This document shows positions 1 to 64,000 of a stretch of DNA of 64,000 bases, in pieces; positions within the stretch are counted from its first letter, which is position 1, and each line of letters starts with the position of its first letter. The position numbers and the translations under genes are program-made. The notes beneath the pieces are model-generated. The model was not told where the DNA came from, searched no databases, and saw only the letters and a list, made by a program, of their open reading frames with translations. The stretch is taken from NCBI RefSeq assembly GCF_056746865.1, contig NZ_CM163382.1; one strand, given 5' to 3'.

Positions 1-309
<309 letters not shown>

Positions 310-314
310 TTACC

Positions 315-926
315 TCATAACGCGGCGCGTAGGGCTTCGCGAATTAATGTTTCACTGCTGGCGTCAGGGCGAGCGATTTTGCTCACCATGCGGCTTGCTT
401 CTTGTGGTTTATAGCCCAGCGCCACCAGCGCGGCAACCGCTTCCTGTTCAGCATCGTCGGTCGCCGGGCTGGCAGGTGATGTGAGTACCAGGTCGGCGGC
501 TGGCGTAAAGAGATCGCCATGCAAACCTTTAAATCGGTCTTTCATTTCAACAATCAAGCGTTCGGCGGTTTTTTTGCCAATACCCGGCAGTTTCACTAGT
601 GCCCCCACTTCTTCACGCTCAACGGCATTAACGAACTGCTGCGCTGACATTCCGGAGAGGATCGCCAGCGCCAACTTCGGGCCGACGCCGTTGGTTTTGA
701 TCAACTCTTTGAACAACGTGCGCTCTTGTTTATTGTTAAAACCGTACAGCAGTTGCGCGTCTTCACGCACCACAAAGTGGGTGAAAACGATCGCTTCCTG
801 ACCCGCTTCAGGGAGTTCATAAAAACAGGTCATCGGCATATGCACTTCATAGCCTACGCCGCCCACTTCAATTAACACCAGCGGGGGTTGTTTTTCAATG
901 ATGATGCCTCTGAGTCTGCCTATCAC
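315..926 (-). CDS. ruvA: Holliday junction DNA-binding protein RuvA (203 aa)
   Basis: ORF track 315..926 (-); protein [15 protein letters not shown]... recognised as RuvA. Confidence 0.96.
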
Positions 927-977
927 ATGACGCTCCTGCGTAATGAATCAAAGATAATGCTGTATGATAAAAAAATG

Positions 978-993
978 CTGGATAGATATCCAG
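978..993. promoter_or_regulatory. LexA (SOS) operator of the ruvAB promoter, palindrome CTGGATAGATATCCAG
   Basis: Perfect 16-bp palindrome CTGG-N8-CCAG about 50 bp upstream of the ruvA start; matches the non-canonical CTGG variant reported for the ruvAB SOS box. Confidence 0.7.
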
Positions 994-1200
994 CGAAGGA
1001 TGAAGAAAACTTGCGAGGCGTCCCGATGATCTGAAAAATGGCGCAGTAGAATTTTTTCTACAGGTTATATTGGAAGCAAATATTTAAATATTACATATTC
1101 AGCGAAGAAATGCGTAATAAAAATACATATTGCGCCTCCTGAAAAAATAAATTTTTTATGCTATTACGTATATTCGTATCTATTTCAATGGAATGACAAT

Positions 1201-1803
1201 GTGAATATTAATTATCCTGCTGAATATGAAATTGGTGATATCGTCTTTACATGTATAGGTGCTGCCTTATTTGGTCAAATATCAGCTGCATCAAATTGCT
1301 GGAGTAATCACGTCGGGATCATTATCGGTCATAACGGTGAAGACTTCATGGTTGCAGAAAGCCGGGTTCCCCTTTCAACCATCACCACGCTATCTCGTTT
1401 TATTAAACGTTCTTCTAATCAACGCTATGCTATAAAGCGATTAGACGCCGGGCTTACAGAACAACAAAAACAACGAATTGTTGAACAGGTTCCCTCCCGG
1501 CTACGCAAACTTTACCACACCGGTTTTAAATACGAATCTTCGCGCCAGTTCTGTTCAAAATTTGTTTTTGATATTTATAAAAAAGCGCTATGTATTCCGG
1601 TGGGTGAAATAGAGACGTTTGGAGAATTGTTAAATAGCAATCCGAATGCAAAACTCACTTTCTGGAAATTCTGGTTCTTAGGTTCTATTCCGTGGGAGCG
1701 TAAAACCGTCACGCCAGCCAGTTTGTGGCATCATCCGGGTTTGGTGTTGATTCATGCGGAGGGAGTGGAAACGCCTCAGCCGGAACTGACCGAGGCGGTA
1801 TAA
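1201..1803 (+). CDS. yebB: YebB, uncharacterised DUF830-type protein (200 aa), GTG start
   Basis: ORF track 1201..1803; visibly AT-rich relative to flanking ruv genes; sits between ruvA and ruvC as in K-12. Confidence 0.85.
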
Positions 1804-1804
1804 C

Positions 1805-2326
1805 TTAACGCAGTCGCCCTCTCGCCAGGTTCAGCCGCGATTCGCTCATCTGCATCGCATTCTGACTGACGTGACAATGGGTAATCGCGATAGCTAACGC
1901 ATCGGCGGCGTCCGCCTGTGGATTAGCGGGCAGTTTCAGCAAGGTGCGGACCATATGCTGCACCTGGCTTTTTTCAGCACTACCAATACCTACCACCGTT
2001 TGCTTTACCTGACGTGCCGCATATTCAAATACCGGCAATTCCTGATTCACCGCCGCCACAATCGCCACGCCGCGTGCCTGCCCCAGTTTCAGGGCTGAGT
2101 CAGCGTTCTTCGCCATAAAGACTTGTTCAATGGCGAAATAATCAGGCTGGAACTGGGTAATGATTTCCGTCACGCCCGCATAGATGAGCTTCAGACGAGA
2201 CGGTAAATCATCCACTTTGGTGCGTATGCATCCGCTACCCAGGTAGGACAATTGCCTGCCTACCTGGCGGATGACGCCATAGCCGGTCACGCGCGAACCC
2301 GGGTCAATGCCGAGAATAATAGCCAT
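1805..2326 (-). CDS. ruvC: Holliday junction resolvase RuvC (173 aa)
   Basis: ORF 1805..2329 begins [18 protein letters not shown]...; second Met taken as start to match the known 173-aa length. Confidence 0.93.
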
Positions 2327-2360
2327 CACGCGTCTCCGTTTTGCTGTTTAGCAGGCCCCA

Positions 2361-3101
2361 TCAGAGAGTCGCTGCAACCTCATCAGAGATTTCACCGTTA
2401 TGGTAGACTTCCTGCACGTCGTCGCAATCTTCCAGCATATCGATCAGACGCATCAGTTTCGGTGCGGTTTCTGCATCCATATCAGCTTTGGTGGACGGGA
2501 TCATGGAAACTTCCGCGCTGTCTGCTTTCAGACCTGCCGCTTCCAGAGCGTCGCGCACTTTACCCATTTCTTCCCATGCAGTGTAGACATCAATTGCGCC
2601 GTCATCATAGGTCACAACGTCTTCAGCACCTGCTTCCAGCGCTGCTTCCATGATGGTGTCTTCATCGCCTTTCTCGAAGGAGATCACGCCTTTTTTGCTG
2701 AACAGATAAGCTACGGAACCATCAGTACCGAGGTTACCGCCACATTTACTGAATGCATGGCGCACTTCAGCAACGGTACGGTTGCGGTTGTCAGACAGAC
2801 ATTCAATCATGATTGCCGTGCCGCCAGGACCGTAACCTTCGTAGATGATGGTTTCCATGTTTGCATCATCATCACCGCCCACACCACGTGCGATTGCGCG
2901 GTTCAGAGTGTCACGGGTCATGTTGTTAGACAATGCTTTATCAATTGCTGCACGCAGACGCGGGTTAGCGTCCGGATCGCCACCGCCCAGCTTAGCCGCG
3001 GTTACCAGCTCACGAATGATTTTAGTGAAGATTTTACCGCGCTTAGCATCCTGCGCAGCTTTACGATGTCTGGTGTTGGCCCATTTACTATGACCTGCCA
3101 T
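2361..3101 (-). CDS. yebC: YebC/PmpR family transcriptional regulator (246 aa)
   Basis: ORF 2361..3101; [27 protein letters not shown]... signature of the YebC family. Confidence 0.95.
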
Positions 3102-3129
3102 AAAAATATCTCCAGATAGCCCTGCCTGT

Positions 3130-3582
3130 TCAGGCAGCGTTAATTACAAACTGTTCAATCGCCTGCCGGTTGCTCCAGGACTTAGTGAGCGCCGCCGCAG
3201 CAGGCGCATCAAGCCACTTGTAAGCCAGATGTTCAGTGAAAACGATCTGCCGCTCGTGCGGAAGCGCAAGACAGAACCATGATTCCGTATTACGCGTCAC
3301 GCCCGGCGCATAGCGATGACGTAAATGTGAAAAAATTTCAAACTCTACCGTGCGCTGACAGTCAATTAAGGTCAGTTGTTCAGCGACAACATCAATGGTG
3401 ACCTCTTCCTTTACTTCGCGCATGGCAGCTTGCGGCGCGGTTTCACCCTCTTCCACGCTGCCGGTTACCGACTGCCAGAAATCGGGATCGTCACGCCGCT
3501 GCAACATCAGCACCCGTTTCGTATCTTGTGCGTAGATGACCACTAAGATCGAAACGGGACGCTTATACACTTTATCCTTCAC
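3130..3582 (-). CDS. nudB: Dihydroneopterin triphosphate pyrophosphatase NudB (150 aa), GTG start
   Basis: ORF 3130..3639 contains a Nudix box ([20 protein letters not shown]); start placed at internal GTG (plus-strand cac at 3580-3582) giving the known 150-aa protein MKDKVYKRP... Confidence 0.88.
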
Positions 3583-3699
3583 GCTGCCTCTTCGTTGACT
3601 GCCTTCGCTCATCCCATTCACATAGTTATCTATGCTCATGGGAGTTCACTCAGTTGCCGCCTCGATGCAACGCGAATGATTTCGTGTATTTGAGTCATA

Positions 3700-5472
3700 T
3701 CAGTTATTCTCAGCCTTCTTCACAACCTGAATGCTCAGCTCAGCCAGTGCAGTCGGGTTAGCAAAGCTCGGTGCTTCAGTCATCAGACACGCTGCCGCCG
3801 TGGTTTTCGGGAAGGCGATAACGTCACGGATATTGTCGGTGCCGGTCAGCAGCATGGTCAGACGGTCAAGACCGAATGCCAGACCTGCGTGCGGCGGAGT
3901 ACCGTATTTCAGAGCGTCGAGCAGGAAGCCGAATTTCTCGCGCTGTTCCTCTTCGTTGATACCCAGAATACCAAACACCGTCTGCTGCATATCACCATTA
4001 TGGATACGTACTGAACCACCGCCCACTTCGTAACCATTGATGACCATATCGTAAGCGTTCGCCACCGCATTTTCCGGTGCAGCTTTCAGTTCTGCAGCCG
4101 TCATATCTTTCGGTGAGGTGAACGGATGGTGCATTGCCGTCAGGCCGCCTTCACCGTCGTCTTCAAACATCGGGAAGTCGATAACCCACAGCGGTGCCCA
4201 TTTGCTTTCGTCGGTCAGACCAAGGTCTTTACCCACTTTCAGGCGCAGTGCACCCATCGCGTCGGCAACAATTTTCTTGTTGTCGGCACCGAAGAAAATC
4301 ATATCGCCATCTTGCGCGGCAGTACGATCCAGGATGTCTTCGATGATTTCTGCATTAAGGAACTTCGCTACCGGGCTGTTGATACCTTCCAGACCTTTCG
4401 CGCGTTCGTTAACTTTGATGTAAGCCAGACCTTTCGCGCCGTAGATTTTAACGAAGTTACCGTATTCGTCGATCTGCTTACGGGTCAGCGATGCGCCGCC
4501 CGGAACGCGCAGAGCCGCTACGCGACCTTTCGGATCGTTCGCCGGACCTGCAAATACAGCAAACTCAACAGATTTCAGCAGATCAGCAACGTCAGTCAGT
4601 TCCATCGGGTTACGCAGATCCGGTTTATCAGAACCATAACGGCGTTCTGCTTCCGCAAAGGTCATTACCGGGAAATCGCCCAGATCCACACCCTTCACTT
4701 CCAGCCACAGATGACGCACCAGCGCTTCCATCACTTCACGCACTTGCGGCGCGGTCATGAAAGAAGTTTCCACATCGATCTGAGTAAATTCAGGCTGACG
4801 GTCAGCACGCAGGTCTTCGTCACGGAAGCATTTAACGATCTGATAGTAACGGTCAAAACCGGACATCATCAGCAGCTGTTTGAACAACTGCGGGGATTGC
4901 GGCAGTGCGTAGAATTTACCTTTGTGCACACGAGAAGGCACCAGGTAGTCACGCGCGCCTTCCGGCGTGGCTTTGGTCAGCATCGGAGTTTCGATGTCGA
5001 GGAAGCCGTGGTCATCCATAAAACGGCGCACCAGGCTGGTGATTTTAGCGCGGGTTTTCAGGCGCTGAGCCATTTCCGGACGACGCAGGTCGAGGTAGCG
5101 GTATTTCAGACGCGCTTCTTCGGTGTTGACGTGGTTAGAGTCAAGCGGCAGAACATCTGCGCGGTTGATGATAGTCAGCGAGGACGCCAGCACTTCGATT
5201 TCGCCGGTCGCCATATCGCGGTTAATATTTTTTTCGTCACGCGCACGTACGGTGCCCGTGACCTGAATGCAGAACTCATTACGCAGTTCAGAGGCCAGCT
5301 TTAACGCGTCCGCACGATCCGGATCGAAAAATACCTGCACGATACCTTCGCGGTCGCGCATATCGATGAAGATCAGGCTACCAAGATCACGACGACGGTT
5401 GACCCAACCACACAGAGTCACCTGCTGCCCCACGTGGGACAAACGGAGCTGTCCACAATATTCTGTACGCAT
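3700..5472 (-). CDS. aspS: Aspartate--tRNA ligase (590 aa)
   Basis: ORF 3700..5472; class II aaRS motifs, sequence [24 protein letters not shown]... recognised as AspRS. Confidence 0.97.
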
Positions 5473-5781
5473 GAGATATCCCTTAACTTAGCTGCCGGCG
5501 GATGCCCCCTGCTGCGCAGGTGACCAAGTCGCAGCGTTAGCTGTATGTCACAACTGAATGAAAAAAGGCGGCTATTATACTGGAAATTCTGCCGCACCGT
5601 AAGAGCCTGGCCCGCGCTGGAACGCCTCGTTACCACTTTATATCGGGCCTGAAATCAGACTCTACGCCAGTTTGCTATAAAGGTGTTGCCCGAACTCATA
5701 AAAATTAACAAAATTTGTCGTTCCGCCATCGGCTAATCGCATTAAGGTGTGAGGCACGATTTTGTTTTTTCAGGAGTCATT

Positions 5782-6348
5782 ATGCTTGAACTTAATGCTA
5801 AAACCACTGCGCTGGTGGTGATCGATTTACAAGAAGGCATCTTACCTTTTGCCGGTGGTCCACATACTGCCGATGAGGTAGTTAATCGCGCCGGGAAGCT
5901 GGCGGCGAAATTTCGCGCCAGCGGTCAGCCCGTGTTTCTGGTGCGCGTTGGCTGGTCTGCCGATTACGCTGAAGCATTAAAACAGCCGGTCGATGCGCCC
6001 TCACCGGCTAAAGTGTTGCCCGAAAATTGGTGGCAACATCCTGCTGCATTAGGTGCAACCGACAGCGATATCGAAATCATCAAACGTCAATGGGGTGCGT
6101 TTTACGGTACGGATCTGGAGTTGCAATTACGCCGCCGAGGTATCGATACAATAGTGTTATGTGGGATCTCGACCAATATCGGTGTTGAATCCACCGCCCG
6201 CAATGCCTGGGAACTTGGCTTTAATCTGGTGATTGCCGAAGACGCCTGTAGTGCCGCCAGCGCCGAGCAGCACAATAACAGTATCAACCATATCTACCCG
6301 CGCATCGCCCGTGTGCGTAGCGTGGAAGAGATCCTCAACGCGTTATGA
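5782..6348 (+). CDS. yecD: Isochorismatase-family hydrolase YecD (188 aa)
   Basis: ORF 5749..6348; start moved to ATG 5782 preceded by AGGAG; [19 protein letters not shown]... Confidence 0.9.
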
Positions 6349-7163
6349 TTTACATCGGTCTACCGCAATGGTCGCATCCTAAATGGGTGCGGTTGGGGAT
6401 CACCAGCCTTGAAGAGTATGCCCGCCACTTTAACTGCGTGGAGGGCAACACCACGCTTTACGCCCTGCCGAAACCCGAGGTTGTCCTGCGCTGGCGTGAG
6501 CAGACCACAGATGACTTCCGCTTCTGTTTTAAGTTTCCGGCGACCATTTCGCATCAGGCAGCATTACGGCATTGCGATGATTTAGTGACTGAATTTTTGA
6601 CCCGCATGTCACCGTTGGCTCCGCGCATTGGGCAATACTGGCTGCAACTGCCTGCCACATTCGGCCCACGGGAGCTGCCTGCGCTTTGGCATTTTCTCGA
6701 TTCTCTTCCTGGCGAATTTAATTATGGCGTGGAAGTCCGCCATCCACAGTTTTTCGCCAAAGGAGAAGAGGAACAAACGCTTAATCGCGGTTTACATCAG
6801 CGCGGCGTTAATCGGGTGATTTTAGACAGCCGCCCGGTTCATGCAGCACGTCCACACAGTGAAGCTATTCGCGACGCTCAACGAAAAAAACCTAAAGTTC
6901 CGGTACATGCTGTACTGACGGCGACAAATCCGCTGATCCGTTTTATCGGTAGTGATGATATGACGCAAAACCGGGAATTATTTCAGGTCTGGTTACAAAA
7001 ATTAGCGCAGTGGCATCAGACCACTACGCCTTATCTTTTTTTACATACGCCAGACATTGCCCAGGCACCGGAACTGGTACATACCCTGTGGGAAGACTTA
7101 CGTAAAACGCTTCCAGAGATCGGAGCAGTTCCGGCTATTCCACAGCAATCTTCTCTTTTCTGA
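6345..7163 (+). CDS. yecE: DUF72 family protein YecE (272 aa)
   Basis: ORF 6345..7163; 4-nt overlap with the yecD stop (ATGA) suggests translational coupling. Confidence 0.92.
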
Positions 7164-7215
7164 ATTTGCCACCTATCATAGACAGGTGCCATCGGCCATT
7201 TTAAAGGGAGTTTGT

Positions 7216-9363
<2,148 letters not shown>

Positions 9364-9377
9364 AGGTCTGGTATTAC

Positions 9378-9477
9378 TGCCGGATGCGGCGTGAACGCCT
9401 TATCCGGCCTACAAAACCTTGCTAATTCAATATATTGCAGGGACTATGTAGGCCTGATAAGCATAGCGCATCAGGCA
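9378..9477. repeat. REP/BIME element (two inverted REP units)
   Basis: tgccggatgcggcgtgaacgccttatccggcctaca ... tgtaggcctgataagcatagcgcatcaggca; classic enterobacterial REP palindromes between convergent cmoB and torZ. Confidence 0.8.
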
Positions 9478-9527
9478 GCTTTACGTTTGCATAACCTCAG
9501 CGCCCGTTTCCGGGCGCTATTCACTTC

Positions 9528-11957
9528 TTATGCCTGAATAGCTGGCTGATCAAACGCCGTTAACTTCGGCGCATTGCCCGTATATTTTTCGATATACACC
9601 AGCGCAGAGTTACCGGCACAGGCATTTGCCAGCTGCGAGCTGGGGATATCCGCCGTTAACACGTTCGCACTGCCGTTTTTACACAAGCCATTTTCCAGAT
9701 CTGGCCATGCACCTTCATGCACGCATACCACGCCTTTTTTGATCCCGTCAGTCACCACCGCGCCTGTCAGAATCTGACCACGTTTGTTCCACACACGCAC
9801 CAGATCACCATTCGCAATACCAAAGCGAGCAGCATCTTCGGTGTGAATAGTGATTGGTTCACGATCTGCAACCGCATATTTTTTACGCAGTTCCGCATAG
9901 TTAAGCTGACTATGTAAACGGTGTGCCGGATGTGCGGTCAGAAGCTGCAACTGCTTCTCGTCGGCGGTACCCTTCCACTCATCAGGCGCAAGCCAGGTTG
10001 GGTGTGCCGGGCAATCCTTATAGCCAAATTTTTCCAGCGTTTTGGAGTAAATCTCAATTTTGCCGCTTGGCGTACCCAGCGCATTTTTCACCGGATCGGC
10101 GCGGAAATCACCATAACGAACGTACTGTTCGTTCTTCTCGCTGCGGCGCATTTCGATCAGTTTATTTTGCTGCCAGAAGGCATTAAACATCGGCATAGTC
10201 ACGCGTTGCGCACGGGCACCTTTCTGAGCGGCATCATAGAAAAATTTCAGCCACGCCATTTCATCTTTACCTTCGGTATAGATCTCTTTTCCGCCAGGTT
10301 TCAGTAATTCCGCAAGATCGGCAAACACATCAAAATCGTTTCGCGCTTCAAATTGCGGAGCGACAGCCTGCTTCATCGGCACAATATGCTGGTTACTGTA
10401 ATCACCGGTCATCGTCAAGTCATTGCGCTCAAACGATGTGGTGATCGGTAATACGATATCTGCATGTTTAGCAGCTGCGGTCCAGTAGCATTCAGAAACG
10501 ACGATCATCTCCGGTTTCTGCCATGCTTTAATCAGACGATTAGTATCCTGGTGATGGGTAAAGTTACCGCCACCCGCCCACCAGATCATTTTGATATTCG
10601 GATACGTTTGCTCTTTACCGTTATGCTGATATTTGCCGCCAGGATTTTCCAGCGCATCGACGATACGGGCAACAGGAATCGCCGTCATTCCGCCATCATC
10701 AGCGGCCTCGCTGGCCTGTCCGGCAATCGCCGCAGACATTTCCGGCAGCACGCCGCCAACACGTGTCGGGTTGCCACCATTGGAGTAATGATAAGAGAAA
10801 CCAAAACCGCCGCCCGGTGTACCAATCTGCCCTAACATCGCCGCCAGCGTCACCAGCATCCAGTGTTTCTGTTCACCATATTGCTGGCGCTGAATTCCCC
10901 AGCCTGCCATCAGCATTGTGCGATTCGCCGCCATCAGTTCAGCGAGTTTGACTATCTGCGCTTCCGGTACGCCAGTAATTTCCGCCGCCCAGGCCGCGCT
11001 CTTCGGAGTATTATCGCTCTTACCTGTCAGATATTCTTCAAACTGCGGATACCCGGTGGTGTATTTTTCAAGGAACACTTTATCGTGTTTGCCTTGTGTC
11101 ATCAGGGTATGCGCAATCCCTAACATCAGTGCCACGTCGGTGCCCATATTCGGCGCGATCCAGGTGGCATTATCGCCAAAGAACTCAATGGTTTCGGAGC
11201 GGATAGGATCAATGGCAATCACTGGTTTGCCAGATTTTTTCAGCTGATGGAAGTATTCCAGCCCTTGCTCATCGGTACTGCTCCAGGCAATTTTTAAGGT
11301 ATTCAGCGGGTTCATCCCCCACAGCACCACAACCTGGCTGTTTTCCAGAATCAGCGGCCAGGAGGTCTGCTGTTCATACACCTCTACAGAACCGACCACA
11401 TGCGGCATGATCACCTGTGCTGCCCCGGTTGAATAATCGCCGCTATGCCCGGAATAACCGCCCGCGAGGTTCATATAACGTTGCAGTAAGGTTTGCGCTT
11501 TATGCAACACGCCAGAAGAGCGCCAGCCGTAAGATCCGGCAAAAATGGCCGATGGTCCGTTAGCTTTACGAATACGATCGTGTTGCTCATGAATCAGTTT
11601 TAATGCTTGTTCCCAGCTCACCTGTACATAGGTATCTTCGCCTCGACCTTTCGCCGGTTGCAGTGGATTATCGAGATAGCTTTTTCTCACCATCGGATGC
11701 TGAATACGCGCCGTGGTGTGTACCTGATCCGCCGCCGTAGACTGTAAGGAGTTCGGTATGGTTTTCGCCAGCGCGCCTGTCGAAGAAACAATCTTGCCGT
11801 CCTTCACTTCTACGTTCATCGCTCCCCAGCGTCCCGCGGTGAGGATTTTACCGCCCTTCTCTTCTGCCCATGCGGGTAGCGGTGCTGCCGATGTCACCAC
11901 CAGCGCTCCAGCGGCAATACCGCTGTGTTTAATAAATTCACGTCTTGTTAATGTCAT
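9528..11957 (-). CDS. torZ: Periplasmic TMAO/N-oxide reductase catalytic subunit TorZ (BisZ), molybdoenzyme, Tat signal (809 aa)
   Basis: ORF 9528..11975; start taken at [20 protein letters not shown] (twin-arginine motif); molybdopterin oxidoreductase family. Confidence 0.93.
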
Positions 11958-11981
11958 AACTTCCTCCCTGATCAACGAGGA

Positions 11982-13082
11982 TCACTGTTTCTCGGTAATA
12001 TCTTTGGCGTTGTACTGGAAATACCGCGTTAAAATGTCCAGTTCGTTTTCGCTCATGCTGGTTCGTGCCCCCATTCCTTTGGCAATGGACGGCCACGCAT
12101 TGACGGTGTAATGGTCGGCGGCAATAGGGGCATGACAACCAGCGCAATAGGTATCGTCAAGTTTTTCAGCGTATTGCCATAGCGGTTTACGGTCCGCTAA
12201 TGCGGGATCGGTAAGCGCACCCTGTAAAGACGCCTGACGCCATTGATTGCCGTATTCGTCAGCCTGCCATTCCCCGTTTACCGTGAGCGCCTTGATACCT
12301 TCTTCACTTAATGTGGCTAGCGCCAGCCGTTGACCTGCCGCCAGGTAGAGCGTGTTTTCACTGCCCTGCATTTGATAACCCTGCAACAGAACGATCGGCT
12401 GTTTGCCACTGGCATCAACGACGGTGAGATCGGTACCAGGATTCACGGTAGCCAGCTCGCCTATGCGAGAAGTTTTGAAAGGATAAATATGTGCGCCATT
12501 AGTCACTGAAGTAGCGGTCTGACTTTCCAGCTCATGCGCCGCGTTGTCATCCATTTTTATTTCTGGCGGAAAATGGGCAATGCCTTTATGACAATCGATA
12601 CAGGTTTCGCCGCCCTTTTGTGCTTTGTTATGCATTTTCTGCGCAGATTCACTTTGCGAGGCAATATCCATGGCATCAAAAGAATGGCAACTACGGCACG
12701 TTGCAGAGTCAGTTGCTTTTAATTCTTTCCATACTGTTTCGGCCATTTCCTGGCGATGAGTTTCGAACATATCGTCACTGTCTATTTTGCCGCTAACAAA
12801 TTCATGATAAATATCTTTAGATGCTTTTAATTTAGCAAATAAATAATCCATCCCTGACTTTGGAATATGGCAATCGGCACATTCCGCACGTATCCCTTTC
12901 TGGTTCGAAAAGTGGACAGTTCCCTGATATTCCTCAAAAGGTTTACTCATCGAGTGGCAGGAAAGGCAAAATGCTGTATCCGACGTTTTATGTAAGGCTT
13001 TTTGCGCCAGCAATAACCCGCCGCCACCAACCACAACCGCTATCAGCAAAAACAATAACCCAATGCGTTTTTTCCCTCGCAT
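11982..13082 (-). CDS. torY: NapC/NirT-type penta-haem c-type cytochrome TorY (366 aa)
   Basis: ORF 11982..13082; several CxxCH haem-binding motifs (CLSCH, CADCH, CRSCH, CIDCH, CAGCH). Confidence 0.94.
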
Positions 13083-13389
13083 AGATTCCTCTAAATAAAT
13101 TCCAGAACACCGAAATCATTGTATAATTAAATACACAACGAATTAACCGCTTGCATAACTCGGCACAACACTGCCTGAAATAATCGATAAAGAATATGAT
13201 TTATTACAATGTAATCATTAATTGCTAAGGAATAACCCAGTTGCTATTTAGAATATATATTTATCAGTTTTAGCAATTTAAATCCCATAATCAATGTGAA
13301 TATAAAAAATATTTTTAGCACAACGCTATGCGCACTGTCACCCGCTCAACAGATCACGGTTATCGTTCGTTTTTTATACTGCTCAGGGA

Positions 13390-14225
<836 letters not shown>

Positions 14226-14229
14226 TTAA

Positions 14230-14796
14230 TTACGCCGACTGCTCGCTGGCAACGATCTCTTCAATGGACCACGGATGAAACTTAATAGTTGTTTTGCCAT
14301 CGGTGACCGCCAGCGTCGGATTCGGTAATCGCTCATGCTCACCTTTTGGCGAACTGGTTTTCACTGAGATCCCCGGTAGGCTGAGTCCTTCATCAGAAAG
14401 CAATGCCAGCGCACGGGCATTCAGCGTTTCTGGATCACCCGGCAGAACGATTTCAATATGTTCCCAACCTTCGTGTGGGTAACGTTTTTCCCCGGGCCAC
14501 GGTAGCTCCACAATAGAAAACTGCCAGTGCGCAACCTGTACCGGTTCATGCAATTTAAACAGACAAATCGGTCTGCCATTGATCATATTTTCTGACAAAA
14601 GCTCGCCACACTGTTCAAACCCGCGACGCCAGCGTTCAGCAGTGGCGTTTTGATGGCAACGCAAAGAAATGTGATCGGCAGTCAGCGGAGTGATATTCAA
14701 CCCCAGACGGCGGGAAAGTTCATCTAATGCGTGGGTAAATCGCGGTAAATCCGATGCAATATCCTGCAGCTCGTCGATAGATTGCCAGTTCGCCAT
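14230..14796 (-). CDS. yecM: YecM, VOC/glyoxalase-fold protein of unknown function (188 aa)
   Basis: ORF 14230..14802 (MIMANWQ...); second Met taken as start. Confidence 0.88.
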   Translation of the reverse strand: MANWQSIDELQDIASDLPRFTHALDELSRRLGLNITPLTADHISLRCHQNATAERWRRGFEQCGELLSENMINGRPICLFKLHEPVQVAHWQFSIVELPWPGEKRYPHEGWEHIEIVLPGDPETLNARALALLSDEGLSLPGISVKTSSPKGEHERLPNPTLAVTDGKTTIKFHPWSIEEIVASEQSA

Positions 14797-15011
14797 AATC
14801 ACTCTTCGTCTTTCAGTAAAAGCGTTAATTTACCCTGTTGCCCTGTGCCAACCAACCGCTGATTTCACGCCGCTTCTGATGCAATAGTGAAAACGGCAAT
14901 ACGCCACGCGCACGTTGCTGACGAAAACAGCCATTTGCAGTATACTCCCGCCCTAATTTCTTTAACTGGTGCGGGCAATTTTTGCTCGCTTCATCAATGT
15001 AAGGTATTCCG

Positions 15012-16745
15012 GTGAATATTCAGGCTCTTCTCTCAGAAAAAGTCCGTCAGGCCATGATTGCGGCAGGCGCGCCTGCGGATTGCGAACCGCAGGTTCGTCA
15101 GTCAGCAAAAGTTCAGTTCGGCGACTATCAGGCTAACGGCATGATGGCAGTTGCTAAAAAACTGGGTATGGCACCGCGACAATTAGCAGAGCAGGTGCTG
15201 ACTCATCTGGATCTTAACGGTATCGCCAGCAAAGTTGAGATCGCCGGTCCAGGCTTTATCAACATTTTCCTTGATCCGGCATTCCTGGCTGAACATGTTC
15301 AGCAGGCGCTGGCGTCCGATCGTCTCGGTGTTGCTACGCCAGAAAAACAGACCATTGTGGTTGACTACTCTGCGCCAAACGTGGCGAAAGAGATGCACGT
15401 CGGTCACCTGCGCTCTACCATTATTGGTGACGCAGCAGTGCGTACTCTGGAGTTCCTCGGTCACAAAGTGATTCGCGCAAACCACGTCGGCGACTGGGGC
15501 ACTCAGTTCGGTATGCTGATTGCATGGCTGGAAAAGCAGCAGCAGGAAAACGCCGGTGAAATGGAGCTGGCTGACCTTGAAGGTTTCTACCGCGATGCGA
15601 AAAAGCATTACGACGAAGATGAAGAGTTTGCCGAGCGTGCACGTAACTACGTGGTAAAACTGCAAAGCGGTGACGAATATTTCCGCGAGATGTGGCGCAA
15701 ACTGGTCGACATCACCATGACGCAGAACCAGATCACTTACGATCGTCTCAACGTGACGCTGACCCGTGATGACGTGATGGGCGAAAGCCTCTACAACCCA
15801 ATGCTGCCAGGAATTGTGGCGGATCTCAAAGCCAAAGGTCTGGCAGTAGAAAGCGAAGGGGCGACCGTTGTATTCCTTGATGAGTTTAAAAACAAGGAAG
15901 GCGAACCGATGGGCGTGATCATTCAGAAGAAAGATGGCGGCTATCTCTACACCACCACTGATATCGCCTGTGCGAAATATCGTTATGAAACACTGCATGC
16001 CGATCGCGTGCTGTATTACATCGACTCCCGTCAGCATCAACACCTGATGCAGGCATGGGCGATCGTCCGTAAAGCAGGCTATGTACCGGAATCCGTACCG
16101 CTGGAACACCACATGTTCGGCATGATGCTGGGTAAAGACGGCAAACCGTTCAAAACCCGCGCGGGTGGTACAGTGAAACTGGCCGATCTGCTGGATGAAG
16201 CCCTGGAACGTGCACGCCGTCTGGTGGCAGAAAAGAACCCGGATATGCCAGCCGACGAGCTGGAAAAACTGGCTAACGCGGTTGGTATTGGTGCGGTGAA
16301 ATATGCGGATCTCTCCAAAAACCGCACCACGGACTACATCTTCGACTGGGACAACATGCTGGCGTTTGAGGGTAATACCGCGCCATACATGCAGTATGCA
16401 TACACGCGTGTATTGTCCGTGTTCCGTAAAGCAGAAATTGACGAAGAGCAACTGGCTGCAGCTCCGGTAATCATCCGTGAAGATCGTGAAGCGCAACTGG
16501 CAGCTCGCCTGCTGCAGTTTGAAGAAACCCTCACCGTGGTTGCCCGTGAAGGTACGCCGCATGTGATGTGTGCTTACCTGTACGATCTGGCCGGTCTGTT
16601 CTCTGGCTTCTACGAGCACTGCCCGATCCTCAGCGCAGAAAACGAAGAAGTGCGTAACAGCCGTCTGAAACTGGCACAACTGACGGCGAAGACGCTGAAG
16701 CTGGGTCTGGATACGCTGGGTATTGAGACTGTAGAGCGTATGTAA
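15012..16745 (+). CDS. argS: Arginine--tRNA ligase (577 aa), GTG start
   Basis: ORF 15012..16745; HVGH (HIGH-type) class I motif; GTG at 15012. Confidence 0.97.
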
Positions 16746-16764
16746 TCGATTTTTCGTGAGAGTG

Positions 16765-16800
16765 AAGCCTGATCAGGGTTACCTGATCAGGCTTTTTTAT
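16765..16800 (+). terminator. Rho-independent terminator of argS
   Basis: aagcctgatcag-ggttac-ctgatcaggctt followed by TTTTTT. Confidence 0.8.
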
Positions 16801-16921
16801 TGCCATCTAAATGTATTCTGAAAATGGACATGCCATCGTTTTCTCACTGTTGGGTAAGAAGTCAGAAGCGTAATATTCGGCCCCAGGGAAACGATAACGG
16901 TTGAATTTAAGGAATACCGCA

Positions 16922-17410
16922 GTGTTTAAATTTCTTGTATTAACATTAGGCATTATCTCTTGCCAGGTTTACGCAGAAGATACGCTTATAGTAAACGACC
17001 ATGACATTTCAGCCATCAAAGATTGTTGGCAAAAAAATTCAGATGATGATACTGACGTTAACGTGATCAAATCATGCCTGCGACAAGAATACAATCTCGT
17101 CGATGCGCAATTAAATAAAGCCTATGGTGAAGCTTATCGTTATATAGAACAAGTGCCACGCACAGGTGTAAAAAAACCTGATACCGAACAACTTAACTTG
17201 CTTAAAAAATCACAGCGAGCCTGGCTGGATTTTAGGGACAAAGAATGTGAATTAATCCTTTCAAATGAGGACGTTCAGGATTTAAGTGACCCTTATTCTG
17301 AATCAGAATGGCTCTCATGTATGATCATACAGACCAATACGCGAACTCGCCAGTTGCAGCTATACCGTAACTCTGAAGATTTTTATCCAAGCCCTTTGAC
17401 AAGAGGATAA
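16922..17410 (+). CDS. yecT: YecT, DUF1311-type secreted protein (162 aa from GTG 16922; 169 aa if TTG 16901 is used)
   Basis: ORF 16901..17410; N-terminal signal peptide (FKFLVLTLGIISCQVYA); AAGGA 8 nt upstream of GTG 16922; AT-rich. Confidence 0.8.
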   Translation: MFKFLVLTLGIISCQVYAEDTLIVNDHDISAIKDCWQKNSDDDTDVNVIKSCLRQEYNLVDAQLNKAYGEAYRYIEQVPRTGVKKPDTEQLNLLKKSQRAWLDFRDKECELILSNEDVQDLSDPYSESEWLSCMIIQTNTRTRQLQLYRNSEDFYPSPLTRG

Positions 17411-17529
17411 TTCACATATTTTTGGCATGTTTTGTTGCAAGCTATTCCTGATAAATAATTGCAACAAAACATCGAGCCTTTTTCACTGAGTTATTAAACA
17501 TACTCGCGAGCGCGTAATTTTTTTGTCCT

Positions 17530-17922
17530 TCAGCGATAATTCACAATCACTTCATTACGTTGTACTTTCAGCGGCGGAATTAACCGCCCACCGCCAGGCA
17601 CTTCCCAGATAAAGCGCAACGGTTCTGCTGCCGCTATACCGGAAAAGGCCACGGTGGTTCCGCTCTGCCCCTCTAATTCGACACAACGAGATTGCGAACA
17701 CAAGCGAACCCGCAGTCCTGAAGGTGTCGGGCCGATAAGCTGATAACGCCACGCTACCAGCGTCATCAATCCTGAAGCAGGTTGTCGCGTAGAAAGAGGC
17801 GCAGACGACATCGACTCACCGCGATGATTTAGCGTAATTCCTACACTACTTGCCTGCCACATCCCCTCCCCGGCGGCTTGCACCAGCAGCGGAAACAATA
17901 ATATTGCTAATAAGGTTCTCAT
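17530..17922 (-). CDS. flhE: Flagellar protein FlhE (130 aa)
   Basis: ORF 17530..17922; signal peptide; last gene of flhBAE; start overlaps the flhA stop by 1 nt. Confidence 0.95.
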   Translation of the reverse strand: MRTLLAILLFPLLVQAAGEGMWQASSVGITLNHRGESMSSAPLSTRQPASGLMTLVAWRYQLIGPTPSGLRVRLCSQSRCVELEGQSGTTVAFSGIAAAEPLRFIWEVPGGGRLIPPLKVQRNEVIVNYR

Positions 17923-20000
17923 TATTTGCCGCCAATTGTCGCCGTCATGCGGATATGTCGGTTATCAGACAGTTCCAGATTCGACAGGACCACTAACTGC
18001 GGCAAGCTGCGGCGCAGGAAGCGAGACAATAATGGTCGCAGCGCGTGGTTCACCAACAATACTGGCGGCGCACCCAGCATCTCCTGACGGGATAGCGCTT
18101 CCTGAGTTTGCGCCAGTAAACGATCCGCCAGCCCTGGCTCCAGTCCTCCCCCGCCCTGCAGCGCCTGTAGTAACAAACGTTCCAGCGGTGTATCGAGGCC
18201 AATAACATGGACTTCATCTTTGCCAGGAAACCACTGCTGGGTAATCGCCCGTCCCAACGCCACGCGCACGACGGCGGTTAATTCATGTGGATCGCTTTGG
18301 ATGGGCGCATGTTCCGCCAGCGTTTCGAGAATGGTGCGCATATCGCGAATCGGTACTTTTTCATCGAGGAGATTTTGCAGCACTTTATGCAGTGTGGTGA
18401 GCGTGACGACGCCAGGAACGAGATCTTCCGTCAGCTTTGGCATCTCCTGGGCGACGCGATCCAACAGCTGTTGCGCCTCCTGACGACCAAACAGCTCTGC
18501 GGCATGCTGGCTAATGAGGTGGTTAAGATGCGTTGCTACCACCGTGCTGGCCTCAACCACTGTGTACCCCTGAATCTGCGCCTGTTCTTTTAGCGCACTT
18601 TCAATCCAGATAGCATTCAGGCCAAATGCCGGATCGACGGTCGCCTCACCAGGTAACGTCCCGGCAGCGATTCCAGGGTTAATCGCCAGCCAGCGCCCCG
18701 GATAAGCATCACCACTGCCAATCTCCACGCCTTTCATCAAAATGCGATAGCGGGCAGGTTGCAGATCCATATTGTCGCGAATGTGCACCACTGGCGGCAG
18801 AAATCCCATCTCCTGGGCAAATTTCTTGCGGATACTGCGTATACGGCCCAACAACTCACCATCCTGCTGGAAATCGACCATCGGGATCAGTCGATAACCC
18901 ACTTCCATTCCCAGAGAATCTTCCAGTTGTACATCGTTCCACGTCGCTTCGACAACGGTATTATTCTCTGCCATTTTTACCGGTTTGGGTTCGGCAGGCG
19001 CTTTTTGTTCGCGTCCGCGTATCCACCAGGCCAGCCCGAGCAATCCGGCAGTGAACAGCAAAAATACCAGGTTCGGCATTCCAGGCACCAGGCCGAGTAA
19101 ACCGAGCACGGCGGCGCTTAACAACATAACGCTTGGGTTACTGAAAAGCTGATTCACCATCTGCTCGCCAACATCCTGATCGGTGCTGACACGCGTAACG
19201 ATGACCCCCGCGGCGGTAGAAATCACCAGCGCCGGAATTTGTGCCACCAGACCGTCGCCAATGGTCAATAGCGTATAACTTTCCGCCGCGTGTCCCATGC
19301 TCATGCCATGTTGCAGCACGCCGACCAGCAACCCGCCGACAACGTTAATGACCATGATGAGGATCCCGGCGATGGCATCGCCGCGAACAAACTTACTTGC
19401 CCCGTCCATTGAGCCGTAAAAATCGGCTTCCTGAGTCACTTCGGAGCGGCGTTTTTTCGCCTCATCTTCACCAATCAATCCGGCGTTAAGGTCGGCGTCA
19501 ATCGCCATCTGCTTACCCGGCATACCATCGAGAACAAAGCGCGCACCCACTTCTGCGATACGCCCGGCACCTTTGGTAATGACCATAAAGTTGATGATCA
19601 CGAGAATGACAAACACCACGATACCGATAGCGAAATTGCCACCAACGAGGAAGTGACCGAACGCTTCGACCACCTTCCCTGCCGCCGCCGCGCCGGTATG
19701 CCCTTCCATTAAAATGATACGGGTTGAAGCCACGTTAAGTGCCAGACGCAACAGCGTGGTAAACAACAGAATGGTCGGAAACGCAGCAAACTCAAGCGTG
19801 CGCTGGGTAAACATCGCCACCAGCAACACCATGATCGACAAGGCAATATTGAAGGTAAACAACAGGTCGAGTATGAATGCGGGCAGTGGCAGCACCATCA
19901 TCGACAAGATCAACAGGATCAAAATCGGTCCGGCAAGGATCTGCCATTGTGTCGATTTCAGGTTTGCGGGCAGGCGCAGCATCGCGGCCAGATTACTCAT
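17922..20000 (-). CDS. flhA: Flagellar type III export apparatus protein FlhA (692 aa)
   Basis: ORF 17922..20075; start set at MSNLAAMLRLPANLK (plus-strand cat at 19998-20000), overlapping the flhB stop by 8 nt. Confidence 0.95.
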   Translation of the reverse strand: MSNLAAMLRLPANLKSTQWQILAGPILILLILSMMVLPLPAFILDLLFTFNIALSIMVLLVAMFTQRTLEFAAFPTILLFTTLLRLALNVASTRIILMEGHTGAAAAGKVVEAFGHFLVGGNFAIGIVVFVILVIINFMVITKGAGRIAEVGARFVLDGMPGKQMAIDADLNAGLIGEDEAKKRRSEVTQEADFYGSMDGASKFVRGDAIAGILIMVINVVGGLLVGVLQHGMSMGHAAESYTLLTIGDGLVAQIPALVISTAAGVIVTRVSTDQDVGEQMVNQLFSNPSVMLLSAAVLGLLGLVPGMPNLVFLLFTAGLLGLAWWIRGREQKAPAEPKPVKMAENNTVVEATWNDVQLEDSLGMEVGYRLIPMVDFQQDGELLGRIRSIRKKFAQEMGFLPPVVHIRDNMDLQPARYRILMKGVEIGSGDAYPGRWLAINPGIAAGTLPGEATVDPAFGLNAIWIESALKEQAQIQGYTVVEASTVVATHLNHLISQHAAELFGRQEAQQLLDRVAQEMPKLTEDLVPGVVTLTTLHKVLQNLLDEKVPIRDMRTILETLAEHAPIQSDPHELTAVVRVALGRAITQQWFPGKDEVHVIGLDTPLERLLLQALQGGGGLEPGLADRLLAQTQEALSRQEMLGAPPVLLVNHALRPLLSRFLRRSLPQLVVLSNLELSDNRHIRMTATIGGK

Positions 20001-21141
20001 GGGTCGGTTTCTCGTTAATAAAATCCAGGGCTTCCGGCACCGGAAGATGAGTAGGTTGTACAGGGCGCTGTCCACCAGCCAGACGCCAGCGTTTCAGTTG
20101 CCAGACCCAGGCCAGCACTTCCGCCACCGCGGCGTACAGTTGACCCGGGATTTGTTGACCAATCTCCGCATGTCGATACAGCGCTCGCGCCAGCGGCGGC
20201 GCTTCAAGCGTCGGGACGTTATTTTCAGCGCCAATTTCACGAATGCGCAGCGCGACCAGCCCTGCACCTTTAGCGACCACTTTCGGTGCGCTCATTTTGT
20301 TTTCGTCATACTGCAACGCTACCGAATAGTGGGTCGGGTTATTGACAATGACATCCGCTTTCGGCACATCGGCCATCATCCGACGCCGTGCGGCAGCTCG
20401 CTGCATCTGACGGATCCGTCCTTTAACATGGGGGTCGCCTTCGCTTTGTTTGAACTCATCACGAATATCCTGCCGCGACATTCGCAGCTTTTTCAGGTGG
20501 CTGAAGATTTGGAAAAAGACGTCAAATCCCACCATTGGAATGACACCAAGCACCACCAGCAGTGCGCATAGCCCTACCAAATCCATCGCATTACCCATGG
20601 CGGTAATCGGAGACTCGGCCATTAAGCGCATCATCTGCGGCCAGTGATGCCAGAGAAAAAACCCCGTCACGCTGCCAACCAGGATGGTTTTCAAAATTGC
20701 TTTAAGCAACTCCGCGCCAGTCTGAGCCGAGAACATCCGTTTAATGCCCGGTAGCGGGTTGAGTTTGGAAAACTTCGGCTGCAAGGATTTGCCGCTAAAT
20801 ACCAGCCCTCCCAGCATGACCGGAGAAATGAGCGCCACCAGTACCACGCCGCTAATCAGTGGCAGCAGCGCCAGCATGGCTTCTCTGATCAGCAGAATAA
20901 TCTGCCCGAGGATCAGATTCGGGTCTTTGATAATACTGTGATCAAAATGCAGCCCAGCGGAGAGCATGCCCGACAATCGACGGGCCAGCGACACACCGCC
21001 AAACCAGATAACACTAACGCCCACCAGCAAAATCAGCAGTGAGGTCAGTTCACGGGAACGCGGGATTTGCCCCTCTTCCCGCGCTTTTTCTAGTCGGTGA
21101 GGTGTGGGGGCTTCTGTTTTGTCGTCGCTCTCGTCAGACAC
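19993..21141 (-). CDS. flhB: Flagellar export switch protein FlhB (382 aa)
   Basis: ORF 19993..21141; NPTH autocleavage motif present (VIVNNPTHYSVAL). Confidence 0.96.
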   Translation of the reverse strand: MSDESDDKTEAPTPHRLEKAREEGQIPRSRELTSLLILLVGVSVIWFGGVSLARRLSGMLSAGLHFDHSIIKDPNLILGQIILLIREAMLALLPLISGVVLVALISPVMLGGLVFSGKSLQPKFSKLNPLPGIKRMFSAQTGAELLKAILKTILVGSVTGFFLWHHWPQMMRLMAESPITAMGNAMDLVGLCALLVVLGVIPMVGFDVFFQIFSHLKKLRMSRQDIRDEFKQSEGDPHVKGRIRQMQRAAARRRMMADVPKADVIVNNPTHYSVALQYDENKMSAPKVVAKGAGLVALRIREIGAENNVPTLEAPPLARALYRHAEIGQQIPGQLYAAVAEVLAWVWQLKRWRLAGGQRPVQPTHLPVPEALDFINEKPTHE

Positions 21142-21269
21142 GTCGCCAATCCTGGAAAGAGTATTAAGCGTGAATGATGCCAGAGCGCAAAGCGTTCAAT
21201 GGTTTGAGTAAGGGGCAAAACAGGCGGGATTTAGGGCTTTTGCTGCCACACATCAAGCATAGTGTGCGT

Positions 21270-21336
21270 TTGTCGGATGCGGCGTCATCGCCTTATCAGA
21301 CCGCCTGATATGACGTGGTCACGCCACATCAGGCAA
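21270..21336. repeat. REP-like palindromic element between flhB and cheZ
   Basis: tgtcggatgcggcgtcatcgccttatcagaccgcctgatatgacgtggtcacgccacatcaggca resembles REP units. Confidence 0.6.
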
Positions 21337-21342
21337 TACAAA

Positions 21343-21987
21343 TCAAAATCCAAGACTATCCAACAAATCGTCCACCTGATCCTGACTGGCTACCACACCG
21401 GCTTTGCTGGTATCGACCTGAGGTCCATTAAGCAAACTCTGGTTTTCACGTTTTGGACGCGACTCCTGTTCCGGGATGTTTTCCAACAGCACCATCAGCA
21501 ACTGGCGTTCGATCTCCTGAATGACATCCATCATCCGCTTAATGACCTGCCCGGTGAGATCCTGAAAATCCTGCGCCATCATGATTTCCAGCAGTTGCGC
21601 GTTAGTAAAGCTGGTATGCGCGGGTACATCTGCCAGAAATTGTCGTGTATCTGTTACCAGTTCACGGGCGTCGGCAAGGTCAATCGGATCGGCAAACCAG
21701 TCATCCCAACGTTGGGTTAACGCTTTTGCTGATTTCTCCATTTGATCCTGATGCGGTTGTGACGCCTCAACACTGTTCAGCGCCCGCTCCGCAGCCTGGG
21801 CGGTCATCTGCACAACATAGTACAAACGATCGCGCGCATCGGGGATGGCTTCCGCCGCTTCGGCAATGGCCTGATCCAGCCCCAGTTCCCGCAAACTGTC
21901 GCGCAGCATACGCGTCAGGCTGCCGATGCGCGCAATGATATCGCCAGCTGAATGCTCGTCAGCAGGTTTGATTGATGGTTGCATCAT
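21343..21987 (-). CDS. cheZ: CheY-P phosphatase CheZ (214 aa)
   Basis: ORF 21343..22017; start set at [12 protein letters not shown], 10 nt after the cheY stop. Confidence 0.95.
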
Positions 21988-21997
21988 AGTCGCATCC

Positions 21998-23451
<1,454 letters not shown>

Positions 23452-23453
23452 CG

Positions 23454-24314
23454 TTAATCCTTACTTAGCGCATACACCGTCTGACCACGCAGCGTGAAGC
23501 GGCGCTCAAGGTGGCTAAAGTTTTCAGAGTGACCCGCAAACAGCAATCCGTCGGGTTTAAGGAGCGGAACAAAGCGGCGCAAAATCTCCTGCTGGGTATA
23601 TTGATCGAAGTAGATCATGACGTTACGACAGAAGATCGCATCAAACGGCCCCGGCACGGTGTACTGTTTCGCCAGTAGATTCAGCGGGGCAAAATCAACA
23701 TAGTTCGCCAGCTCCTGACGCACGCGTACCAGCCCTTCATGCGGTCCCGTCCCTCGCATGAAATACCGTTGCAGTTGCTGCGGCGTCAGGTTTTTCAACT
23801 CTTCATGGCGATAAATACCGCTTCTGGCTTTTTCCAGCACTTCGGTGTCGATATCACTGGCAAACACTTTCCAGCGTCCGGGCGCGGTGCCCAATGTGTC
23901 AGCCAGCGTCATCGCAATGCTGTACGGCTCTTCGCCGGTCGAAGCCGCCGCGCTCCATACGCGATACTCGCCAGAACGGCGACGTGCGTGATCCGCGAGC
24001 AGAGGGAAATGGTGTGCCTCACGGAAAAATGCCGTCAGATTCGTGGTCAGCGAATTGATAAACGCCTGCCACTCACCGCTGTGCTGATTAGATTCCAGCA
24101 AGTTCAGATAATGACCGAAATCCGTCAGTCCCAGCGAACGCAAACGACGAACCAGTCGGTTGTAAACCATGTCGCGTTTATGGTCAGCCAGAACGATCCC
24201 GGCTCGTTGATAGATCAATTGACTTATCCGCCGAAAATGCGCGTCGGAAAGCGCCAGGCGCTCGGTCATCTGTAACAATAAAGACGTTTGCCCACAGGGC
24301 AGAGATGAAGTCAT
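23454..24314 (-). CDS. cheR: Chemoreceptor methyltransferase CheR (286 aa)
   Basis: ORF 23454..24314. Confidence 0.97.
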
Positions 24315-24332
24315 AGCGCCTTCTCAATCACT

Positions 24333-25934
24333 TCAGGATACCACTGGCGCAATTTGTAACTGCACCGACTCATGTCGTGCTACTTCATGTTCTTCAAGGG
24401 TAAATACCGCCACACGCGACGAAAGATGGTCGGCCTGATTCGCCAGTTGTTCCGTTGCCACCGCCGCTTCTTCTACCAGCGAGGCGTTCTGCTGAGTCAC
24501 CTGATCCATCTGGCTGACAGCCTGTGCAACCTGCTCAATCCCCCGCTGTTGTTCTTCCGACGCAGAGGCAATTTCTCCCATAATGTCGTTCACGCGGGTC
24601 ACCGAACTGACAATATCGATCATGGTCGCGGCGGCGTTATTCACCAGTTTCGAACCCTGCTGGACACGATTGACTGACTCTTCGATCAGCCCTTTGATCT
24701 CTTTTGCTGCCTGCGCGCTACGGCTGGCAAGATTGCGCACTTCACCTGCCACTACCGCAAAACCACGCCCCTGCTCTCCGGCGCGAGCCGCTTCCACTGC
24801 CGCATTCAGGGCCAGAATATTGGTCTGGAAAGCAATTCCGTCGATAACGCTGATAATGTCGCCAATTTTTTGCGAGCTGGTGGCGATCTCCTGCATGGTG
24901 TGAGTCATGGTACTGACCTGAACACCGCCCGCCTGCGCCGTTGTCGCGGCATTTTTTGCCAGTTCCGACGCCTGTCGTGCGTTATCGGCGTTTTGCCCTA
25001 CCGTGGCGGTTAATTGCTCCATACTGGCGGCCGTTTGTGCCAGCGATGCCGCCTGCTGTTCGGTACGACTTGAGAGATCGTTATTGCCTGCGACAATCTC
25101 CGCGATACCAATGTGCATCTCCTGGCTTCCCTTACGCACATCACTTACCGTCCCACGCAAAGCCTGCTGCATGGTCTTCAGACTGGCAAAAATGGCGGTG
25201 ATCTCATTACGACCATATACCGCAATCGGACGCGCCAGATTACCCGCAGCAATGCTGTCAAAATGGCTACCGATAATGGCCAGTGGTTGAACAATCATCT
25301 TGCGCGTCCACCACAGCGCACTGCTGATGTAGATCGCCGCAACAATAATCATGCTGATAAACACCAGTGCCGAAATCTGATAGTTACGCTGGCTTTGCGC
25401 ACTGGCGGCTTCCAGCACATGGTTGATCTCCAGCTGCCAGGCCTCAAAGTTAACGTCAAACGCATTCTGTGATCCCTGCACCGGCGCAGTGAGGAAATCC
25501 GAAAGTTGATTACTTTCAAGCCAGGTCGCCTGATGTTCGAGATCGTTGTGCCAGCGGGCAAAACTTTTCTCCGTCTCTTTTTGCAATCCCCTGACGTGCT
25601 CGTTGCCCGCAGTCATCGCCATAAAACTTTTAAACAGCGTGGTGGATTGCGTCAGACTGGCGCGCGCCGTCGTCATCAACGTTTTAATGTCATCCGCCGG
25701 ATAGCTAAGTGCCGTCAGAGTGCCCGCTTTGTTCAGCGCGGTACTGGCCTGTAACATTACCGCCCGAGTTTGCGCTAATGCCGCACGTTGCTTATTGCTC
25801 TGCTCGACCTGATTCAGTCGTTGCAAATCGTCGCGAAATGCCCAAAAAGACATGCCGTTACTGCCAATCTGCAAGATCCCGCAGAGAATCAAAATTAAAA
25901 ACAGCGTGGTCGAAATTCGAATACGATTAAACAT
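24333..25934 (-). CDS. tap: Methyl-accepting chemotaxis protein IV Tap (dipeptide/pyrimidine receptor, 533 aa)
   Basis: ORF 24333..25937 (TTG-extended); ATG at 25934; MCP signalling domain. Confidence 0.95.
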   Translation of the reverse strand: MFNRIRISTTLFLILILCGILQIGSNGMSFWAFRDDLQRLNQVEQSNKQRAALAQTRAVMLQASTALNKAGTLTALSYPADDIKTLMTTARASLTQSTTLFKSFMAMTAGNEHVRGLQKETEKSFARWHNDLEHQATWLESNQLSDFLTAPVQGSQNAFDVNFEAWQLEINHVLEAASAQSQRNYQISALVFISMIIVAAIYISSALWWTRKMIVQPLAIIGSHFDSIAAGNLARPIAVYGRNEITAIFASLKTMQQALRGTVSDVRKGSQEMHIGIAEIVAGNNDLSSRTEQQAASLAQTAASMEQLTATVGQNADNARQASELAKNAATTAQAGGVQVSTMTHTMQEIATSSQKIGDIISVIDGIAFQTNILALNAAVEAARAGEQGRGFAVVAGEVRNLASRSAQAAKEIKGLIEESVNRVQQGSKLVNNAAATMIDIVSSVTRVNDIMGEIASASEEQQRGIEQVAQAVSQMDQVTQQNASLVEEAAVATEQLANQADHLSSRVAVFTLEEHEVARHESVQLQIAPVVS

Positions 25935-25979
25935 CAACGCTCCCCATCAGGCGGCAATGACCGCGTTAGTAAATACTCG

Positions 25980-27641
25980 TCAAAATGTTTCCCAGTTTGG
26001 ATCTTGTTCAGCAATTCGCAGTCGTGGCTGTGCCGGTGGTTGCTCACTGGCAGGACGGGATGGTGTTTGCGGTTTATTGGTGAGTGGGCTGGCTGCCAGA
26101 CGGAACGCGGAAACCGCTTGCGTTAAACGACTCGCCTGTTCTTCCAGCGCAGCGGCGGCGGCAGCTGATTCCTGCACCAGCGATGCGTTCTGTTGCGTGA
26201 CGCGATCCATTTCCGAAACCGCCAATGCGACTTGATCGATGCCACGGCTCTGTTCATCCGATGCCGATGCAATCTCGCCCATAATGTCAGTCACGCGAGT
26301 GACAGCATTGACGATATTGTTCATTGTTTCCCCGGCGCTTTCGACCAGCACCGAACCGGTATCAACGCGTGAGACGGAGTCTTCAATGAGGGCTTTGATC
26401 TCTTTTGCCGCCTGGGCGCTGCGACTGGCAAGATTACGCACTTCACCCGCCACCACGGCAAAACCACGGCCCTGTTCACCCGCACGCGCGGCTTCAACCG
26501 CGGCATTCAGCGCGAGGATATTAGTCTGGAAGGCAATACCGTCGATAACGCTGATAATGTCGGCAATTTTCTTCGAACTATCGGCGATCTCATGCATCGT
26601 TTTCACTACGCCATCCACCACTTTGCCGCCGTGCTGGGCGGTGTCGGAGGCACTTTGCGCCAGTTGCGAGGCCTGGCGGGCGTTATCGGCGTTTTGCTTC
26701 ACTGTCGCGGTGAGCTGCTCCATGCTGGCGGCAGTTTCTTCCAGCGCGGATGCCTGCTGTTCAGTACGGGAGGAAAGATCGGTGTTGCCCGCCGCAATTT
26801 CACGGGTACCGGCATAGATGGCATCTGAACCTTCGCGGACATGAGTGACGGTGTCAGTCAAAGAGCGTTGCATATGTGAAACGCTCTGCGCCAGGTCGCC
26901 CATTTCACTGCGCCCGTCAATGGTCAGGGTATTCGCCAGGTTACCACCGGCGATTTCGCGAATGTGAGCAATAATTTTTGCCAGCGGAGTAAGCAACATA
27001 CGGCGAATGCCGTACCACGCCACCAGCAGAATCAATACCACCACCAGCGCGATAACCGCCAGTTGCCACTGGGCAAATCGGTAATCATCTGCGTTGTCAG
27101 TGACGATATCGCGATACAGTTTTTCACTGCTGAGGGCGTACTGAGCAAACGCTTCGCCCATTGCATTTTGCATTCCCTGGGTTGGCTGAGCGAAATAAGC
27201 TCCAGTATTGCCATAATCTAGATAATCAATCAGTTCAGTTAACGCTGTGTAATAGTTTTTATATTTTTCATCAATATTACGACTGGTAGCGACCATTTCA
27301 GGTAACGGTGCCATGCTTTTGAATTTTTTATAATGCGTCGCTGCCTGCGCCAATGTTTTCCTGGCGCTATCGAGCAATTCAACTTTGGCGTTACTTTGTT
27401 GATTAGAGGAATCCATCATCATCCGTACCGCTGAACGACTCAGGTTAATGCGCGTTTGCAGCATTAAATCCCAGGTTGACGTCAGCTCGCCCTGCTGTTC
27501 CCGTAATTGATTGGAAACCACAAAGCTCTTCTGGCTATGGTGAAGGGAAGAAAAAAACAGACTGCCGGAAATAAGCTGTAACAGTGCGAATACCCCCAGC
27601 ACCATTACCAACAGCGTGACTACGCGGATACGGTTAATCAT
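25980..27641 (-). CDS. tar: Methyl-accepting chemotaxis protein II Tar (aspartate/maltose receptor, 553 aa)
   Basis: ORF 25980..27662; start set at [16 protein letters not shown] (plus-strand cat 27639-27641); C-terminal NWETF pentapeptide. Confidence 0.96.
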
Positions 27642-27672
27642 AAGGCACCTTCCTGAAAACAAGTTGATCTCG

Positions 27673-27699
27673 TTATCGGCAAGGAGGGGGGAAACTTTA
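27673..27699 (-). promoter_or_regulatory. Sigma-28 (FliA) class 3 promoter of the tar-tap-cheRBYZ operon
   Basis: Minus strand reads TAAAGTTT-N11-GCCGATAA, a perfect match to the sigma-28 consensus, about 30 nt upstream of the tar start. Confidence 0.85.
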
Positions 27700-27726
27700 T
27701 TGCTGATGCCACCCGCCGCGAAATTG

Positions 27727-27757
27727 AAATAAAAAACCCGATGCGCAGATCATCGGG
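27727..27757 (-). terminator. Rho-independent terminator after cheW (end of the motAB-cheAW operon)
   Basis: Minus strand: cccgatg-atctgcg-catcggg followed by TTTTTTATTTC. Confidence 0.75.
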
Positions 27758-27785
27758 TTCATTTCAATTGAGGAAATCGGGAGAA

Positions 27786-28289
27786 TTACGCCACTTCTGA
27801 CGCCGCGCTATCTAACAGCGCCATCTCTTCGCTGTTCAGCAGTTTTTCGATGTTCACCAGAATCAACATCCGGTCGCCCAGTGCGCCCAGTCCAGTGAGA
27901 TATTCTGTTGAAAGCGTCACGGCAAATTCCGGTGCCGGACGAATTTGCTCCGCCGTCAATGAAAGCACGTCTGAGACGCCGTCAACCACGATGCCGACCA
28001 CCCGCTGTCCGAGATTCAGGACGATAACTACCGTGTTGTCGTTATAGTCCACATCCACCTGGCTGAACTTAATTCGTAAGTCAACAATCGGCACAATAAC
28101 GCCGCGCAGATTCGTGACGCCTTTGATAAACGCTGGCGTGTTCGCAATCCGTGTTACCTGATCGTAGCCACGGATCTCCTGCACTTTCAGGATATCAATA
28201 CCGTACTCTTCATCACCAAGGGTAAATACCAGAAATTCCTGGCCTGACGGCTCGCTGGCCAGCTTTGTTACATTCGTCATACCGGTCAT
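27786..28289 (-). CDS. cheW: Chemotaxis coupling protein CheW (167 aa)
   Basis: ORF 27786..28289. Confidence 0.97.
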
Positions 28290-28309
28290 ATTGTTACCTT
28301 TTTACTCAT

Positions 28310-31201
<2,892 letters not shown>

Positions 31202-31205
<4 letters not shown>

Positions 31206-32089
31206 GCTTCCTCGGTTGTCGTCTGTTGTTGCGGATTTTTCACCGCACGCACATGCTCTTCCAGTTCAATAAACGACGGACGTTCGCTGGAATAGAGCGT
31301 TTTGCGACCAAACTCAACGGCGATAGGCGGTGCGTAACCGTTCAGATTAGAAAGCAGAGTGACTTTGACGCACTGCATCATTTTGCTGGTTTCGGCGCTT
31401 TTCTGACGTAAAACAGTCGCTAATGGGGAAATAAATCCGTAAGCCAATAAAATGCCGAGGAAAGTCCCCACCATCGCATGTGCGATAAGCGCACCCAGCT
31501 CGGCGGCAGGACGATCGGCTGAACCTAACGCGTGAACGACCCCCATTACAGCCGCAACAATACCAAACGCCGGAAGTGAGTCCCCGACCAGCGCCAGACT
31601 GTTCGCCGGGACTTCTGCCTCGCTTTCGTGCGTCTCAATCTCTTCATCCATCAGGGCTTCGATTTCGAAGGTGTTCATGTGACCGCTGATAATCAGGCGC
31701 AGATAATCGACGATAAAATCAAGCATGACGCTATCCGCGAGGATGCGTGGGTAGCTGGCGAAGATCTCGCTCTCACGGGGATTTTCAATATCACGTTCCA
31801 GCGAAAACATCCCCATCTGCCGCGATTTCGCCATCAACCGATAAAGCAGAGCCAGCAGATCCATATACATTGCTTTGGTGTATTTGGAGCGACGAAACAG
31901 CAACGGCAGCGCCTTCAGCGTGCCTTTAATCGCTTTGCCATTATTGCCGACGATAAACGACCCAATCCCTGCACCGGCAATAATCACCAGTTCAGCGGGT
32001 TGATAGAGTGCTCCAAGGCTTCCACCGGTCATCAAATAACCGCCGAAAACTGTACCGAGAACAACCAGGTAACCTAATAAGATAAGCAC
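31202..32089 (-). CDS. motA: Flagellar motor stator protein MotA (295 aa), GTG start
   Basis: ORF 31202..32089; 4-nt overlap with the motB start; plus-strand cac at 32087-32089. Confidence 0.97.
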
Positions 32090-32157
32090 GACATCATCCT
32101 TCCACTGTTGACCATGACAGGATGTTCAGTCGTCAGGCGTTAACGCGCGATTGGGGC

Positions 32158-32190
32158 AAAAAAAGCAGCGGTACGTCGTTACCGCTGCTG
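32158..32190 (-). terminator. Rho-independent terminator immediately after flhC (flhDC operon end; also expected MotR 3' end)
   Basis: Minus strand: gcagcggta-acgacg-taccgctgc followed by U7. Confidence 0.7.
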
Positions 32191-32252
32191 GAATGTTGCG
32201 CCTCACCGTATCAGTTAAACAGCCTGTACTCTCTGTTCATCCAGCAGTTGTG
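32158..32252 (-). ncRNA. motR: Candidate MotR sRNA (sigma-28-dependent, from the motA 5' UTR)
   Basis: Sigma-28 promoter at 32259-32285 inside the flhC 3' end and intrinsic terminator at 32158-32190 before motA delimit a roughly 95-nt transcript, as described for MotR. Ends not verified. Confidence 0.4.
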
Positions 32253-32793
32253 GGATAATATCGGCAGGATTCTGGGAAAGTTTACGTCTTTTTACTGCCC
32301 GGGATGGCGGTTGACATAAGCTGCAGGCAAAGCTGCCAACAGGCTGGTGAGCGTGGGTAATAAAATTGCCGCCGCAGCAGTTGCAGCTGGAAAGTTGCAG
32401 TAATCCACTTTCAACAAACCGCACCAATGTCCAGGCACGGGTTAATGCCAGCAGTGGTCCTTCTTCTGCTTGTGGGCACTGTTCAAGGTATAAACGGTAG
32501 GCTTTGATCACCGCATCGACGCCATTACACAAACCGGTTTTCAGTAAAAACTGCCATGCATTACAGAACATCGAAGCATGAACGTTTTGTTCCCAGGTCA
32601 TAAACCAGTCGGTTGAGAATGGCAGCATGCCTTTCGGCGGTGGGCTTCCGCGCAGTTCTTTATAAAGTTTTATCAGGCGTCCGCGACTTAACTGTGTTTC
32701 GCTTTCCAGCATCTGCAAACGAGCGCCCAGGGTGATCAATTCCATTGCCAGCTGAATATCCCGCGCTTCCTGAACAATGCTTTTTTCACTCAT
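32215..32793 (-). CDS. flhC: Flagellar master regulator subunit FlhC (192 aa)
   Basis: ORF 32215..32793; zinc-binding cysteine cluster (CNCCGG...CSLC). Confidence 0.97.
32259..32285 (-). promoter_or_regulatory. Sigma-28 promoter for motAB-cheAW (and MotR), located within the flhC 3' coding region
   Basis: Minus strand TAAACTTT-N11-GCCGATAT; 7/8 and 7/8 match to the sigma-28 -35/-10 consensus with 11-nt spacer. Confidence 0.7.
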
Positions 32794-32795
32794 GA

Positions 32796-33146
32796 TCAGG
32801 CCCTTTTCTTGCGCAGCGCTTCTTCAGGCTGATTAACATCATTCAGCAAGCGTGTTGAGAGCATGATGCCGGTATGAATTTGCTGGAGATCGTCAACGCG
32901 GGAATCTTGCGTCAACTGAGTAATCGTCTGGTGGCTGTCAAAACGGAAGTGACAAACCAGTTGATTGGTTTCTGCCAGCTTAACCATTTGCGGAAGAGTC
33001 AGTGCCGCTAACGTTGTCGCCATTTCTTCATTTATGCCGAGACGAAACATAGCGGACGCTTTGTCCTGAACAATCAAACGCTGTGCAAGTAGTAAATATG
33101 ACAAGTTGATGTCATAAATGTGTTTCAGCAACTCGGAGGTATGCAT
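32796..33146 (-). CDS. flhD: Flagellar master regulator subunit FlhD (116 aa; 119 aa if the upstream ATG is used)
   Basis: ORF 32796..33155 ([22 protein letters not shown]...); start placed at MHTSELL as in the structurally characterised protein. Confidence 0.93.
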
Positions 33147-33925
33147 TATTCCCACCCAGAATAACCAACTTTATTTTTATGCGGTTTCACCGCACCCCGT
33201 GATGTCGCCGGGAAGCCCCGGTAAAAAATAATTAGCATTAGAATAGTTGCGATAAGCTGCAATAAGCAGAACCACCTTTTTGGTTTAATATGTCCTTACA
33301 AATAGAAATGGGTCTTTACACTTATCTAAGATTTTTCCTAAATCGACGCAACTGTACTCGTCACTACACGCACATACAACGGAGGGGGGCTGCGATTTTC
33401 AATAATGTGTGATGCAGATCACACAAAACACTCAATTACTTAACATAAATGTATAAGTCATACTTTTGTTTTGGGTGTATTTCAATCTGTTAAAAAGTTT
33501 TTCGCTACGCTAGCAAGCAAAAATGAAACAGGAATAATCGAAATGGGATGTTGCGCACAGTCAAAATAACTCACCGTAAATAATCATCTGCTATAAATAA
33601 TCACTTTCATGCAATACCAGATAAGCTATTTTTAAACAGACACTTACCGCACAACAAACTAATTAAATACAAAGAAAGGCAACAATCAACTTAATGTTAA
33701 TGAAATGTTTTGCATATATTAACCACTTGTTTAATGCGGAGAATCAGTACACTATTTTCTTATAATTACATTTGAAATTATATGATCACCGGGAGTGATT
33801 GATTAATTGTCTTTACTAATAATCAGACTAATATTTACCTGTTTGACCGAGTTGGGATTGCGTCGTTTCTCCATTAGGAGTAAAGCTTTAATGTCACCTG
33901 AAGTTCACAGAATAAGGAACAGGTT
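33147..33925. promoter_or_regulatory. flhDC class 1 promoter / long 5' UTR and divergent uspC promoter region (about 780 bp, AT-rich, no ORF of 60 aa or more)
   Basis: Long AT-rich non-coding region between divergent flhD and uspC; known hub for CRP, OmpR, RcsAB, LrhA, H-NS and several sRNAs. No IS terminal repeats visible. Confidence 0.7.
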
Positions 33926-34354
33926 ATGAGCTATAGCAATATTCTTGTCGCTGTTGCAGTTACACCGGAAAGTCAGCAACTGCTGGCAAAAGCGGTATCT
34001 ATCGCCAGGCCAGTAAAGGGACACATCAGTTTAATTACTCTCGCTTCCGACCCGGAAATGTACAATCAATTAGCTGCGCCGATGCTTGAAGATTTACGCA
34101 GCGTGATGCAGGAAGAAACGCAAAGCTTTCTTGATAAGTTAATTCAGGATGCGGGGTATCCCGTTGACAAGACGTTTATTGCCTACGGTGAGTTAAGCGA
34201 ACATATTCTGGAAGTATGTCACAAGCATCATTTCGATTTGGTGATTTGCGGTAATCACAATCACAGTTTCTTTTCGCGAGCATCCTGCTCGGCGAAAAGA
34301 GTTATTGCCTCAAGTGAGGTCGATGTGCTGTTAGTTCCACTTACGGGAGATTAA
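33926..34354 (+). CDS. uspC: Universal stress protein C (142 aa)
   Basis: ORF 33926..34354; UspA-family fold. Confidence 0.95.
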   Translation: MSYSNILVAVAVTPESQQLLAKAVSIARPVKGHISLITLASDPEMYNQLAAPMLEDLRSVMQEETQSFLDKLIQDAGYPVDKTFIAYGELSEHILEVCHKHHFDLVICGNHNHSFFSRASCSAKRVIASSEVDVLLVPLTGD

Positions 34355-34360
34355 CCGCTC

Positions 34361-37713
<3,353 letters not shown>

Positions 37714-37727
37714 CATACTCTCCTTAC

Positions 37728-39242
37728 TCAGGCAACAGCCTGGCTGACTTTAGGCATCGCAAGGCTCAGTGCCTGACGCTCATCTGCCTGCTCGTGTAAC
37801 AATTCACCGGCGATTTCACCTTCCCGCATCACCACAATCCGGTCGGCAACGCCGAGGACTTCAGGTAAGTCGCTGGAGGCAAACAGCACCGCCACGCCCT
37901 GCGCCGCCAGCGCATAAATTACGTTATATATTTCGTGCTTAGCGCCAACATCAATGCCGCGCGTAGGTTCATCCAGCAAAATGACCTTCATCTCTTCCGA
38001 TAACCAGCGGCCCAGAATGGCTTTTTGCTGATTTCCGCCTGAGAGATTCATGATCAGTTGCTCCGCGCCCGGCGTTTTGATGTTGAGCGAACGAATGTGG
38101 TGATCGGCATTGTTTTCTTCCCAACCGTTGTTGATTACACAACCGCCGAGCACATGTTTACGTCTGGCACTGATGTTGATATTGTCGCGAACGGAGTGCA
38201 CGGGAATAATGCCTTCCGCTTTGCGATCTTCCGGGCAGAGCATCATGCCTGCGGCAATGGCGTGGCTCGGTTTACGAATATCGATCGGCTGTTGGTCGAT
38301 ATAAACCTGACCGGCGGTGATTTGCGTCCCGCCAAACATGCCTTTCATTAATTCGCTACGCCCCGCCCCTACCAGACCAAACAGCCCAACAATTTCACCA
38401 CTGCGAACCGCCAGACTTATTGGCGTACGCACGCCTGGTGCTTTCACAGCATCAAGACGTAGGCGCTCCTCGCCATAACTACGCGGTTGCCAGCCGTAGA
38501 TATCGCCAATGTCGCGCCCGACCATCGCCTGCACCAGCGCGTCGTGGTCAACCTGCTGCATATCGGTAAAGGTTTTGACATAACGTCCATCTTTAAAGAC
38601 AGTAATGGCATCGCTGAGGGCAAATATTTCTTCCATACGGTGAGAAACGTATAAGATTACCCGCCCCTCTTTTCGCAGTTCACGAATAACGCGGAAAAGA
38701 TTGTCGATTTCACGGGCAGAGAGGGAGCTGGTTGGCTCATCAAAGGCGATAATTTTGGCGTTACGCGCCAGCGCTTTGGCGATTTCAACCATCTGCCACT
38801 GACCAATGGAGAGATATTTCAGCGGCGTGTCCGGGTCAATATCCATACCAAGATGTTTAAGTTGTAAACCCGCCTCATAATTCAGCAATGAGCGATTCAC
38901 AATGCCGCCTTTATGCGGCAGCTGGCCGAGATAGATGTTTTCCGCGACGGTCATTTCCGGCACGAGATGCAGTTCCTGGTAAATAATCGCCACGCCCGCG
39001 TTAAGTGCTGCGGTCGTGTCGGAAAAGGACATTTCCTGCCCATTAATCACTACAGAACCCGTGGTTGGCGCATAGTTGCCGCTGAGGATTTTTAAGAGAG
39101 TTGATTTTCCTGCGCCATTTTCACCCATCAACGCATGAACCTGACCGGCATAGCAGTCAAAACTAATATCCGTCAGCGCCTTAACGCCGGGAAACGTTTT
39201 ACCGATGCCGCGAAATGAGAGATACGGGGTAGACTGTTGCAT
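37728..39242 (-). CDS. araG: L-arabinose ABC transporter ATP-binding protein AraG (504 aa)
   Basis: ORF 37728..39287; start set at [15 protein letters not shown]; two Walker A motifs ([16 protein letters not shown]). Confidence 0.93.
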
Positions 39243-39311
39243 AACGTCTCCGTGAATCACTGGTCGTTCACACCCCCTCTGCATCATGCAGAGGGGAATT
39301 TTTCCGGCAAA

Positions 39312-40301
39312 TTACTTACCGCCTAAACCTTTTTTCTCCAGTTCTTCTTTAAAGTTGTCACGCGTGATCAGTACCACGTCGGTAACTTCGGTAAATTTTG
39401 GCGGTTCAACGTCTTTTGCTACCCAGTTGTAAAGCATTTCGCTGGATTTATAGCCATGTACGTCCGGGCTTGGCAGCAGGGAACCGTAGAAGCCGGTTGC
39501 CTGTGCTTTAGACAGTTCGCTCACCGCATCCACACCGTTAATGCCAATGCCGATGATATCGGCCGCTTTAAAGCCCTGACCTTCCGTCGCGCGTACGCCG
39601 CCCAGCACGGTGCTGTCGTTCATACCGACGATCAGCCAATGTTTAACTTCCGGATGTTGAACCAGCATTGAGTTGGCAGCGTCAAATGCCCCCGGGATGT
39701 CGTTAGATTTGGTAGGTACCTGATAAATTTGTTTTTCCGGGAATCCGGCCGCTTTCAGCGCATCCATAGATCCCGTAGTACGGCGGCGGGCGGTATCCAG
39801 TTCGTTGGCGGTAATCGCCATCACCGCGCTTTCTTTGACATCCCAGCCACGTTTCTGCATCTCTTTATACAGTTCCTGGCCCTGACGTTCGCCAATTTTA
39901 GTCGCCGCCATCATCACCAGCGGAACGGTATCCATTGGCTTACCTTTGGCGTTAACAAACTGGTCATCCACGGCAATGACTTTCATATCGTAGCCACGCG
40001 CTTTCGCGACGATGGCAGAGCCGAGTTTGGGGTCCGGAGTACAAATAACGAAACCTTTTGCGCCACTGGCAGCCAGGCTGTCGATCGCGTTCAATGTTTT
40101 TTCGCCATCCGGCACGGCAATCTTAATAACCTCAAACCCTAAATCCTTCCCGGCTTTATCGGCAAACTTCCATTCGGTCTGGAACCACGGCTCTTCCGGT
40201 TGCTTCACCAGAAAACCGAGCTTCAGGTTCTCCGCCATAGCGGATTGTGACATAACGGCTGCCAGACCAATGGCTGCCAGGGCTTTAGTAAATTTGTGCA
40301 T
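39312..40301 (-). CDS. araF: L-arabinose-binding periplasmic protein AraF (329 aa)
   Basis: ORF 39312..40352; start set at MHKFTKALAAIGLAAVMSQSAMA (signal peptide). Confidence 0.95.
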   Translation of the reverse strand: MHKFTKALAAIGLAAVMSQSAMAENLKLGFLVKQPEEPWFQTEWKFADKAGKDLGFEVIKIAVPDGEKTLNAIDSLAASGAKGFVICTPDPKLGSAIVAKARGYDMKVIAVDDQFVNAKGKPMDTVPLVMMAATKIGERQGQELYKEMQKRGWDVKESAVMAITANELDTARRRTTGSMDALKAAGFPEKQIYQVPTKSNDIPGAFDAANSMLVQHPEVKHWLIVGMNDSTVLGGVRATEGQGFKAADIIGIGINGVDAVSELSKAQATGFYGSLLPSPDVHGYKSSEMLYNWVAKDVEPPKFTEVTDVVLITRDNFKEELEKKGLGGK

Positions 40302-41097
40302 GGTTCTCTCCAGCTTTAGTGTCGTTTTGTGTAGGGCAAAAACGAATGACATTCGTTAAATTAATCGGAAAACAAAGCATTACCTTTTAACTAAAAGATA
40401 AGTGACTGTGTTGACATAGTTTTAGCGAGAAATTAATTCTCCATAGGAGAGCAATATCACATCGCAGAATTACAGTGAGAACGTGCATAAATTTAGCGGG
40501 AAAAGACATAAGGGAAAGCCAATTTGTCAGACAAATTGTCGAATGCACAGCAGATTAATCCATAAGATTAGCCTGGAAATCCTTGTTGTCTTTGGTACCC
40601 ATGCGGGATGTCTTCTTTTTAACCAGTCAATAGGCCGCATTACCTGGCGTTGAGTTTTTGAAATGGTGTAATAACCGCAACTCAAAGATGTGGAAAATGC
40701 ACGTCATTCATTTCGTCATTAATTATCACTGTGCTCATTAATTAACAGAACACGTATAATGAGAGCCATCTCGCAAAAATGAAAAAACGTTTTATAAAAT
40801 CATCACTTCATCATGAATTCAAATTCATTGATTAATATCAACAAGATACAAAAAGCACTATCATTAAAATTCATTGCAGTTACATTGATTTCATCAATGA
40901 AATGTAAAAATATATAAACTTGATGATTTAAGCATTTTCTTATACCCGTTCAGACGTTATTCTTATTTCAGATCATCGTCAGAATTGACTCCACGATCAC
41001 ATTTCGGACCGGCAGAAAGGAATTATTCTGCAAACAGTAATTATGGTGTTTTGATTTATCTTGCACCTCTCCACTTCTGGATATAAGGATATTAGGT

Positions 41098-41601
41098 ATG
41101 GCAACCGCTGGAATGCTTCTCAAACTCAACTCTCAAATGAACCGCGAGTTTTACGCATCCAATCTCTACCTTCACCTGAGTAACTGGTGTTCTGAACAGA
41201 GTCTGAACGGCACCGCCACTTTCCTTCGCGCCCAGGCACAGAGTAATGTGACCCAAATGATGCGCATGTTTAACTTTATGAAGAGTGTCGGCGCTACCCC
41301 CATCGTTAAAGCCATTGATGTTCCCGGTGAAAAACTGAACTCTCTGGAAGAACTGTTCCAAAAAACGATGGAAGAATACGAGCAACGTTCTAGTACGTTG
41401 GCACAGTTAGCCGATGAAGCGAAAGAACTGAATGATGATTCAACCGTCAATTTCCTGCGCGATCTGGAAAAAGAACAGCAGCATGATGGTCTGTTGCTGC
41501 AAACCATTCTTGATGAAGTGCGCAGTGCGAAACTTGCGGGTATGTGCCCTGTGCAGACCGACCAACATGTTCTGAATGTCGTGTCACACCAGCTGCATTG
41601 A
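41098..41601 (+). CDS. ftnB: Ferritin-like protein FtnB (167 aa)
   Basis: ORF 41098..41601. Confidence 0.93.
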
Positions 41602-41605
41602 TCAT

Positions 41606-41682
41606 CATCGGCGCTAATGCATTGCGCCGATGAAGGTTTTGAGAAACCGCTGCCTCATCTGTTTGAAGCAGCGGTTTTTTTA
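41606..41682 (+). terminator. Tandem hairpins after ftnB; the second (aaaccgctgc...gcagcggtttttttt) is a likely intrinsic terminator, bidirectional with yecJ
   Basis: catcggcgc-taatgcatt-gcgccgatg, then aaaccgctgc-N14-gcagcggttt followed by T-tract. Confidence 0.6.
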
Positions 41683-41931
41683 ATGGGATTCACCCTGTGG
41701 GGTAAACTTGAGTTCAATAAGCGCGATGGCTTTTTGGATTGCCCGCATGGTGACCGGGTCTGCGGCGGCGGGATGGTTAGTAAAGTCGATATTCTTCAGC
41801 TGACTGGACATTTTTTCACGAACTTCAACGGGCGCGATTACATCGAGAACATCCAGAATTTGTTTGATAACCAACTGGCAAGCAACCACATCAGAAACCA
41901 GTTCCTGATCGGCATTCAGCGGCTGGGACAT
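41680..41931 (-). CDS. yecJ: DUF2766 family protein YecJ (83 aa)
   Basis: ORF 41680..41931. Confidence 0.85.
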
Positions 41932-42017
41932 CGTAAACTCCTGATAGCATTTTGAAAGCCGTTATAGTAGCGGCTTCACATCTTCAGCGATAGTCACATC
42001 CACCGTCATCAGGACAC

Positions 42018-42045
42018 AAAAAAACCTGCCGGAGCAGGTTTTTTG
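42018..42045 (-). terminator. Rho-independent terminator of the azuC (AzuCR/IsrB) transcript
   Basis: Minus strand: acctgc-tccg-gcaggt followed by U7, immediately after the azuC stop. Confidence 0.75.
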
Positions 42046-42132
42046 TTATCGGAACATATTGCCTGGCGGTACGTCTTTGAACGTCTTGCAATAGTTATTG
42101 AACATACTTTTCAGTATTTTGCGCAGTTTCAT
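42046..42132 (-). CDS. azuC: Small protein AzuC (28 aa), MKLRKILKSMFNNYCKTFKDVPPGNMFR; carried on the dual-function sRNA AzuCR (IsrB)
   Basis: Not in ORF track (under 60 aa). Reverse complement of 42046-42132 translates exactly to the 28-aa AzuC sequence; terminator follows directly. Confidence 0.85.
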   Translation of the reverse strand: MKLRKILKSMFNNYCKTFKDVPPGNMFR

Positions 42133-42394
42133 CGCGGCACTCCGACCATTTGTTATACAGGTGTTATTGTCTTTGCACTTATAATATGACAACCATCACA
42201 AAAATCAATCTTTATGTGATGTGAATCACATAAATACCCCTTTAATGTTATAAAAATGATAATCAAAAAGCAGCTACCCCATTTCTGACACCTACAGATG
42301 GCAAGAAATAGCGCCTGCCAGGCGTCTTTTCCGGCCATTGTCGCAGCGCTGTAACGCGTAAAATAGTGCTTTCTTTTACTCTTCTGGCTGGACC

Positions 42395-42718
42395 ATGAGA
42401 CTTCTGATTCTGACTCTTTCATTAATAACGCTGGCGGGGTGTACGGTTACTCGCCAGGCCCATGTGAGCGAAGTTGACGCGGCAACAGGTATTGTACGGT
42501 TGGTTTATGACCAGGCTTTTTTGCAGCATGCCCGTACCGATCGTTATGTCAGTCGCGGGATCGCCGATCGCGCATGCCAGCAGGAAGGCTATACCCACGC
42601 TATCCCCTTTGGTCAGCCAGTAGGCAACTGTAGCCTTTTTGCGGGTTCCTTATGTTTAAATACGGAATTCACTTTGTCATATCAGTGCCATCATTCCGCC
42701 TTCCCTGTCTTTCTCTAA
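42395..42718 (+). CDS. yecR: Lipoprotein YecR (107 aa), flagellar-regulon member
   Basis: ORF 42395..42718; lipobox LAGC in the signal peptide. Confidence 0.9.
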   Translation: MRLLILTLSLITLAGCTVTRQAHVSEVDAATGIVRLVYDQAFLQHARTDRYVSRGIADRACQQEGYTHAIPFGQPVGNCSLFAGSLCLNTEFTLSYQCHHSAFPVFL

Positions 42719-42889
42719 ATGTTTTAATCAGCGAGGGGGATCTTCGCTGATTAAATAAATAGCGGTAATGCGTTTTATTCCCATTCGTATTTTTAATAAA
42801 TGAAGTTTATATTTTACCTTTTGCAAATAATAAAATAACAAATTATAGTGACGCCACAGCAACAAATATAACCTTTGTGGAGCACTATC

Positions 42890-43387
42890 ATGCTGAAACC
42901 AGAAATGATTGAAAAACTTAATGAGCAGATGAACCTGGAACTGTACTCTTCACTGCTTTATCAGCAAATGAGCGCCTGGTGCAGCTATCATACCTTCGAA
43001 GGTGCTGCCGCGTTCCTGCGCCGCCACGCCCAGGAAGAGATGACACATATGCAGCGTCTGTTTGATTACCTGACTGATACCGGAAACTTACCACGTATTA
43101 ATACCGTTGAATCTCCGTTTGCTGAATATTCTTCACTTGATGAATTATTCCAGGAAACCTATAAACACGAACAATTAATCACGCAGAAAATTAACGAACT
43201 GGCTCATGCTGCAATGACCAATCAGGACTACCCAACATTTAATTTCCTGCAATGGTATGTTTCTGAGCAGCATGAAGAAGAGAAACTGTTCAAATCGATT
43301 ATTGATAAATTAAGCCTGGCAGGCAAAAGCGGCGAAGGTCTGTATTTTATCGACAAAGAACTCTCTACCCTCGACACACAAAACTAA
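42890..43387 (+). CDS. ftnA: Ferritin FtnA (165 aa)
   Basis: ORF 42875..43387; ATG 42890 preceded by GGAG; [19 protein letters not shown]... Confidence 0.95.
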
Positions 43388-43424
43388 TGCTCTCAGGCGG
43401 CAGGTTTTCTGCCGCCGTTTCAAA

Positions 43425-43664
43425 TCAGTGACGGCAAATCTTACTCTGATCGGTCGAAAAACCTTCTTCTGAAGGTATAAATTTGCCTTTTGCTGCCAGA
43501 AACGCCACCAGCTCTCCCGCAGTCATCCCTTCTGCCGAGCAGGTGTGAAAACGTGCCTGTTCACCAAAACGCGCTTTAATTGCTGCTTCCAGACTGGCAT
43601 GCGTATATTGCTCGCCTGATTCAATCATCATATTTAACACTTCATGACCGTGAATAGAGTCCAT
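43425..43664 (-). CDS. yecH: DUF2492 family protein YecH (79 aa)
   Basis: ORF 43425..43664. Confidence 0.85.
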   Translation of the reverse strand: MDSIHGHEVLNMMIESGEQYTHASLEAAIKARFGEQARFHTCSAEGMTAGELVAFLAAKGKFIPSEEGFSTDQSKICRH

Positions 43665-43853
43665 CGTTCCTCCTCAAAAAAAGCCTAGCGTAGCGATTGC
43701 CGCTTATGAAGACTTTGCGCCAGCGCAGAACTAAACGCTTTTATTGTACATTTATATTTACACTATATGTAACGTCGGTTTGACGAAGCAGCCGTTATGC
43801 CTTAACCTGCGCCGCAGATATCACTCATAAAGATCGTCAGGACAGAAGAAAGC

Positions 43854-45065
43854 GTGAAAAACAGAACTCTGGGAAGTGTTTTTATCGTGGCGGGAACCAC
43901 AATTGGCGCAGGCATGCTGGCAATGCCGCTGGCTGCGGCCGGTGTTGGTTTTAGCGTTACGTTAATCTTGTTGATTGGGCTTTGGGCGTTGATGTGCTAC
44001 ACGGCGCTATTACTGCTGGAGGTGTACCAGCATGTTCCGGCAGATACCGGTCTTGGCACGCTGGCAAAACGCTATCTGGGACGCTACGGTCAGTGGCTGA
44101 CGGGCTTCAGTATGATGTTCTTAATGTATGCTCTGACTGCGGCATACATCAGCGGTGCCGGTGAATTGTTGGCCTCCAGCATCAGCGACTGGACAGGTAT
44201 TTCAATGTCGGCAACCGCTGGCGTGCTGTTGTTCACTTTTGTTGCTGGTGGCGTGGTTTGTGTCGGGACATCGCTGGTCGATTTGTTTAACCGTTTTCTG
44301 TTCAGCGCCAAAATTATTTTTCTGGTGGTGATGCTGGTATTGCTGCTACCGCATATTCACAAAGTGAATCTTTTAACCCTGCCGTTGCAACAGGGGCTGG
44401 CTCTGTCCGCAATCCCGGTGATTTTTACCTCGTTTGGTTTTCACGGTAGCGTGCCGAGTATTGTCAGCTATATGGATGGCAACGTTCGTAAGCTACGCTG
44501 GGTGTTTATAACCGGTAGTGCTATCCCCCTGGTGGCATATATTTTCTGGCAGGTGGCAACGCTTGGCAGCATTGATTCAACAACCTTTATGGGATTGCTG
44601 GCTAATCATGCTGGATTAAACGGGCTGTTACAGGCGTTACGCGAAATGGTGGCCTCTCCGCATGTTGAGCTGGCAGTGCATTTATTTGCTGATTTAGCCC
44701 TCGCCACGTCATTTCTCGGCGTTGCGTTAGGCTTATTTGATTATCTGGCTGATTTGTTTCAGCGTTCAAATACCGTTGGTGGACGATTGCAAACTGGTGC
44801 AATTACCTTTCTGCCGCCGTTGGCGTTTGCACTGTTTTATCCACGAGGATTTGTGATGGCGCTGGGTTACGCCGGTGTGGCGCTGGCGGTACTGGCATTG
44901 ATTATCCCTTCACTATTGACCTGGCAAAGCAGAAAGCACAATCCTCAGGCGGGTTACCGGGTGAAAGGTGGTCGTCCGGCGCTGGTGGTGGTGTTTCTCT
45001 GTGGTATTGCTGTGATTGGCGTGCAATTTTTGATTGCGGCAGGGTTGTTACCAGAAGTGGGGTGA
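43854..45065 (+). CDS. tyrP: Tyrosine-specific transport protein TyrP (403 aa), GTG start
   Basis: ORF 43854..45065; polytopic membrane protein of the aromatic amino acid permease family. Confidence 0.95.
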
Positions 45066-45126
45066 TCAGATAGCCTCAAATTCCTTATTGGGTGCCAGAA
45101 TTAACGCTGACACCCAATTTGACTTC

Positions 45127-45792
45127 TTAATGCAGGCAGCACTGCTTAAATTTCTTACCACTGCCGCACGGACAAGGATCGTTACGCCCCGGTTTCTCTT
45201 CTGCTTTGATCGGTTGCTGAACAGCTTTTTCCTGCGGATGCGCCATCCAGTATGCATGTAAATCAAGCGCCGCCAGTCGAATGGCATCTACGCTCTCTTC
45301 AAACGCTTCTGGCGACATCTTCTCTACCCGCTCGAAGTTGTCCTCAGTACCGTGCAGCGCTATCGCCTCCAGCGCTGGTTTTAACGAATCGGGCAATGTT
45401 GACCAGTCAGAAAGTGCCACGCCCCGCATATAGCCAAAGCACCACTCCTCAACAATCGTCAGCTCGCTGCCATCAACTTCTCGCAAGCCGAATAGCGGCT
45501 CAAACTGCTCCGGGAATTCGTTCAGACGCTCTGCGGTATCGGCCATATGTTGAAAGGCCAGGTTCATAAAGCGTGTCATCTCTTTCTCAGACGCCCAGCG
45601 CGGCACATAGTCAGCCCCACCCCACACGGCAACCAGCCACTGTGCCGGTTCAATCTCTTGCGGAGAACTCAACACCGCCGTCAATAAACCGTCCAGCTCC
45701 GCCACATCAAGGATGGCGTGGTCAGTGTTGTATTTGGTCAGAATATCGTCCAGCCATTCCAACTCACTTTCGTTTAACGGTCCCGTTTTCAT
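45127..45792 (-). CDS. yecA: YecA, UPF0149 protein with C-terminal SEC-C zinc motif (221 aa)
   Basis: ORF 45127..45792; C-terminal [13 protein letters not shown]. Confidence 0.92.
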
Positions 45793-45918
45793 ACGCTTTT
45801 CCTTGTGGATCTCAACTCGCCAGCACCTATCTTACATGCCGGTCCGTATCAGAGATACTTTTTGAGTGGCTTTGCCGGTGATTAAAAATTAAGGAGGGTG
45901 TAACGACAAGTTGCAGGC

Positions 45919-45941
45919 ACAAAAAAACCACCCGAAGGTGG
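45919..45941 (-). terminator. Rho-independent terminator of the glyW-cysT-leuZ tRNA operon
   Basis: Minus strand: ccacc-ttcg-ggtgg followed by U7, about 45 nt after the leuZ 3' end. Confidence 0.75.
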
Positions 45942-45986
45942 TTTCACGACACTGCTTATTGCTTTGATTTTATTCTTATCTTTCCC

Positions 45987-46073
45987 ATGGTACCCGGAGC
46001 GGGACTTGAACCCGCACAGCGCGAACGCCGAGGGATTTTAAATCCCTTGTGTCTACCGATTCCACCATCCGGG
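45987..46073 (-). tRNA. leuZ: tRNA-Leu (anticodon UAA), 87 nt
   Basis: Reverse complement matches GCCCGGATGGTGGAATCGGTAGACACAAGGGATTTAAAATCCC...GGGTACCA with encoded CCA; coordinates within about 1 nt. Confidence 0.95.
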
Positions 46074-46085
46074 CTCGGGAAGAAA

Positions 46086-46159
46086 GTGGAGGCGCGTTCC
46101 GGAGTCGAACCGGACTAGACGGATTTGCAATCCGCTACATAACCGCTTTGTTAACGCGC
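46086..46159 (-). tRNA. cysT: tRNA-Cys (anticodon GCA), 74 nt
   Basis: Reverse complement GGCGCGTTAACAAAGCGGTTATGTAGCGGATTGCAAATCCGTCTAGTCCGGTTCGACTCCGGAACGCGCCTCCA. Confidence 0.95.
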
Positions 46160-46212
46160 CAAATTCTTCAGGCCTTTCAGCCAGACATCCGCTGACGCCG
46201 ATGTCTTTTAAA

Positions 46213-46289
<77 letters not shown>

Positions 46290-46440
46290 ATTCATCAAGC
46301 AATCAGTTAATCACTTGATTTTATTATCGTCTGGCAATCAGTGCCGCCGTTCGATGCGTTGCATTCTACTTACCTGGCGCGATGAGTCAACGATATTTTT
46401 CACCACTTTTGATCGTTTGCTGAAAATTGCGCCGAAACGA

Positions 46441-46989
46441 TCACTGATCAAGCAAATCTGCACGCGCAGCGCTCAAATATTGCAACATTGACCACAGAGT
46501 CAGTACCGCAGCCACAAAGAAAAGTGCAATACCGGCGTACTCAACCCAAATGTTCGGACGCCACAGCAGCCAGGCCAACGCCACCATCTGGGCAGTGGTT
46601 TTCACTTTCCCAATCCAGGAGACAGCCACGCTACTGCGTTTACCCAACTCCGCCATCCATTCGCGTAGCGCAGAAATAATAATTTCACGGGCGATCATCG
46701 TTGCCGCCGGTAAGGTCACCCACCAGCTGTGATAATGCTCGGTTACCAGCACCATGGCGATAGCCACGAGAACTTTATCTGCTACAGGGTCAAGGAAAGC
46801 ACCAAACCGGGTACTCTGGTTCCAGCGGCGTGCCAGAAAACCATCGAACCAGTCAGTTACCGCCGCGACGCAGAAAATGAGCGCGGCGGCAAACGGCGAC
46901 CAGGTGACAGGCAGATAAAAGACCAATACAAAGAATGGGATAAGGATGACACGGAACAGTGTAAGCAACGTAGGGATATTAAATTGCAT
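46441..46989 (-). CDS. pgsA: CDP-diacylglycerol--glycerol-3-phosphate 3-phosphatidyltransferase PgsA (182 aa)
   Basis: ORF 46441..46989; CDP-alcohol phosphatidyltransferase motif ([10 protein letters not shown]...[10 protein letters not shown]). Confidence 0.96.
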
Positions 46990-47045
46990 AATGACGGGTA
47001 ACTATCTGTTGTCAGTAAGATTACCCCTATGTTGCTACAGAGACA

Positions 47046-48878
47046 TCAATGTTTCAACGACCAGAAGATCTTTTCTGCCAGACCTTGCGAAATACCCGGC
47101 ACTTTTGCAATTTCCTCGACGCTGGCGTTACGTAAACCTTGCAAACCGCCCATATATTTCAACAACATTTGCCGGCGTTTTGGCCCGACGCCTTCAATGG
47201 TTTCCAGGGAACTGGTATTTTTGACCTTCGCCCGTTTTTTACGGTGCCCGCCAATCGCGTGATCGTGTGATTCATCGCGAATATGCTGGATAACATGCAG
47301 CGCGGGAGAATCTGGCGGCAAACTGAATCCCTCACCTTCCGGCTCAAAGAACAGCGTTTCCAGCCCAGCCTTACGATCTACTCCTTTGGCAACGCCAAGT
47401 AGCAGCGGATGATTTTTATCCCATGAGACATCCAGTTCGGCGAAGACATTTTTCGCCTGCGCAAGCTGGCCTTTGCCGCCGTCGATAAGTATCACATCCG
47501 GGATCTTACTGTCGTCGATGGCTTTACCATAACGCCGACGCAGCACCTGATTCATCGCCGCATAATCATCGCCCGGCGTGATGCCAGTAATGTTATAGCG
47601 CCGATACTCCGCACGCAGCGGGCCGTTAGCATCAAACACCACACAGGAAGCGACGGTTTGTTCACCCATGGTATGGCTGATGTCAAAGCACTCCATCCGC
47701 TTCACTTCCGGCAATTTCAACACACTGGCAAGTGCTGTAAGCCGCTGGTGAACGGTAGATTGCTGCGAAAGTTTGCTGGTTAAGGCCGTCGCCGCATTGG
47801 TGCGCGCGAGTTTCAGATAACGCGCCCGATCGCCGCGAGGTTTGGTTTGAACATTAATCTTGCGTCCCGCCAGTTCTGAAAGGGAATCGGCGAGCAGCGT
47901 TTTATCGCTAAGATTAAAATCGAGCAGGATCTCACCCGGTAAGGTGCGCATCTGGCTGCCTTGTAAATAGAACTGACCTACGAAGGTTTCTACCACCTCG
48001 CTCAGTTCCGTACCGCCAGGCACTTTCGGGAAATAGCTGCGGCTGCCGAGCACTTTGCCCTGACGAATGAACAATACGTGGACACAAGCCATGCCCGCAT
48101 CGAACGCCACACCAATAACGTCGAGGTCGTCGCCGGTATTGGAAACGAATTGTTTTTCGGTGACGCGTCGCACCGCCTGAATTTGGTCGCGAATACGTGC
48201 CGCTTCTTCAAACTCCAGATTCTGGCTGGCAGTTTCCATACGACTAATGAGTTGCGTAAGCACCTGATCATCTTTGCCAGACAAAAACAGGCGCACATAC
48301 TCGACCTGCTGAGCGTATTCTTCTTCACTCACCAGTCCTTCAACGCACGGTCCCAGACAGCGCCCTATCTGATATTGCAGACACGGACGCGAGCGATTGC
48401 GATAAACACTATTTTCGCACTGGCGAATGGGGAAAATCTTTTGCAGTAGCGCCAGTGTTTCACGTACGGCATAGCCATTCGGGAACGGGCCGAAATATTC
48501 ACCTTTGGCATGCTTCGCACCACGATGCATCGCCAGACGCGGGTGGGTATCGCCACTCAGGAAGATAAAAGGATAAGATTTATCATCGCGTAGCAAAACG
48601 TTGTAACGCGGCTGATAGAGTTTGATGTAGTTGTGTTCCAGCAACAGCGCTTCGGTTTCTGTATGAGTAACCGTTACATCAATTTGCTGGATCTGGGCGA
48701 CCAGCGCTTCGGTTTTGCGCGAAGCGAGGTTGCTACGGAAATAGCTGGAAAGCCGTTTTTTCAGGTCTTTCGCTTTGCCGACATAGATAACCGTACCACC
48801 AGCATCGTACATGCGATAAACGCCTGGCTGGCTGGTTACGGTTTTTAAAAACGCTTTTGCGTCAAACTGATCACTCAC
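47046..48878 (-). CDS. uvrC: Excinuclease ABC subunit C UvrC (610 aa)
   Basis: ORF 47046..48878; GIY-YIG N-terminus ([18 protein letters not shown]). Confidence 0.97.
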
Positions 48879-49531
48879 TGACTTGATAATGTCTCCGCAT
48901 TACACAGACCATGGCGAATTGCCAGGTGAGTCAGCTCAACATCGCCATGAATGTTTAGTTTACTGAACATACGATAGCGGTAGCTGTTCACCGTTTTCGG
49001 ACTGAGATTGAGCTGTTCTGAGATCTCATTGACCTTCTGGCCCTTGGTGATCATCAGCATAATCTGCAATTCACGTTCAGACAAACTGGCAAATGGGCTT
49101 TCTGTTTTTTCTGGTTCGATCTGGCTTAACGCCATTTGTTGAGCGATGTCAGAAGCAATGTAACGCTGCCCTGAATAGACAGAACGAATCGCACTCACGA
49201 CTTCCTGCGGAGCCGCGCCTTTGCTGAGGTAGCCCGCAGCACCGGCCTGCATGACTTTCGCTGGTAAAGGGTTTTCTGTATGGACGGTAAGCATGATGAT
49301 TTTGACATCAGCTGTGGAACGCGCGATTTTACGCGTCGCCTCAAGACCGCCAATGCCCGGCATACTCATGTCCATTAGCACCACGTCAACGGCATTTGCC
49401 CGACACCACTTAACGGCGTCTTCACCGCACGATGCCTCACCGACGACTTTTATACCCTTTATATCTTCCAGAATGCGTCGTATCCCTGCGCGCACCAGTT
49501 CGTGGTCATCAACAAGTAGAACGTTGATCAA
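48875..49531 (-). CDS. uvrY: Two-component response regulator UvrY (BarA partner; 218 aa)
   Basis: ORF 48875..49531; receiver domain plus LuxR-type HTH; stop overlaps the uvrC start. Confidence 0.97.
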
Positions 49532-49989
49532 AGGAATATCTCCAGAAATAGGGATAACGCTACTGATAGTTAGTCATTCGTATATTAGCGGTTTTTATTG
49601 CAACTTTGAAACGTTAAAAATGGTGGGTATTCGATTTTTCTCTCGTTTTTGTCAATTCGATTGTCCACAGTTATGGTCACGCCCGTCACCAACGGCTTAC
49701 CGGATCGTTTCACAGTAAGCCCTGCGACGAAATGTGACAAAAATTACCTTTATTCAGCAAAAATGAAAATCAGCCCGCTGAATATGTAACATTAATTAAC
49801 CCGAACAATACGGGCAAAAAACATTCATGATAAAAATATTTATTGGTCATTATATTAACGCATTTAATAGCACCGTTGACGATACGCTCAAAAAACAACC
49901 ACTGCTATTTTTAGCAAAGCTTATGGTATACTCCGCCGCCTTAACATTTTTCACCGCAAATTTTCATTGCAACATGACGAGGAAAATAA

Positions 49990-50214
49990 ATGAGTACGCC
50001 TGATTTTTCTACTGCCGAGAATAATCAAGAACTGGCAAATGAAGTCTCCTGCCTGAAAGCGATGCTGACGCTGATGCTGCAGGCGATGGGACAAGCTGAC
50101 GCGGGCCGCGTGATGTTAAAGATGGAAAAACAGCTTGCGCTGATCGAAGACGAAACCCAGGCTGCAGTATTTTCCAAAACGGTTAAGCAAATTAAACAAG
50201 CCTACCGTCAGTAA
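49990..50214 (+). CDS. yecF: DUF2594 family protein YecF (74 aa)
   Basis: ORF 49990..50214. Confidence 0.85.
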
Positions 50215-50217
50215 TAT

Positions 50218-50255
50218 AAAACCGGCTGATAGCGTGCCTTTCAGCCGGTTTTTGC
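50218..50255 (+). terminator. Rho-independent terminator between convergent yecF and sdiA
   Basis: aaaccggctga-N12-tcagccggttt followed by TT. Confidence 0.7.
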
Positions 50256-50281
50256 ATCTGGCACGCAGGACAGAAAAGAGA

Positions 50282-51004
50282 TCAAATTAAGCCAGTAGCG
50301 GCCGCGTAACAGGCAACCTGGGTCTTATTCGGTGCATTGATTTTTTTCTGCATGTTTTTCTGATGGAAATTGACCGTATTCTCAGAGATTGACAAAATCA
50401 TCGCTATCTCTGCTGATGTCTTCCCTTCCGCCGTCCATTTCAAAATTTCTTTTTCGCGCTTGCTGAAATTCATCTCTGGCGTCATCACTATTTCATCATT
50501 TAAACGCATCAGAGCCATCAGACTTTCGCGCACCAGTAACTGCATTTTTAATTGCAGTTCATCACTAAGAATGGGTATTTCGCGCGCGCTGCTACGGGAA
50601 AAGGACAAAAAGCCCAGCGCCCGGTTTGGCAGCATTAAATACTGAGTGACACCGCGGCGTAAACCATGTGCGCGCGCGGCTTCCCATAACGGCTGTGCTT
50701 CGCTGAATAAGTCATCATTCCACATTAAATGGCCCTGACTAAAGTTTTCAGGGTTCAGCACCGGATCAATTGCGAGAAAGTTTTTTGCCTGATAATAACT
50801 AACCCACGCCTCAGGGTAATTGGTGTAGAAAGCCACTTTAGGTCGCGTGAATGGTACCGGGTGGCGAACACATAACGAATAGTAATCGTACTCCAGCTGC
50901 TGAGCCTGAAGCTCTATTTCATGGTAGACCTCTTCTGCGGCCTCCATCCTCTGAAAACGCAACAGCATCGTGCGACGCCAGCTGAAAAAATCCGTATCCT
51001 GCAT
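50282..51004 (-). CDS. sdiA: LuxR-family quorum-sensing (AHL-responsive) regulator SdiA (240 aa)
   Basis: ORF 50282..51016; start set at MQDTDFFSWRRTMLLRFQ. Confidence 0.95.
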   Translation of the reverse strand: MQDTDFFSWRRTMLLRFQRMEAAEEVYHEIELQAQQLEYDYYSLCVRHPVPFTRPKVAFYTNYPEAWVSYYQAKNFLAIDPVLNPENFSQGHLMWNDDLFSEAQPLWEAARAHGLRRGVTQYLMLPNRALGFLSFSRSSAREIPILSDELQLKMQLLVRESLMALMRLNDEIVMTPEMNFSKREKEILKWTAEGKTSAEIAMILSISENTVNFHQKNMQKKINAPNKTQVACYAAATGLI

Positions 51005-51233
51005 AGTAAACCGCAACGCCCCTGAGAGTGAGTATCATTTATAATGATAATTCAAACTATCACATAAATAAGATTTATATATAATTTATATTATTCAGGC
51101 AATGAATTACTTTTGCAAGCCATCGCATTCTCTTATGTTATTAATGAGTTATGCTGATTTGTTAAGCTGTTTTATCACGCTTGAAATGGCGTCCCGCCCC
51201 GACAGGTGAATCGTCGGGGCTGATTTTTTCTTA

Positions 51234-51986
51234 TTATTGCAGCAGAAACTTCTCGAGGAACTGGCGGGTGCGAGGCTGCTGGGGATCGGCAAATAACGCT
51301 TTTGCTGCCCCCTGCTCGACTATCCGCCCCTGGTCCATAAAAATCGCCCGGTCCGCAACATCCCGGGCAAAGCTCATTTCGTGCGTCACAATCACCATCG
51401 TGCGCTTTTCCTGCGCCAGCTGACGGATGGTGTTCAGGACTTCGCCCACCAGCTCTGGATCCAGCGCCGACGTTGGCTCGTCAAACAAAATCACCTCAGG
51501 ACGCATTGCCAGCGCACGTGCAATCGCAACACGTTGCTGTTGACCGCCAGACAAACGACGTGGATAGCTGGTTTCTTTACCGGCCAGCCCAACTTTCGCC
51601 AACAGCTCGCGAGCGCGCGCCGTGGCCTCTTCTTTCGGTTCGCCTTTGACGATCACCGGCCCTTCAATAATGTTTTCCAGCACCGTACGATGCGGAAACA
51701 AATTAAAGTTCTGGAAGACAAACCCGACGTGCTGACGCAACTGGCGAATCAGCGATTTTTGCTGACTTAATGAACGTGCAGTATCAATAGTGATATCGCC
51801 AACGGTGATAGTTCCCGCTTCCGGTTGTTCCAGCAGATTTATGCTGCGTAGCAACGTGGTTTTGCCGGAACCACTCGGACCGATAATTGCCACCACTTCG
51901 CCAGGCTTTACCTCAAGGTCGATACCGTGCAGCACCGTCTGACCGTGAAATTTTTTCACCAGGTTCTTAACTTCAATGGCACTCAT
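51234..51986 (-). CDS. tcyN: L-cystine ABC transporter ATP-binding protein TcyN (YecC; 250 aa)
   Basis: ORF 51234..51986; Walker A GPSGSGKTT, signature LSGGQQQR. Confidence 0.94.
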   Translation of the reverse strand: MSAIEVKNLVKKFHGQTVLHGIDLEVKPGEVVAIIGPSGSGKTTLLRSINLLEQPEAGTITVGDITIDTARSLSQQKSLIRQLRQHVGFVFQNFNLFPHRTVLENIIEGPVIVKGEPKEEATARARELLAKVGLAGKETSYPRRLSGGQQQRVAIARALAMRPEVILFDEPTSALDPELVGEVLNTIRQLAQEKRTMVIVTHEMSFARDVADRAIFMDQGRIVEQGAAKALFADPQQPRTRQFLEKFLLQ

Positions 51987-52651
51987 TTTGGTTCTCTCTC
52001 CTGGCGATTAAGTTGATTCTCAAAATGGTTCTGCAACGTCGATAATACTGTCGCCATGATCCAGTAGATGAGCGAAGCCGCCAGGTACATGGTGAACACC
52101 TCCAGCGTGCGCGAGGTAATCAACTGCGCCTGACGGAACAGCTCCGGCACCTGGATTGTCGCGGCCAGCGACGTATCTTTTACCAGGCTGATAAAGCTGT
52201 TCGACAGCGGCGGCAACGCCACCCGCGCCGCCTGTGGCAAAATCGCGCGACGCATGGTCTGCCACGGCGTCATACCAATACTGGCAGCTGCTTCCCACTG
52301 ACCTTTATCAATAGAAGAAATGGCGGCGCGAAGCGTTTCGGCAGCATAGGCGGCAGTGTTGAGCGACAGACCAATCATTGCTGACGGAATGGGATCTAAT
52401 TCGATACCAAACTGCGGCAGGCCGTAATAAATCATAAACAGTTGTGCGATGAGCGGCGTACCACGAAAAATAGAGATATAAAAACGCGCCAGCCAGCGCA
52501 CGGGCCAGATCGGCGACAGGCGCATCAGCGCGAGAATAAACCCGAGCAGTAAGCCAAAAAACATGCCGCCGATACTGAGTTGCAGCGTATACCCAGCACC
52601 TTTCAGCAGGAACGGCAAGGAATCAATAACCAGTTGTATACTTTCTTGCAT
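51983..52651 (-). CDS. tcyL: L-cystine ABC transporter permease TcyL (YecS; 222 aa)
   Basis: ORF 51983..52651; overlaps the tcyN start. Confidence 0.94.
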   Translation of the reverse strand: MQESIQLVIDSLPFLLKGAGYTLQLSIGGMFFGLLLGFILALMRLSPIWPVRWLARFYISIFRGTPLIAQLFMIYYGLPQFGIELDPIPSAMIGLSLNTAAYAAETLRAAISSIDKGQWEAAASIGMTPWQTMRRAILPQAARVALPPLSNSFISLVKDTSLAATIQVPELFRQAQLITSRTLEVFTMYLAASLIYWIMATVLSTLQNHFENQLNRQEREPK

Positions 52652-52665
52652 GAGCGTTTCCGGAG

Positions 52666-54557
<1,892 letters not shown>

Positions 54558-54644
54558 ATTCACCCCGAATGTTGTTATGTCTGTTTGCAGTGTAGAGCCA
54601 TTGTTTGTAAACACAAAAACAACTCCGCTACATCTTATTCTTAT

Positions 54645-55196
54645 TTAATATATATCAGAAGCAGGCAGGCTGGAGGATTTCTGCACAAGTCCGGTACAGG
54701 TTTGGCGCTGATAGTGTTGATACTTCCGTAATGCGATGCGGTAATTGTTGGTGCTGGTGGTGGGCAGCCACGGGGCGAGGATTTCATCAAGGAAACCGTC
54801 CTGCAGCTGATCGAGGGAAATATTTTGCTCGTGTAGATGATTACCCAAACGGCGCAGACGAACGACATATTCACGCACCGTACCTGGGCTCATTTCAGTT
54901 TGCTCAAAAAGAAATTGCTTAAAGCCGATAATATCGAAAAAATCACTCTGCGTTTTGCAGTGTAAATCACCGCAAAATCGGCACAATGCCGCCCATGACT
55001 GTTGTTCCACTTGCCAGCCATTTTCATCAAGCAGCGTGTCCAGGCGGGTAATCTCGATTTTATTCACTATTTTGCCGTCGCGAACTAAGGTAATGCGATC
55101 GAGTAATTTACGGCAATGCGCGCAATGGGTCTGGCTGTGTTTAAAGTCTTTAAGATAGCGGCTTAATGGCCGTCTTTTCAGGTGCTGCACCATCAT
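54645..55196 (-). CDS. fliZ: Flagellar/RpoS-antagonist regulator FliZ (183 aa)
   Basis: ORF 54645..55232; start set at MMVQHLKRRPLSRYLKDF. Confidence 0.93.
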   Translation of the reverse strand: MMVQHLKRRPLSRYLKDFKHSQTHCAHCRKLLDRITLVRDGKIVNKIEITRLDTLLDENGWQVEQQSWAALCRFCGDLHCKTQSDFFDIIGFKQFLFEQTEMSPGTVREYVVRLRRLGNHLHEQNISLDQLQDGFLDEILAPWLPTTSTNNYRIALRKYQHYQRQTCTGLVQKSSSLPASDIY

Positions 55197-55241
55197 TAAG
55201 AACTCCTGGTAGTCAAAGTTAAAATGCGGCATTTACTGACG

Positions 55242-55961
55242 TTATAACTTACCCAGTTTAGTGCGTAACCGTTTAATGGCCTGGCTGTGTAACTGACTGA
55301 CCCGCGATTCCCCGACCTCCAGCACTGCACCAATCTCTTTGAGATTCAGCTCTTCCTGGTAATAGAGGGTTAATACCAGTTTTTCGCGCTCCGGCAACAT
55401 TTCGATGGCTTCCATCACCCGCTGGCGCAGATTACTGTCCAGCAGTTGTTGTAGCGGGTTTTCTCGCTGATGATCATCAGTAACCAGTTCGATGCTATCG
55501 CCGTGCTCTTCGCGCCACTCATCGTAGGAGAAGAGCTGGCTGTTATTGGTGTCGAGCAACATTTGGCGATAATCGGCTATATCGATCCCTAAACGTTCCG
55601 CTACCTCAGTTTCCGTGGCGTTGCGGCCAAGTTCCTGCTCCAGTTGCCCTATTGCCTGTGCCACTTCACGCGCGTTGCGTCGCACGCTGCGCGGCACCCA
55701 GTCACGGCTGCGAAGTTCATCCAGCATAGCGCCACGGATACGCTGCACTGCGTAAGTTGTAAATGCCGTTCCTTGTAGGGCGTCATAGCGTTCGACGGCA
55801 TTAAGTAACCCAATGCCGCCCGCCTGTAGCAGATCGTCAAGTTCCACGCTCGCGGGCAGTCGAACCTGCAGGCGCAATGCTTCGTGACGCACCAGCGGGA
55901 CATAACGCTGCCACAGCGAGTGTTTATCCATTACACCTTCAGCGGTATAGAGTGAATTCAC
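55242..55961 (-). CDS. fliA: Flagellar sigma factor FliA (sigma-28; 239 aa)
   Basis: ORF 55242..55961; sigma-70 family regions 2 and 4. Confidence 0.97.
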   Translation of the reverse strand: MNSLYTAEGVMDKHSLWQRYVPLVRHEALRLQVRLPASVELDDLLQAGGIGLLNAVERYDALQGTAFTTYAVQRIRGAMLDELRSRDWVPRSVRRNAREVAQAIGQLEQELGRNATETEVAERLGIDIADYRQMLLDTNNSQLFSYDEWREEHGDSIELVTDDHQRENPLQQLLDSNLRQRVMEAIEMLPEREKLVLTLYYQEELNLKEIGAVLEVGESRVSQLHSQAIKRLRTKLGKL

Positions 55962-56083
55962 GATAAACAGCCCTGCGTTATATGAGTTATCGGCATGATT
56001 ATCCGTTTCTGCAGGGTTTTTAATCGGACGATTAGTGGGTGAAATGAGGGGTTATTTGGGGGTTACCGGTAAATTTCATGCAG

Positions 56084-56106
56084 AAAAAACCCCGCCGGTG
56101 GCGGGG
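56084..56106 (-). terminator. Rho-independent terminator of fliC
   Basis: Minus strand: ccccgcc-acc-ggcgggg followed by U6; lies after the REP element in the fliC 3' UTR. Confidence 0.7.
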
Positions 56107-56137
56107 AAGCACCTTGCTGACAAATTGCGCTTTATGT

Positions 56138-56238
56138 TGCCGGATGCGGCGTAAACGCCTTATCTGGCCTACAAAAATGTGCAAATTCAATAAATTGCAA
56201 TTCAACTTGTAGGCCTGATAAGCGCAGCGCATCAGGCA
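56138..56238. repeat. REP/BIME element (two inverted REP units) in the fliC-fliA intergenic region
   Basis: tgccggatgcggcgtaaacgccttatctggcctaca ... tgtaggcctgataagcgcagcgcatcaggca. Confidence 0.8.
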
Positions 56239-56280
56239 ATTTGGCGTTGCCGTCAGTCTCAGTTAATCAGGTTACAACGA

Positions 56281-57624
56281 TTAACCCTGCAGCAGAGACA
56301 GAACCTGCTGCGGTACCTGGTTAGCTTTAGACAGCACAGAGTTACCCGCCTGCTGGATGATCTGCGCTTTCGACATGTTGGACACTTCGGTCGCATAGTC
56401 GGCGTCCTGAATACGGGACTGCGCTTCAGACAGGTTGGTGGTGGTGTTATTCAGGTTGGTGACCGCAGAATCCAGACGGTTTTGTACGGCACCGAGGGAG
56501 GAGCGGAAAGTATCAACTTGCGAGATAGCTTTGTCTAAAAGTGCCAGCGGATCGTTGGTTGCAGTACCAGAAAATGTTGCTGTTGCCGCTGTTTTTACAG
56601 AACCATCAACATCGAGTTCATCGGTAAGTTGGATTTTTGTGTCTTCATTTGTTGCAGCGTCACCACCGTTTTCAATTGCATCCTTACCGTCTGCACCAGC
56701 AAGGTAATCTTTGCCTTGAATAGTAACATAGCCAACAGCCGCGCCAGCACTATTCGTCGTGACCTTGATAGGCTGACCTGTCTGTGTTGCTGTGGTAACA
56801 CCGTTCGCAGGATCAGTGAAAGTAACATTGGTGGTATTAAGCGTAACAACGCCACCAGCATTAACGGAAGCCGAATAGAAGTCATTACCAGATTGAACAA
56901 CATAGGTTCCTGTCGCTTTACCATCCGCGCTTTGTACGTTATGTAGGGACAAGCCTGATGTATCACTTATTCCCAATGTTTTAGCCATTGCGGCAGCAGC
57001 GGTATCGTTCGCACCAAATTTAACCGTAACCGGGGCATCGCCAGCATTAGCACCAGGAACTGTAGTTATCGCATCGCTAACTTTTAATGCGTTCCCTGAT
57101 ACCGAGAAACCTTTCAATCCCAGCGTTGAAGAATCAATTTTCTGCAAATCGATAGAGATGGTCTGCCCGTCATTCGCGCCAACCTGAATCTTCATCGAAC
57201 CGTCTTTCGCCAGCACGTTCACGCCGTTGAACTGGGTCTGACCGGAAACGCGGTCAATTTCGTCGAGACGGGATTTGATTTCGTCCTGAATGGAGTCCAG
57301 ATCCGAATCAGAGTTAGTCCCGGTAGAAGCCTGAACCGTCAGTTCACGAATACGCTGTAAGTTGTTGTTGATTTCGGACAGCGCGCCTTCAGTGGTCTGT
57401 GCAACAGAAATACCGTCGTTGGCGTTACGTGCAGCCTGAGTCAGGCCTTTAATGTTAGAAGTAAAACGGTTAGCAATCGCCTGACCTGCGGCGTCATCCT
57501 TCGCGCTGTTAATACGCAAGCCAGAAGACAGACGCTCGATAGAACTCGACAGCGCAGACTGGTTCTTGTTGATATTATTTTGAGTGATCAGCGAGAGGCT
57601 GTTGGTATTAATGACTTGTGCCAT
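56281..57624 (-). CDS. fliC: Flagellin FliC (447 aa); conserved N/C termini with a central variable (H-antigen) domain that is not K-12 H48
   Basis: ORF 56281..57624; MAQVINTNSLSLITQNNINKNQSALSSSIERLSSGLRINSAKDDAAGQAIANRF... and C-terminal ...QVPQQVLSLLQG; length 447 aa versus 498 aa for K-12. Confidence 0.97.
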   Translation of the reverse strand: MAQVINTNSLSLITQNNINKNQSALSSSIERLSSGLRINSAKDDAAGQAIANRFTSNIKGLTQAARNANDGISVAQTTEGALSEINNNLQRIRELTVQASTGTNSDSDLDSIQDEIKSRLDEIDRVSGQTQFNGVNVLAKDGSMKIQVGANDGQTISIDLQKIDSSTLGLKGFSVSGNALKVSDAITTVPGANAGDAPVTVKFGANDTAAAAMAKTLGISDTSGLSLHNVQSADGKATGTYVVQSGNDFYSASVNAGGVVTLNTTNVTFTDPANGVTTATQTGQPIKVTTNSAGAAVGYVTIQGKDYLAGADGKDAIENGGDAATNEDTKIQLTDELDVDGSVKTAATATFSGTATNDPLALLDKAISQVDTFRSSLGAVQNRLDSAVTNLNNTTTNLSEAQSRIQDADYATEVSNMSKAQIIQQAGNSVLSKANQVPQQVLSLLQG

Positions 57625-57700
57625 GATTCGTTATCCTATATTGCAAGTCGTTGATTACGTATTGGGTTTCCACCCGTCGGCTCAATCGCCGTCAACCCTG

Positions 57701-57727
57701 TTATCGTCTGTCGTAAAACAACCTTTA
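57701..57727 (-). promoter_or_regulatory. Sigma-28 class 3 promoter of fliC
   Basis: Minus strand TAAAGGTT-N11-GACGATAA, about 75 nt upstream of the fliC start. Confidence 0.85.
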
Positions 57728-57819
57728 GAATTTTTTTCACAAACAGCCATTTTTTGTTAGTCGCCGAAATACTCTTTTCTCTGCCCCTTATTCCCGCTAT
57801 TAAAAAAAACAATTAAACG

Positions 57820-57846
57820 TAAACTTTGCGCAATTCAGGCCGATAA
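57820..57846 (+). promoter_or_regulatory. Sigma-28 promoter of fliDST
   Basis: TAAACTTT-N11-GCCGATAA, 44 nt upstream of the fliD start. Confidence 0.85.
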
Positions 57847-57889
57847 CCCCGGTATTCGTTTTACGTGTCGAAAGATAAAAGGAAATCGC

Positions 57890-59296
57890 ATGGCAAGTAT
57901 TTCATCGCTGGGAGTCGGGTCAGGTCTGGATTTAAGTTCAATCCTTGATAGCCTCACCGCCGCGCAAAAAGCGACGCTAACCCCTATTTCAAATCAGCAA
58001 TCGTCGTTTACCGCTAAACTTAGCGCCTACGGTACGCTGAAAAGCGCGCTGACGACTTTCCAGACCGCCAATACTGCATTGTCTAAAGCCGATCTTTTTT
58101 CCGCCACCAGCACTACCAGCAGCACCACCGCGTTCAGTGCCACCACCGCGGGTAACGCCATCGCCGGGAAATACACCATCAGTGTCACCCATCTGGCGCA
58201 GGCGCAAACCCTGACCACGCGCACCACCAGAGACGATACGAAAACGGCGATCGCCACCAGCGACAGTAAACTCACCATTCAACAAGGCGGCGACAAAGAT
58301 CCGATTACCATTGATATCAGCGCGGCTAACTCGTCGTTAAGCGGGATCCGTGATGCCATCAACAATGCAAAAGCAGGCGTAAGCGCAAGCATCATTAACG
58401 TGGGTAACGGTGAATATCGTCTGTCAGTCACATCAAATGACACCGGCCTTGATAATGCGATGACACTCTCGGTCAGCGGTGATGATGCGCTACAAAGTTT
58501 TATGGGCTATGACGCCAGTGCCAGCAGCAACGGTATGGAAGTCTCGGTCGCCGCCCAGAATGCGCAGCTGACGGTCAACAACGTCGCCATTGAGAACAGC
58601 AGCAACACCATCAGCGACGCGCTGGAAAACATCACCCTGAACCTGAACGATGTCACCACGGGCAACCAGACGCTAACCATCACTCAGGACACCTCCAAAG
58701 CGCAAACAGCGATTAAAGACTGGGTGAATGCTTATAACTCGCTAATAGATACCTTCAGCAGCCTGACCAAATACACCGCCGTAGATGCGGGAGCTGATAG
58801 CCAGAGTTCTAGCAATGGCGCACTGCTCGGCGACTCCACGTTGCGGACGATTCAGACGCAGTTGAAGTCGATGCTGAGTAATACCGTCAGTTCTTCCAAC
58901 TATAAAACGCTGGCGCAGATTGGTATCACGACCGATCCCAGCGATGGCAAACTGGAACTGGATGCCGACAAACTCACCGCTGCACTGAAAAAAGATGCCA
59001 GCGGCGTAGGTGCATTGATTGTTGGCGATGGTAAAAAAACCGGCATCACGACCACCATCGGCAGCAACCTGACCAGTTGGCTTTCGACAACGGGCATTAT
59101 TAAAGCCGCTACCGATGGCGTTAGTAAGACCCTGAATAAATTAACTAAAGACTACAACGCCGCCAGCGATCGCATTGATGCGCAGGTCGCGCGCTATAAA
59201 GAACAATTTACCCAACTGGACGTTTTAATGACCTCGTTAAACAGCACCAGCAGCTACTTAACGCAGCAGTTCGAAAACAACAGTAATTCCAAGTAA
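57890..59296 (+). CDS. fliD: Flagellar filament cap protein FliD (468 aa)
   Basis: ORF 57890..59296. Confidence 0.96.
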   Translation: MASISSLGVGSGLDLSSILDSLTAAQKATLTPISNQQSSFTAKLSAYGTLKSALTTFQTANTALSKADLFSATSTTSSTTAFSATTAGNAIAGKYTISVTHLAQAQTLTTRTTRDDTKTAIATSDSKLTIQQGGDKDPITIDISAANSSLSGIRDAINNAKAGVSASIINVGNGEYRLSVTSNDTGLDNAMTLSVSGDDALQSFMGYDASASSNGMEVSVAAQNAQLTVNNVAIENSSNTISDALENITLNLNDVTTGNQTLTITQDTSKAQTAIKDWVNAYNSLIDTFSSLTKYTAVDAGADSQSSSNGALLGDSTLRTIQTQLKSMLSNTVSSSNYKTLAQIGITTDPSDGKLELDADKLTAALKKDASGVGALIVGDGKKTGITTTIGSNLTSWLSTTGIIKAATDGVSKTLNKLTKDYNAASDRIDAQVARYKEQFTQLDVLMTSLNSTSSYLTQQFENNSNSK

Positions 59297-59320
59297 TCAA
59301 TATTCATCGGGAGACAGGTC

Positions 59321-59731
59321 ATGTACGCGGCAAAAGGCACCCAGGCCTATGCACAAATTGGCGTCGAAAGCGCCGTAATGAGCGCCAGCCAGCAGCAGCT
59401 GGTCACCATGCTATTTGATGGAGTGCTAAGCGCACTGGTTAGAGCGCGCCTGTTTATGCAGGACAACAATCAGCAAGGCAAAGGCGTCTCTTTGTCAAAA
59501 GCGATCAACATCATTGAGAACGGACTGCGGGTGAGTCTTGATGAAGAGAGCAAAGACGAACTAACCCAAAACTTGATTGCTCTTTATAGCTATATGGTCA
59601 GGCGTTTGCTGCAAGCCAATTTACGCAACGATGTCTCCGCAGTCGAAGAAGTGGAAGCATTAATGCGCAATATTGCCGATGCCTGGAAAGAGTCGTTACT
59701 CTCCCCTTCTTTGATTCAGGACCCAGTCTGA
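59321..59731 (+). CDS. fliS: Flagellin-specific chaperone FliS (136 aa)
   Basis: ORF 59321..59731. Confidence 0.96.
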
Positions 59732-60096
59732 TGAACCACGCACCGCATTTGTATTTCGCCTGGCAACAACTCGTCGAAAAAAGCCAGCTCATGTTACGCC
59801 TGGCAACAGAAGAACAATGGGACGAACTCATCGCCAGCGAGATGGCGTATGTGAATGCGGTGCAGGAGATTGCACATCTGACTGAAGAGATTGACCCGTC
59901 CACCACGATGCAGGAGCAGCTCCGCCCGATGCTGCGCCTGATTCTCGACAACGAAAGCAAGGTAAAGCAGTTATTACAGATTCGGATGGATGAACTGGCG
60001 AAACTGGTCGGTCAGTCATCGGTGCAAAAATCGGTGTTAAGTGCCTATGGCGATCAGGGCGGCTTTGTGCTGGCTCCGCAGGATAACCTCTTTTGA
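59731..60096 (+). CDS. fliT: FliD chaperone / anti-FlhDC factor FliT (121 aa)
   Basis: ORF 59731..60096; start overlaps the fliS stop. Confidence 0.95.
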
Positions 60097-60173
60097 ATCT
60101 GAACGAGTCGATGGCTCGCGAATAATCCGATTACGGCTACGCTTCTAATGTTCCCCTTGAATGGAGTCGAAGA

Positions 60174-61661
60174 ATGCGTAATCCCACGCTGTTACAATGT
60201 TTTCACTGGTATTACCCGGAAGGCGGTAAGCTCTGGCCTGAACTGGCCGAGCGCGCCGACGGTTTTAATGATATTGGTATCAATATGGTCTGGTTGCCGC
60301 CCGCCTATAAAGGCGCATCGGGCGGGTATTCGGTCGGCTACGACTCCTATGATTTATTTGATTTAGGCGAGTTTGATCAGAAAGGCAGCATCCCCACTAA
60401 ATATGGCGATAAAGCACAACTGCTGGCCGCCATTGATGCTCTGAAACGTAATGACATTGCGGTGCTGTTGGACGTGGTAGTCAACCACAAAATGGGCGCG
60501 GATGAAAAAGAAGCTATTCGCGTGCAGCGTGTAAATGCTGATGACCGTACGCAAATTGACGAAGAAATCATTGAGTGTGAAGGCTGGACGCGTTACACCT
60601 TCCCCGCTCGTGCCGGGCAATACTCGCAGTTTATCTGGGATTTCAAATGTTTTAGCGGTATCGACCATATCGAAAACCCTGATGAAGATGGCATATTTAA
60701 AATTGTTAACGACTACACCGGCGAAGGCTGGAACGATCAGGTTGATGATGAATTAGGTAATTTCGATTATCTGATGGGCGAGAATATCGATTTCCGCAAT
60801 CATGCCGTGACGGAAGAGATTAAATACTGGGCGCGCTGGGTGATGGAACAAACGCAATGCGACGGTTTTCGTCTTGATGCGGTCAAACATATACCGGCAT
60901 GGTTTTATAAAGAGTGGATCGAACACGTACAAGAAGTTGCGCCAAAGCCGCTGTTTATTGTGGCGGAATACTGGTCGCATGAAGTTGATAAGCTGCAAAC
61001 GTATATTGATCAGGTGGAAGGCAAAACCATGCTGTTTGATGCGCCGCTGCAGATGAAATTCCATGAAGCATCGCGCATGGGGCGCGACTACGACATGACG
61101 CAGATTTTCACGGGTACATTAGTGGAAGCCGATCCTTTCCACGCCGTGACGCTCGTTGCCAATCACGACACCCAACCGTTGCAAGCCCTCGAAGCGCCGG
61201 TCGAACCGTGGTTTAAACCGCTGGCGTATGCTCTAATTTTGTTGCGGGAAAATGGCGTTCCTTCGGTGTTCTATCCGGACCTCTACGGTGCGCATTACGA
61301 AGATGTCGGTGGTGACGGGCAAACCTATCCAATAGATATGCCAATAATCGAACAGCTTGATGAGTTAATTCTCGCCCGTCAGCGTTTCGCCCACGGTGTA
61401 CAGACGTTATTTTTCGACCATCCGAACTGCATTGCCTTTAGCCGCAGTGGCACCGACGAATATCCCGGCTGCGTGGTGGTCATGTCGAACGGGGATGATG
61501 GCGAAAAAACCATTCATCTGGGAGAGAATTACGGCAATAAAACCTGGCGTGATTTTCTGGGGAACCGGCAAGAGAGCGTAGTAACCGACGAAAACGGCGA
61601 AGCGACCTTCTTTTGCAACGGCGGCAGCGTCAGCGTGTGGGTTATCGAAGAGGTGATTTAA
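60174..61661 (+). CDS. amyA: Cytoplasmic alpha-amylase AmyA (495 aa)
   Basis: ORF 60174..61661; GH13 motifs ([15 protein letters not shown]). Confidence 0.96.
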
Positions 61662-61694
61662 ATTCATCCCCGGCGGCAAGCCGGGGAGATTTCA

Positions 61695-62108
61695 TTACGG
61701 CAGTGGCGTCGGTAACGGCGCTTTATCCAGCGCAGCGGCACACTCTGCCGTCGGGCGATCCACACGCTCCATCGTCATACCATCGTACTCAATGGTGTTA
61801 CCGTCACGCTCAACCTCGTACAGCTCACGTTTTACGGTAACGTTAGTGAGATCATCTGACATCAATGTCAACTTGCCCGGCACGGCAATCACCCGCTGCC
61901 ACTGACGGCAATCCAGGGTATCGCCCTCTTTAGTGACAATCAGGCTGCCTATCGCTTCCGGACTGACCAGCGCACGTTGCGGCCCTTTGGTCTGCCAGTA
62001 GCCCGCCAGCCAGTCCGGCGCGGGGGTTTTCACGACATTGTTATAGTTTTCGACTTCGGCACAGCCCGCCAGCAACATGAGCGCGCCTGCAATTGCGAGT
62101 TTTTTCAT
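61695..62108 (-). CDS. yedD: Lipoprotein YedD (137 aa)
   Basis: ORF 61695..62111 (MMKKLAIAGALMLLAGC...); lipobox LAGC. Confidence 0.9.
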   Translation of the reverse strand: MKKLAIAGALMLLAGCAEVENYNNVVKTPAPDWLAGYWQTKGPQRALVSPEAIGSLIVTKEGDTLDCRQWQRVIAVPGKLTLMSDDLTNVTVKRELYEVERDGNTIEYDGMTMERVDRPTAECAAALDKAPLPTPLP

Positions 62109-62294
62109 CATTCGTCCTGCATGAGAAGAAAAGAGGATTGTGGCATTAAAGCCCTGATGTCGCCAGCCTTTCCAGGTTCAGAGAGAAATTTGATCTAACT
62201 ATTATTTTTGTGAATTATTACCCCGAAAATAAATTTGCATGATGTATGATTCGCGACTCTTGTTTCAAACCTTCTGAGTTCAGAGGCTACATTC

Positions 62295-63500
62295 ATGTCA
62301 TGGCAGCAATTCAAACACGCCTGGTTGATTAAATTCTGGGCACCCATCCCTGCGGTCATCGCGGCGGGTATTCTCTCCACTTACTATTTTGGCATTACTG
62401 GCACCTTTTGGGCTGTCACGGGTGAATTTACCCGTTGGGGCGGCCAGCTCCTGCAGCTGTTTGGCGTCCATGCTGAAGAGTGGGGTTATTTTAAAATTAT
62501 CCATCTGGAAGGATCGCCATTAACCCGCATCGACGGGATGATGATCATCGGCATGTTTGGCGGCTGCTTTGCCGCAGCGCTGTGGGCCAACAATGTCAAA
62601 CTGCGCATGCCACGCAGCCGTATCCGCATTATGCAGGCCATTATTGGCGGTATTATCGCTGGTTTTGGCGCGCGTCTGGCAATGGGCTGTAACCTGGCGG
62701 CGTTCTTTACCGGTATTCCTCAGTTCTCGCTGCATGCCTGGTTCTTTGCCATCGCCACTGCCATTGGTTCATGGTTTGGCGCACGCTTTACCCTGCTGCC
62801 CATCTTCCGTATTCCCGTGAAAATGCAGAAAGTTTCTGCCGCCTCACCGCTGACGCAAAAACCGGATCAGGCGCGGCGTCGTTTTCGTCTCGGGATGCTG
62901 GTCTTTTTCGGTATGCTGGGCTGGGCGCTGCTCACGGCGATGAACCAACCAAAACTGGGGCTGGCAATGCTGTTTGGCGTCGGCTTTGGTTTACTGATTG
63001 AACGTGCGCAAATCTGCTTTACTTCGGCGTTCCGCGATATGTGGATCACCGGACGTACCCATATGGCGAAAGCAATCATTATCGGTATGGCGGTGAGTGC
63101 CATCGGGATCTTCAGTTACGTACAGTTAGGCGTTGAACCCAAAATCATGTGGGCGGGACCAAACGCGGTAATTGGTGGTTTACTGTTTGGTTTTGGCATC
63201 GTGCTGGCAGGCGGCTGCGAAACCGGTTGGATGTACCGCGCGGTAGAAGGTCAGGTGCACTACTGGTGGGTCGGTCTGGGCAATGTGATCGGCTCAACCA
63301 TTCTGGCGTATTACTGGGATGATTTCGCTCCGGCGCTGGCCACCGACTGGGACAAAATCAACCTGCTGAAAACCTTTGGCCCGATGGGTGGCCTGCTGGT
63401 GACATATTTGCTGTTGTTTACTGCGCTGATGTTGATTATCGGCTGGGAAAAACGCTTCTTCCGCCGTGCGGCACCGCAGACTGCAAAGGAAATCGCATGA
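62295..63500 (+). CDS. yedE: YedE/YeeE family inner membrane transporter (putative selenium/thiosulfate uptake; 401 aa)
   Basis: ORF 62295..63500; polytopic membrane protein. Confidence 0.93.
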   Translation: MSWQQFKHAWLIKFWAPIPAVIAAGILSTYYFGITGTFWAVTGEFTRWGGQLLQLFGVHAEEWGYFKIIHLEGSPLTRIDGMMIIGMFGGCFAAALWANNVKLRMPRSRIRIMQAIIGGIIAGFGARLAMGCNLAAFFTGIPQFSLHAWFFAIATAIGSWFGARFTLLPIFRIPVKMQKVSAASPLTQKPDQARRRFRLGMLVFFGMLGWALLTAMNQPKLGLAMLFGVGFGLLIERAQICFTSAFRDMWITGRTHMAKAIIIGMAVSAIGIFSYVQLGVEPKIMWAGPNAVIGGLLFGFGIVLAGGCETGWMYRAVEGQVHYWWVGLGNVIGSTILAYYWDDFAPALATDWDKINLLKTFGPMGGLLVTYLLLFTALMLIIGWEKRFFRRAAPQTAKEIA

Positions 63501-63730
63501 AAAATATCATTCCTGATTACCGTCTTGATATGGTGGGTGAACCCTGCCCTTATCCGGCAGTCGCAACCCTTGAGGCGATGCCGCAGTTAAAAAAAGGTGA
63601 GATCCTGGAAGTGGTGAGCGACTGTCCGCAGTCGATCAATAATATTCCACTGGATGCTCGTAATCACGGCTATACGGTGCTGGATATTCAGCAAGACGGG
63701 CCGACCATTCGTTATTTAATTCAGAAGTAA
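63497..63730 (+). CDS. yedF: TusA-like sulfurtransferase-fold protein YedF (77 aa)
   Basis: ORF 63497..63730; CPxP motif (GEPCPYP); start overlaps the yedE stop. Confidence 0.93.
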   Translation: MKNIIPDYRLDMVGEPCPYPAVATLEAMPQLKKGEILEVVSDCPQSINNIPLDARNHGYTVLDIQQDGPTIRYLIQK

Positions 63731-63838
63731 TCCCTCATTCCCGCTGTGGCCAACAGCGGGAATATCGTTGCCTCTGTACCACATAGATTTTACCCGCCCC
63801 CTCTCCTATTCTTTTCAGTGTGCTCTCAGGAGGTTGCT

Positions 63839-64000
63839 ATGTGTGGACGCTTTGCCCAATCCCAAACGCGTGAAGATTACCTTGCGCTTCTCGCGGAAGA
63901 TATTGAACGCGATATTCCCTATGATCCCGAACCCATTGGCAGATACAACGTCGCGCCGGGAACCAAAGTTCTTCTGCTCAGTGAACGTGATGAACACCTT
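63839..64000 (+). CDS. yedK: SOS-response-associated peptidase (SRAP) YedK, N-terminal fragment (continues beyond window end)
   Basis: ATG at 63839 preceded by AGGAGG; translation MCGRFAQSQTREDYLALLAEDIERD... with catalytic Cys2. Confidence 0.85.
   Translation, partial: MCGRFAQSQTREDYLALLAEDIERDIPYDPEPIGRYNVAPGTKVLLLSERDEHL

Follow-up and report, generated by a model that had tools for sequence, protein, structure and literature searches.

The ruvAB operon belongs to the LexA regulon of Escherichia coli (PMC6590174). Relief of LexA repression induces the operon, and ruvC lies outside SOS regulation (PMC4080785). That review cites Benson 1988, Shinagawa 1988 and Shurvinton & Lloyd 1982 for the SOS boxes of the ruvAB promoter and for the LexA-dependent induction. 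SOS induction raises ruvA and ruvB by a log2 of about 1-1.6 (PMC11002266), and in Vibrio cholerae ruvA is up 4.7 fold and ruvB 4.1 fold (PMC5963079).

The closest described element is the published E. coli ruvAB SOS box CGCTGGATATCTATCCAGCA, contained in the 25-mer LexA motif instance for ruvA in Table 4 of PMC3009722. The 25-mer is identical letter for letter to the site studied here, and sequence, gene and position all agree, so that the two are one and the same, seen in a second E. coli strain. Of the 18 boxes in the published set, that of cho (ydjQ), CACTGGATAGATAACCAGCA, is the only one besides ruvA in which each half reads CTGG. The core of the cho box, CTGGATAGATAACCAG, is one base different from the plus-strand 16-mer of our sequence, and the box scores 19.8 bits against about 18.7 for ruvA. 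The cho box is unlike the ruvA site in that it serves a different gene, has no 7+7 palindrome, and is not followed by a T-run in the printed 25-mer. The boxes of recN, dinI, uvrD, uvrB and dinB have one CCAG half, and that of dinG has one TTGG half. These resemble the ruvA box in having G after CTG, but unlike the ruvA site they all keep the consensus CTGT in the other half. Fernandez de Henestrosa et al. 2000 reportedly give the ruvAB box a heterology index of about 9.2.

We conclude from its sequence and position that the site is almost certainly the LexA operator (SOS box) for ruvAB in E. coli, bound by a LexA dimer at its two CTGGAT half-sites. This operator is already known, indeed a textbook site, and its identification adds nothing on the regulation of the SOS response in E. 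coli.

Genomic setting of the operator

The sequence analysed (the window) comprises 64,000 nucleotides of an E. coli chromosome. Of 5426 complete E. coli genomes, 5425 have a match to bases 700-1400. The RefSeq annotation around the site comprises ruvB, ruvA, yobI, yebB, ruvC and yebC. The regulated gene, ruvA, is encoded on the minus strand at 315-926 with a GTG start at 926-924, preceded by a Shine-Dalgarno sequence AGGAG at 933-937 (minus strand). The second gene of the operon, ruvB, is represented by its 5′ part (1-306, minus strand) and extends beyond the window. Between ruvA and yebB, the latter being on the plus strand at 1201-1803, is a spacer of 274 nt, and this contains the operator.

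The 16-mer CTGGATAGATATCCAG occupies positions 978-993 exactly as given in the original prediction, and reads TTCGCTGGATATCTATCCAGCATTT on the ruvA strand. In this orientation the operator core CTGGATATCTATCCAG (978-993, minus strand) has the form CTG-N10-CAG. Both CTG/CAG triplets are intact, and seven of the ten inner nucleotides are A or T. In the usual 20-bp form the SOS box is at 976-995 (minus strand). The placement upstream of ruvA was correctly predicted: the 16-mer precedes the GTG of ruvA by 51 nt, and the -35 element of the promoter lies inside the box. The assignment as a LexA operator serving ruvAB likewise agrees with the published ruvA box and with the membership of ruvAB in the LexA regulon. 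By contrast, the site is not perfectly symmetric as had been claimed. Two 7-bp arms, CTGGATA and TATCCAG, flank a non-palindromic GA, so that the 16-mer and its reverse complement are mismatched at positions 8 and 9.

Comparison with published LexA boxes

A symmetrised LexA matrix was constructed from the 17 other boxes in Table 4 of PMC3009722, with the ruvA box excluded. Scored in this leave-one-out manner the ruvA 20-mer has 18.8 bits (range 18.7-18.9), and is the top match in the 64 kb; the runner-up has 11.2 bits, 7.6 bits lower. The probability of such a score is 2.3e-7 per position, corresponding to 0.015 matches expected by chance in 64 kb. The next-best matches to the matrix, TACTCTCTGTTCATCCAGCA at 32227-32246 and TTCTGTCTGGAAACCCAGCA at 35222-35241, have about 11 bits each. 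They are probably noise, because chance alone should yield about 0.7 such matches in 64 kb.

The original prediction had regarded the box as weak and non-canonical, deviating from the consensus at the most conserved positions. Within the 36 published half-sites the C, T and G positions carry 1.8-2.0 bits each, and the base following CTG carries 1.15 bits, being T in 26 and G in 10. At least one CTGG half is found in 8 of the 18 published operators, with two in cho. G after CTG is thus a tolerated and common minority variant of LexA half-sites, judged from these counts. The supposed deviation at the most conserved positions is therefore unsupported; CTG and CAG are intact, G is a minority variant, and exchange of both G/C for T/A would gain only 3.3 bits. 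Under leave-one-out scoring the ruvA box ranks 12th of the 18. It is a moderate operator and an ordinary member of its class, neither an outlier nor overlooked.

It had also been suggested that strict consensus searches would miss the site. This is true of the literal string CTGT-N8-ACAG, which fails on the ruvA box, as it does on seven more of the published boxes, but the site comes first in the window when a matrix is used. The ruvA site can therefore serve as a calibration: consensus strings overlook around half of the real LexA boxes, and a simple matrix finds this one easily.

Two further candidates close to the operator were considered and rejected. A second SOS box, TACTGCGCCATTTTTCAGAT on the ruvA strand (20-mer at 1029-1048, with CTG-N10-CAG at 1031-1046), has a score of -9.4 bits, and in another strain of the E. 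coli group the CTG is missing. A half-site CTGTAT at 960-965 (20-mer at 958-977) scores 6.7-7.0 bits, and the corresponding ATACAG after the -10 element is unconserved in other genera.

Conservation in the Enterobacterales

The relatives returned by a search with the RuvA protein were all at least 79% identical. Scanning genomes with RuvA gave 80 species of Enterobacteriaceae, 78 of which had enough upstream DNA, and in all 78 the best match to the LexA matrix is CTGGAT-N4-ATCCAG. The same element is present upstream of ruvA in 83 of 83 sequences, those with sufficient DNA ahead of the gene, from five families of Enterobacterales. These include Serratia, Providencia, Pantoea and Pectobacterium, where the gene order is yebC-ruvC-ruvA-ruvB. 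The arms are fixed, and the central four bases vary (ATCT, GTTT, ATTT, AAAT, AAAC, ATGT and ATTC). Invariant arms around four variable central nucleotides are the footprint expected of a site for a dimer. Within E. coli itself, 4856 genomes show an identity of at least 99% over the 60 nt around the site.

Among the 78 species the 20-mer ends 47-52 nt ahead of the GTG of ruvA, and 175 nt ahead of it in two that have an insertion downstream of the box; for CTGGAT-N4-ATCCAG the distance to the ruvA start is 47-54 nt in nearly all of the 79 sequences from Enterobacteriaceae. The other conserved blocks in the alignment of these 79 sequences are a run of six or seven T, TAT-N-AT and the ribosome site CAGGAGC, and the remainder of the spacer diverges.

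These data bear on whether the palindrome could be a functionless chance occurrence in AT-rich intergenic DNA. CTG-N10-CAG occurs 22 times in the window (13.7 ± 3.8 expected) and CTGG-N8-CCAG twice (0.68 expected), so neither pattern is significantly enriched, as such a reading would have it. Since these patterns are not rare, a regular expression alone is weak evidence. The matrix score argues otherwise, with its expectation of 0.015 in the window falling to 0.0003 in the 274-nt spacer at the base composition of the spacer itself. Moreover, the arms are invariant in 83 sequences while the neighbouring non-coding DNA diverges. This conservation refutes a chance origin, to which we attach a virtually negligible probability.

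Some loci carry insertions. In Pseudenterobacter timonensis and Enterobacter sp. RIT418 (L040 and L077) around 125 nt are inserted between the box and the ruvA start, containing GTAAGCTCCTGGGGATTCAC, a sequence that we take to resemble the core of the ERIC repeat. In Pectobacterium atrosepticum (L082, 1262-1503) the ruvC-ruvA spacer has a shortened copy of the element, GGCTGGATATTCATCC, right after ruvC, and the full TGCTGGATATTCATCCAGCC about 125 nt further on, with a highly structured insert between them. The sequence suggests that a small mobile element inserted in the palindrome with duplication of the target.

Overlap with the ruvAB promoter

A promoter scan of 850-1300 identified a single sigma-70-like promoter, TGGATA-17-TATCAT. 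The identical sequence is given for ruvAB in a genomic SELEX study of RpoD (PMC3946193). The -35 hexamer TGGATA (987-992, minus strand) is inside the operator, and the -10 hexamer TATCAT (964-969, minus strand) corresponds to the TAT-N-AT block that is conserved across species. The -35 hexamer is inside the box in Salmonella too, in the same arrangement. A run of seven T at 969-975 (minus strand) forms part of the promoter spacer, and six or seven T are found here in nearly all species.

From the position of the hexamers we infer that ruvAB transcription starts near 957. The operator would then span roughly -36 to -21, and cover most of the spacer as well as the -35 hexamer. LexA bound to the operator would occupy both, and RNA polymerase would thus be excluded by promoter occlusion. 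Following DNA damage, RecA-stimulated self-cleavage of LexA would free the promoter, and expression of ruvAB would rise modestly, by about 2-3 fold.

An E. coli ruvA promoter reporter was biphasic after UV and was set aside as an outlier; the authors invoked an alternative sigma factor for its second, late peak (PMC5999292). In Salmonella ruvA is not one of those loci that nalidixic acid upregulated, and the discussion of that study places it among genes with SOS-independent basal expression (PMC8072944). On the reporter and Salmonella data the control that LexA exerts over ruvA seems to be leaky or composite.

The late peak might be taken to indicate that the palindrome serves a dimeric regulator other than LexA, or is a structural element of the DNA, and that its likeness to a LexA box is incidental. 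The SELEX table of PMC3946193 also marks the ruvA-yobI spacer for H-NS. We consider this very unlikely. The site has every sequence feature of a LexA box and has been published as one, ruvAB is damage-inducible in both E. coli and Vibrio, and no other motif was identified. Both strands of 850-1300 were also searched against Rfam; no family was found, the only match being sub-threshold, to a snoRNA with E = 0.82.

A possible terminator within the same element

LexA binding may not be the sole function of the palindrome. Together with the T-run, it might act in the RNA as a Rho-independent terminator alongside its function as operator, stopping transcripts of yebC-ruvC and insulating the SOS-controlled ruvAB from constitutive read-through. 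We regard this as plausible, yet somewhat short of probable. The predicted RNA hairpin GCUGGAU-AUCU-AUCCAGC (977-994, minus strand) has a stem of 7 bp and a 4-nt loop, with an energy of -10.6 kcal/mol and z = -5.8, and the T-run that could provide its U-tract begins one base past the stem. A terminator scan of the E. coli sequence flags the palindrome, with its 7-bp stem and 4-nt loop followed by A and then T7. The corresponding scan in Salmonella gives a stem of 10 pairs, five of them G:C, with a 4-nt loop and an adjoining T-run, located 9 nt past the ruvC stop; its energy is -16.1 kcal/mol. In neither species does any shuffled sequence fold equally well. It should be noted, however, that any palindromic operator will fold when transcribed.

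The genes that lie upstream provide a comparison. In 58 of the 83 sequences an ORF of at least 100 codons on the same strand ends no more than 30 nt upstream of the element; this is mostly RuvC, with a usual gap of 12 nt. The stem is extended to 9-10 bp (AGGCTGGAT/ATCCAGCCT) in 50 of these 58, with six or seven T directly after it, compared with 1 of the 25 loci that have no such ORF, E. coli among them (Fisher p = 5e-13, uncorrected for shared ancestry). Since the species are related, such counts overstate the number of independent events, and shorter stems at loci with insertions could simply reflect the places where the insertions landed. The T-run moreover doubles as promoter spacer, and is retained at loci with nothing to terminate.

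With the G:C pairs that flank the core in the longer stem, the LexA score drops to 14.9 bits from 18.8, so that LexA is not the reason for these pairs. In addition, the right arm lies outside the -35 hexamer and yet is as invariant as the left, even at positions that vary among LexA boxes. SOS-independent basal expression of ruvA in Salmonella would fit partial read-through from ruvC, and both this and the biphasic E. coli reporter are compatible with read-through.

The data for E. coli are less favourable to termination at this position. Neither ruvA nor yobI is assigned a 3′ end in the Term-seq tables of PMC7815308, and the 3′ end of ruvC falls inside yebB on the antisense strand, about 55 nt into the gene and after a hairpin GCCTCGGTCAGTTCCGGCTGAGGC. 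In the window only yobI, without an ATG, is upstream of the palindrome on the same strand, about 70 nt away. Its ATG is replaced by ATA and its -10 element is weaker, so that little transcription may arrive from upstream for a terminator to act on. With both yebB and yobI between ruvC and ruvA, the element in E. coli would be at most a weakened remnant, for transcripts from the yobI side.

In most Enterobacterales the element is like a Rho-independent terminator in having a G:C-containing stem of 7-10 bp, a 4-nt loop and U6-7, a few nt past a stop codon on the same strand. It is unlike one in being embedded in a promoter and operator, and in E. coli in having no well-supported gene directly upstream. 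A literature search for a ruvC terminator overlapping the ruvA SOS box found nothing relevant.

If the palindrome does act as a terminator, the positions G4 and C13 of the box would be fixed because LexA half-site, -35 G and the G:C pairs of the stem overlap. We tentatively propose, as a scheme that is credible rather than favoured, that across the Enterobacterales a single element of 30 nt would combine the operator for LexA, the ruvAB -35 hexamer (the G of which is position 4 of the box) and the stem of the ruvC terminator, hence the fixed G/C. Where an insertion of the yebB type displaced ruvC, E. coli being such a case, the outer pairs would have been lost, and the box would have drifted toward a better match to LexA. 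If true, this would be a compact case of insulation between adjacent operons that are differently regulated, and would show that some operator positions can be frozen for reasons unrelated to the repressor.

Neighbouring genes

The small-protein gene yobI, annotated in K-12, lies at 1065-1130 on the minus strand of the window. Its start codon is ATA instead of ATG, both here and in a further Escherichia genome (L002), and the -10 element assigned to it in PMC3946193 as TACAAA reads TACGAA in the window. From these changes yobI may be decaying, or may be mis-called, in this lineage.

The genes yebB (plus strand, stop at 1803) and ruvC (minus strand, stop at 1805) are convergent, with a single base between their stop codons (window 1745-1805). 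Further along, CTGCCTGTTCAGGCAG is a perfect 16-bp palindrome at 3122-3137, lying over the predicted start of a nudB-like ORF (3130-3639, minus strand) and just upstream of yebC (2361-3101). It fits CTG-N10-CAG, but is rich in G:C and unlike a LexA box.

What the first reader, a model, noticed from the sequence alone, without database searches (positions are those of the whole stretch)
1201..1803. AT-rich gene yebB wedged between ruvA and ruvC
By eye the yebB coding sequence is markedly more AT-rich than the flanking ruvA/ruvC/yebC genes. It interrupts what is otherwise a functionally coherent Holliday-junction gene set, and its product (a 200-aa DUF830 protein carrying an HxxxxxxH...QFC arrangement) is poorly characterised. 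This looks like an old horizontal insertion into the ruv locus. It lies just downstream of the LexA-controlled ruvAB promoter region, so possible damage-linked expression is worth testing.
Basis: partly seen in the sequence, partly recalled or inferred. Interest (0 to 1): 0.35.

Follow-up and report, generated by a model that had tools for sequence, protein, structure and literature searches.

The report
Acquired yebB gene splitting ruv genes
The AT-rich gene between ruvA and ruvC is E. coli yebB, a known but biochemically untested cysteine enzyme that sits on an 809-bp piece of acquired DNA splitting two repair genes that lie side by side in most related bacteria; it is real but ordinary.

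Summary
yebB (1201-1803, + strand) has GC 0.430 and GC3 0.383, against 0.509 and 0.542 for the window's 60 ORFs. It ranks second lowest in GC and second most atypical in codon usage.

The horizontal-insertion reading is supported. In about 60 of 80 Enterobacteriaceae and Erwiniaceae species, ruvC and ruvA lie only 71-127 bp apart. Alignment places an 809-bp insert (996-1804, GC 0.40) between the ruvC stop codon and the ruvAB LexA box (977-994). Only a scattered subset of genera carries yebB there. Other genera carry different genes at the same site, and Proteus, Providencia and Budvicia carry yebB elsewhere, where tested at host-like GC.

The gene is functional and known. It is present in 5425 of 5426 complete E. 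coli genomes, and dN/dS is 0.04-0.1. It is a YebB-family permuted papain-like (NlpC/P60, PF05708) enzyme. The catalytic residues are H37, E53, Y105 and C118; H44 is not conserved. The closest structure is the fatty-acid-binding protein YiiX, so it is probably a cytoplasmic acyl hydrolase or transferase.

The SOS idea is weak. yebB is transcribed divergently from ruvA, and the promoter reported for it (1139-1167) lies about 145 bp from the LexA box.

Interest is low.

The parts
315..926 (-). ruvA (203 aa), flanking core gene
   Evidence: Pfam RuvA_N, HHH_5 and RuvA_C. RefSeq annotation of the same locus.
964..992 (-). ruvAB sigma-70-like promoter (-35 TGGATA at 992-987, -10 TATCAT at 969-964)
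   Evidence: Consensus scan. The -35 overlaps the LexA box.
977..994 (.). LexA (SOS) box palindrome GCTGGATAGATATCCAGC, followed by a T7 run on the - strand. It forms the ruvA-side boundary of the insert.
   Evidence: CTG-N10-CAG match. Terminator-like hairpin. Invariant core in the alignment of 9 loci and present in nearly all ruv loci.
996..1804 (.). Inserted segment (809 bp, GC 0.400). It replaces the ~10-nt spacer (TGACAAATGAG-like) found between the ruvC stop and the LexA box in empty-site species.
   Evidence: Alignment A1 of occupied and empty sites, junction survey, composition.
1065..1130 (-). yobI small ORF (21 codons) inside the acquired spacer. The start codon is ATA in this window and ATG in the RefSeq strain.
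   Evidence: RefSeq annotation of L001, alignment A4, translation.
1139..1167 (+). yebB promoter CTGAAA-17-TATTAC, as reported by RpoD genomic SELEX
   Evidence: PMC3946193. Unique exact match in the window.
1201..1803 (+). yebB CDS (200 aa, GTG start): YebB-family permuted papain-like (NlpC/P60) enzyme. Catalytic residues H37, E53, Y105, C118.
1772..1797 (-). Conserved 10-bp GC-rich hairpin, 7 nt after the ruvC stop and inside the last 11 codons of yebB. Probable terminator for ruvC and/or yebB.
   Evidence: RNAalifold on 9 ruv-site loci, 3 pairs with compensatory changes. MFE -21.5 kcal/mol, z -4.0.
1805..2329 (-). ruvC, flanking core gene. Its stop codon is 1 nt from the yebB stop codon.
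   Evidence: Pfam RuvC at 231 bits, ORF list.
2361..3101 (-). yebC, upstream of ruvC on the same strand
   Evidence: Pfam TACO1/YebC, RefSeq annotation.

Best explanation
The feature is E. coli yebB, carried on a small horizontally acquired islet of 809 bp (996-1804). The islet is wedged into the ~10-nt gap that ancestrally separated the ruvC stop codon from the ruvAB LexA box and promoter. The ruvC|ruvA junction is a variable site in Enterobacteriaceae. Most species are empty there. A scattered set carries yebB, alone or with orphan membrane or lipoprotein genes. Others carry unrelated cargo. No mobility genes, tRNA or terminal repeats are present. The occupied allele therefore most likely spreads, and is lost, by homologous recombination through the highly conserved ruvC and ruvA flanks; this step is inferred. 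The gene itself is maintained by purifying selection and is core in E. coli. Its product is a cytoplasmic member (no signal peptide) of the YaeF/YiiX family of circularly permuted NlpC/P60 papain-like enzymes. It has an intact His37-Glu53-Cys118 triad plus Tyr105. By analogy with YiiX (fatty acid bound in the S1 pocket), PLAAT/LRAT, TseH, Tox-Act1 and RID, it most likely forms an acyl-thioester on Cys118 and then hydrolyses or transfers a fatty-acyl group from a lipid or lipidated substrate; this too is inferred, and the substrate is unknown. It has no demonstrated functional link to Holliday-junction processing. The adjacency to ruv is an accident of where insertions are tolerated.
Against: No integrase, transposase, tRNA or flanking repeats mark the insert, and there are no phage or genuine plasmid copies. 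The transfer mechanism is therefore inferred, not shown. The donor is unidentified: the nearest non-Enterobacterales relatives are at most 51% identical and unnamed. The same ruvC-side junction (stop codons 1 nt apart) in several genera could also fit a single ancient insertion followed by many losses. dS is saturated in most inter-genus comparisons. No enzymatic activity or substrate has been shown for YebB. The hydrophobic S1 pocket was not examined in the model. One transposon mutant with a long lag phase (PMC5996734) is the only phenotype found, and it is anecdotal.
Confidence: 0.8

Rival explanations
1. yebB was present at the ruvC|ruvA site in the common ancestor of Enterobacteriaceae and was lost repeatedly. 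Its AT-richness would then reflect weak expression or relaxed selection rather than foreign origin.
For: The ruvC-side junction (yebB stop 1 nt from ruvC stop) and the embedded hairpin are shared across Escherichia, Pseudocitrobacter, Salmonella, Citrobacter and Kluyvera. ruv-site alleles are deeply diverged, at 65-80% aa identity.
Against: All sampled loci from outside Enterobacteriaceae (Erwiniaceae, Chimaeribacter) are empty. Empty sites across many genera share a homologous ~10-nt spacer plus a perfect 20-nt palindrome, which independent deletions would not regenerate. GC3 lies 16 points below the host in Escherichia but equals the host in Proteus and Providencia. There are at least two different ruvA-side junction types. 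yebB dS is lower than flank dS for some genus pairs. dN/dS of 0.04-0.1 argues against relaxed selection.
Confidence: 0.12
2. yebB is a damage-inducible accessory of the ruv system, co-regulated with ruvAB by LexA through the shared intergenic region.
For: A strong LexA box (977-994) lies in the ruvA-yebB intergenic region. An expression-compendium study predicted yebB as a LexA target (PMC2689187).
Against: The box overlaps the ruvAB -35 and lies about 145 bp upstream of the -35 of the SELEX-reported yebB promoter. In Salmonella, E. albertii and C. amalonaticus another gene separates yebB from the box. Orthologues in Providencia and Proteus and the second Salmonella paralogue have no CTG-N10-CAG upstream, and Budvicia has only a weak match, 8 of 20 to consensus. 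Most ruv loci lack yebB altogether.
Confidence: 0.1
3. yebB is a conflict gene, either a toxin/effector of the Tox-Act1 or TseH type or an anti-phage defence component. This would explain its patchy, islet-like distribution.
For: Structural relatives include the T6SS effector TseH and the MARTX RID domain. In some genera a neighbouring orphan membrane protein recalls the membrane immunity proteins described for Tox-Act1. A Salmonella paralogue sits directly after an RTX/T1SS operon.
Against: There are no PADLOC hits. YebB has no signal peptide or secretion-system fusion. It occurs as a solitary gene in E. coli, Pseudocitrobacter, Proteus, Providencia and Budvicia, with no conserved partner. 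It is fixed in E. coli with low dN/dS rather than fast-evolving. There are no phage or plasmid copies.
Confidence: 0.06

Closest known systems
E. coli YebB (b1862); NCBIfam NF008547 'YebB family permuted papain-like enzyme'
   Same: It is this gene. It scores 403 bits against an equivalog cutoff of 227, is 98% identical to the commonest E. coli cluster, and RefSeq annotates the same locus as yebB.
   Different: Nothing structural differs. This window's allele belongs to a minority E. coli lineage: only about 275 of 5425 genomes are at least 99% identical, and the flanks show the same pattern.
E. coli YiiX (PDB 2if6), YaeF/YiiX-like permuted NlpC/P60 family (Pfam PF05708, MEROPS C92)
   Different: Only 26-28% identical. 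YiiX is exported; the paper's residue numbering includes a leader, and many relatives carry signal peptides. The YebB clade has only 11 residues before the first conserved motif, so it is presumably cytoplasmic. Fatty-acid binding is shown for YiiX only (PMC3142127).
LRAT / PLAAT (HRASLS) phospholipase-acyltransferases, T6SS effectors TseH and Tox-Act1, MARTX RID
   Different: Sequence identity is 12-18%. They belong to different families, with secretion or membrane-anchoring modules that YebB lacks. This is a 'works like' analogy only.
Chromosomal HGT hotspots between conserved core genes (islets without mobility genes)
   Same: Variable cargo sits at one fixed intergenic position flanked by highly conserved core genes. 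There is no integrase or tRNA, and the composition is atypical.
   Different: The islet is very small, one gene in E. coli. The tolerated target is only about 10 nt, squeezed between a stop codon and a LexA box that doubles as a terminator-like hairpin.

Membership tests
YaeF/YiiX-like permuted NlpC/P60 enzymes (Pfam PF05708 Peptidase_C92) | Matches the family HMM above the curated threshold | tested here: met
   157 bits against a gathering score of 27, covering profile positions 3-165 of 166.
YaeF/YiiX-like permuted NlpC/P60 enzymes (Pfam PF05708 Peptidase_C92) | Circularly permuted order of catalytic residues: His, then a polar residue, then Tyr, then Cys | tested here: met
   H37, E53, Y105 and C118 align to YiiX His49, Glu64, Tyr115 and Cys128 (residue roles from PMC3142127).
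YaeF/YiiX-like permuted NlpC/P60 enzymes (Pfam PF05708 Peptidase_C92) | The four catalytic residues are conserved across homologues | tested here: met
H in 64 of 65, E in 63 of 65, Y in 64 of 65 and C in 64 of 65 sequences, down to 27% identity.
YaeF/YiiX-like permuted NlpC/P60 enzymes (Pfam PF05708 Peptidase_C92) | Papain-like alpha+beta fold superposable on solved family members | tested here: met
YaeF/YiiX-like permuted NlpC/P60 enzymes (Pfam PF05708 Peptidase_C92) | Hydrophobic S1 pocket that binds a fatty-acyl chain | not tested
The feature is inferred from the YiiX structure (PMC3142127).
YaeF/YiiX-like permuted NlpC/P60 enzymes (Pfam PF05708 Peptidase_C92) | Thiol-dependent hydrolase or acyltransferase activity | not testable with these tools
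   No biochemical data on YebB was found in the searched literature.
YebB equivalog (NCBIfam NF008547) | Score above the equivalog cutoff over the full length | tested here: met
   403 bits against a cutoff of 227, residues 1-199. The YiiX model scores only 80 bits against 216.
Horizontally acquired islet | Composition and codon usage deviate from the host | tested here: met
   GC 0.40 for the insert against 0.503 for the window. GC3 is 0.383 against 0.542. Codon-usage z is -3.9.
Horizontally acquired islet | Presence/absence among relatives with conserved flanks, and an empty site identifiable | tested here: met
   About 60 of 80 loci are empty with a 71-127 bp gap. The junctions were mapped.
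Horizontally acquired islet | Mobility signatures (integrase or transposase, tRNA target, flanking direct repeats) | tested here: not met
   There are no tRNAs and no convincing terminal repeats. Neighbouring cargo has no recognised domains. There are no phage or true plasmid copies.
LexA (SOS) regulon | LexA box positioned to occlude the gene's own promoter | tested here: not met
   The box at 977-994 overlaps the ruvAB -35. The SELEX-reported yebB promoter is at 1139-1167, about 145 bp away.
LexA (SOS) regulon | LexA box conserved upstream of orthologues | tested here: not met
   A good box is present only where yebB directly abuts the ruvA promoter (E. coli, 'P. vulneris'). None is found in Providencia, Proteus or either Salmonella context, and Budvicia has only a weak CTG-N10-CAG match, 8 of 20 to consensus.
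LexA (SOS) regulon | Damage-inducible, LexA-dependent transcription | not testable with these tools
   Only a computational prediction exists (PMC2689187).
Anti-phage defence or toxin systems | Match to known defence or effector models, or a conserved partner gene | tested here: not met
   There are no PADLOC hits, and no partner is conserved across contexts.

The most novel reading that the evidence does not exclude
YebB could be a cytoplasmic fatty-acyl transferase or deacylase acting on proteins or lipid intermediates, an activity not yet described for a chromosomal housekeeping-type bacterial enzyme of this family. Separately, the ruvC|LexA-box junction could be an actively targeted integration site recognised through the 20-nt palindromic hairpin, rather than merely the only tolerated 10-nt gap. 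If so, acquired cargo would be placed systematically next to an SOS-controlled promoter.
Probability: 0.1. Interest if true: 0.55.

Novelty: already known. Interest (0 to 1): 0.2.

Why it matters
The finding matters little beyond tidy annotation. It documents that the textbook E. coli arrangement ruvC-yebB-ruvAB is a derived state. The arrangement found in most relatives is ruvC followed directly by a LexA-box hairpin and then ruvAB, so E. coli is atypical among its relatives at this locus. It marks yebB and the small ORF yobI as residents of acquired DNA. It corrects the idea that yebB is positioned for SOS control. It also sharpens a testable biochemical hypothesis for a conserved y-gene: a Cys118 thioester and a fatty-acyl substrate. 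None of this would surprise a specialist.

Tried and rejected
1. Searching for yebB on phages gave no match. On plasmids, all 15 hits are chromids, megaplasmids or mislabelled chromosomes of 0.25-4.9 Mb, all predicted non-mobilizable; seven carry yebB itself or its Salmonella orthologue and eight only distant (≤44%) YiiX-type relatives. There is no evidence of a mobile carrier.

2. Repeat, tRNA and Rfam scans of 800-2000 found no transposon ends, no tRNA and no known RNA family.

3. I first read 'P. vulneris' L089 versus L041 and the two C. amalonaticus loci as within-species polymorphism. Flank identities of 83-86% and 90-95% show they are different species or lineages, so I dropped that claim.

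4. I tested whether the E. coli spacer 996-1200 is a remnant of the 228-231-aa membrane-protein gene that sits there in E. albertii, Salmonella and Citrobacter. No similarity was found beyond the two ends.

5. The neighbouring cargo proteins gave no NCBIfam or PADLOC matches.

6. Naming the nearest outgroup proteins through cluster look-up failed, because they are unnamed metagenomic sequences. The donor remains unidentified.

7. I tried to explain the 29 E. coli genomes with 80-95% identical yebB as carriers of E. albertii-like or L003-like alleles. Neither allele occurs in the complete-genome set, so this is unexplained.

8. STM1896 appears in Salmonella motility screens, but I could not establish which islet gene it denotes, so I did not use it.

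9. The second CTG-N10-CAG at 1031-1046 matches the LexA consensus poorly (10 of 20), and 13.7 such matches are expected per window by chance. I treated it as chance.

Full report
**What is at the coordinates.** The window opens with the E. coli gene order ruvB (3' end), ruvA (315-926, -), yebB (1201-1803, +), ruvC (1805-2329, -), yebC (2361-3101, -), nudB and aspS. The 1-kb stretch 900-1900 matches 5425 of 5426 complete E. coli genomes. RefSeq annotates it as ruvA, yobI, yebB and ruvC.

**The compositional observation holds.**
- yebB has GC 0.430 and GC3 0.383. The 60 long ORFs of the window average 0.509 (sd 0.032) and 0.542 (sd 0.058).
- The upstream spacer has GC 0.31.
- yebB's synonymous codon usage is the second most atypical of the 60 ORFs, at z -3.9.
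- The window holds about six other low-GC troughs, so this one is real but not unique.

**The gene interrupts an ancestral arrangement.** I scanned one genome per GTDB species for RuvC relatives and kept the 80 best loci, which come from Enterobacteriaceae, Erwiniaceae and one Chimaeribacter.
- tblastn with RuvA, RuvC and YebB shows that about 60 of the 80 have ruvC and ruvA only 71-127 bp apart.
- yebB lies between them only in Escherichia (E. albertii and an E. coli-like species), two Pseudocitrobacter, Kluyvera georgiana, Superficieibacter and, frameshifted, Klebsiella spallanzanii.
- The seven 1.9-kb inserts in Kosakonia, Phytobacter ursingii and 'Enterobacter' Bisph1 (the three whose ORFs I listed) carry an HTH regulator plus a short-chain dehydrogenase at the same place. 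Intestinirhabdus carries a DUF4034-like lipoprotein there.
- Look-ups of individual YebB proteins add S. enterica subsp. enterica, a C. amalonaticus-complex lineage and a 'Pseudescherichia vulneris' strain as occupied sites.
- Their relatives S. arizonae, another C. amalonaticus lineage and the P. vulneris type strain are empty. Flank identities of 83-95% show these pairs are related lineages, not members of one species.

**Where exactly the insert sits.** I aligned occupied and empty sites and surveyed the junctions.
- In an empty site, the ruvC stop codon is followed by about 10 nt (TGACAAATGAG-like). Next comes a perfect 20-nt palindrome, GGCTGGATATCTATCCAGCC, then a T7 run, then ruvA.
- The palindrome is the ruvAB LexA box (CTG-N10-CAG). 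It also looks like an intrinsic terminator for ruvC.
- In E. coli an 809-bp segment (996-1804, GC 0.400) replaces the 10-nt spacer.
- The yebB stop codon lies 1 nt from the ruvC stop codon. This ruvC-side junction is shared by Escherichia, Salmonella, Citrobacter and Kluyvera, and in Pseudocitrobacter the two stop codons abut directly.
- The ruvA-side junction comes in at least two types. One is shared by E. coli, the E. coli-like species and Pseudocitrobacter; E. albertii matches it only in the altered outer palindrome bases. The other is shared by Salmonella, Citrobacter, Kluyvera, K. spallanzanii, Superficieibacter and Intestinirhabdus.
- The insert has no tRNA, terminal repeats or mobility genes. 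yebB has no phage copies, and the plasmid-collection hits are chromids, megaplasmids or mislabelled chromosomes, all predicted non-mobilizable.

**yebB outside the ruv locus.** The gene sits alone in unrelated contexts.
- In Providencia it lies between a GntR-family aminotransferase-domain regulator gene and an HNH gene.
- In Proteus it lies between VanW and a DyP peroxidase.
- In Budvicia it lies between a Na/Pi transporter and menD.
- S. enterica has a second paralogue directly after an RTX/T1SS operon.
- yebB GC equals local GC in Proteus (0.356 against 0.350) and Providencia (0.375 against 0.388). It is 7-13 points below local GC in Escherichia, Pseudocitrobacter and 'P. vulneris'.
- The YebB tree is star-like. 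ruv-site alleles of different Enterobacteriaceae genera are 65-80% identical, no closer to each other than to Proteus at 70-73%.
- Synonymous divergence is decoupled from the flanks in both directions. K. georgiana versus C. amalonaticus gives 0.46 for yebB against 0.83 and 1.14 for ruvA and ruvC. E. coli versus Pseudocitrobacter gives 1.7 against 1.1.
- Within Escherichia, yebB dS (0.39-0.83) resembles that of the flanks (0.23-0.56), which is consistent with vertical descent since the genus arose.

**My reading of the history.** The empty site is ancestral. The occupied state arose by insertion into the only dispensable 10 nt of the interval. It has since moved between lineages, or been erased, by homologous recombination through the ruvC and ruvA flanks, which are 90-99% conserved at the protein level. 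That last step is an inference. The rival of ancient presence with repeated loss is not excluded, but it fits poorly with the conserved empty-site sequence, the empty loci from outside Enterobacteriaceae and the GC pattern.

**The gene is alive.**
- dN/dS is 0.04-0.1 between species.
- It is intact in 5415 of 5426 complete E. coli genomes, with occasional IS1 disruptions.

**What the protein is.**
- It scores 157 bits on Pfam PF05708 (Peptidase_C92, formerly DUF830). It scores 403 bits on the NCBIfam YebB equivalog, whose cutoff is 227.
- Its only solved sequence relative is E. coli YiiX (2if6, E 8e-18).
- An AlphaFold2 model built on 65 homologues has pLDDT 93.8.
- Weaker structural matches are PLAAT4 (8.7), the T6SS effector TseH (8.4), MARTX RID (5.8) and a PPPDE desumoylase (5.6).
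- The residues defined as catalytic for this family (PMC3142127) are H37, E53, Y105 and C118. They are conserved in 63-64 of 65 sequences.
- The YebB clade has 11 residues before the first conserved GD motif and no signal peptide, whereas many relatives carry one. It is therefore probably cytoplasmic.

**Likely mechanism.** YiiX co-crystallised with a fatty acid in a hydrophobic S1 tunnel. Characterised enzymes with this permuted topology are fatty-acyl hydrolases or transferases. I therefore commit to a mechanism in which Cys118 forms an acyl-thioester and a fatty-acyl group is hydrolysed or transferred. The substrate is unknown. This is an analogy, not a demonstration.

**Regulation.**
- yebB is divergent from ruvA, not downstream of its promoter.
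- The LexA box (977-994) overlaps the ruvAB -35, at 992-987.
- Genomic SELEX reported a separate yebB promoter, CTGAAA-17-TATTAC (PMC3946193). It maps uniquely to 1139-1167, about 145 bp from the box.
- A 2009 network study already predicted yebB as a LexA target from expression compendia and the nearby box (PMC2689187). No experimental test was found.
- In Salmonella, E. albertii and Citrobacter another gene lies between yebB and the box. Orthologues in other contexts have no good LexA box; Budvicia has only a weak match.
- Direct SOS control is therefore unlikely and is not intrinsic to the gene.

**Two small by-products.**
- A 10-bp GC-rich hairpin (1772-1797) lies 7 nt after the ruvC stop, inside the last 11 codons of yebB. 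That part of the protein is low-confidence in the model (mean pLDDT 57 over residues 191-200). The hairpin is conserved in nine ruv-site loci, with compensatory changes at three pairs, and folds with z -4.0. It probably took over the terminator role that the LexA-box hairpin plays directly after ruvC in empty-site species.
- The 21-codon ORF yobI lies inside the acquired spacer. Its ATG is ATA in this window, and the region is diverged in the E. coli-like species.

**Verdict.** The horizontal-insertion reading is well supported, the motif reading is half right, and the SOS reading is weak. The gene and its family are already catalogued, and islets between core genes are a common pattern. Interest is low.

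Noticed in passing
window 1065-1130 (-): The small ORF yobI ('stress response small protein') lies inside the acquired AT-rich spacer. Its start codon is ATA in this window and ATG in a RefSeq strain. The region is partly deleted or diverged in the E. coli-like species L003. This suggests a young, lineage-restricted ORF born in foreign DNA, possibly inactive here.
   Followed up: partly
window 1772-1797: A conserved 10-bp GC-rich hairpin lies 7 nt after the ruvC stop and inside the last 11 codons of yebB. Nine ruv-site loci keep it, with compensatory changes at three pairs, and it folds with z -4. It is a probable terminator embedded in coding sequence.
   Followed up: partly
window 977-994 and empty-site loci (e.g. 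L004 5526-5606): In species without the insert, the ruvAB LexA box is a perfect 20-nt palindrome followed by T7, directly after the ruvC stop. It therefore looks like a dual LexA operator and ruvC terminator. In yebB-occupied sites the outermost palindrome bases differ (CGCTGG..CCAGCA or ATCTGG..CCAGYC).
   Followed up: partly
window 16901-17410 (+): This 169-aa ORF has the lowest GC (0.384, GC3 0.341) and the most atypical codon usage (z -4.9) in the window. It is another candidate acquired gene.
   Followed up: no
window ~12.4-13.6 kb, 32.7-34.5 kb, 40.0-41.6 kb, 42.5-43.5 kb, 49.4-50.5 kb: Further low-GC troughs, with 809-bp windows below 0.42 and a minimum of 0.345 near 40.3 kb.
   Followed up: no
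L090 5001-5579 and L091 3925-4503 (Salmonella enterica): A second YebB-family paralogue (66% identical) sits directly downstream of an RTX-repeat protein, an ABC transporter and a membrane-fusion protein (T1SS). This is suggestive, because related permuted papain-like enzymes acylate or process toxins.
   Followed up: no
L017, L030, L038, L048, L050, L051, L055 (gap ~5523-7445); L044: Other cargo occupies the same ruvC|ruvA site. The three of the seven 1.9-kb Kosakonia-group inserts whose ORFs I listed (L017, L030, L038) carry an HTH regulator plus a short-chain dehydrogenase (GC 0.58), and the other four have the same length and GC. Intestinirhabdus carries a DUF4034-like lipoprotein. The junction is a multi-cargo hotspot.
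   Followed up: partly
L002 6438-7124; L082 4100-4792; L086 4105-4800: An orphan membrane protein of about 230 aa with a Cys-rich C-terminal domain lies beside yebB in E. albertii, S. enterica and C. amalonaticus. It has no NCBIfam or PADLOC match, and the gene caller's precomputed table lists no Pfam family for the Salmonella and Citrobacter copies. It is absent from E. coli.
   Followed up: partly
E. coli genome hits: In 29 complete E. coli genomes yebB is only 80-95% identical to the window, while no genome has ruvC-yebC below 95%. The divergent allele is neither E. albertii-like nor L003-like.
   Followed up: partly
H1 NZ_CM135151.1, H25 NZ_OZ547461.1; L033 861-1469: yebB is disrupted by IS1 in at least two E. 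coli strains and is frameshifted in Klebsiella spallanzanii. Loss is tolerated in some lineages even though the gene is otherwise under purifying selection.
   Followed up: no

Follow-up and report, generated by a model that had tools for sequence, protein, structure and literature searches.

The perfect 14-bp inverted repeat directly downstream of yecT is a real yet essentially ordinary feature. On balance we consider it probable that yecT is an exchanged, immunity-type gene of the LprI family that carries its own plus-strand hairpin, a terminator and stabiliser left unused by the converging flhBAE operon. The region from 16740 to 17560 of the window (the whole 64-kb stretch of DNA that was analysed) matches Escherichia coli strain C with 100% identity and some 3,500 further complete genomes with 95-99%, and the host of the window is, by its sequence, E. 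coli. Window coordinates equal those of MG1655 (NC_000913.3) minus 1,945,050, an offset that was verified, and the locus is laid out as follows.

15012-16745, plus strand: argS (open reading frame list and RefSeq annotation)
16764-16800, plus strand: intrinsic terminator of argS, with a 14-bp GC-rich stem (hairpin 16764-16795), a 4-nt loop and a T-run (terminator scan)
16787-16831, minus strand: yecV, gene of a 14-aa small protein (MSIFRIHLDGNKKA) (RefSeq annotation, identical DNA in strain C and MG1655)
16832-16921, plus strand: promoter and 5' region of yecT, with an AAGGA ribosome-binding site at 16910-16914 (sequence; PMC3950696)
16922-17410, plus strand: yecT coding sequence, 162 aa, GTG start (RefSeq annotation, LprI-family protein)
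17424-17478, plus strand: hairpin, with an outer GGC/GCC helix, the perfect 14-bp arms, a loop that pairs internally and a CGA bulge (folding and repeat search)
17479-17483, plus strand only: U5 tract abutting the hairpin base (read from the sequence)
17505-17524, plus strand: tiny second stem CGC-GAGC-GCG (17505-17514), then T7 (17518-17524) (read from the sequence)
17334-17529, minus strand: 3'UTR of flhE (flhBAE), which spans the hairpin and enters yecT antisense by 77 nt (PMC10687069)
17530-17922, minus strand: flhE coding sequence, final gene of flhBAE, with flhA and flhB beyond (open reading frame list and RefSeq)
16749-17534, no strand assigned: exchangeable argS-flhE spacer cassette, comprising the argS terminator, yecV, the yecT promoter, yecT, the hairpin and the spacer (genome comparison)

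The initial annotation had described yecT as AT-rich and as sitting alone between argS and flhBAE. The GC content of the gene, 0.38-0.41 vs 0.51-0.58 in the flanks, bears out the first statement; the position stands as well, but the gene is not entirely alone, as yecV shares the spacer on the opposite strand. The start of yecT had been placed at a TTG at 16901 and is moved here to the GTG at 16922, because AAGGA lies 7 nt upstream of it and both RefSeq and the N-termini of homologues agree with it.

The inverted repeat and its hairpin

The arms ATGTTTTGTTGCAA (17427-17440) and TTGCAACAAAACAT (17459-17472) are 100% complementary and stand 18 nt apart, so that the perfect 14-bp inverted repeat at 17427-17472 is confirmed as first described. 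It is the longest perfect inverted repeat in the window for loops of 3-30 nt, and 14-mer inverted repeats appeared in 0 of 40 first-order Markov simulations; the repeat is not a chance product. Over a 3-nt CGA bulge the arms are prolonged by GGC (17424-17426) and GCC (17476-17478), after which comes TTTTT (17479-17483). The complete hairpin (17424-17478) begins 13 nt past the yecT stop, and its stem is AU-rich overall. The spacing of 18 nt had been taken for a loop; the spacing is right, but pairing inside it leaves an apical loop of only 5-7 nt. Compared with shuffled controls the region folds with z = -5.7 on the plus strand and z = -5.1 on the minus strand, the free energy of the hairpin being -19.7 to -20.9 kcal/mol on the plus strand and that of the more stable minus-strand fold -24 kcal/mol.

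The search for the palindrome elsewhere in the genome, which the initial annotation had proposed, finds it to be single-copy. No further copies of the arms were present in the 64-kb window with up to two mismatches allowed, and a search of 5426 E. coli genomes found the hairpin at this locus only, at one place per genome in 3613 genomes. A repeat of the REP/BIME or ERIC type is ruled out by this single locus per genome. An Rfam 15 scan of 16600-17700 at a permissive E-value returned matches at chance level, the best of them scoring 14-17 bits at E values near or above 1. Within the left arm, TGGCATG-N5-TTGCA is one base too long for the sigma-54 -24/-12 consensus, and the loop sequence ATTCCT resembles an RcsAB box, with the spacing off by one. 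A sigma-54 promoter in the left arm was rejected for its wrong spacing, and a genome-wide sigma-54 ChIP study reports only a site inside argS.

Strand direction and the converging flhE transcript

On the plus strand UUUUU (17479-17483) directly follows GCC, whereas the minus-strand tail past the hairpin is the A-run AAAAAUAUGUG with no U-tract, and it is this asymmetry that assigns the hairpin to the plus strand. The T-score is 3.84 for the hairpin on the plus strand and 0.14 on the minus strand, with 3.25 for the argS terminator. A terminator discriminant of the d'Aubenton-Carafa type, computed with modern energy parameters and to be trusted for its relative ranking only, gave -12.5 for the plus-strand hairpin against a threshold of zero, about -75 for the minus strand and +17.6 for the argS terminator as control. 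A simple terminator scan missed the hairpin because its loop and bulge exceed the limits of that scan.

In common with the argS terminator and intrinsic terminators in general, the structure is a stem-loop 13 nt past a stop codon with a G/C base, an abutting U-run, an asymmetry between the strands and a stem more conserved than its flanks. The plus-strand hairpin is thus terminator-like yet atypical: its AU-rich stem counts 17 pairs and a further 4 inner ones, roughly double what is usual, its stability is about -0.36 kcal/mol per nt compared with -0.78 for argS, a bulge sits beside the base and only five U follow. We regard it as most likely the one-way, long, AU-rich intrinsic terminator and 3' stabiliser of yecT itself, with termination, we infer, at the U-tract. 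The initial annotation had set against its own proposals an ordinary plus-strand terminator with a unique and unconserved palindrome, and that outcome is the better fit; the palindrome is indeed unique, but its stem is conserved. In the mechanism that we propose, the 14-bp repeat, the GGC/GCC helix and U5 would act together in the plus-strand RNA as a Rho-independent terminator and stabiliser of the yecT 3' end, and the hairpin would stop yecT transcription from entering flhE and flhA antisense. The second small stem at 17505-17514 is also oriented on the plus strand and is weak (-1.7 kcal/mol); followed by T7, it may possibly provide a back-up terminator. Besides the long, AU-rich stem with its bulge and the subthreshold score, further observations stand against a terminator: in E. 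whittamii the stem is retained with little of the U-tract left, a tract that E. coli and Escherichia sp. E1V33 keep, and there is no homologous hairpin at the E. fergusonii allele or at most T6SS-linked homologues.

The 3' ends of the neighbouring genes have been mapped in K-12, where argS ends at MG1655 1961848 (window 16798) (PMC10687069). The flhE terminus lies at MG1655 1962384 on the minus strand, which is 17334 in the window, and was classed as 'distant primary' with a 197-nt 3'UTR; upstream of it the structure is weak (-8.1 kcal/mol) and U residues are few, and read density is 0.41-0.53 in the 3'UTR vs 0.31 in the coding sequence (PMC10687069). A Rho termination region has been placed at MG1655 1962401 on the minus strand (window 17351), antisense to yecT (PMC7815308). 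No termini are listed at 19624xx-19625xx on either strand in the first of these studies (PMC10687069), and no curated Term-seq ends fall in that MG1655 interval in the second (Adams et al., PMC7815308). Since coverage extends across the hairpin, the flhBAE transcript reads through it and the hairpin is not shared with flhE: the transcript ends within yecT, about 90 nt past the hairpin, where termination depends on Rho. In the mechanism proposed above, flhBAE would therefore owe its end within yecT to Rho and not to the hairpin.

The initial annotation had suggested a bidirectional terminator common to yecT and flhE. Such an intrinsic terminator would suit the convergent genes and the lone strong hairpin in their spacer, which can fold on either strand, and the bidirectional terminators described by SEnd-seq likewise consist of a single hairpin between convergent units. 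Here, in contrast, the U-tract is confined to one strand, the minus-strand T-score and discriminant are those given above (0.14 and about -75), and flhE ends 90 nt later, with Rho-dependent read-through detected on the minus strand. For K-12 grown exponentially in LB or in minimal medium the flhE end at 17334 and the coverage that crosses the hairpin contradict such a terminator, and we consider it highly improbable, the least credible of the readings weighed here. The mapping of 3' ends on both strands that the initial annotation had called for is in part supplied by the published K-12 maps, which give a minus-strand end past the hairpin.

The hairpin could instead be mainly an RNA element of the minus strand, which, within the 197-nt flhE 3'UTR, would shield flhBAE mRNA from 3'-to-5' exonucleases after Rho termination or take part in cross-talk with the yecT transcript. 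It does lie inside the flhE transcript, its minus-strand fold is stable (-24 kcal/mol, z = -5.1), and the read density of the 3'UTR is slightly above that of the coding sequence. The flhE 3' end, however, remains about 90 nt past the hairpin with no trimming back to it, the sequence variants in K-12 and in the loop helix weaken pairing on the minus strand and spare it on the plus strand, and E. coli that lack the cassette, like E. fergusonii, express flhBAE without the hairpin. We judge a minus-strand role to be unlikely.

Turning to the plus strand, the argS-yecT intergenic fragment contains a promoter that is activated by BglJ-RcsB and partly repressed by H-NS/StpA (PMC3950696), and a Rho termination region has been placed on this strand at MG1655 1961940, or 16890 in the window (PMC7815308). 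Neither study of termini (PMC7815308, PMC10687069) records a plus-strand end at MG1655 19624xx-19625xx, but yecT was barely expressed in them. Because yecT is repressed by H-NS/StpA and requires BglJ-RcsB for strong expression, the absent plus-strand 3' end should be read as missing data, not as evidence against an end there. The TERMITe tables hold no entries for yecT or flhE. We would picture yecT as a horizontally exchanged, AT-rich gene that is mostly silenced by H-NS and activated by BglJ-RcsB.

Conservation of the stem and exchange of the spacer

Seven Escherichia lineages were aligned (strain C, MG1655, O157, two more E. coli, E. whittamii and Escherichia sp. E1V33). Across these seven lineages only 1 of 34 stem positions varies, vs 37 of 85 in what remains of the spacer between yecT and flhE (Fisher p = 6e-6) and 5 of 21 in the local loop with its bulge (p = 0.03 vs the stem). 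The sole change in the main stem is 17468 A>G in K-12. With the inner loop helix included, four changes affect one side of a pair only, and three of them are A>G, namely the one in the main stem and two in the inner helix; these keep U.G pairs in the plus-strand RNA, would create C.A mismatches in the minus-strand RNA and break the symmetry of the DNA. The fourth, in the inner loop helix of E. whittamii, is a plain mismatch. No double-sided change, and so no covariation, was seen in the main stem among the hairpin-bearing lineages, whose divergence is too low for such a test; the second small stem of E1V33 reads CGT...ACG and has one compensatory change.

These substitutions bear on whether the repeat acts as DNA. 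A palindrome bound by a protein had been suggested initially. The protein could be a recombinase, a nucleoid protein or a regulator that acts on yecT or flhBAE, and such a site would suit the perfect 14-bp symmetry in the strain studied, the strong conservation of the arms and a cassette locus prone to recombination. Against it, the sequence is single-copy in the genome and belongs to no Rfam family, lies downstream of both genes and not at a promoter, and has arms 32 bp apart from centre to centre, a poor fit to a simple dimer site. The asymmetric substitution of K-12 breaks the DNA symmetry and is tolerated only by wobble pairing in RNA, as it keeps a U.G pair in the plus-strand transcript, and the boundaries of the cassette fall at the argS and flhE stops and not at the repeat. 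A protein-binding palindrome is in our view very unlikely.

The flanks of argS and flhE were matched in all but one of 5,426 genomes, whereas yecT and the hairpin occur in only about 65%. The yecT region was found in 3552 genomes and the hairpin in 3559, and the two always travel together. The cassette is missing from about one third of E. coli genomes, for example that of the ST131 strain JJ2434 (L004); in such genomes argS and flhE are 52 bp apart with a single, different hairpin between them. Homology is lost 3 nt past the argS stop and picks up again at the stop codon of flhE, and a few genomes carry IS1-mediated deletions. E. fergusonii has an LprI-family gene in the same position whose product is 57-58% identical to YecT, in comparison with 98% for ArgS and 88% for FlhE between the two species. 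Its left flank (the argS terminator plus about 45 nt) is homologous to the E. coli cassette, but its 3' flank lacks a stable fold (z = 0.3), having a right half that is similar in part (GCTTATCCTGCAAC) and no left arm. The absence of the hairpin from this allele means that the 14-bp repeat belongs to the cassette allele of E. coli, E. whittamii and E1V33. Genome comparison indicates that yecT has been horizontally exchanged and that the whole argS-flhE spacer is replaceable.

The right half seen in E. fergusonii, with no left arm and no stable fold, would also suit a repeat without function, left over for instance from an inverted duplication that arose locally in foreign, AT-rich DNA; transcription of yecT would then end through Rho or where it collides with that of flhBAE. 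The terminator score, which is below threshold on a scale trusted for relative ranking only, points the same way. The stem is nevertheless clearly more conserved than the adjacent spacer across lineages 4-6% apart, and the closing GGC/GCC helix and the U5 tract are placed exactly as a terminator requires. A relic is the least unlikely of the alternatives, though still not one that we expect to be correct. Each of the rival readings is individually less likely than the combined account of an exchanged yecT with its own plus-strand terminator and stabiliser, for which the main doubt lies in the subthreshold score and in a yecT 3' end that is predicted.

YecT and its T6SS-linked relatives

The DUF1311-like motifs noticed in the initial annotation are borne out by the match of YecT to Pfam PF07007 (LprI/DUF1311), which scores 64.8 bits vs a cut-off of 22 (E = 1e-17) and covers profile positions 1-106 of 106. 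The W-x3-R-x3-C motif is W101/R105/C109, in nearly invariant columns of the family, and C35, C52, C109, C133, W101 and R105 all stand in invariant or nearly invariant columns. The signal peptide MFKFLVLTLGIISCQVYA, also noticed initially, is borne out too; its cleavage site VYA|ED aligns with AYA|T and AYA|A of homologues, and YecT is most likely a periplasmic protein with four conserved Cys and a site of the signal peptidase I type. The structure prediction that had been suggested for YecT yields the DUF1311 fold: an alignment-based AlphaFold model (pLDDT 89), which replaced a single-sequence run with pLDDT 51, is a helical bundle that matches PDB 3GI7 (TM 0.79, rmsd 2.5, probability 1.00), and the sequence profile matches both 3GI7 and 6AR7. 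In the proposed mechanism YecT would be a periplasmic, helical LprI/DUF1311 protein with four Cys.

UmoC, a flagellar regulator of Proteus mirabilis, is of the DUF1311 type, and yecT likewise adjoins flagellar genes, but YecT scores 36.1 bits vs a curated cut-off of 120 for the UmoC family (NCBIfam NF041434), and membership was rejected. Nine of ten YecT relatives score 23-38 bits with the same profile and the tenth gives no match; the weak UmoC match is generic cross-matching of DUF1311 proteins. LprI of Mycobacterium tuberculosis, a lysozyme inhibitor and founder of PF07007, has the DUF1311 domain and is also extracytoplasmic; it differs in being a lipoprotein with extra domains, whereas YecT has the VYA|ED site. 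The documented or predicted T6SS immunity proteins of the LprI/DUF1311 family, which include EHEC Etsi4 (Z0245), the orphans of the Pantoea agglomerans hcp island and the neighbours of WHIX proteins, resemble YecT in family, fold, periplasmic signal and small size. Etsi4, a DUF1311 protein, rescues the toxicity of Etse4 (PMC12981562), LprI/DUF1311 genes flank WHIX effectors (PMC12135965), and the orphan LprI genes of the Pantoea hcp island have been assigned to T6SS immunity (PMC9796082).

The YecT subfamily is small, its nearest members outside Escherichia being 61-64% identical, and YecT is as near to T6SS-linked homologues as it is to the gene that fills its slot in E. fergusonii. For two of these nearest members, P0012 and P0020, the 90%-identity clusters have named members from Mangrovibacter, Gibbsiella, Cedecea, Pantoea, Yersinia and one Salmonella, and a one-protein scan of genome contigs found only close Escherichia relatives. 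Four of the fetched YecT-like loci are linked to T6SS clusters or a PAAR gene, with the following gene orders.

L010: VgrG, a 764-aa protein (WHxxxH motif and Pesticin-lysozyme domain), a 124-aa LprI, the YecT-like gene, PAAR, a 386-aa protein, TssM
L009: CHAP-domain effector, four small open reading frames, a remnant of a PAAR start, the YecT-like gene, PAAR, TssM
L015 and L016: the YecT-like gene, then PAAR

The Pesticin-lysozyme domain of the 764-aa protein in L010 scores 28.2 bits vs a cut-off of 25.8. The 3' flank of the YecT-like gene in L010 also bears a weak, partial likeness to the hairpin (ATGTTGCAAG...CTTGCGAT and a U-rich tail); no other homology to the hairpin was found in the 3' flanks of YecT-like genes elsewhere, which have unrelated small hairpins or none. 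In E. coli, yecT has argS and flhE as neighbours and no adjacent effector, adjoining effectors being seen only with the 61-62% identical homologues, and tblastn and blastn-short searches of its flanks for T6SS remnants (PAAR, effector and others) found none beyond a paralogous LprI match to yecT itself. Unlike the T6SS immunity genes, E. coli yecT stands outside any T6SS cluster, flanked by the gene of a tRNA synthetase and by a flagellar operon. It would at best be an orphan, like the Pantoea LprI genes, and its 61-62% identical homologues hold the positions of immunity genes beside peptidoglycan-hydrolase effectors. Because of its family, the context of its homologues and its behaviour in the population, YecT is read as probably an orphan immunity-type protein, and its role in the proposed mechanism would be that of an orphan inhibitor that counters toxins of a lysozyme- or pesticin-like kind, which cleave peptidoglycan and arrive through the T6SS of other bacteria.

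In a further, tentative extension that we hold to be possible but doubtful, YecT would be a functional immunity protein of the orphan kind, induced via RcsB (with BglJ), which guards E. coli, including K-12 with no T6SS of its own, against T6SS effectors of the pesticin or lysozyme type from Enterobacterales in its vicinity. On this view the slot between argS and flhE would serve as a small site of immunity-gene exchange, occupied by the E. coli allele, by the E. fergusonii allele or empty, and selection would have favoured the long hairpin for shielding the flagellar export operon from an inducible gene that converges on it.

The hairpin itself would add one further, somewhat atypical intrinsic terminator and change little else, alongside a documented case of a converging operon, flhBAE, that ignores the hairpin and relies on Rho. 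For yecT, an uncharacterised K-12 gene with T6SS-type relatives that is present, absent or replaced at a fixed slot, the findings lead to the hypothesis of orphan immunity to muramidase effectors. If this is true, envelope-stress signalling through RcsB-BglJ would be tied to a specific protection against T6SS attack.

Inverted repeats around yecT

The intergenic region upstream of yecT holds one further annotated gene:

16787-16831, minus strand: yecV, an annotated 14-aa small protein gene

Encoded opposite to argS, yecV starts 36 nt past the stem of the argS terminator, and at its 3' end it overlaps both the T-run of this terminator and the right arm of the stem. Besides the argS terminator and the 14-bp yecT hairpin (arms 17427-17440 and 17459-17472), the only perfect inverted repeats of at least 12 bp with short loops in the 64-kb window are at 42723-42755 and 50218-50252, and both lack a good U-tract on the plus as well as the minus strand. 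Within yecT itself, a 14-bp perfect palindrome, TGTATGATCATACA, which includes a GATC site, occupies 17318-17331, directly beyond the mapped flhE 3' end (17334). The left arm of the yecT hairpin together with its upstream base (17423-17440, TGGCATGTTTTGTTGCA) resembles a sigma-54 -24/-12 element; this candidate was rejected, as the spacer is one base too long and the published sigma-54 map has no ChIP site there.

Rho-dependent termination on both strands

Rho termination regions flank or lie inside yecT on both strands, at MG1655 1961940 (window 16890) on the plus strand and 1962401 (window 17351) on the minus strand (Adams et al. 2021, PMC7815308). For the minus-strand region in the presence of bicyclomycin, downstream reads outnumber upstream reads (119 against 33; Adams et al. 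2021, PMC7815308), which hints at antisense initiation inside the AT-rich yecT that is suppressed by Rho, beyond read-through alone.

PAAR and flagellar neighbours of YecT-like genes

In the comparison loci L009, L010, L015 and L016 an intact PAAR gene stands immediately 3' of the YecT-like gene, and truncated PAAR gene starts (ATGCAAGG..., encoding MQGTVCIGDK or MQGIIN) are found immediately 5' of such genes in L009 (3810-3850) and L011 (4001-4093), the remnant in L011 being in frame with the LprI ORF call and fused to it. This arrangement suggests that PAAR 5' ends serve as recombination points for cassette shuffling.

In L011 (5736-8371) and L014, both low-GC contigs (31-35%), YecT-like genes that are 62-64% identical adjoin the flagellar hook genes flgE/flgD instead of a T6SS cluster. 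This is a second association of such genes with a flagellar locus.

Variability of the argS-flhE slot

The yecV-yecT-hairpin segment (16749-17534) is wholly missing from about one-third of complete E. coli genomes, for example the ST131 strain JJ2434. The yecT-less spacer is 52 bp long (L004, 750-805) and carries one hairpin, different from that of yecT: AGCCGATGTC-attgca-GACATCGGCT followed by T6. In E. fergusonii the slot (L018, 3749-4580) is occupied by an LprI-family gene with only 57-58% identity to YecT, despite 98% identity for ArgS and 88% for FlhE between the two species, and a stable hairpin is absent from the 3' flank of this gene. The slot has the appearance of a site that is hypervariable or open to exchange. 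Strain HCP6S3_I1 (L003, 2577-3480) has IS1 directly past the argS terminator and a deletion from yecT through part of flhD; recurrent yecT-flhD deletions have been described in a Keio derivative (preprint 10.1101/2025.03.19.644130).

What the first reader, a model, noticed from the sequence alone, without database searches (positions are those of the whole stretch)
24333..27641. Tandem paralogous chemoreceptor genes tar and tap share near-identical signalling-domain sequence
The cytoplasmic methyl-accepting/signalling domains of tar (about 26050-26950) and tap (about 24400-25300) contain long stretches of very high nucleotide identity in direct orientation. This is a substrate for homologous recombination, and tar-tap fusions or deletions are known to arise. 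It also creates read-mapping and assembly ambiguity in this interval.
Basis: partly seen in the sequence, partly recalled or inferred. Interest (0 to 1): 0.25.

Follow-up and report, generated by a model that had tools for sequence, protein, structure and literature searches.

The report
Adjacent tar–tap chemoreceptor paralogs, rarely fused
These are the two well-known neighbouring E. coli chemoreceptor genes tar and tap, whose signalling halves are about 72% alike in DNA (not near-identical), which is still enough for a few natural lineages to have fused them into one hybrid gene.

Summary
The interval is E. coli tap (24333-25934, −) and tar (25980-27641, −), 100% identical to many RefSeq genomes. 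The direct-orientation similarity is real (offset 1,701 nt) but overstated.

- **Identity:** 54% nt over the whole genes and 72% over one 675-nt block. The best 165 nt reach 84%, and the longest perfect match is 24 nt. megablast finds no tar–tap hit.
- **Cause of the similarity:** synonymous sites are near saturation (dS about 1.2-1.5). Unlinked tsr is closer to tar than tap is. So protein-level selection explains it, not recent duplication or gene conversion.
- **Recombination:** supported, but rare. Exactly 3 of 5,386 complete genomes carry an in-frame Tar–Tap fusion with an exact 1,701-bp deletion. These are at least two independent events, with crossovers inside the longest (24 nt) and second-longest (18 nt) identity tracts.
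- **Common tap loss:** about 1,059 B2-type genomes lost tap through an unrelated 1,374-bp deletion inside tap, between 8-bp repeats.
- **Mapping and assembly ambiguity:** not supported. Any 100-mer differs at 15 or more positions.

The paralogy, laboratory hybrids and tap loss in the B2 phylogroup are already known. The natural fusion lineages are a modest addition.

The parts
24333..25934 (-). tap CDS (methyl-accepting chemotaxis protein IV, 533 aa; no C-terminal NWETF)
   Evidence: ORF. RefSeq annotation. NCBIfam NF007309, 1181 bits against a cut-off of 903. Pfam TarH+HAMP+MCPsignal. Translation.
25980..27641 (-). tar CDS (methyl-accepting chemotaxis protein II, 553 aa; ends in NWETF)
   Evidence: ORF. 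RefSeq annotation. NCBIfam NF011622, 1200 bits against a cut-off of 900. Pfam TarH+HAMP+MCPsignal. Translation.
25935..25979 (-). 45-nt tar-tap intergenic spacer, lost in the fusions
26145..26819 (-). tar copy of the conserved signalling-domain block (tar codons 275-499)
   Evidence: Codon alignment: 72% nt and 75% aa identity to tap over 675 nt without gaps. blastn alignment 26176-26801 at 74.4%.
24444..25118 (-). tap copy of the conserved block, exactly 1,701 nt from the tar copy
26539..26562 (.). Longest perfect tar/tap identity tract (24 nt), tar copy. It is the crossover interval of the ET474/PEC389 fusion.
   Evidence: tract. (all 223 informative sites switch here).
24838..24861 (.). 24-nt identity tract, tap copy
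26680..26697 (.). Second-longest identity tract (18 nt), tar copy. It is the crossover interval of the ETEC4088 fusion.
24979..24996 (.). 18-nt identity tract, tap copy
27673..27699 (-). Sigma-28 (FliA) class 3 promoter of the tar-tap-cheRBYZ operon: TAAAGTTT-N11-GCCGATAA
   Evidence: Pattern found. The identical sequence is listed as the FliA site of tar-tap-cheRBYZ in PMC4183435.
24434..24441 (.). 8-bp direct repeat CCTGATTC, left end of the B2-type 1,374-bp tap deletion
   Evidence: The deletion model matches EcN with 3 mismatches in 1,956 nt.
25808..25815 (.). 8-bp direct repeat CCTGATTC, right end of the B2-type tap deletion
26242..26260 (.). Imperfect (17/19) direct repeat inside tar, one end of a 222-nt in-frame tar deletion seen in other strains
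26464..26482 (.). Partner of the 17/19 repeat inside tar

Best explanation
The interval holds the two adjacent, co-oriented chemoreceptor genes tar and tap. They are the first two genes of the sigma-28-driven tar-tap-cheRBYZ operon of E. coli.

They are old paralogs. Their periplasmic sensing halves have diverged almost completely (about 39% nt identity). A 675-nt stretch encoding the cytoplasmic methylation and kinase-control hairpin stays about 72% identical in DNA, because the protein is under strong purifying selection (96% aa identity at the hairpin tip). The similarity does not come from a recent duplication or from gene conversion.

The block contains only a few short perfect tracts (24, 18 and 16 nt). 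These short tracts, lying 1,701 nt apart in direct orientation, occasionally support an in-register deletion. That deletion joins the 5' part of tar to the 3' part of tap and removes the tar 3' end, the spacer and the tap 5' end. The product is a single in-frame 535-aa Tar-Tap hybrid expressed from the tar promoter.

Shown: the gene identities, the identity profile, the existence of the fusions and the position of their junctions.

Inferred: the molecular route. With 18-24 nt of perfect identity in an otherwise 72% context, I think a RecA-independent short-homology event (replication slippage or sister-strand template switch) is somewhat more likely (about 60%) than RecA-mediated exchange at a minimal-size tract (about 40%).

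Also inferred: the hybrid should sense Tar ligands (aspartate, maltose), lose Tap functions (dipeptides, pyrimidines), and depend on Tsr for efficient adaptation, because it ends with the Tap tail that lacks NWETF.
For: Identity of the genes: 100% match to RefSeq tar/tap, NCBIfam equivalogs, Pfam architecture, and the FliA promoter.

Divergence profile.

Selection rather than homogenisation: in the block dS=1.47 and dN=0.19, and at the tip dS=1.22 and dN=0.016. tar-tsr (unlinked) is 77.5% nt identical with a 28-nt run, against 71.6% and 24 nt for tar-tap.

Fusions:
- A synthetic fusion query matched ET474, PEC389 and ETEC4088 in a single 1,999-nt piece.
- The annotation shows cheW-[one 1,608-nt 'tar']-cheR.
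- All 223 tar/tap-informative sites show one clean switch, inside the 24-nt tract (ET474, PEC389) or the 18-nt tract (ETEC4088).
- A split-flank query shows exactly 3 of 5,386 genomes with this geometry.
- If crossovers fell uniformly along the block, the chance that two events hit the top two tracts would be about 0.002-0.004.
- ET474 and PEC389 are identical over 4,999 nt, while ETEC4088 differs at 73 sites, so there were at least two events.
- The exact hybrid proteins occur on 71 and 28 contigs from NCBI, ENA and Logan, in coherent backgrounds with 0-11 differences per 5 kb.
- The hybrid ends ...QLQIAPVVS, the Tap tail, without NWETF.
Against: Only two independent fusion events are available, so the 'longest tracts' pattern rests on n=2. 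The tract lengths were measured on this window's alleles, not on the unknown parental alleles. The RecA dependence of the events cannot be read from sequence. No raw reads were inspected for the fusion genomes. The function of the hybrids is inferred from published laboratory hybrids that I could not read here. A slight excess of identical codons at identical residues in the block (0.51 observed against 0.38 expected from codon usage) is not fully explained. It may reflect site-specific codon preference or very old conversion.
Confidence: 0.88

Rival explanations
1. One reading: tar and tap carry near-identical signalling-domain DNA, from a recent tandem duplication or kept alike by gene conversion. 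This would make the pair an efficient RecA substrate and a source of mapping and assembly ambiguity.
For: Direct-orientation similarity at a fixed 1,701-nt offset. Slight excess of shared codons in the block (0.51 against 0.38 expected). Fusions do exist.
Against: The block is 72% identical, with a longest perfect run of 24 nt, and megablast finds no hit. dS is 1.2-1.5. Unlinked tsr is closer to tar than tap is. Only 3 of 5,386 genomes are fused, and essentially no second copy of the tap-specific segment is seen. 100-mers differ at 15 or more positions.
Confidence: 0.03
2. The 'natural fusions' are assembly artefacts. An assembler jumped from tar to tap at the longest shared k-mers and dropped 1.7 kb.
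For: An artefact would also break at the longest exact matches (24 and 18 nt), as observed. No raw reads were checked.
Against: Three finished chromosomes from three laboratories carry the fusions. The same exact hybrid proteins occur on 71 and 28 contigs from NCBI, ENA and Logan assemblies. Carriers fall into coherent backgrounds (0, 0 and 11 differences in 5 kb from ET474; ETEC4088 has its own background) rather than being scattered. The shared tracts are shorter than the final k used by common assemblers (own knowledge), so a path across them needs reads that contain the junction. Six genomes with the flanks lack the tap-specific segment altogether (5,386 against 5,380), which is consistent with real loss.
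Confidence: 0.05
3. The fusions arose by classical RecA/RecBCD homologous (homeologous) recombination between the 675-nt blocks of sister chromosomes. Exchange would begin at a perfect tract of minimal efficient size (about 23-27 bp by my recollection of Shen and Huang 1986). The alternative is RecA-independent slippage.
For: The more widespread fusion used the 24-nt tract, which is about that minimal size. The events are in register across a long homeologous block. Their rarity fits suppression by mismatch repair.
Against: The second event used only 18 nt. The same locus shows deletions at 8-bp and 17/19-nt repeats that cannot be RecA events, which suggests a continuum of short-repeat deletions. 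As I recall them, published work (Bi and Liu 1994; Lovett et al. 2002) finds that RecA-independent exchange dominates below about 50 bp of homology. The reciprocal duplication is not seen, although such duplications are unstable anyway.
Confidence: 0.4

Closest known systems
E. coli K-12 tar and tap (MCP II and MCP IV) of the tar-tap-cheRBYZ ('meche') operon
   Same: Same genes, order, orientation and promoter. K-12 derivatives match the interval at 99.9% and many other strains at 100%. Context is flhEAB-cheZYBR-tap-tar-cheWA-motBA-flhCD. The FliA site is identical to the published one.
   Different: Nothing of substance. This is the ordinary allele, carried intact by 4,321 of 5,426 complete genomes.
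Laboratory Tar-Tap / Tap-Tar hybrid receptors (Slocum, Halden and Parkinson 1987, J Bacteriol 169:2938; Weerasuriya, Schneider and Manson 1998, J Bacteriol 180:914)
   Same: The natural fusions have the same overall design: a Tar sensing half joined to a Tap signalling/C-terminal part. Both papers are cited as functional chemoreceptor chimeras in PMC2229510.
   Different: The natural alleles are chromosomal, inherited in wild lineages, and joined at codons ~361-368 or ~316-321 inside the signalling domain. By my recollection, the 1998 constructs were joined in the linker between the periplasmic and cytoplasmic domains. I could not read either paper here, so how the 1987 hybrids were generated is not verified.
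Loss of Tap (and truncation of Trg) in B2-phylogroup / uropathogenic E. coli (Lane et al. 2006; Borziak et al. 2013)
   Same: About 1,059 genomes here, including Nissle 1917 and SF-173, lack most of tap. This matches the published statement that Tap is lost in B2 strains (PMC12623472 and PMC3559539).
   Different: Here the lesion is resolved to a 1,374-bp in-frame deletion inside tap between 8-bp repeats (window 24434/25808). It leaves a 75-codon remnant, so tap is not 'completely lost', and the deletion did not involve tar.
tsr (MCP I), the unlinked high-abundance paralog
   Same: Same domain architecture. The same conserved block is 77.5% nt and 85% aa identical to tar.
   Different: tsr lies elsewhere on the chromosome (4.59 Mb in MG1655). 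Recombination with tar would rearrange the chromosome rather than delete 1.7 kb.

Membership tests
Methyl-accepting chemotaxis proteins (transmembrane MCPs with a four-helix-bundle sensor) | TarH ligand-binding domain + HAMP + MCPsignal domain, in that order | tested here: met
   Pfam PF02203, PF00672 and PF00015 are all above their gathering scores in Tar, Tap and the natural hybrid.
Tar (MCP II) equivalog | Full-length match to NCBIfam NF011622 above the 900-bit cut-off | tested here: met
   1200 bits over residues 1-553. RefSeq names it tar.
Tap (MCP IV) equivalog | Full-length match to NCBIfam NF007309 above the 903-bit cut-off | tested here: met
   1180.9 bits over residues 1-533. RefSeq names it tap.
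High-abundance versus low-abundance receptor classes | C-terminal NWETF pentapeptide (the CheR/CheB tether) present in Tar and absent in Tap | tested here: met
   Tar ends ...EQDPNWETF and Tap ends ...QLQIAPVVS. The hybrid ends like Tap. The role of the pentapeptide is from established literature and was not tested.
tar-tap-cheRBYZ class 3 flagellar operon | Sigma-28 promoter upstream of tar, and the gene order tar-tap-cheR-cheB-cheY-cheZ on one strand | tested here: met
   TAAAGTTT-N11-GCCGATAA at 27673-27699 (−), identical to the published FliA site. Gene order.
Near-identical tandem repeat / segmental duplication (efficient homologous-recombination and mis-mapping substrate) | Long stretches (hundreds of nt) at about 95% nucleotide identity or more | tested here: not met
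   72% over 675 nt, best 165 nt at 84%, longest perfect run 24 nt, and no megablast hit.
Short-homology deletion substrate | Direct repeats with perfect tracts of roughly 20 nt or more, and observed deletions whose junctions fall in those tracts | tested here: met
   Tracts of 24 and 18 nt lie 1,701 nt apart. Natural fusions have junctions exactly in them. The count is 3 of 5,386 genomes.
Concerted evolution / gene conversion between tandem paralogs | Lower synonymous divergence between the linked pair than between unlinked paralogs | tested here: not met
   dS is 1.47 in the block. tar is closer to the unlinked tsr than to tap.
Tar and Tap ligand specificities (aspartate/maltose; dipeptides/pyrimidines) | Behavioural or binding response to those ligands | not testable with these tools
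   Assigned by sequence identity to the characterised K-12 genes only.

The most novel reading that the evidence does not exclude
Natural in-frame Tar-Tap hybrid receptors are stably inherited in at least two wild E. coli lineages. The exact proteins occur on 71 and 28 public contigs, from animals and humans on two continents. They were created by 1,701-bp deletions whose junctions sit in the longest and second-longest perfect identity tracts (24 and 18 nt) of a 72%-identical block. Annotation pipelines call them plain 'tar', because they still pass the Tar equivalog cut-off (1049 against 900 bits), so they have gone unnoticed. If functional, these lineages sense aspartate and maltose through a receptor with a Tap-type, NWETF-less C-terminus and have lost dipeptide and pyrimidine taxis. 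That would be a natural experiment on receptor abundance classes and adaptation assistance.
Probability: 0.55. Interest if true: 0.4.

Novelty: already known. Interest (0 to 1): 0.25.

Why it matters
As stated, the finding is textbook: tar and tap are neighbouring paralogs with a conserved signalling domain. The value of the check is corrective.

- The DNA is not near-identical, so there is no mapping or assembly hazard for reads of 36 nt or more.
- The similarity is maintained by selection on the protein, not by the tandem arrangement.

The modest added value is a clean natural illustration of how little perfect identity (18-24 nt within a 72% context) suffices for an in-register gene fusion. 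It also shows that such hybrids persist in wild lineages while being annotated as ordinary tar. Anyone counting chemoreceptor repertoires from annotation would score these strains as 'tar present, tap absent' and miss that the remaining receptor is a chimera.

Tried and rejected
1. I designed the 1,999-nt synthetic fusion query expecting normal genomes not to be joined into one place. They were joined (2 pieces, 94.3% identity), so the '80% or more coverage' count was useless. The ranking still put the true single-piece fusions on top. The 600-nt split-flank query then gave the clean count.

2. I looked for the reciprocal product (tar / tap-tar hybrid / tap duplication) using the tap-specific segment. 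There were 5,382 places in 5,380 records, with at most 2 per genome. There is no evidence for it, and I did not identify the one or two genomes with two places.

3. I considered that the common 59%-coverage class (B2 strains) was a tar x tap recombinant. I rejected this. The deletion is 1,374 bp rather than 1,701 bp, lies wholly within tap, and is bounded by an 8-bp repeat.

4. I considered recent duplication or gene conversion and rejected it on dS and the tsr control.

5. I tried to read Slocum et al. 1987 (PMC212330), Weerasuriya et al. 1998 (PMC106972) and Lane et al. 2006 (PMC1540019). None is held, so their content is cited only through other papers' reference lists and text, or marked as my recollection.

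6. Full-text searches for natural tar-tap fusions found only the Δ(tar-tap) laboratory deletion, operon names and citations of the 1998 paper.

7. I did not run the large protein searches. Hybrids mostly hide inside the 90% Tar cluster, so the yield would have been low.
Full report
**What is there.** The interval contains two co-oriented minus-strand ORFs. They coincide with the RefSeq genes tap (window 24333-25934) and tar (25980-27641). The 3,330-nt stretch is 100% identical to many complete E. coli chromosomes, including ATCC 8739. The context is the classical flagellar/chemotaxis region flhEAB-cheZYBR-tap-tar-cheWA-motBA-flhCD. Both proteins have the TarH-HAMP-MCPsignal architecture. Each passes its own NCBIfam equivalog model: Tar at 1200 bits against 900, Tap at 1181 against 903. 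Tar ends in NWETF and Tap does not. A perfect sigma-28 consensus, TAAAGTTT-N11-GCCGATAA, lies at 27673-27699 (−) upstream of tar. It is letter for letter the FliA site published for tar-tap-cheRBYZ (PMC4183435).

**Checking the observation.** A direct-orientation similarity exists at a fixed offset of 1,701 nt.
- On a codon alignment, the genes are 54% identical in DNA and 47% in protein overall.
- The sensing and transmembrane half is about 39% nt identical.
- A single ungapped 675-nt block (tar 26145-26819 / tap 24444-25118) is 72% nt and 75% aa identical.
- The hairpin-tip core of 165 nt is 84% nt and 96% aa identical. The best 90-nt window reaches 86%.
- blastn gives one alignment of 634 nt at 74.4%, E=1.7e-112. 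megablast gives none.
- Perfect-identity tracts are 24, 18 and 16 nt, then 11 nt or less. Shuffled sequence gives a mean of 10.5 and a maximum of 17.

The similarity is real and far beyond chance. However, 'near-identical' and 'long stretches of very high nucleotide identity' overstate it.

**Why the block is similar.**
- Nei-Gojobori estimates give dS=1.47 and dN=0.19 for the block, and dS=1.22 and dN=0.016 for the tip core. Silent sites are close to saturation while the protein is almost frozen.
- As a control I fetched tsr from MG1655. In the same block, tar-tsr is 77.5% nt identical with a 28-nt perfect run. tar-tap is 71.6% with a 24-nt run, and tap-tsr is 69.8% with a 20-nt run.
- The unlinked paralog is therefore closer to tar than the adjacent one is. 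Adjacency has not homogenised the pair, and tap is not a recent tandem copy of tar.
- A small excess of identical codons at identical residues (0.51 against 0.38 expected from codon usage) remains unexplained but is minor.

**Testing the recombination idea in nature.** I used the 5,426 complete E. coli genomes.
- 4,321 genomes carry tar-tap intact.
- Sampling down the ranking showed a large class, with all 12 sampled rows alike, covering 59% of the query in about 1,955 bp. About 1,059 genomes hold only part of the tap-specific segment.
- In Nissle 1917 and SF-173, the lesion is a 1,374-bp in-frame deletion inside tap. It joins two copies of the 8-bp repeat CCTGATTC (window 24434 and 25808) and leaves tar untouched. 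A deletion model built from the window matches EcN with 3 mismatches in 1,956 nt.
- This is the known loss of Tap in B2/uropathogenic strains (PMC12623472, PMC3559539). It is a microhomology event, not tar x tap recombination.

**True fusions.**
- A synthetic Tar-Tap fusion query brought up three chromosomes that match it in one 1,999-nt piece. They are ET474 (frog, China), PEC389 (pig, Korea) and ETEC4088 (pig, Belgium).
- In each, a single 1,608-nt gene annotated 'tar' sits between cheW and cheR.
- I scored the 223 sites in the region where tar and tap differ. Each hybrid shows one clean switch with no exceptions. In ET474 and PEC389 it falls inside the 24-nt tract (tar 26539-26562 = tap 24838-24861). 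In ETEC4088 it falls inside the 18-nt tract (tar 26680-26697 = tap 24979-24996).
- A split-flank query can be joined only if about 1.7 kb is missing between the flanks. It found exactly these three among 5,386 genomes with the flanks.
- ET474 and PEC389 are identical over 4,999 nt, whereas ETEC4088 differs at 73 sites. There were therefore at least two independent events.
- If crossovers were uniform along the block, hitting the top two tracts with two events would have a probability of about 0.002-0.004.
- The reciprocal duplication is not seen.

**Are the fusions real?** An assembly error would also break at the longest shared k-mers, so this rival needs an answer.
- The exact hybrid proteins occur on 71 and 28 contigs from NCBI, ENA and Logan assemblies, always named MCP II.
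- Sampled carriers are in coherent backgrounds, with 0, 0 and 11 differences per 5 kb from ET474. A fourth sampled contig (L013) could not be scored, because an indel in cheR shifts its ungapped comparison.
- Six genomes with the flanks lack the tap-specific segment altogether.
- Tracts of 18-24 nt are shorter than the k-mers of common assemblers (own knowledge).

I rate the artefact explanation at about 5%. No reads were inspected.

**Mechanism.**
- Shown: short perfect tracts in direct orientation 1,701 nt apart, and deletions with junctions exactly in the two longest.
- Inferred: the route. RecA-mediated exchange at a minimal-size tract is possible for the 24-nt event. However, the 18-nt event, together with deletions in the same locus at an 8-bp repeat (tap) and at a 17/19-nt imperfect repeat (tar, see below), suggests a continuum of short-repeat deletions. 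As I recall the literature (Bi and Liu 1994; Lovett et al. 2002), RecA-independent exchange dominates below about 50 bp of homology.
- I therefore favour replication slippage or sister-strand template switching (about 60%) over homeologous RecA recombination (about 40%).
- In either case the 72% block as a whole is a poor substrate, which fits the rarity of the fusions.

**Consequences (inferred).** The hybrid keeps the following from Tar: the sensing domain, the transmembrane helices, HAMP and the first methylation helix. It takes the distal signalling half and the C-terminus from Tap, so it lacks NWETF. From the published behaviour of laboratory Tar-Tap chimeras and of low-abundance receptors (papers not readable here; cited in PMC2229510), I expect three things: Tar-type sensing, loss of Tap responses, and dependence on Tsr for adaptation. 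The hybrid still scores 1049 bits on the Tar equivalog model (cut-off 900). This explains why pipelines label it plain tar.

**Mapping and assembly ambiguity.** No tar segment of 36 nt or more is identical to its tap counterpart. The minimum number of mismatches is 2 for 36-mers, 4 for 50-mers, 8 for 75-mers, 15 for 100-mers and 23 for 150-mers.

**Comparison with what is known, and verdict.** Four things are established knowledge: the paralogy of tar and tap, the conservation of the MCP signalling domain, laboratory Tar-Tap hybrids, and Tap loss in B2 strains. The finding as written is therefore already known, and partly overstated. What I could not find in the searchable literature is the existence of natural, inherited Tar-Tap fusion alleles with junctions at the longest identity tracts. 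That is a modest, checkable addition rather than a new kind of system. Interest 0.25.

Noticed in passing
window 24442-25815 (repeats at 24434-24441 and 25808-25815); L002 1501-1728; L003: The B2-type loss of tap is a precise 1,374-bp in-frame deletion between two copies of CCTGATTC. It leaves a 75-codon ORF (Tap residues 1-42 fused to the last 33) that is intact in Nissle 1917. Eleven of the 12 sampled genomes of this class have a span 1-2 nt shorter than EcN's, and in SF-173, the only one of these inspected, the remnant is annotated as frameshifted. The exact EcN remnant peptide is seen on 15 contigs, and a 75-aa variant in the same cluster on 93. Published text says Tap is 'completely lost' in B2.
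   Followed up: partly
window 26261-26482 (repeats 26242-26260 and 26464-26482); L007 and L008 3333-4772: A 222-nt in-frame deletion inside tar removes residues 394-467, on the C-terminal side of the hairpin tip. It lies between 17/19-identical repeats encoding GEQGRG / DEQSRG. It occurs in at least 3 complete genomes of clearly different backgrounds (99.9% and 98.6% identity to the window's tar) and on 10 + 3 public contigs. It is annotated as an intact 'Tar ligand binding domain-containing protein'. It is probably a recurrent inactivating lesion.
   Followed up: partly
L004-L006 (fusion loci), protein WP_096259879.1 / WP_098723133.1: This is an annotation blind spot. The Tar-Tap chimeras pass the Tar equivalog cut-off (1049 against 900 bits) and are named 'methyl-accepting chemotaxis protein II'. 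Repertoire counts from annotation would read them as normal tar with tap absent.
   Followed up: yes
tar block 26145-26819 against tsr (L010): tar shares a 28-nt perfect run and 77.5% nt identity with unlinked tsr, more than with adjacent tap. This is why megablast of tar-tap finds 2-4 places per genome.
   Followed up: yes
hit H13, NZ_CP101233.1 (strain EC21Z-137): An IS5-like ISKpn26 element is inserted in tar, splitting it into two annotated fragments. This is another route to receptor loss at this locus.
   Followed up: no
whole locus; About 40 of 5,426 complete genomes have neither flank of the tar-tap region. Their best matches are only to aer or tsr at 60-90% identity. Presumably these are larger deletions of the chemotaxis region in non-motile lineages.
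   Followed up: no
window 15012-16745 (+) against L001 1-1413: argS is intact in the window (577-aa ORF) but annotated as frameshifted in the ATCC 8739 assembly GCF_016864475.1. So the window is not that assembly, and the frameshift there is probably a sequencing error.
   Followed up: partly
conserved block, codon level: Identical residues in the block use the identical codon in 51-55% of cases, against 38% expected from the two genes' codon usage. Outside the block the figure is 29%. Possible causes are site-specific codon preference, residual ancestral signal or very old conversion. This is not resolved.
   Followed up: no

Follow-up and report, generated by a model that had tools for sequence, protein, structure and literature searches.

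A sigma-28 promoter inside flhC and an intrinsic terminator ahead of motA at the presumed motR locus of Escherichia coli

In a 64,000-nt stretch of Escherichia coli DNA (RefSeq assembly GCF_056746865.1, contig NZ_CM163382.1; hereafter the window), a sigma-28 motif in the 3′ end of flhC faces a terminator that stands before motA. Does transcription from this motif stop at the terminator, yielding the small RNA (sRNA) MotR, or does it read through into motAB-cheAW? We conclude that the locus is almost certainly E. coli motR, with a sigma-28 promoter in the flhC end and a leaky terminator before motA. Both the promoter and the sRNA are already published, and a known element was correctly recognized here, not discovered. 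The region is that of E. coli flhDC and motAB-cheAW, with motB and cheA downstream of motA on the (-) strand. The features, the identity with K-12 and the conservation were computed here; FliA dependence, Hfq binding, read-through and function come from the literature. The features of the locus are:

32215–32793 (-), flhC, 192 aa; its final 23 codons carry the promoter and MotR nt 1–37 (annotated by RefSeq in identical DNA)
32258–32284 (-), sigma-28 (FliA) class-3 promoter TAAACTTT-N11-GCCGATAT in flhC codons 170–179 (motif match, position conservation, literature)
32251 (-), presumed +1 (A), at which both MotR and the motAB-cheAW mRNA begin (mapped from the K-12 primer and template)
32158–32251 (-), MotR sRNA, 94 nt (sequence equal to published MotR apart from the U tail)
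32204–32206 (-), MotR seed core, nt 46–48, GUG within GGUGAGG (primers SM467/SM468 and M1 gBlock)
32164–32189 (-), terminator hairpin, MotR nt 63–88, AGCAGCGGUA, 6-nt loop, UACCGCUGCU (folding, covariation)
32158–32164 (-), terminator T tract, 7 T, the first of which also pairs with A63 (alignment)
32090–32157 (-), rest of the motA 5′ UTR, including the Shine-Dalgarno sequence GGAAGGA (total 5′ UTR, 162 nt)
31202–32089 (-), motA, GTG start, 295 aa, heading the read-through product (annotated by RefSeq in identical DNA)

The FliA promoter inside flhC

The original prediction had placed the motif on the minus strand at 32259–32285, within the last codons of flhC. The motif, its strand and its location (codons 170–179 of the 192) were recovered, but the predicted coordinates were 1 nt off. 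It departs from the consensus TAAAGTTT-N11-GCCGATAA by two mismatches (14/16 positions match, with a spacer of 11 nt), and the GCC GAT of its -10 element encodes FlhC Ala177-Asp178. A consensus scan of the 64-kb window at ≤2 mismatches found four matches, where 100 shuffles led one to expect 0.04; none of the shuffles gave four. Each match is upstream of one of tar, motA, fliC and fliD, which belong to class-3 flagellar operons in K-12. Four matches, all at class-3 operons, against 0.04 expected exclude chance. Besides the motif in flhC, the scan gave:

27673–27699 (-), sigma-28 match upstream of tar
57701–57727, sigma-28 match upstream of fliC
57820–57846, sigma-28 match upstream of fliD

The motA promoter within flhC was FliA-dependent in reporter fusions and ChIP-seq in K-12, was the most conserved FliA promoter and was argued to constrain FlhC Ala177-Asp178 (Fitzgerald et al., bioRxiv 10.1101/188474). 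Its DNA is identical to that of the promoter analyzed here.

The start of transcription was taken from K-12, for which the 5′-phosphorylated cloning primer SM001 and the T7 template both start at ACAACTGCTGG, which gives the +1 and the full 95-nt sequence of MotR (PMC10578931, supplementary file 3). By sequence, the +1 in the window would be at 32251(-), 6 nt downstream of the -10 element and 162 nt from the start of motA, the first gene of motAB-cheAW. One sigma-28 promoter serves both MotR and motAB-cheAW. A sigma-70 scan of 31500–33900 revealed no sigma-70-like promoter on the (-) strand between the terminator and motA, so that nothing pointed to a further motA promoter of the sigma-70 kind.

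Several observations concern the flagellar genes elsewhere in the window. The tar-side motif, between cheW and tar, is a perfect copy of the sigma-28 consensus and is presumably the tar-tap-cheRBYZ promoter; a match to Rfam family C0465 on the opposite strand (27689–27766 (+), 111.6 bits) overlaps it. Divergent sigma-28 motifs within 56281–57846 lie upstream of a 447-aa (-) ORF and a 468-aa (+) ORF, which by position are fliC and fliD. The K-12 FliC is 498 aa in length, so that a FliC of 447 aa would belong to another H type. The expected place of the FliX sRNA is the fliC 3′ UTR. The flhD-uspC intergenic region (33156–33925, 770 bp) holds no ORF >40 aa, and hence no IS element upstream of flhD. 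Motile K-12 laboratory stocks carry IS1 or IS5 at this place, and with none there, the window strain may have lower expression of flhDC and, by way of FliA, of MotR.

MotR, its terminator and read-through into motAB-cheAW

From 32251 to 32158 the transcript would measure 94 nt, in line with the roughly 95 nt that had been predicted, and its assignment to MotR was borne out. The window sequence is identical to the published 95-nt MotR through nt 88, and the tail is U7 vs. U8. Compared with MotR of E. coli K-12 (Melamed et al., eLife 2023, PMC10578931), the promoter, +1, seed and hairpin are the same and 94 of the 95 nucleotides are present and identical; the K-12 RNA ends in U8, whereas the predicted MotR of the window has one U fewer. 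In an alignment of the 221 bp from the promoter to the motA start, the T tract is the only difference between the window and K-12. The interval reported for MotR in MG1655, 1,977,300 to 1,977,208 (PMC8175672), denotes the same element. MotR nt 1–37 overlap flhC codons 181–192 and the stop codon.

The published evidence on the RNA comes mainly from K-12. A prominent MotR band of ∼95 nt was seen when the wild type was compared with a fliA deletion by Northern blotting, and MotR was FliA-dependent and enriched by Hfq co-immunoprecipitation (Melamed et al., PMC10578931). Its GGUGAGG seed pairs with the fliC and rpsJ mRNAs, and flagellum synthesis is promoted; MotR has RIL-seq targets, the loss-of-function mutant MotR-M1 has nt 46–48 changed from GUG to CAC, and a chromosomal motR-M1 mutant makes fewer flagella (PMC10578931). 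According to the same authors, MotR is also detected in RIL-seq data of EPEC and Salmonella. In later work, MotR was up about 4.5-fold in nudC and csdA mutants and down when the Hfq C-terminal domain was removed. In a Term-seq study (Adams et al., bioRxiv 10.1101/2020.07.18.207399), motA and flhC are unmentioned in the main text or the supplements examined.

The seed in the window, GGUGAGG, is the K-12 allele by alignment. Some E. coli strains, AR_0055 and MS20677 (loci L003 and L004), carry A49U (32203), which gives GGUGUGG beside the M1 triplet, and C54A (32198). The GGUGUGG form is also found in E. albertii, Salmonella and Citrobacter, so the GGUGAGG of K-12 and the window looks derived.

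No match at 32158–32251 was obtained when the whole window was scanned with Rfam 15 at gathering thresholds, that is, nothing in that library reached its threshold there, and no curated RNA family backs the MotR assignment. Elsewhere in the window, the MicL sRNA has a full-length match at 13391–13698 (-) (Rfam RF02654, 370 bits).

As a whole, MotR does not fold into an unusually stable structure (z = -1.59), whereas the terminator hairpin alone does (-17.3 kcal/mol, z = -6.47; 0/200 shuffles fold as well). The prediction of a good intrinsic terminator before motA (32158–32190) thus holds: the stem, from 32189 to 32164, has 10 bp, six of them GC, around a 6-nt loop, and the T run ends at 32158. 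RNAalifold recovered the hairpin from 65 distinct orthologues, with 98.1% of the cells paired. Three upper stem pairs show compensatory changes (22 cells with both sides changed; 0/500 shuffles reach the covariation score), and five lower stem pairs do not vary in the 65 orthologues. The hairpin starts 25 nt past the flhC stop codon (32215–32217) and ends 68 nt before the motA GTG (32089). It is the sole good terminator between flhC and motA, and from this we infer that it ends flhDC transcripts too, doubling as the terminator of that operon.

Taken with the published work, these features suggest how the node would operate. Polymerase carrying sigma-28 (FliA) would start at 32251(-) from the promoter in flhC codons 170–179 and, about 90 nt downstream, would reach an intrinsic terminator of moderate strength, 25 nt after flhC ends. 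Complexes that stop at the hairpin and T tract would release the Hfq-binding sRNA MotR of ∼94 nt, and those that read through would cross the remaining 68 nt of leader and make the motAB-cheAW mRNA, with the same 5′ end and a 162-nt leader. The alternative of terminating or reading through, as originally proposed, has been published for K-12 DNA that is identical bar one T: longer bands seen with the MotR probe were ascribed to read-through of the MotR terminator into motAB-cheAW, and the split between the two products is documented (PMC10578931). Its authors speculate on a feedback loop in which MotR raises S10, and S10-NusB then promotes read-through of the motR terminator (PMC10578931). As with other 5′ UTR-derived sRNAs made by premature intrinsic termination, and as in classical terminator/anti-terminator leaders such as that of S10, a terminator in the UTR splits transcription between a short stable RNA and the full mRNA.

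The terminator resembles those of SgrS and RyhB, in which a GC-rich hairpin of moderate strength precedes a long, unbroken run of T (Morita et al., 2017, PMC5558911). The 3′ end is of the Hfq type, with a 10-bp hairpin followed by exactly 7 U. Seven or more T were reported for functional Hfq-binding sRNAs (Morita et al., 2017, PMC5558911), which puts the T7 tract at the published minimum for such RNAs and at the lower limit of the range described for terminators of the SgrS/RyhB type.

K-12 and most E. coli have 8 T at this place, where the window has 7. With queries of 91 and 92 nt, for which any single difference drops below the 99% identity band, exact matches among the complete E. coli genomes numbered 39 for T7 and 4,041 of 5,349 for T8. 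E. coli strain F11 (NZ_CP184143.1) matches the window at 100% identity along 20,001 bases. After it, the closest two genomes are HCM-25C-3 and 300490; both carry T7, which makes a real allele of a small E. coli clade plausible; the next tier of genomes is 1 nt longer. The other T7 genomes belong to assorted unrelated strains, among them single assemblies of RP437 and ATCC 8739, a pattern which suggests that T7 could be a homopolymer sequencing error or recurrent slippage. A sequencing artefact as the only reading was rejected, since the two next-closest genomes have T7. Judged from the sequence, T7 may bring a modest shift to read-through or a less Hfq-competent MotR.

Conservation in the Enterobacterales and constraint on the flhC 3′ codons

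The MotR element was found at ≥80% query coverage in 5,368 of 5,426 complete E. coli genomes. Beyond the species, one scan of species-representative genomes with FlhC gave 80 loci, from Escherichia to Serratia, Pectobacterium and Brenneria. The sigma-28 promoter is fixed at 70 nt before the flhC end in all 80, with a score of 13–15 of 16, which reproduces the top conservation reported by Fitzgerald et al. (bioRxiv 10.1101/188474). The stem GCAGCGG...CCGCUGC, followed by 6–9 T, is present in almost every one of the ∼70 loci from Enterobacteriaceae and Erwiniaceae, and the terminator ends there about 83–88 nt from the predicted +1 (∼20 nt further in one Pantoea locus, L071). Across species, the T tract has 8 T in 44 loci, 9 in 19, 7 in five and 6 in three.

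Three Serratia species (loci L075, L081 and L085) lack the GCAGCGG terminator but keep the promoter, and their leaders measure 184–258 nt. Pectobacterium and Brenneria (loci L077–L080, L082 and L083) also keep the promoter, and in the terminator's place they have a UCUAUCACUG...CAGUGAUAGA hairpin whose U run is poor.

Two individual genomes also stand out. In E. coli APEC O2-211 (NZ_CP006834.2; L005:1637–2360), an IS200C-family element of ∼0.7 kb, with its tnpA in the same orientation as motA, sits at the 3′ edge of the MotR T tract and splits MotR from motA, so that sigma-28 read-through would have to cross the IS. In Enterobacter cloacae DSM 26481 (L073:1201–1812), the promoter spacer is 10 nt, not 11, and flhC is frameshifted at the spacer, with a 203-aa product whose similarity ends at residue 173; this may be a single-base deletion that hits the promoter and the FlhC C-terminus together, or an assembly error.

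The flhC sequence itself is constrained just downstream of the promoter. Codons 182–187 (CAA CTG CTG GAT GAA CAG), which correspond to MotR nt 4–21 and to 32231–32248 (-), each use a single codon in 71 distinct flhC sequences, with one exception at GAA. The majority-codon fraction is ∼1.0 at these codons vs. a background of 0.60 in the rest of flhC, and the 7-codon window from codon 181 is the most synonymously constrained of the whole gene, above the promoter. Fitzgerald et al. (bioRxiv 10.1101/188474) looked at amino-acid conservation around the promoter, whereas the strongest synonymous constraint found here lies just past it, in the transcribed MotR 5′ end.

These data (i) point to more than protein-level selection at codons 182–187, namely to selection acting on RNA or DNA; and (ii) suggest, from the lack of the GCAGCGG terminator in Serratia, Pectobacterium and Brenneria, that a MotR-like short RNA may be confined to the Enterobacteriaceae and Erwiniaceae.

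Might the short RNA have no function of its own? The hairpin could be primarily the flhDC terminator, and the short sigma-28 transcript a functionless by-product of where the motA promoter is placed. The hairpin begins just 25 nt beyond flhC and is the sole good terminator before motA, which agrees with this, as does the promoter without a terminator in the Serratia species, which means that the short RNA is not universal. The published Hfq binding, RIL-seq targets and seed-dependent phenotypes (motR-M1, with fewer flagella) argue against it, as does a T tract of sRNA-type length, 7 or more, in most species, and we regard a functionless by-product as very improbable. The roles of flhDC terminator and MotR sRNA do not exclude each other. 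That motif and hairpin are chance matches with no transcriptional role has a negligible probability. All that favors it is that a consensus match does not in itself prove function, and against it stand the four matches, all at flagellar class-3 operons, where 0.04 were expected, the promoter position invariant in 80 species and the hairpin z of -6.5; the ChIP-seq, reporter-fusion and Northern data published for the K-12 DNA have refuted it already. The locus is thus best read as motR.

A candidate anti-terminator in the motA leader

As in an attenuator, the terminator of the motR locus lies in the leader upstream of motA, ending 68 nt before the start codon. Classical terminator/anti-terminator leaders, such as the S10 leader, have an alternative fold; for the MotR leader an alternative fold is predicted only, between the strands:

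32240–32247 (-), candidate anti-terminator strand, MotR nt 5–12 (CUGCUGGA), within which nt 6–8 are those mutated in MotR*
32185–32192 (-), its complement, MotR nt 60–67 (UCCAGCAG), overlapping the first 5 nt of the terminator 5′ arm

The two strands could pair as soon as nt 60–67 are transcribed, before the 3′ arm is made, hold the terminator 5′ arm and so allow some read-through into motA. The 5′ partner would be the opening dozen nucleotides of the RNA, which coincide with flhC codons 182–185. Translating ribosomes would cover nt 1–37 on flhDC-initiated transcripts only, and by this masking of the MotR 5′ end class-1 transcripts could stop efficiently while sigma-28 transcripts leak. We hold such an anti-terminator, which would add to the main explanation, to be a tentative and rather unlikely reading.

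When folding of the growing transcript was modeled, the helix of nt 5–12 with nt 60–67 was part of the most stable predicted structure at lengths of 66–84 nt (-19.9 kcal/mol for the 72-nt RNA), and the terminator fold won only at 88 nt or longer (-26.6 kcal/mol). With MotR* (nt 6–8 changed from UGC to GAG) the anti-terminator intermediate was absent (-9.5 kcal/mol at 72 nt). The MotR* mutant RNA is more abundant (PMC10578931); the authors give no reason for this abundance, which an anti-terminator would explain, although greater stability could be the cause instead. The nascent helix is predicted in 64 of 65 orthologues with a median pair probability of 0.98, and at full length the terminator fold is better than the helix by only about 2.6 kcal/mol (median of the 65). 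Both strands are invariant in 63 of the 65, and a change in Pluralibacter is G-U compatible. This very invariance leaves the covariation test uninformative: six of the eight pairs never vary, and no two-sided covariation was seen.

The 5′ strand falls in the most synonymously constrained stretch of flhC, codons 182–187, as would be expected of an anti-terminator helix. The MotR 5′ sequence is, however, equally invariant in Pectobacterium and Brenneria, which are without the CCAGCAG terminator, so that something else must constrain it too. In E. albertii a disruptive A-to-C change falls in the box of the candidate helix, and the CCA of this box is also base-paired within a small hairpin that covaries and lies directly upstream of the terminator. 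When the upstream 59 nt were shuffled 2,000 times with their composition kept, 7.9% of the shuffles gained as much energy, and for one sequence the complementarity is therefore not significant (p ∼ 0.08); for this reason the anti-terminator was not raised to the main explanation. A search of mainly open-access literature returned no described anti-terminator for the motA leader.

The E. albertii strain concerned, NBRC 107761 (L006:1743–1835), has the box CCCGCAG, not CCAGCAG, and a T tract of 6 T; it is the sole orthologue that loses the predicted helix between the 5′ end and the terminator arm.

The promoter has long been on record, and the sRNA and read-through since 2023; the value of the finding is the correct annotation of motR in the window strain. 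The rarity of T7, the synonymous constraint on flhC and the anti-terminator candidate may be the sole points beyond published work. Constraint at the nucleotide level widens the published idea that the promoter constrains FlhC to the transcribed 5′ end of MotR. If true, the anti-terminator would explain the abundance of MotR*, the constraint on codons 182–187 and the invariance of the lower stem across ∼65 species, and one hairpin would stop class-1 transcripts firmly and let sigma-28 transcripts pass. T7, if functional, could change the ratio of MotR to motAB-cheAW, and hence motility, in a small E. coli clade.

Follow-up and report, generated by a model that had tools for sequence, protein, structure and literature searches.

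The flhD-uspC intergenic region at positions 33147-33925 of the analyzed DNA (the window, a single stretch of 64,000 nucleotides) is almost certainly the standard IS-free flhDC class I control region of a non-K-12 E. coli, including the native regulation proposed for it below. An IS-free flhDC control region is already known biology, representing the species default, and is no discovery.

The boundaries of the region were established from the flanking genes. Read on the complementary strand, 33144-33146 form the start codon of flhD, and the ATG of uspC lies at 33926-33928, so that the intergenic region occupies 33147-33925 exactly and measures 779 bp. The minus strand of the window carries motB-motA-flhC-flhD, after which come uspC on the plus strand, otsA, and otsB. 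The flhD ORF (32796-33146, minus strand), which opens the flhDC master operon, encodes 116 amino acids with 100% identity to MG1655 FlhD. The RefSeq protein accession of FlhC is common to the clinical strain F11 and W3110, and the window is the same as F11 across flhC. The divergent uspC ORF (33926-34354, plus strand, 142 amino acids) is annotated as uspC at this place in F11, to which the window sequence is identical there. The G+C content of the intergenic region is 35.2% (0.352) versus 50.3% (0.503) for the whole window, and dips to about 0.30-0.33 within 33400-33900. The upstream DNA from 33444 to 33925 has a G+C content of 32%, and on the basis of composition and collinearity, 33452-33925 was designated the far-upstream AT-rich region together with the uspC promoter side. 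The features of a wild-type IS-free class I region, namely a length of about 780 bp, divergent flanking genes, and an uninterrupted sequence, are all present. An earlier note on this DNA had described an AT-rich intergenic region of roughly 780 bp without an insertion; its coordinates proved exact, with a length of 779 bp, a G+C content of 0.352, and no IS.

The absence of an insertion sequence, also claimed in that note, was upheld by BLAST, terminal-repeat, direct and inverted repeat, and ORF searches, all of which came back empty. The IS1H sequence from MG1655 (NC_000913.3) and the IS5 sequence from W3110 (NC_007779.1) were used as BLAST queries against the whole window, and yielded chance matches alone; the lowest E-value was 0.14, and no match within the region was informative. 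No IS1 or IS5 similarity was found between the flhD promoter and uspC, where an IS-activated flhDC allele of the K-12 laboratory type would have an IS1, IS3, or IS5 element. Terminal repeats of IS1 and IS5 were not detected at up to 3 mismatches, and the repeat search returned zero inverted or direct repeat pairs within 33147-33925. For transposase, the longest ORFs in the region are 40 amino acids long and lack a significant Pfam match. Two such ORFs of 40 amino acids (33290-33412 and 33807-33929) were set aside as chance occurrences, the sole Pfam match having an E-value of 0.2, short of the cut-off.

The insertion targets known from K-12 are present in an empty state. The IS target hot spot at 33440-33451 consists of TTAA (33440-33443), the IS5 target, followed directly by CATAAATG (33444-33451), the IS1H target. 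Each of the two occurs once, with no direct repeats; neither IS1 or IS5 ends nor target-site duplications (TTAA for IS5, 8-9 bp for IS1) are present, and the target sites are single-copy and unoccupied. Activating insertions are known from about -96 to -476 (PMC5100188), and the documented sites at approximately -166, -303, -315, and -476 correspond to approximately 33510, 33647, 33659, and 33820 of the window, all of which are uninterrupted. PMC11237407 reports a further activating insertion 516 bp ahead of the start codon, and this position is likewise uninterrupted. The flhDC upstream region has been described as a stress-destabilized duplex into which IS5 inserts (PMC5493358), and upstream IS insertions raise motility (PMC5100188, PMC11237407, PMC5493358, PMC8652233).

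Comparison with the K-12 references placed these observations in context. Subtracting IS1H and its 8-bp duplication from MG1655, or IS5 and its TTAA duplication from W3110, leaves a sequence collinear with the window. The alignments also bear out the earlier statement that laboratory lineages, the sequenced MG1655 among them, carry IS1 or IS5 upstream of flhD, this being IS1H in MG1655 and IS5 in W3110. Against the IS-removed MG1655 sequence the region is 99.6% identical, with three SNPs in 779 bp (window/MG1655: 33408 T/C, 33712 G/A, and 33809 G/A). The segment 33147-33407, which covers the leader, the transcription start site, and the core promoter between the flhD ATG and the CRP site, is 100% identical to MG1655, and the leader and core-promoter elements mapped in K-12 can therefore be transferred to the window.

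The transcription start site was placed at 33344, the position to which the end of the K-12 AsflhD annotation (base 1978395) maps, resulting in a 198-nt leader. With this start site, the TTAA target of IS5 falls 96-99 bp upstream, in agreement with the positions given in PMC5100188, where Barker 2004 and Wang and Wood 2011 are cited for an IS5 target at -96 to -99. Both elements, the leader as well as the core promoter, thus correspond to those mapped in K-12, with 33147-33407 identical and the start site consistent. The flhDC 5' leader (33147-33344, minus strand) contains the ArcZ and McaS pairing sites at approximately 33153-33232, with positions taken from PMC11331407, and GGA motifs near its 5' end. 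The antisense RNA AsflhD (33125-33344, plus strand) was transferred from MG1655 asflhD at 1978176-1978395 (PMC9600491); for this transfer 33147-33344 is identical to MG1655, and 33125-33146, which lies inside the flhD ORF, was compared as protein only. A search of 30000-37000 against Rfam at E ≤ 1 gave no match, AsflhD and the flhDC leader being without an Rfam family.

A weak sigma-70 core promoter is predicted at 33351-33379 on the minus strand, with a putative -10 hexamer TACAGT (33351-33356) and a putative -35 hexamer TTGTAT (33374-33379) separated by a 17-bp spacer. These hexamers were assigned solely from their canonical distance to the start site. A scan for consensus promoters and terminators returned 0 sites, which is uninformative for a weak CRP-dependent promoter with hexamers under the scan threshold; the outcome is what would be expected of a weak, activator-dependent promoter and does not count as independent support for one. 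Upstream of the core promoter, a palindromic cAMP-CRP site of the form TGTGA-N6-TCACA is predicted from the sequence at 33405-33426 (motif 33408-33423). Its center at 33415.5 corresponds to -71.5, and by its sequence it would qualify as a CRP site.

In order to evaluate how common this arrangement is, the region was compared with 5426 complete E. coli genomes, and it matched at a single location with coverage of at least 80% in at least 5271 of them (at least 97%). A sample of 40 genomes taken evenly down the ranking comprised 36 with a single uninterrupted piece, 2 with IS1, and 2 with a partial region. The spans among the matches listed were 777-780 bp. Five divergent sequences (94.9-98.5% identity), F11, and the IS-removed MG1655 sequence all aligned end to end with an indel of at most 1 bp. 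The possibility that the native region is longer and that part of it had been deleted was checked in this way; spans of 777-780 bp in divergent lineages indicate that the native region is not longer and that the window carries no deletion. The exact MG1655-type flank/IS1 junction was present in 65 of the 5426 genomes and the W3110-type flank/IS5 junction in 58 (123 classic junctions in all), and among the matches listed the carriers all resemble K-12 laboratory derivatives by name or genome size, such as MG1655 stocks, W3110, MC4100, DH10B, BW2952, and HMS174. Because these classic junctions are so rare, the absence of an IS is the default of the species rather than a distinguishing feature of this strain. 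Together with the minority CRP allele of K-12 discussed below, the rarity of the IS alleles cautions against using MG1655 as the standard for flagellar regulation.

Other alleles of the region were encountered during the comparison. In strain AUSMDU00014361, 235 bp are deleted between two copies of GAAATGGG (33305-33312 and 33540-33547 in window coordinates), which form an 8-bp direct repeat. The deletion takes out the start of the leader, the promoter, the CRP site, and the IS hot spot, and this is probably a natural non-motile allele. An IS1 in the urine isolate E05 has a truncated tar gene on one side and the final 221 bp ahead of uspC on the other, and this IS1-bounded deletion, which begins inside tar, has removed cheW, cheA, motAB, and flhDC.

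The background of the strain was examined in light of the suggestion in the earlier note that it differs from MG1655, which is well supported by the three SNPs in the region and by a fliC gene unlike that of H48. The fliC gene (56281-57624, minus strand) encodes a protein of 447 amino acids that is 60% identical to the K-12 H48 FliC of 498 amino acids; the two proteins share conserved ends but have unrelated central domains, as expected for the non-H48 assignment made in the same note. The full-length fliC allele is found in just 11 of the 5426 complete genomes, all of them non-K-12 and none named with a serotype. The nearest genome is that of F11 (NZ_CP184143.1), with 2 differences in 49,000 aligned bases, at 33809 and at 52519. 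The latter position lies in tcyL, with G in the window and T in F11. Position 33809, approximately 117 bp upstream of uspC, has three alleles: G in the window, which is the common one, T in F11, and A in MG1655. The 779 bp are identical in no complete genome of the 5426, the best matches having one mismatch. G at 33809 was considered as a strain-private marker and rejected, its exact 81-bp context being present in 2233 genomes; T is the variant of F11 and A that of K-12. Separately, a 25-kb block at 21001-46000, extending from cheZ to yecA and including flhDC, is near-identical to the B strains BL21 and REL606, with a bit score approximately 40 below that of the best match. By sequence, the closest relatives include F11 and the B strains.

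Given the 99.6% identity to the IS-removed MG1655 sequence and the identity of FlhD and FlhC to those of K-12, it could be argued that the region is a K-12 allele from which the IS was precisely excised, or that it comes from a K-12 stock that was never hit, such as MG1655 CGSC 6300 or BW25113. However, the three SNPs relative to MG1655 include the T/C position in the CRP site by which the K-12 haplotype is recognized, the window having T rather than C at 33408. In addition, fliC is not that of H48, as it differs in the central domain and its allele occurs in 11 non-K-12 genomes, and only 2 of 49,000 bases separate the window from the clinical strain F11. A K-12 origin of the region is refuted by the fliC and SNP data, and we regard it as extremely improbable. 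It is just as hard to credit that the IS-free appearance is an assembly artifact, produced by a collapsed repeat or by a mixed culture with and without the IS. Some laboratory stocks are documented to be mixtures of cells with and without an IS upstream of flhDC (PMC11237407), but the sequence in the window is continuous, agrees with thousands of independent complete genomes, and contains neither partial IS ends nor a duplicated target site. None of the results runs against the structural reading of the region as an IS-free control region of a non-K-12 strain.

On the basis of this assignment, a working scheme for the regulation of flhDC can be proposed, in which the sites of regulators other than CRP are taken from the K-12 literature. 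Transcription would start at 33344 on the minus strand from the weak sigma-70 promoter (-10 TACAGT, -35 TTGTAT), and this promoter is likely to depend on cAMP-CRP bound at the site predicted to be centered at -71.5. The long AT-rich upstream DNA would bind repressors and nucleoid proteins, keeping expression low and conditional. Regulators named in the literature are H-NS, LrhA, OmpR, RcsAB, Fur, IHF, MatA, and YjjQ, and repression through the upstream DNA by H-NS, LrhA, OmpR, RcsAB, and others is covered in PMC5493358; the literature on IS activation and flhDC regulators also includes PMC5289928. The 198-nt leader would in turn be the target of CsrA, of the small RNAs ArcZ, McaS, OmrA/B, and OxyS, and of the antisense RNA AsflhD. 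With no IS lying between the promoter and its upstream DNA, native control of flhDC should be fully retained, and flhDC expression should not be constitutively raised as it is in MG1655 (IS1) or in W3110, RP437, and MC4100 (IS5). For the strain of the window, we infer factor binding and expression level from the K-12 literature. The term ancestral-type promoter, used in the earlier note, is apt as a structural description; as a predictor of expression level it does not hold, because motility cannot be read from the sequence. The expected native control of flhDC, and a background outside the K-12 laboratory derivatives, provide useful context for strain typing and nothing more.

The SNP at 33408 raises a further question about the level at which the native promoter is set. 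The window has T at this position, approximately -64 relative to the start site, giving the consensus half-site TGTGA, and K-12 has C, giving CGTGA. T was present in 7 of 7 non-K-12 sequences aligned, and the 81-bp haplotype around the CRP site occurs in the form of the window in 2831 genomes and in the K-12 form in 399, so that at the activator site of the master flagellar promoter it is K-12 that has the less common allele. Fahrner and Berg reportedly found in 2015 that flhDC of K-12 can be stimulated by the change of a single base where cAMP-CRP binds. As the T completes the TGTGA-N6-TCACA palindrome in the window, the intact region may confer a higher flhDC set point than that of IS-free K-12, possibly allowing motility without an IS. 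We consider this reading possible but on the whole unlikely. T is the majority allele of the species (2831 versus 399 genomes), so any effect would make K-12 the unusual strain. Moreover, motility of ECOR isolates was weakly or not correlated with PflhD activity, and followed class III expression more closely (PMC5289928). An extension of this reading, which we hold even more tentatively, is that the K-12 flhDC promoter represents a weakened minority allele, as the altered half-site might suggest, helping to explain the ready fixation of IS insertions in K-12, and that strains resembling that of the window have a higher native set point. If true, IS insertions would let K-12 stocks regain motility, and strains such as that of the window would reach the higher set point without any.

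Finally, the region was compared with the known states of the flhDC control region. IS-free K-12, represented by BW25113 and by the poorly motile MG1655 stock CGSC 6300, has the same 779-bp length and organization as the window. However, the three SNPs differ, including the T at 33408 that gives the consensus CRP half-site, and the surrounding genome of the window is not that of K-12. The sequenced MG1655 (U00096/NC_000913.3) shares its flanks and genes with the window, but its intergenic region of 1555 bp is the sum of the 779 bp, the 768-bp IS1H, and an 8-bp duplication of CATAAATG at 33444-33451, where the window has a single octamer and no IS. Strains of the W3110, MC4100, DH10B, and RP437 type also have the flanks seen in the window, with IS5 at TTAA (-96 to -99). 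The W3110 intergenic region of 1978 bp is composed of the 779 bp, the 1195-bp IS5, and a 4-bp TTAA duplication at 33440-33443, in contrast to the one TTAA and absent IS5 of the window. The non-K-12 strains NCTC9008 and AF56, the latter a blood isolate, have the haplotype of the window, with flanks 99.8-100% identical and one mismatch in 779 bp. Both carry IS1 with 9-bp duplications, in NCTC9008 at 33461-33469 (117-125 bp upstream of the start site) and in AF56 at 33481-33489 (137-145 bp upstream) and in opposite orientations, whereas the window is uninterrupted at both positions. These two examples indicate that IS insertion upstream of flhD is not confined to K-12.

Follow-up and report, generated by a model that had tools for sequence, protein, structure and literature searches.

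The araF–ftnB intergenic region of Escherichia coli: two control regions around a spacer that is probably the scar of a lost DJ-1-family gene

Results

Layout of the araF–ftnB intergenic region

All positions given here refer to the window, that is, the whole 64-kb stretch of DNA that was analysed; addition of 1945827 to a window position yields the coordinate in NC_000913.3 (E. coli K-12 MG1655). In the annotation of this record araF occupies 1985139-1986128 on the minus strand, up to window position 40301, and ftnB occupies 1986925-1987428 on the plus strand, from window position 41098 onwards; hence 40302-41097 is exactly the annotated intergenic region between the two genes (Table 1). NC_000913.3 has no annotated feature inside this interval, and neither do the other listed E. 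coli records, except for an IS1 insertion in one strain. The overall GC content compares with 50.3% for the 64-kb window and drops to local minima of 28%, and the longest ORF contained in the gap has 56 amino acids. With about 80 features annotated in the window, the gap is the largest stretch devoid of annotation, followed by gaps of 482 and 309 bp. At least 80% of it was found, in a single copy each, in 5412 of 5426 complete E. coli genomes. The first-pass annotation, which was made from the sequence alone, had described an AT-rich non-coding gap of about 800 bp without any ORF of 60 or more amino acids, unusually long for E. coli, with the araFGH control region at its left and the ftnB promoter at its right end and an unassigned middle. 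This description is borne out in each respect.

Table 1. Features of the araF–ftnB intergenic region and conservation of its segments (window positions)
Feature	Position	Strand	Remarks
Whole araF–ftnB intergenic region	40302..41097	.	796 bp, 34.8% GC; NC_000913.3 annotation and composition
Predicted araF 5' leader	40302..40412	-	start near 40412 inferred from class-II CRP geometry; -10 TAAAAC at 40419-40424
CRP-like site TGTGATATTGCTCTCC (sequence on minus strand)	40446..40461	.	2 mismatches to TGTGA-N6-TCACA; pattern scan
Proximal AraC-type direct repeat	40494..40531	+	half-site TAGCGGGAAAAGACATA at 40494-40510; second half-site weak; pattern search
Distal AraC site	40548..40585	+	half-sites CAGCAGATTAATCCATA and TAGCCTGGAAATCCTTG, 21 bp apart; faces away from araF
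Unconstrained AT-rich spacer	40587..40901	.	33% GC; position of the DJ-1-family gene elsewhere; inside H-NS ChIP-chip region
TATAAT hexamer	40755..40760	+	best -35 TGCTCA (3/6); no extended -10
18-codon ATG frame MKKRFIKSSLHHEFKFID	40779..40835	+	ATG at 40779 to TAA at 40835; not regarded as a gene
Perfect FNR consensus TTGATTAATATCAA	40828..40841	.	exact TTGAT-N4-ATCAA; centre 134.5 bp upstream of ftnB start
CpxR-box-like tandem GTAAAAATATATAAA	40904..40918	+	9/10 to GTAAA-N5-GTAAA; centre at about -58
Likely sigma70 core promoter of ftnB	40935..40963	+	TTTTCT-17 bp-TATTCT; placed relative to published start; scan
ftnB 5' UTR, CsrA-binding leader	40969..41097	+	129 nt; GGA motifs at 41006, 41019, 41079 and 41087
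Segment of the gap	40302..40501		invariant fraction 0.81 (7 Escherichia species)
Segment of the gap	40502..40551		invariant fraction 0.38 (7 Escherichia species)
Segment of the gap	40552..40586		invariant fraction 0.86 (7 Escherichia species)
Segment of the gap	40587..40701		invariant fraction 0.15 (7 Escherichia species)
Segment of the gap	40702..40780		invariant fraction 0.35 (7 Escherichia species)
Segment of the gap	40781..40901		invariant fraction 0.37 (7 Escherichia species)
Segment of the gap	40902..40968		invariant fraction 0.76 (7 Escherichia species)
Segment of the gap	40969..41097		invariant fraction 0.91 (7 Escherichia species)

Conservation was assessed with 38 loci fetched from GTDB representative genomes with FtnB as the query. 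Six other Escherichia species share the gap of about 800 bp, and all seven sequences align. Four-fold degenerate sites in araF and ftnB of these seven genomes, 213 in total, served as the neutral reference; their pairwise identity is 0.69-0.72 and their invariant fraction 0.347. Polymorphism among six diverse E. coli strains is distributed very unevenly: of 36 polymorphic columns, about 30 are located in 40587-40901 (32 in 40502-40901), two in 40302-40501 and none in 40952-41097. Taken together, the conservation profile across species (Table 1) and the polymorphism within E. coli delimit two strongly constrained blocks around some 315 bp of drifting DNA.

The araFGH control region

The left 285 bp (40302-40586) are the araFGH control region, composed of the leader, a CRP-like site and two AraC sites. 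In the literature araFGH is described as dependent on AraC and CRP, in line with the established view that its transcription depends on arabinose and cAMP. The block is 70-77% identical in every genus possessing araF, and the homology to all of these other genera ends abruptly at about 40586, where the distal AraC site ends. Within Escherichia, pairwise identity of the predicted leader reaches 0.87-0.94, as compared with the 70-77% found across genera, and no 25-bp bins of the gap are more conserved than those holding the CRP-like site (0.95-0.99 identity). If this site acts as a class II site, with a presumed position of -41.5, transcription of araF would start at about 40412 and the leader would comprise some 111 nt; this start site is a prediction based on promoter geometry.

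In the proximal AraC repeat, the AGC...ACATA portion is invariant in the seven Escherichia species and the second half-site varies. The distal half-sites deviate from TAGC-N7-TCCATA by one mismatch (40548-40564) and two mismatches (40569-40585), respectively, and form a direct repeat; a 15-mer within them (ATCCATAAGATTAGC, 40558-40572) recurs unchanged at the I1-I2 junction of araBAD. Both repeats run on the plus strand and thus away from araF. A rightward AraC-dependent promoter resembling pBAD was considered next to this inverted AraC site and rejected because the -35/-10 geometry of pBAD is absent to the right of the repeats.

The ftnB promoter and leader

The right-hand 195 bp or so (40902-41097) are the ftnB promoter with its CpxR-like box and a 129-nt leader that is bound by CsrA. 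A single start of ftnB (b1902) is given at 1986796 in the SMRT-Cappable-seq supplement, which corresponds to window position 40969 and therefore defines a leader of 129 nt. Likewise, a sigma70 ChIP-seq peak labelled araF/ftnB was reported at 1984820 of U00096.2 (Myers et al. 2013, PMC3688515); after conversion to NC_000913.3 coordinates by addition of 1976 it lands on the very base at which ftnB transcription starts. For anaerobic growth this is the only sigma70 peak listed between 1982483 and 1986022 (Myers et al. 2013, PMC3688515). Alignment across genera revealed conservation of TAAGGATTTTCTTAT and of the ftnB -10 region, and the CpxR-box-like tandem GTAAAAATATATAAA is near-invariant in all genera aligned. 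In the literature, ftnB is cited as a Cpx-activated member of the Cpx regulon that has an additional sigma-E promoter. The four GGA motifs counted in the leader agree with published CsrA footprints. According to that report, CsrA protects three of the four motifs, one of them located over the Shine-Dalgarno sequence, and represses ftnB translation.

A spacer that evolves at the neutral rate

Pairwise identity in the spacer between the two blocks is 0.33-0.74 in the seven Escherichia species, as compared with 0.69-0.72 at the four-fold degenerate sites, and 0.15-0.37 of its columns are invariant against 0.347 at neutral sites. The spacer is thus conserved at or below the neutral rate and appears to be functionally inert. 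Apparently conserved islands in its centre (TTAATTATCAC, ATAATG, ATATCAA) are within chance expectation by a scan statistic: the best 12-bp islands have nine of 12 positions invariant (P = 0.13-0.45). An origin of the centre from a mobile element or repeat was dismissed, as it is present in a single copy per genome and lacks homologues in phages and genuine plasmids. All matches to records designated as plasmids come from E. coli entries of very large size (0.39-4.9 Mb), and we read these as chromosomal.

The right-hand margin of the spacer deserves a separate comment. BLAST similarity to Citrobacter and Salmonella extends leftward to about 40780-40800, and short motifs recur across genera (ATATCAA, CATCAT and a palindrome at 40784-40793). 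Some distal cis-elements of ftnB between 40780 and 40900 are therefore conceivable. Manual pairing of E. coli ATAATGAGAGC...CGCAAAA with a motif of other genera, AAAATGATCTGGCGCAAAA, was not reproduced by MAFFT and was abandoned.

Short reading frame and TATAAT hexamer

For the middle of the gap the first-pass annotation had left three options: an sRNA locus, a small-protein locus or spacer DNA bound by H-NS. It had pointed to a perfect TATAAT at 40755-40760, which is present as claimed, and to a short ATG-initiated frame from 40779 (MKKRFIKSSLHHEFKFID) without a convincing Shine-Dalgarno sequence. The latter statement was correct in that the 20 nt preceding the ATG (atgagagccatctcgcaaaa) contain no such motif.

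That the frame encodes a small protein could be argued from its ATG start and from the fact that it is intact in five of the six E. coli strains sampled. However, nine ATG frames of at least 18 amino acids are observed in the gap where 11.1 +/- 3.6 are expected, and the frame is thus nothing beyond chance level. Conservation across Escherichia, which the first-pass annotation had suggested looking at, turned out to be lacking: in the nearest sister species, which is about 90% identical overall, ATA takes the place of the ATG and there is a frameshift, and none of the six other species retains start, frame and stop. Among the six E. coli strains we counted one synonymous change (ATT to ATC) as opposed to at least six nonsynonymous ones, and in strain 143 codon 8 is converted from TCA to a premature TAA stop. 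The frame is also unannotated in NC_000913.3, a record which does carry the small proteins azuC, yecU, yecV and yobI. A protein-coding function of 40779-40835 therefore has next to no probability in our judgement, and the small-protein reading appears to be effectively refuted by these comparative data already. On neither strand does the centre contain another ORF of at least 12 amino acids that is conserved in the seven Escherichia species. Conserved frames occur only inside the near-invariant ftnB leader and the araF control block, and their preservation is uninformative because nothing varies there.

The TATAAT hexamer might represent a real promoter that gives rise to an sRNA or to a long alternative ftnB leader starting at about 40767. 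AT-rich DNA bound by H-NS is known to harbour cryptic promoters, and a perfect -10 hexamer in such DNA is in keeping with this idea, as is the invariance of an ATAATG core in the seven Escherichia species, the second base of the hexamer being altered in one of them. TAAAAT- or TATAAT-like hexamers are also found at roughly comparable places in other genera. Yet, at the base composition of the gap a mean of 1.1 TATAAT hexamers is expected by chance (P = 0.64 for at least one), the associated -35 element is poor, an extended -10 is absent, and no promoter anywhere in the gap passed a stricter promoter scan. Nor is there a terminator between 40761 and ftnB; the sole terminator-like site on the plus strand (40687-40705) is located upstream of the hexamer. 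A permissive scan of the gap with Rfam 15 returned matches at chance level alone (all E >= 0.36, far below the gathering scores), and putative transcripts from either strand are predicted to fold like shuffled sequences (z = -0.47 and -0.05). In the published start-site and sigma70 data, which are insensitive to weak or short RNAs, no capped 5' end and no sigma70 peak lies near 40755, the only signal being that at 40969. Finally, the DNA downstream of the hexamer evolves neutrally (invariant fraction 0.35-0.37 versus 0.347). We thus regard an active promoter at this position that gives rise to an sRNA or a long ftnB leader as very improbable.

H-NS coverage and the FNR box

The third option, spacer DNA bound by H-NS, is the one that agrees with the available data. 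An H-NS ChIP-chip region at 1983947-1985830 of U00096.2, corresponding to 40096-41979 in the window, spans the whole gap (Myers et al. 2013, PMC3688515 Table S3), the middle of which evolves neutrally as outlined above. An O2-dependent change of araF and araG, reported to occur only in hns stpA cells, is at most an indirect hint that local transcription may be de-repressed in hns mutants. Layout and H-NS-bound spacer are the parts of the first-pass interpretation that we retain, and its sRNA and small-protein options are the parts for which we see no support.

The centre also contains TTGATTAATATCAA, the only exact FNR consensus in the 64-kb window. The motif is catalogued at 1984679 of U00096.2 with a PatSer score of 15.49 (PMC3688515 Table S6). 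This position converts exactly to 40828, which validates the coordinate conversion used here. In that table it is classed as predicted, with H-NS enrichment overlapping it and no FNR ChIP-seq peak. Four of six E. coli strains have TCGAT or TCGGT as the left half of the box, and the other Escherichia species all deviate in this half. With no peak in vivo, a polymorphic and unconserved sequence, and a centre at -134.5 relative to the transcription start, the box lacks the further hallmarks of an FNR-activated promoter beyond the consensus itself.

The centre of the gap could nevertheless be a working distal regulatory region of ftnB, in which the FNR box at 40828 or Fur-like AT-rich boxes at 40714-40730 would act over a long distance by displacing H-NS in a manner similar to that at ftnA. 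The exact match to the FNR consensus, unique in 64 kb, and the coverage of the spacer by H-NS would be compatible with such a function, and so would a paper on Salmonella, which cites Partridge et al. 2007 for binding of FNR in vitro unusually far upstream of E. coli ftnB and describes both a dependence of Salmonella ftnB on Fnr and Fur and its binding by H-NS. In the same paper, again with reference to Partridge et al. 2007, FNR alone is said not to activate E. coli ftnB. The missing ChIP-seq peak as well as the variability of the box within and outside E. coli argue against a role in vivo. The situation is similar for Fur. Weak Fur-like matches are present at 40714-40733, and GATAAT-type boxes exist at a comparable place in Citrobacter; the best match, however, agrees in 12 of 19 positions, which is typical for AT-rich DNA, and a published ftnB'-'lacZ fusion containing about 500 nt of upstream DNA was not affected by Fur. 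We have therefore rejected the presence of a Fur box in the gap. Furthermore, the region evolves at the neutral rate without a significant conserved island, and one strain has lost everything to the left of 40895 through an IS1-associated deletion while its ftnB is still annotated as intact. On balance, we consider it unlikely that the centre serves as a distal regulatory region of ftnB.

A DJ-1-family gene occupies the position of the spacer in other genera

In 24 loci, which belong to Citrobacter, Enterobacter, Lelliottia, Leclercia, Silvania, Huaxiibacter and others, an intact gene for a protein of 185 amino acids is located between araF and ftnB, and the distance between the latter two genes amounts to about 1100-1430 bp. 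Together with two Salmonella loci, this gene is intact beside ftnB in 26 loci. It is located on the minus strand, divergently to ftnB, and about 30 bp (33 bp in C. koseri) separate its stop codon from the araF control block. The encoded protein matches TIGR01383 (DJ-1 family glyoxalase III) with 131.8 bits at a cutoff of 131.25. In Salmonella, the DJ-1-family gene and ftnB have been kept and remnants of the araF control region remain, but araFGH has decayed.

Various stages of decay were encountered outside Escherichia. The gene is frameshifted in the Leclercia strain at locus L037. In two Citrobacter strains it is reduced to three fragments (L015) or to the C-terminal 45 amino acids (L039), and in another strain it is nearly erased, with short profile matches only (L008). 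In none of the seven Escherichia species was the gene found at this locus. Relocation to another site was ruled out by the finding that 0 of 5426 complete E. coli genomes contain a homologue at the DNA level.

A DNA profile was built from the 24 full intergenic regions carrying the intact gene and used with nhmmer --max. K-12 is matched over profile positions 2-311 and 1101-1400; in place of 789 profile positions, which comprise the gene and about 225 bp upstream of it, it has 190 bp (40610-40799). This profile search detected no similarity to the lost gene within 40610-40799, and a tblastn search of the spacer for a gene remnant, done with four DJ-1 proteins at word size 2 and E values up to 100, gave a best E value of 0.27. 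In view of this lack of residual homology we infer the gene-loss scar from synteny, and the term pseudogene does not apply to the spacer. The upstream region of the DJ-1-family gene is itself poorly conserved among genera (major-allele frequency 0.43-0.67), and the 190 bp at 40610-40799 could be unrelated filler instead of a diverged remnant. As the gene is present in outgroups, Salmonella and Citrobacter, parsimony favours a single loss at the base of Escherichia, and the distribution of the gene points to loss rather than gain.

Discussion

Between araF and ftnB there is indeed an unusually long gap, yet its content is ordinary and largely known already: the araFGH control region, the ftnB promoter with its CsrA-bound leader, the coverage by H-NS and the silent FNR motif have all been published. 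We consider it likely that the gap is non-coding and consists of two control regions plus about 315 bp of unpreserved, H-NS-coated spacer left behind by the loss of a DJ-1-family gene. According to this model, an ancestor of Escherichia would have lost a divergently transcribed gene for a DJ-1-family glyoxalase III located between the araF control region and ftnB. The 315 bp at 40587-40901 would be the scar of this event and would have no sequence-specific function under selection. The leftover AT-rich DNA is coated by H-NS in vivo, and this coating would keep motifs that arose by chance silent or unoccupied, among them the FNR box at 40828 and the TATAAT at 40755. The gap would owe its length to two conserved control regions combined with the neutral remnant of a lineage-specific gene loss, a cause which the first-pass annotation overlooked.

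The new biology contained in these findings is limited; the outcome is a negative one that also offers an explanation. In E. coli, an intergenic region of unusual length need not conceal a gene, and a perfect -10 hexamer as well as a perfect FNR box can arise by chance in AT-rich DNA. No description of the loss of the DJ-1-family gene beside ftnB in Escherichia, or of its repeated decay elsewhere, was found in the literature searched. Both the loss and the repeated decay in other lineages would merit a small comparative-genomics note.

It is tempting to speculate that the spacer is a nucleation platform for H-NS which sets the level of silencing of ftnB, and perhaps also of araFGH, and whose motifs become active once H-NS is displaced. 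If this applied, the FNR-type and Fur-like motifs or a cryptic promoter at the TATAAT would become active, for instance, under anaerobiosis combined with iron or envelope stress, and Escherichia would have built an anti-silencing switch of the ftnA type from the orphaned promoter region of the lost gene. We consider this scenario rather improbable.

Individual elements of the gap have counterparts in well-characterized systems. The distal AraC site is organized like I1-I2 of araBAD: in both cases two 17-bp half-sites are arranged as a direct repeat 21 bp apart, and they share the 15-mer ATCCATAAGATTAGC. By contrast, the site in the gap reads away from araF and is located about 155 bp upstream of the predicted araF start, whereas I1-I2 abuts the -35 region of its promoter; the pBAD-like geometry found at araBAD is absent to its right. 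The FNR motif at 40828 does not differ from the unoccupied FNR sites under nucleoid proteins described by Myers et al. 2013 (PMC3688515), as it is one of their cases.

The upstream region of ftnA is the closest regulatory parallel in that a ferritin-family gene follows a long AT-rich stretch bound by H-NS and furnished with distal regulator-like motifs. Fe-Fur is said to reverse H-NS silencing from the upstream region of ftnA, a finding reportedly made by Nandal and colleagues in 2010. Unlike ftnA, ftnB has no convincing Fur box in its gap, Fur is inactive on the E. coli ftnB'-'lacZ fusion, and the distal part of the ftnB upstream region is unconserved.

With regard to its presumed origin, the spacer differs from decayed pseudogene remnants in that it has kept no residual similarity to the lost gene. 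In its genomic setting it resembles other gene-loss scars of enterobacteria: the flanking synteny is kept, and the gene is present in many genera and is decaying in individual strains, as exemplified by the loci L015, L039, L008 and L037.

Gene decay around the araF–ftnB region

The DJ-1-family gene, which encodes a 185-aa glyoxalase III between araF and ftnB in other Enterobacteriaceae and is absent from the Escherichia examined, has decayed independently at loci L037, L015, L039 and L008 (see table). Together these loci give graded decay states leading toward the Escherichia condition.

In two Salmonella enterica loci, L010 and L013 (subsp. diarizonae and arizonae), it is araFGH that is lost or decayed, leaving an ORF that corresponds to an AraH-like fragment. 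Stretches homologous to parts of the araF control region of E. coli, namely window 40302-40365 and 40396-40552, persist there and adjoin an intact DJ-1-family gene and ftnB.

Features of the araF–ftnB region in E. coli K-12 (window positions) and in loci from other genomes (L numbers, positions per locus)
Feature	Position	Strand	Remarks
DJ-1-family glyoxalase III gene, frameshifted	L037 1899-2454		Leclercia adecarboxylata NCTC13032
DJ-1-family glyoxalase III gene, fragmented	L015 2189-2454; L039 2321-2455		Citrobacter sp. Cu233, sp. R56
DJ-1-family glyoxalase III gene, almost erased	L008 ~2290-2740		Citrobacter MAG
araFGH/araF-control remnants, Salmonella	L010 1635-1845, 1047-1472; also L013		
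GC-rich inverted repeat of ftnB leader	L017 ~2925-2965; also L019, L020, L025, L026, L010, L013		alignment columns 505-545
Palindromic motif upstream of ftnB	L010 ~2653-2680; L014 ~2690-2715; E. coli window 40784-40793		
115-aa ORF	window 40012-40359	+	antisense to araF 5' end, extends 58 bp into gap
Perfect TTGACA	window 40411-40416	+	within conserved araF promoter block, opposite inferred araF -10

Possible turnover within the gap

Among Escherichia species, pairwise identity at window 40587-40701 is only 0.33-0.50, as compared with 0.69-0.72 at four-fold sites. One version of this segment is common to K-12 and its sister, another is found in a second clade, and a third in E. albertii. Identity below that of four-fold sites, together with the three versions, suggests that the segment has changed through turnover of indels or by replacement, and not by point substitutions only.

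Upstream of ftnB, a palindromic motif reads TGAAACAATGTTTCA in Salmonella versus TGTGATATGAAACAnCATTTCA in Citrobacter. MAFFT pairs it with an E. coli segment containing the 10-bp palindrome AAAACGTTTT, which falls within the short 18-codon ATG frame at window 40779-40835.

The ftnB leader and IS1 events

In Salmonella and the C. freundii group, the ftnB leader contains an additional GC-rich inverted repeat of ~35-40 bp (e.g. gtgcggcggcagcccgttgcac), which in the alignment is missing from Escherichia, C. koseri and C. amalonaticus. An IHF ChIP-chip region (window 41060-42115; 1984911-1985966 in U00096.2) spans the end of the leader, ftnB and yecJ.

In E. coli strain 2017.09.02CC an IS1 (L002 ~2261-3028) sits in the leader after the second and before the third GGA motif, flanked by a 9-bp target duplication (window 41053-41061), and cuts off the native promoter from ftnB. 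E. coli strain Ecol_542 (L046 1536-2700) has lost most of otsA through an IS1-associated deletion, along with otsB, araHGF and the part of the gap left of window ~40895; only the conserved ~200 bp remain upstream of ftnB.

The araF end of the gap

Most of the other listed loci contain antisense ORFs comparable to the 115-aa ORF, with lengths of 109-126 aa. The E. coli ORF is likely a shadow ORF that accompanies a highly conserved gene. The TTGACA hexamer reads TTGGCA in five of the six other Escherichia species; it may belong to a divergent promoter or be coincidental.

Expression of araF and araG (together window 37728-40301) and of yecJ changes in an O2-dependent manner only in an hns stpA double mutant, in which the three genes are ~3-fold higher aerobically (Myers et al. 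2013, Table S11, PMC3688515).
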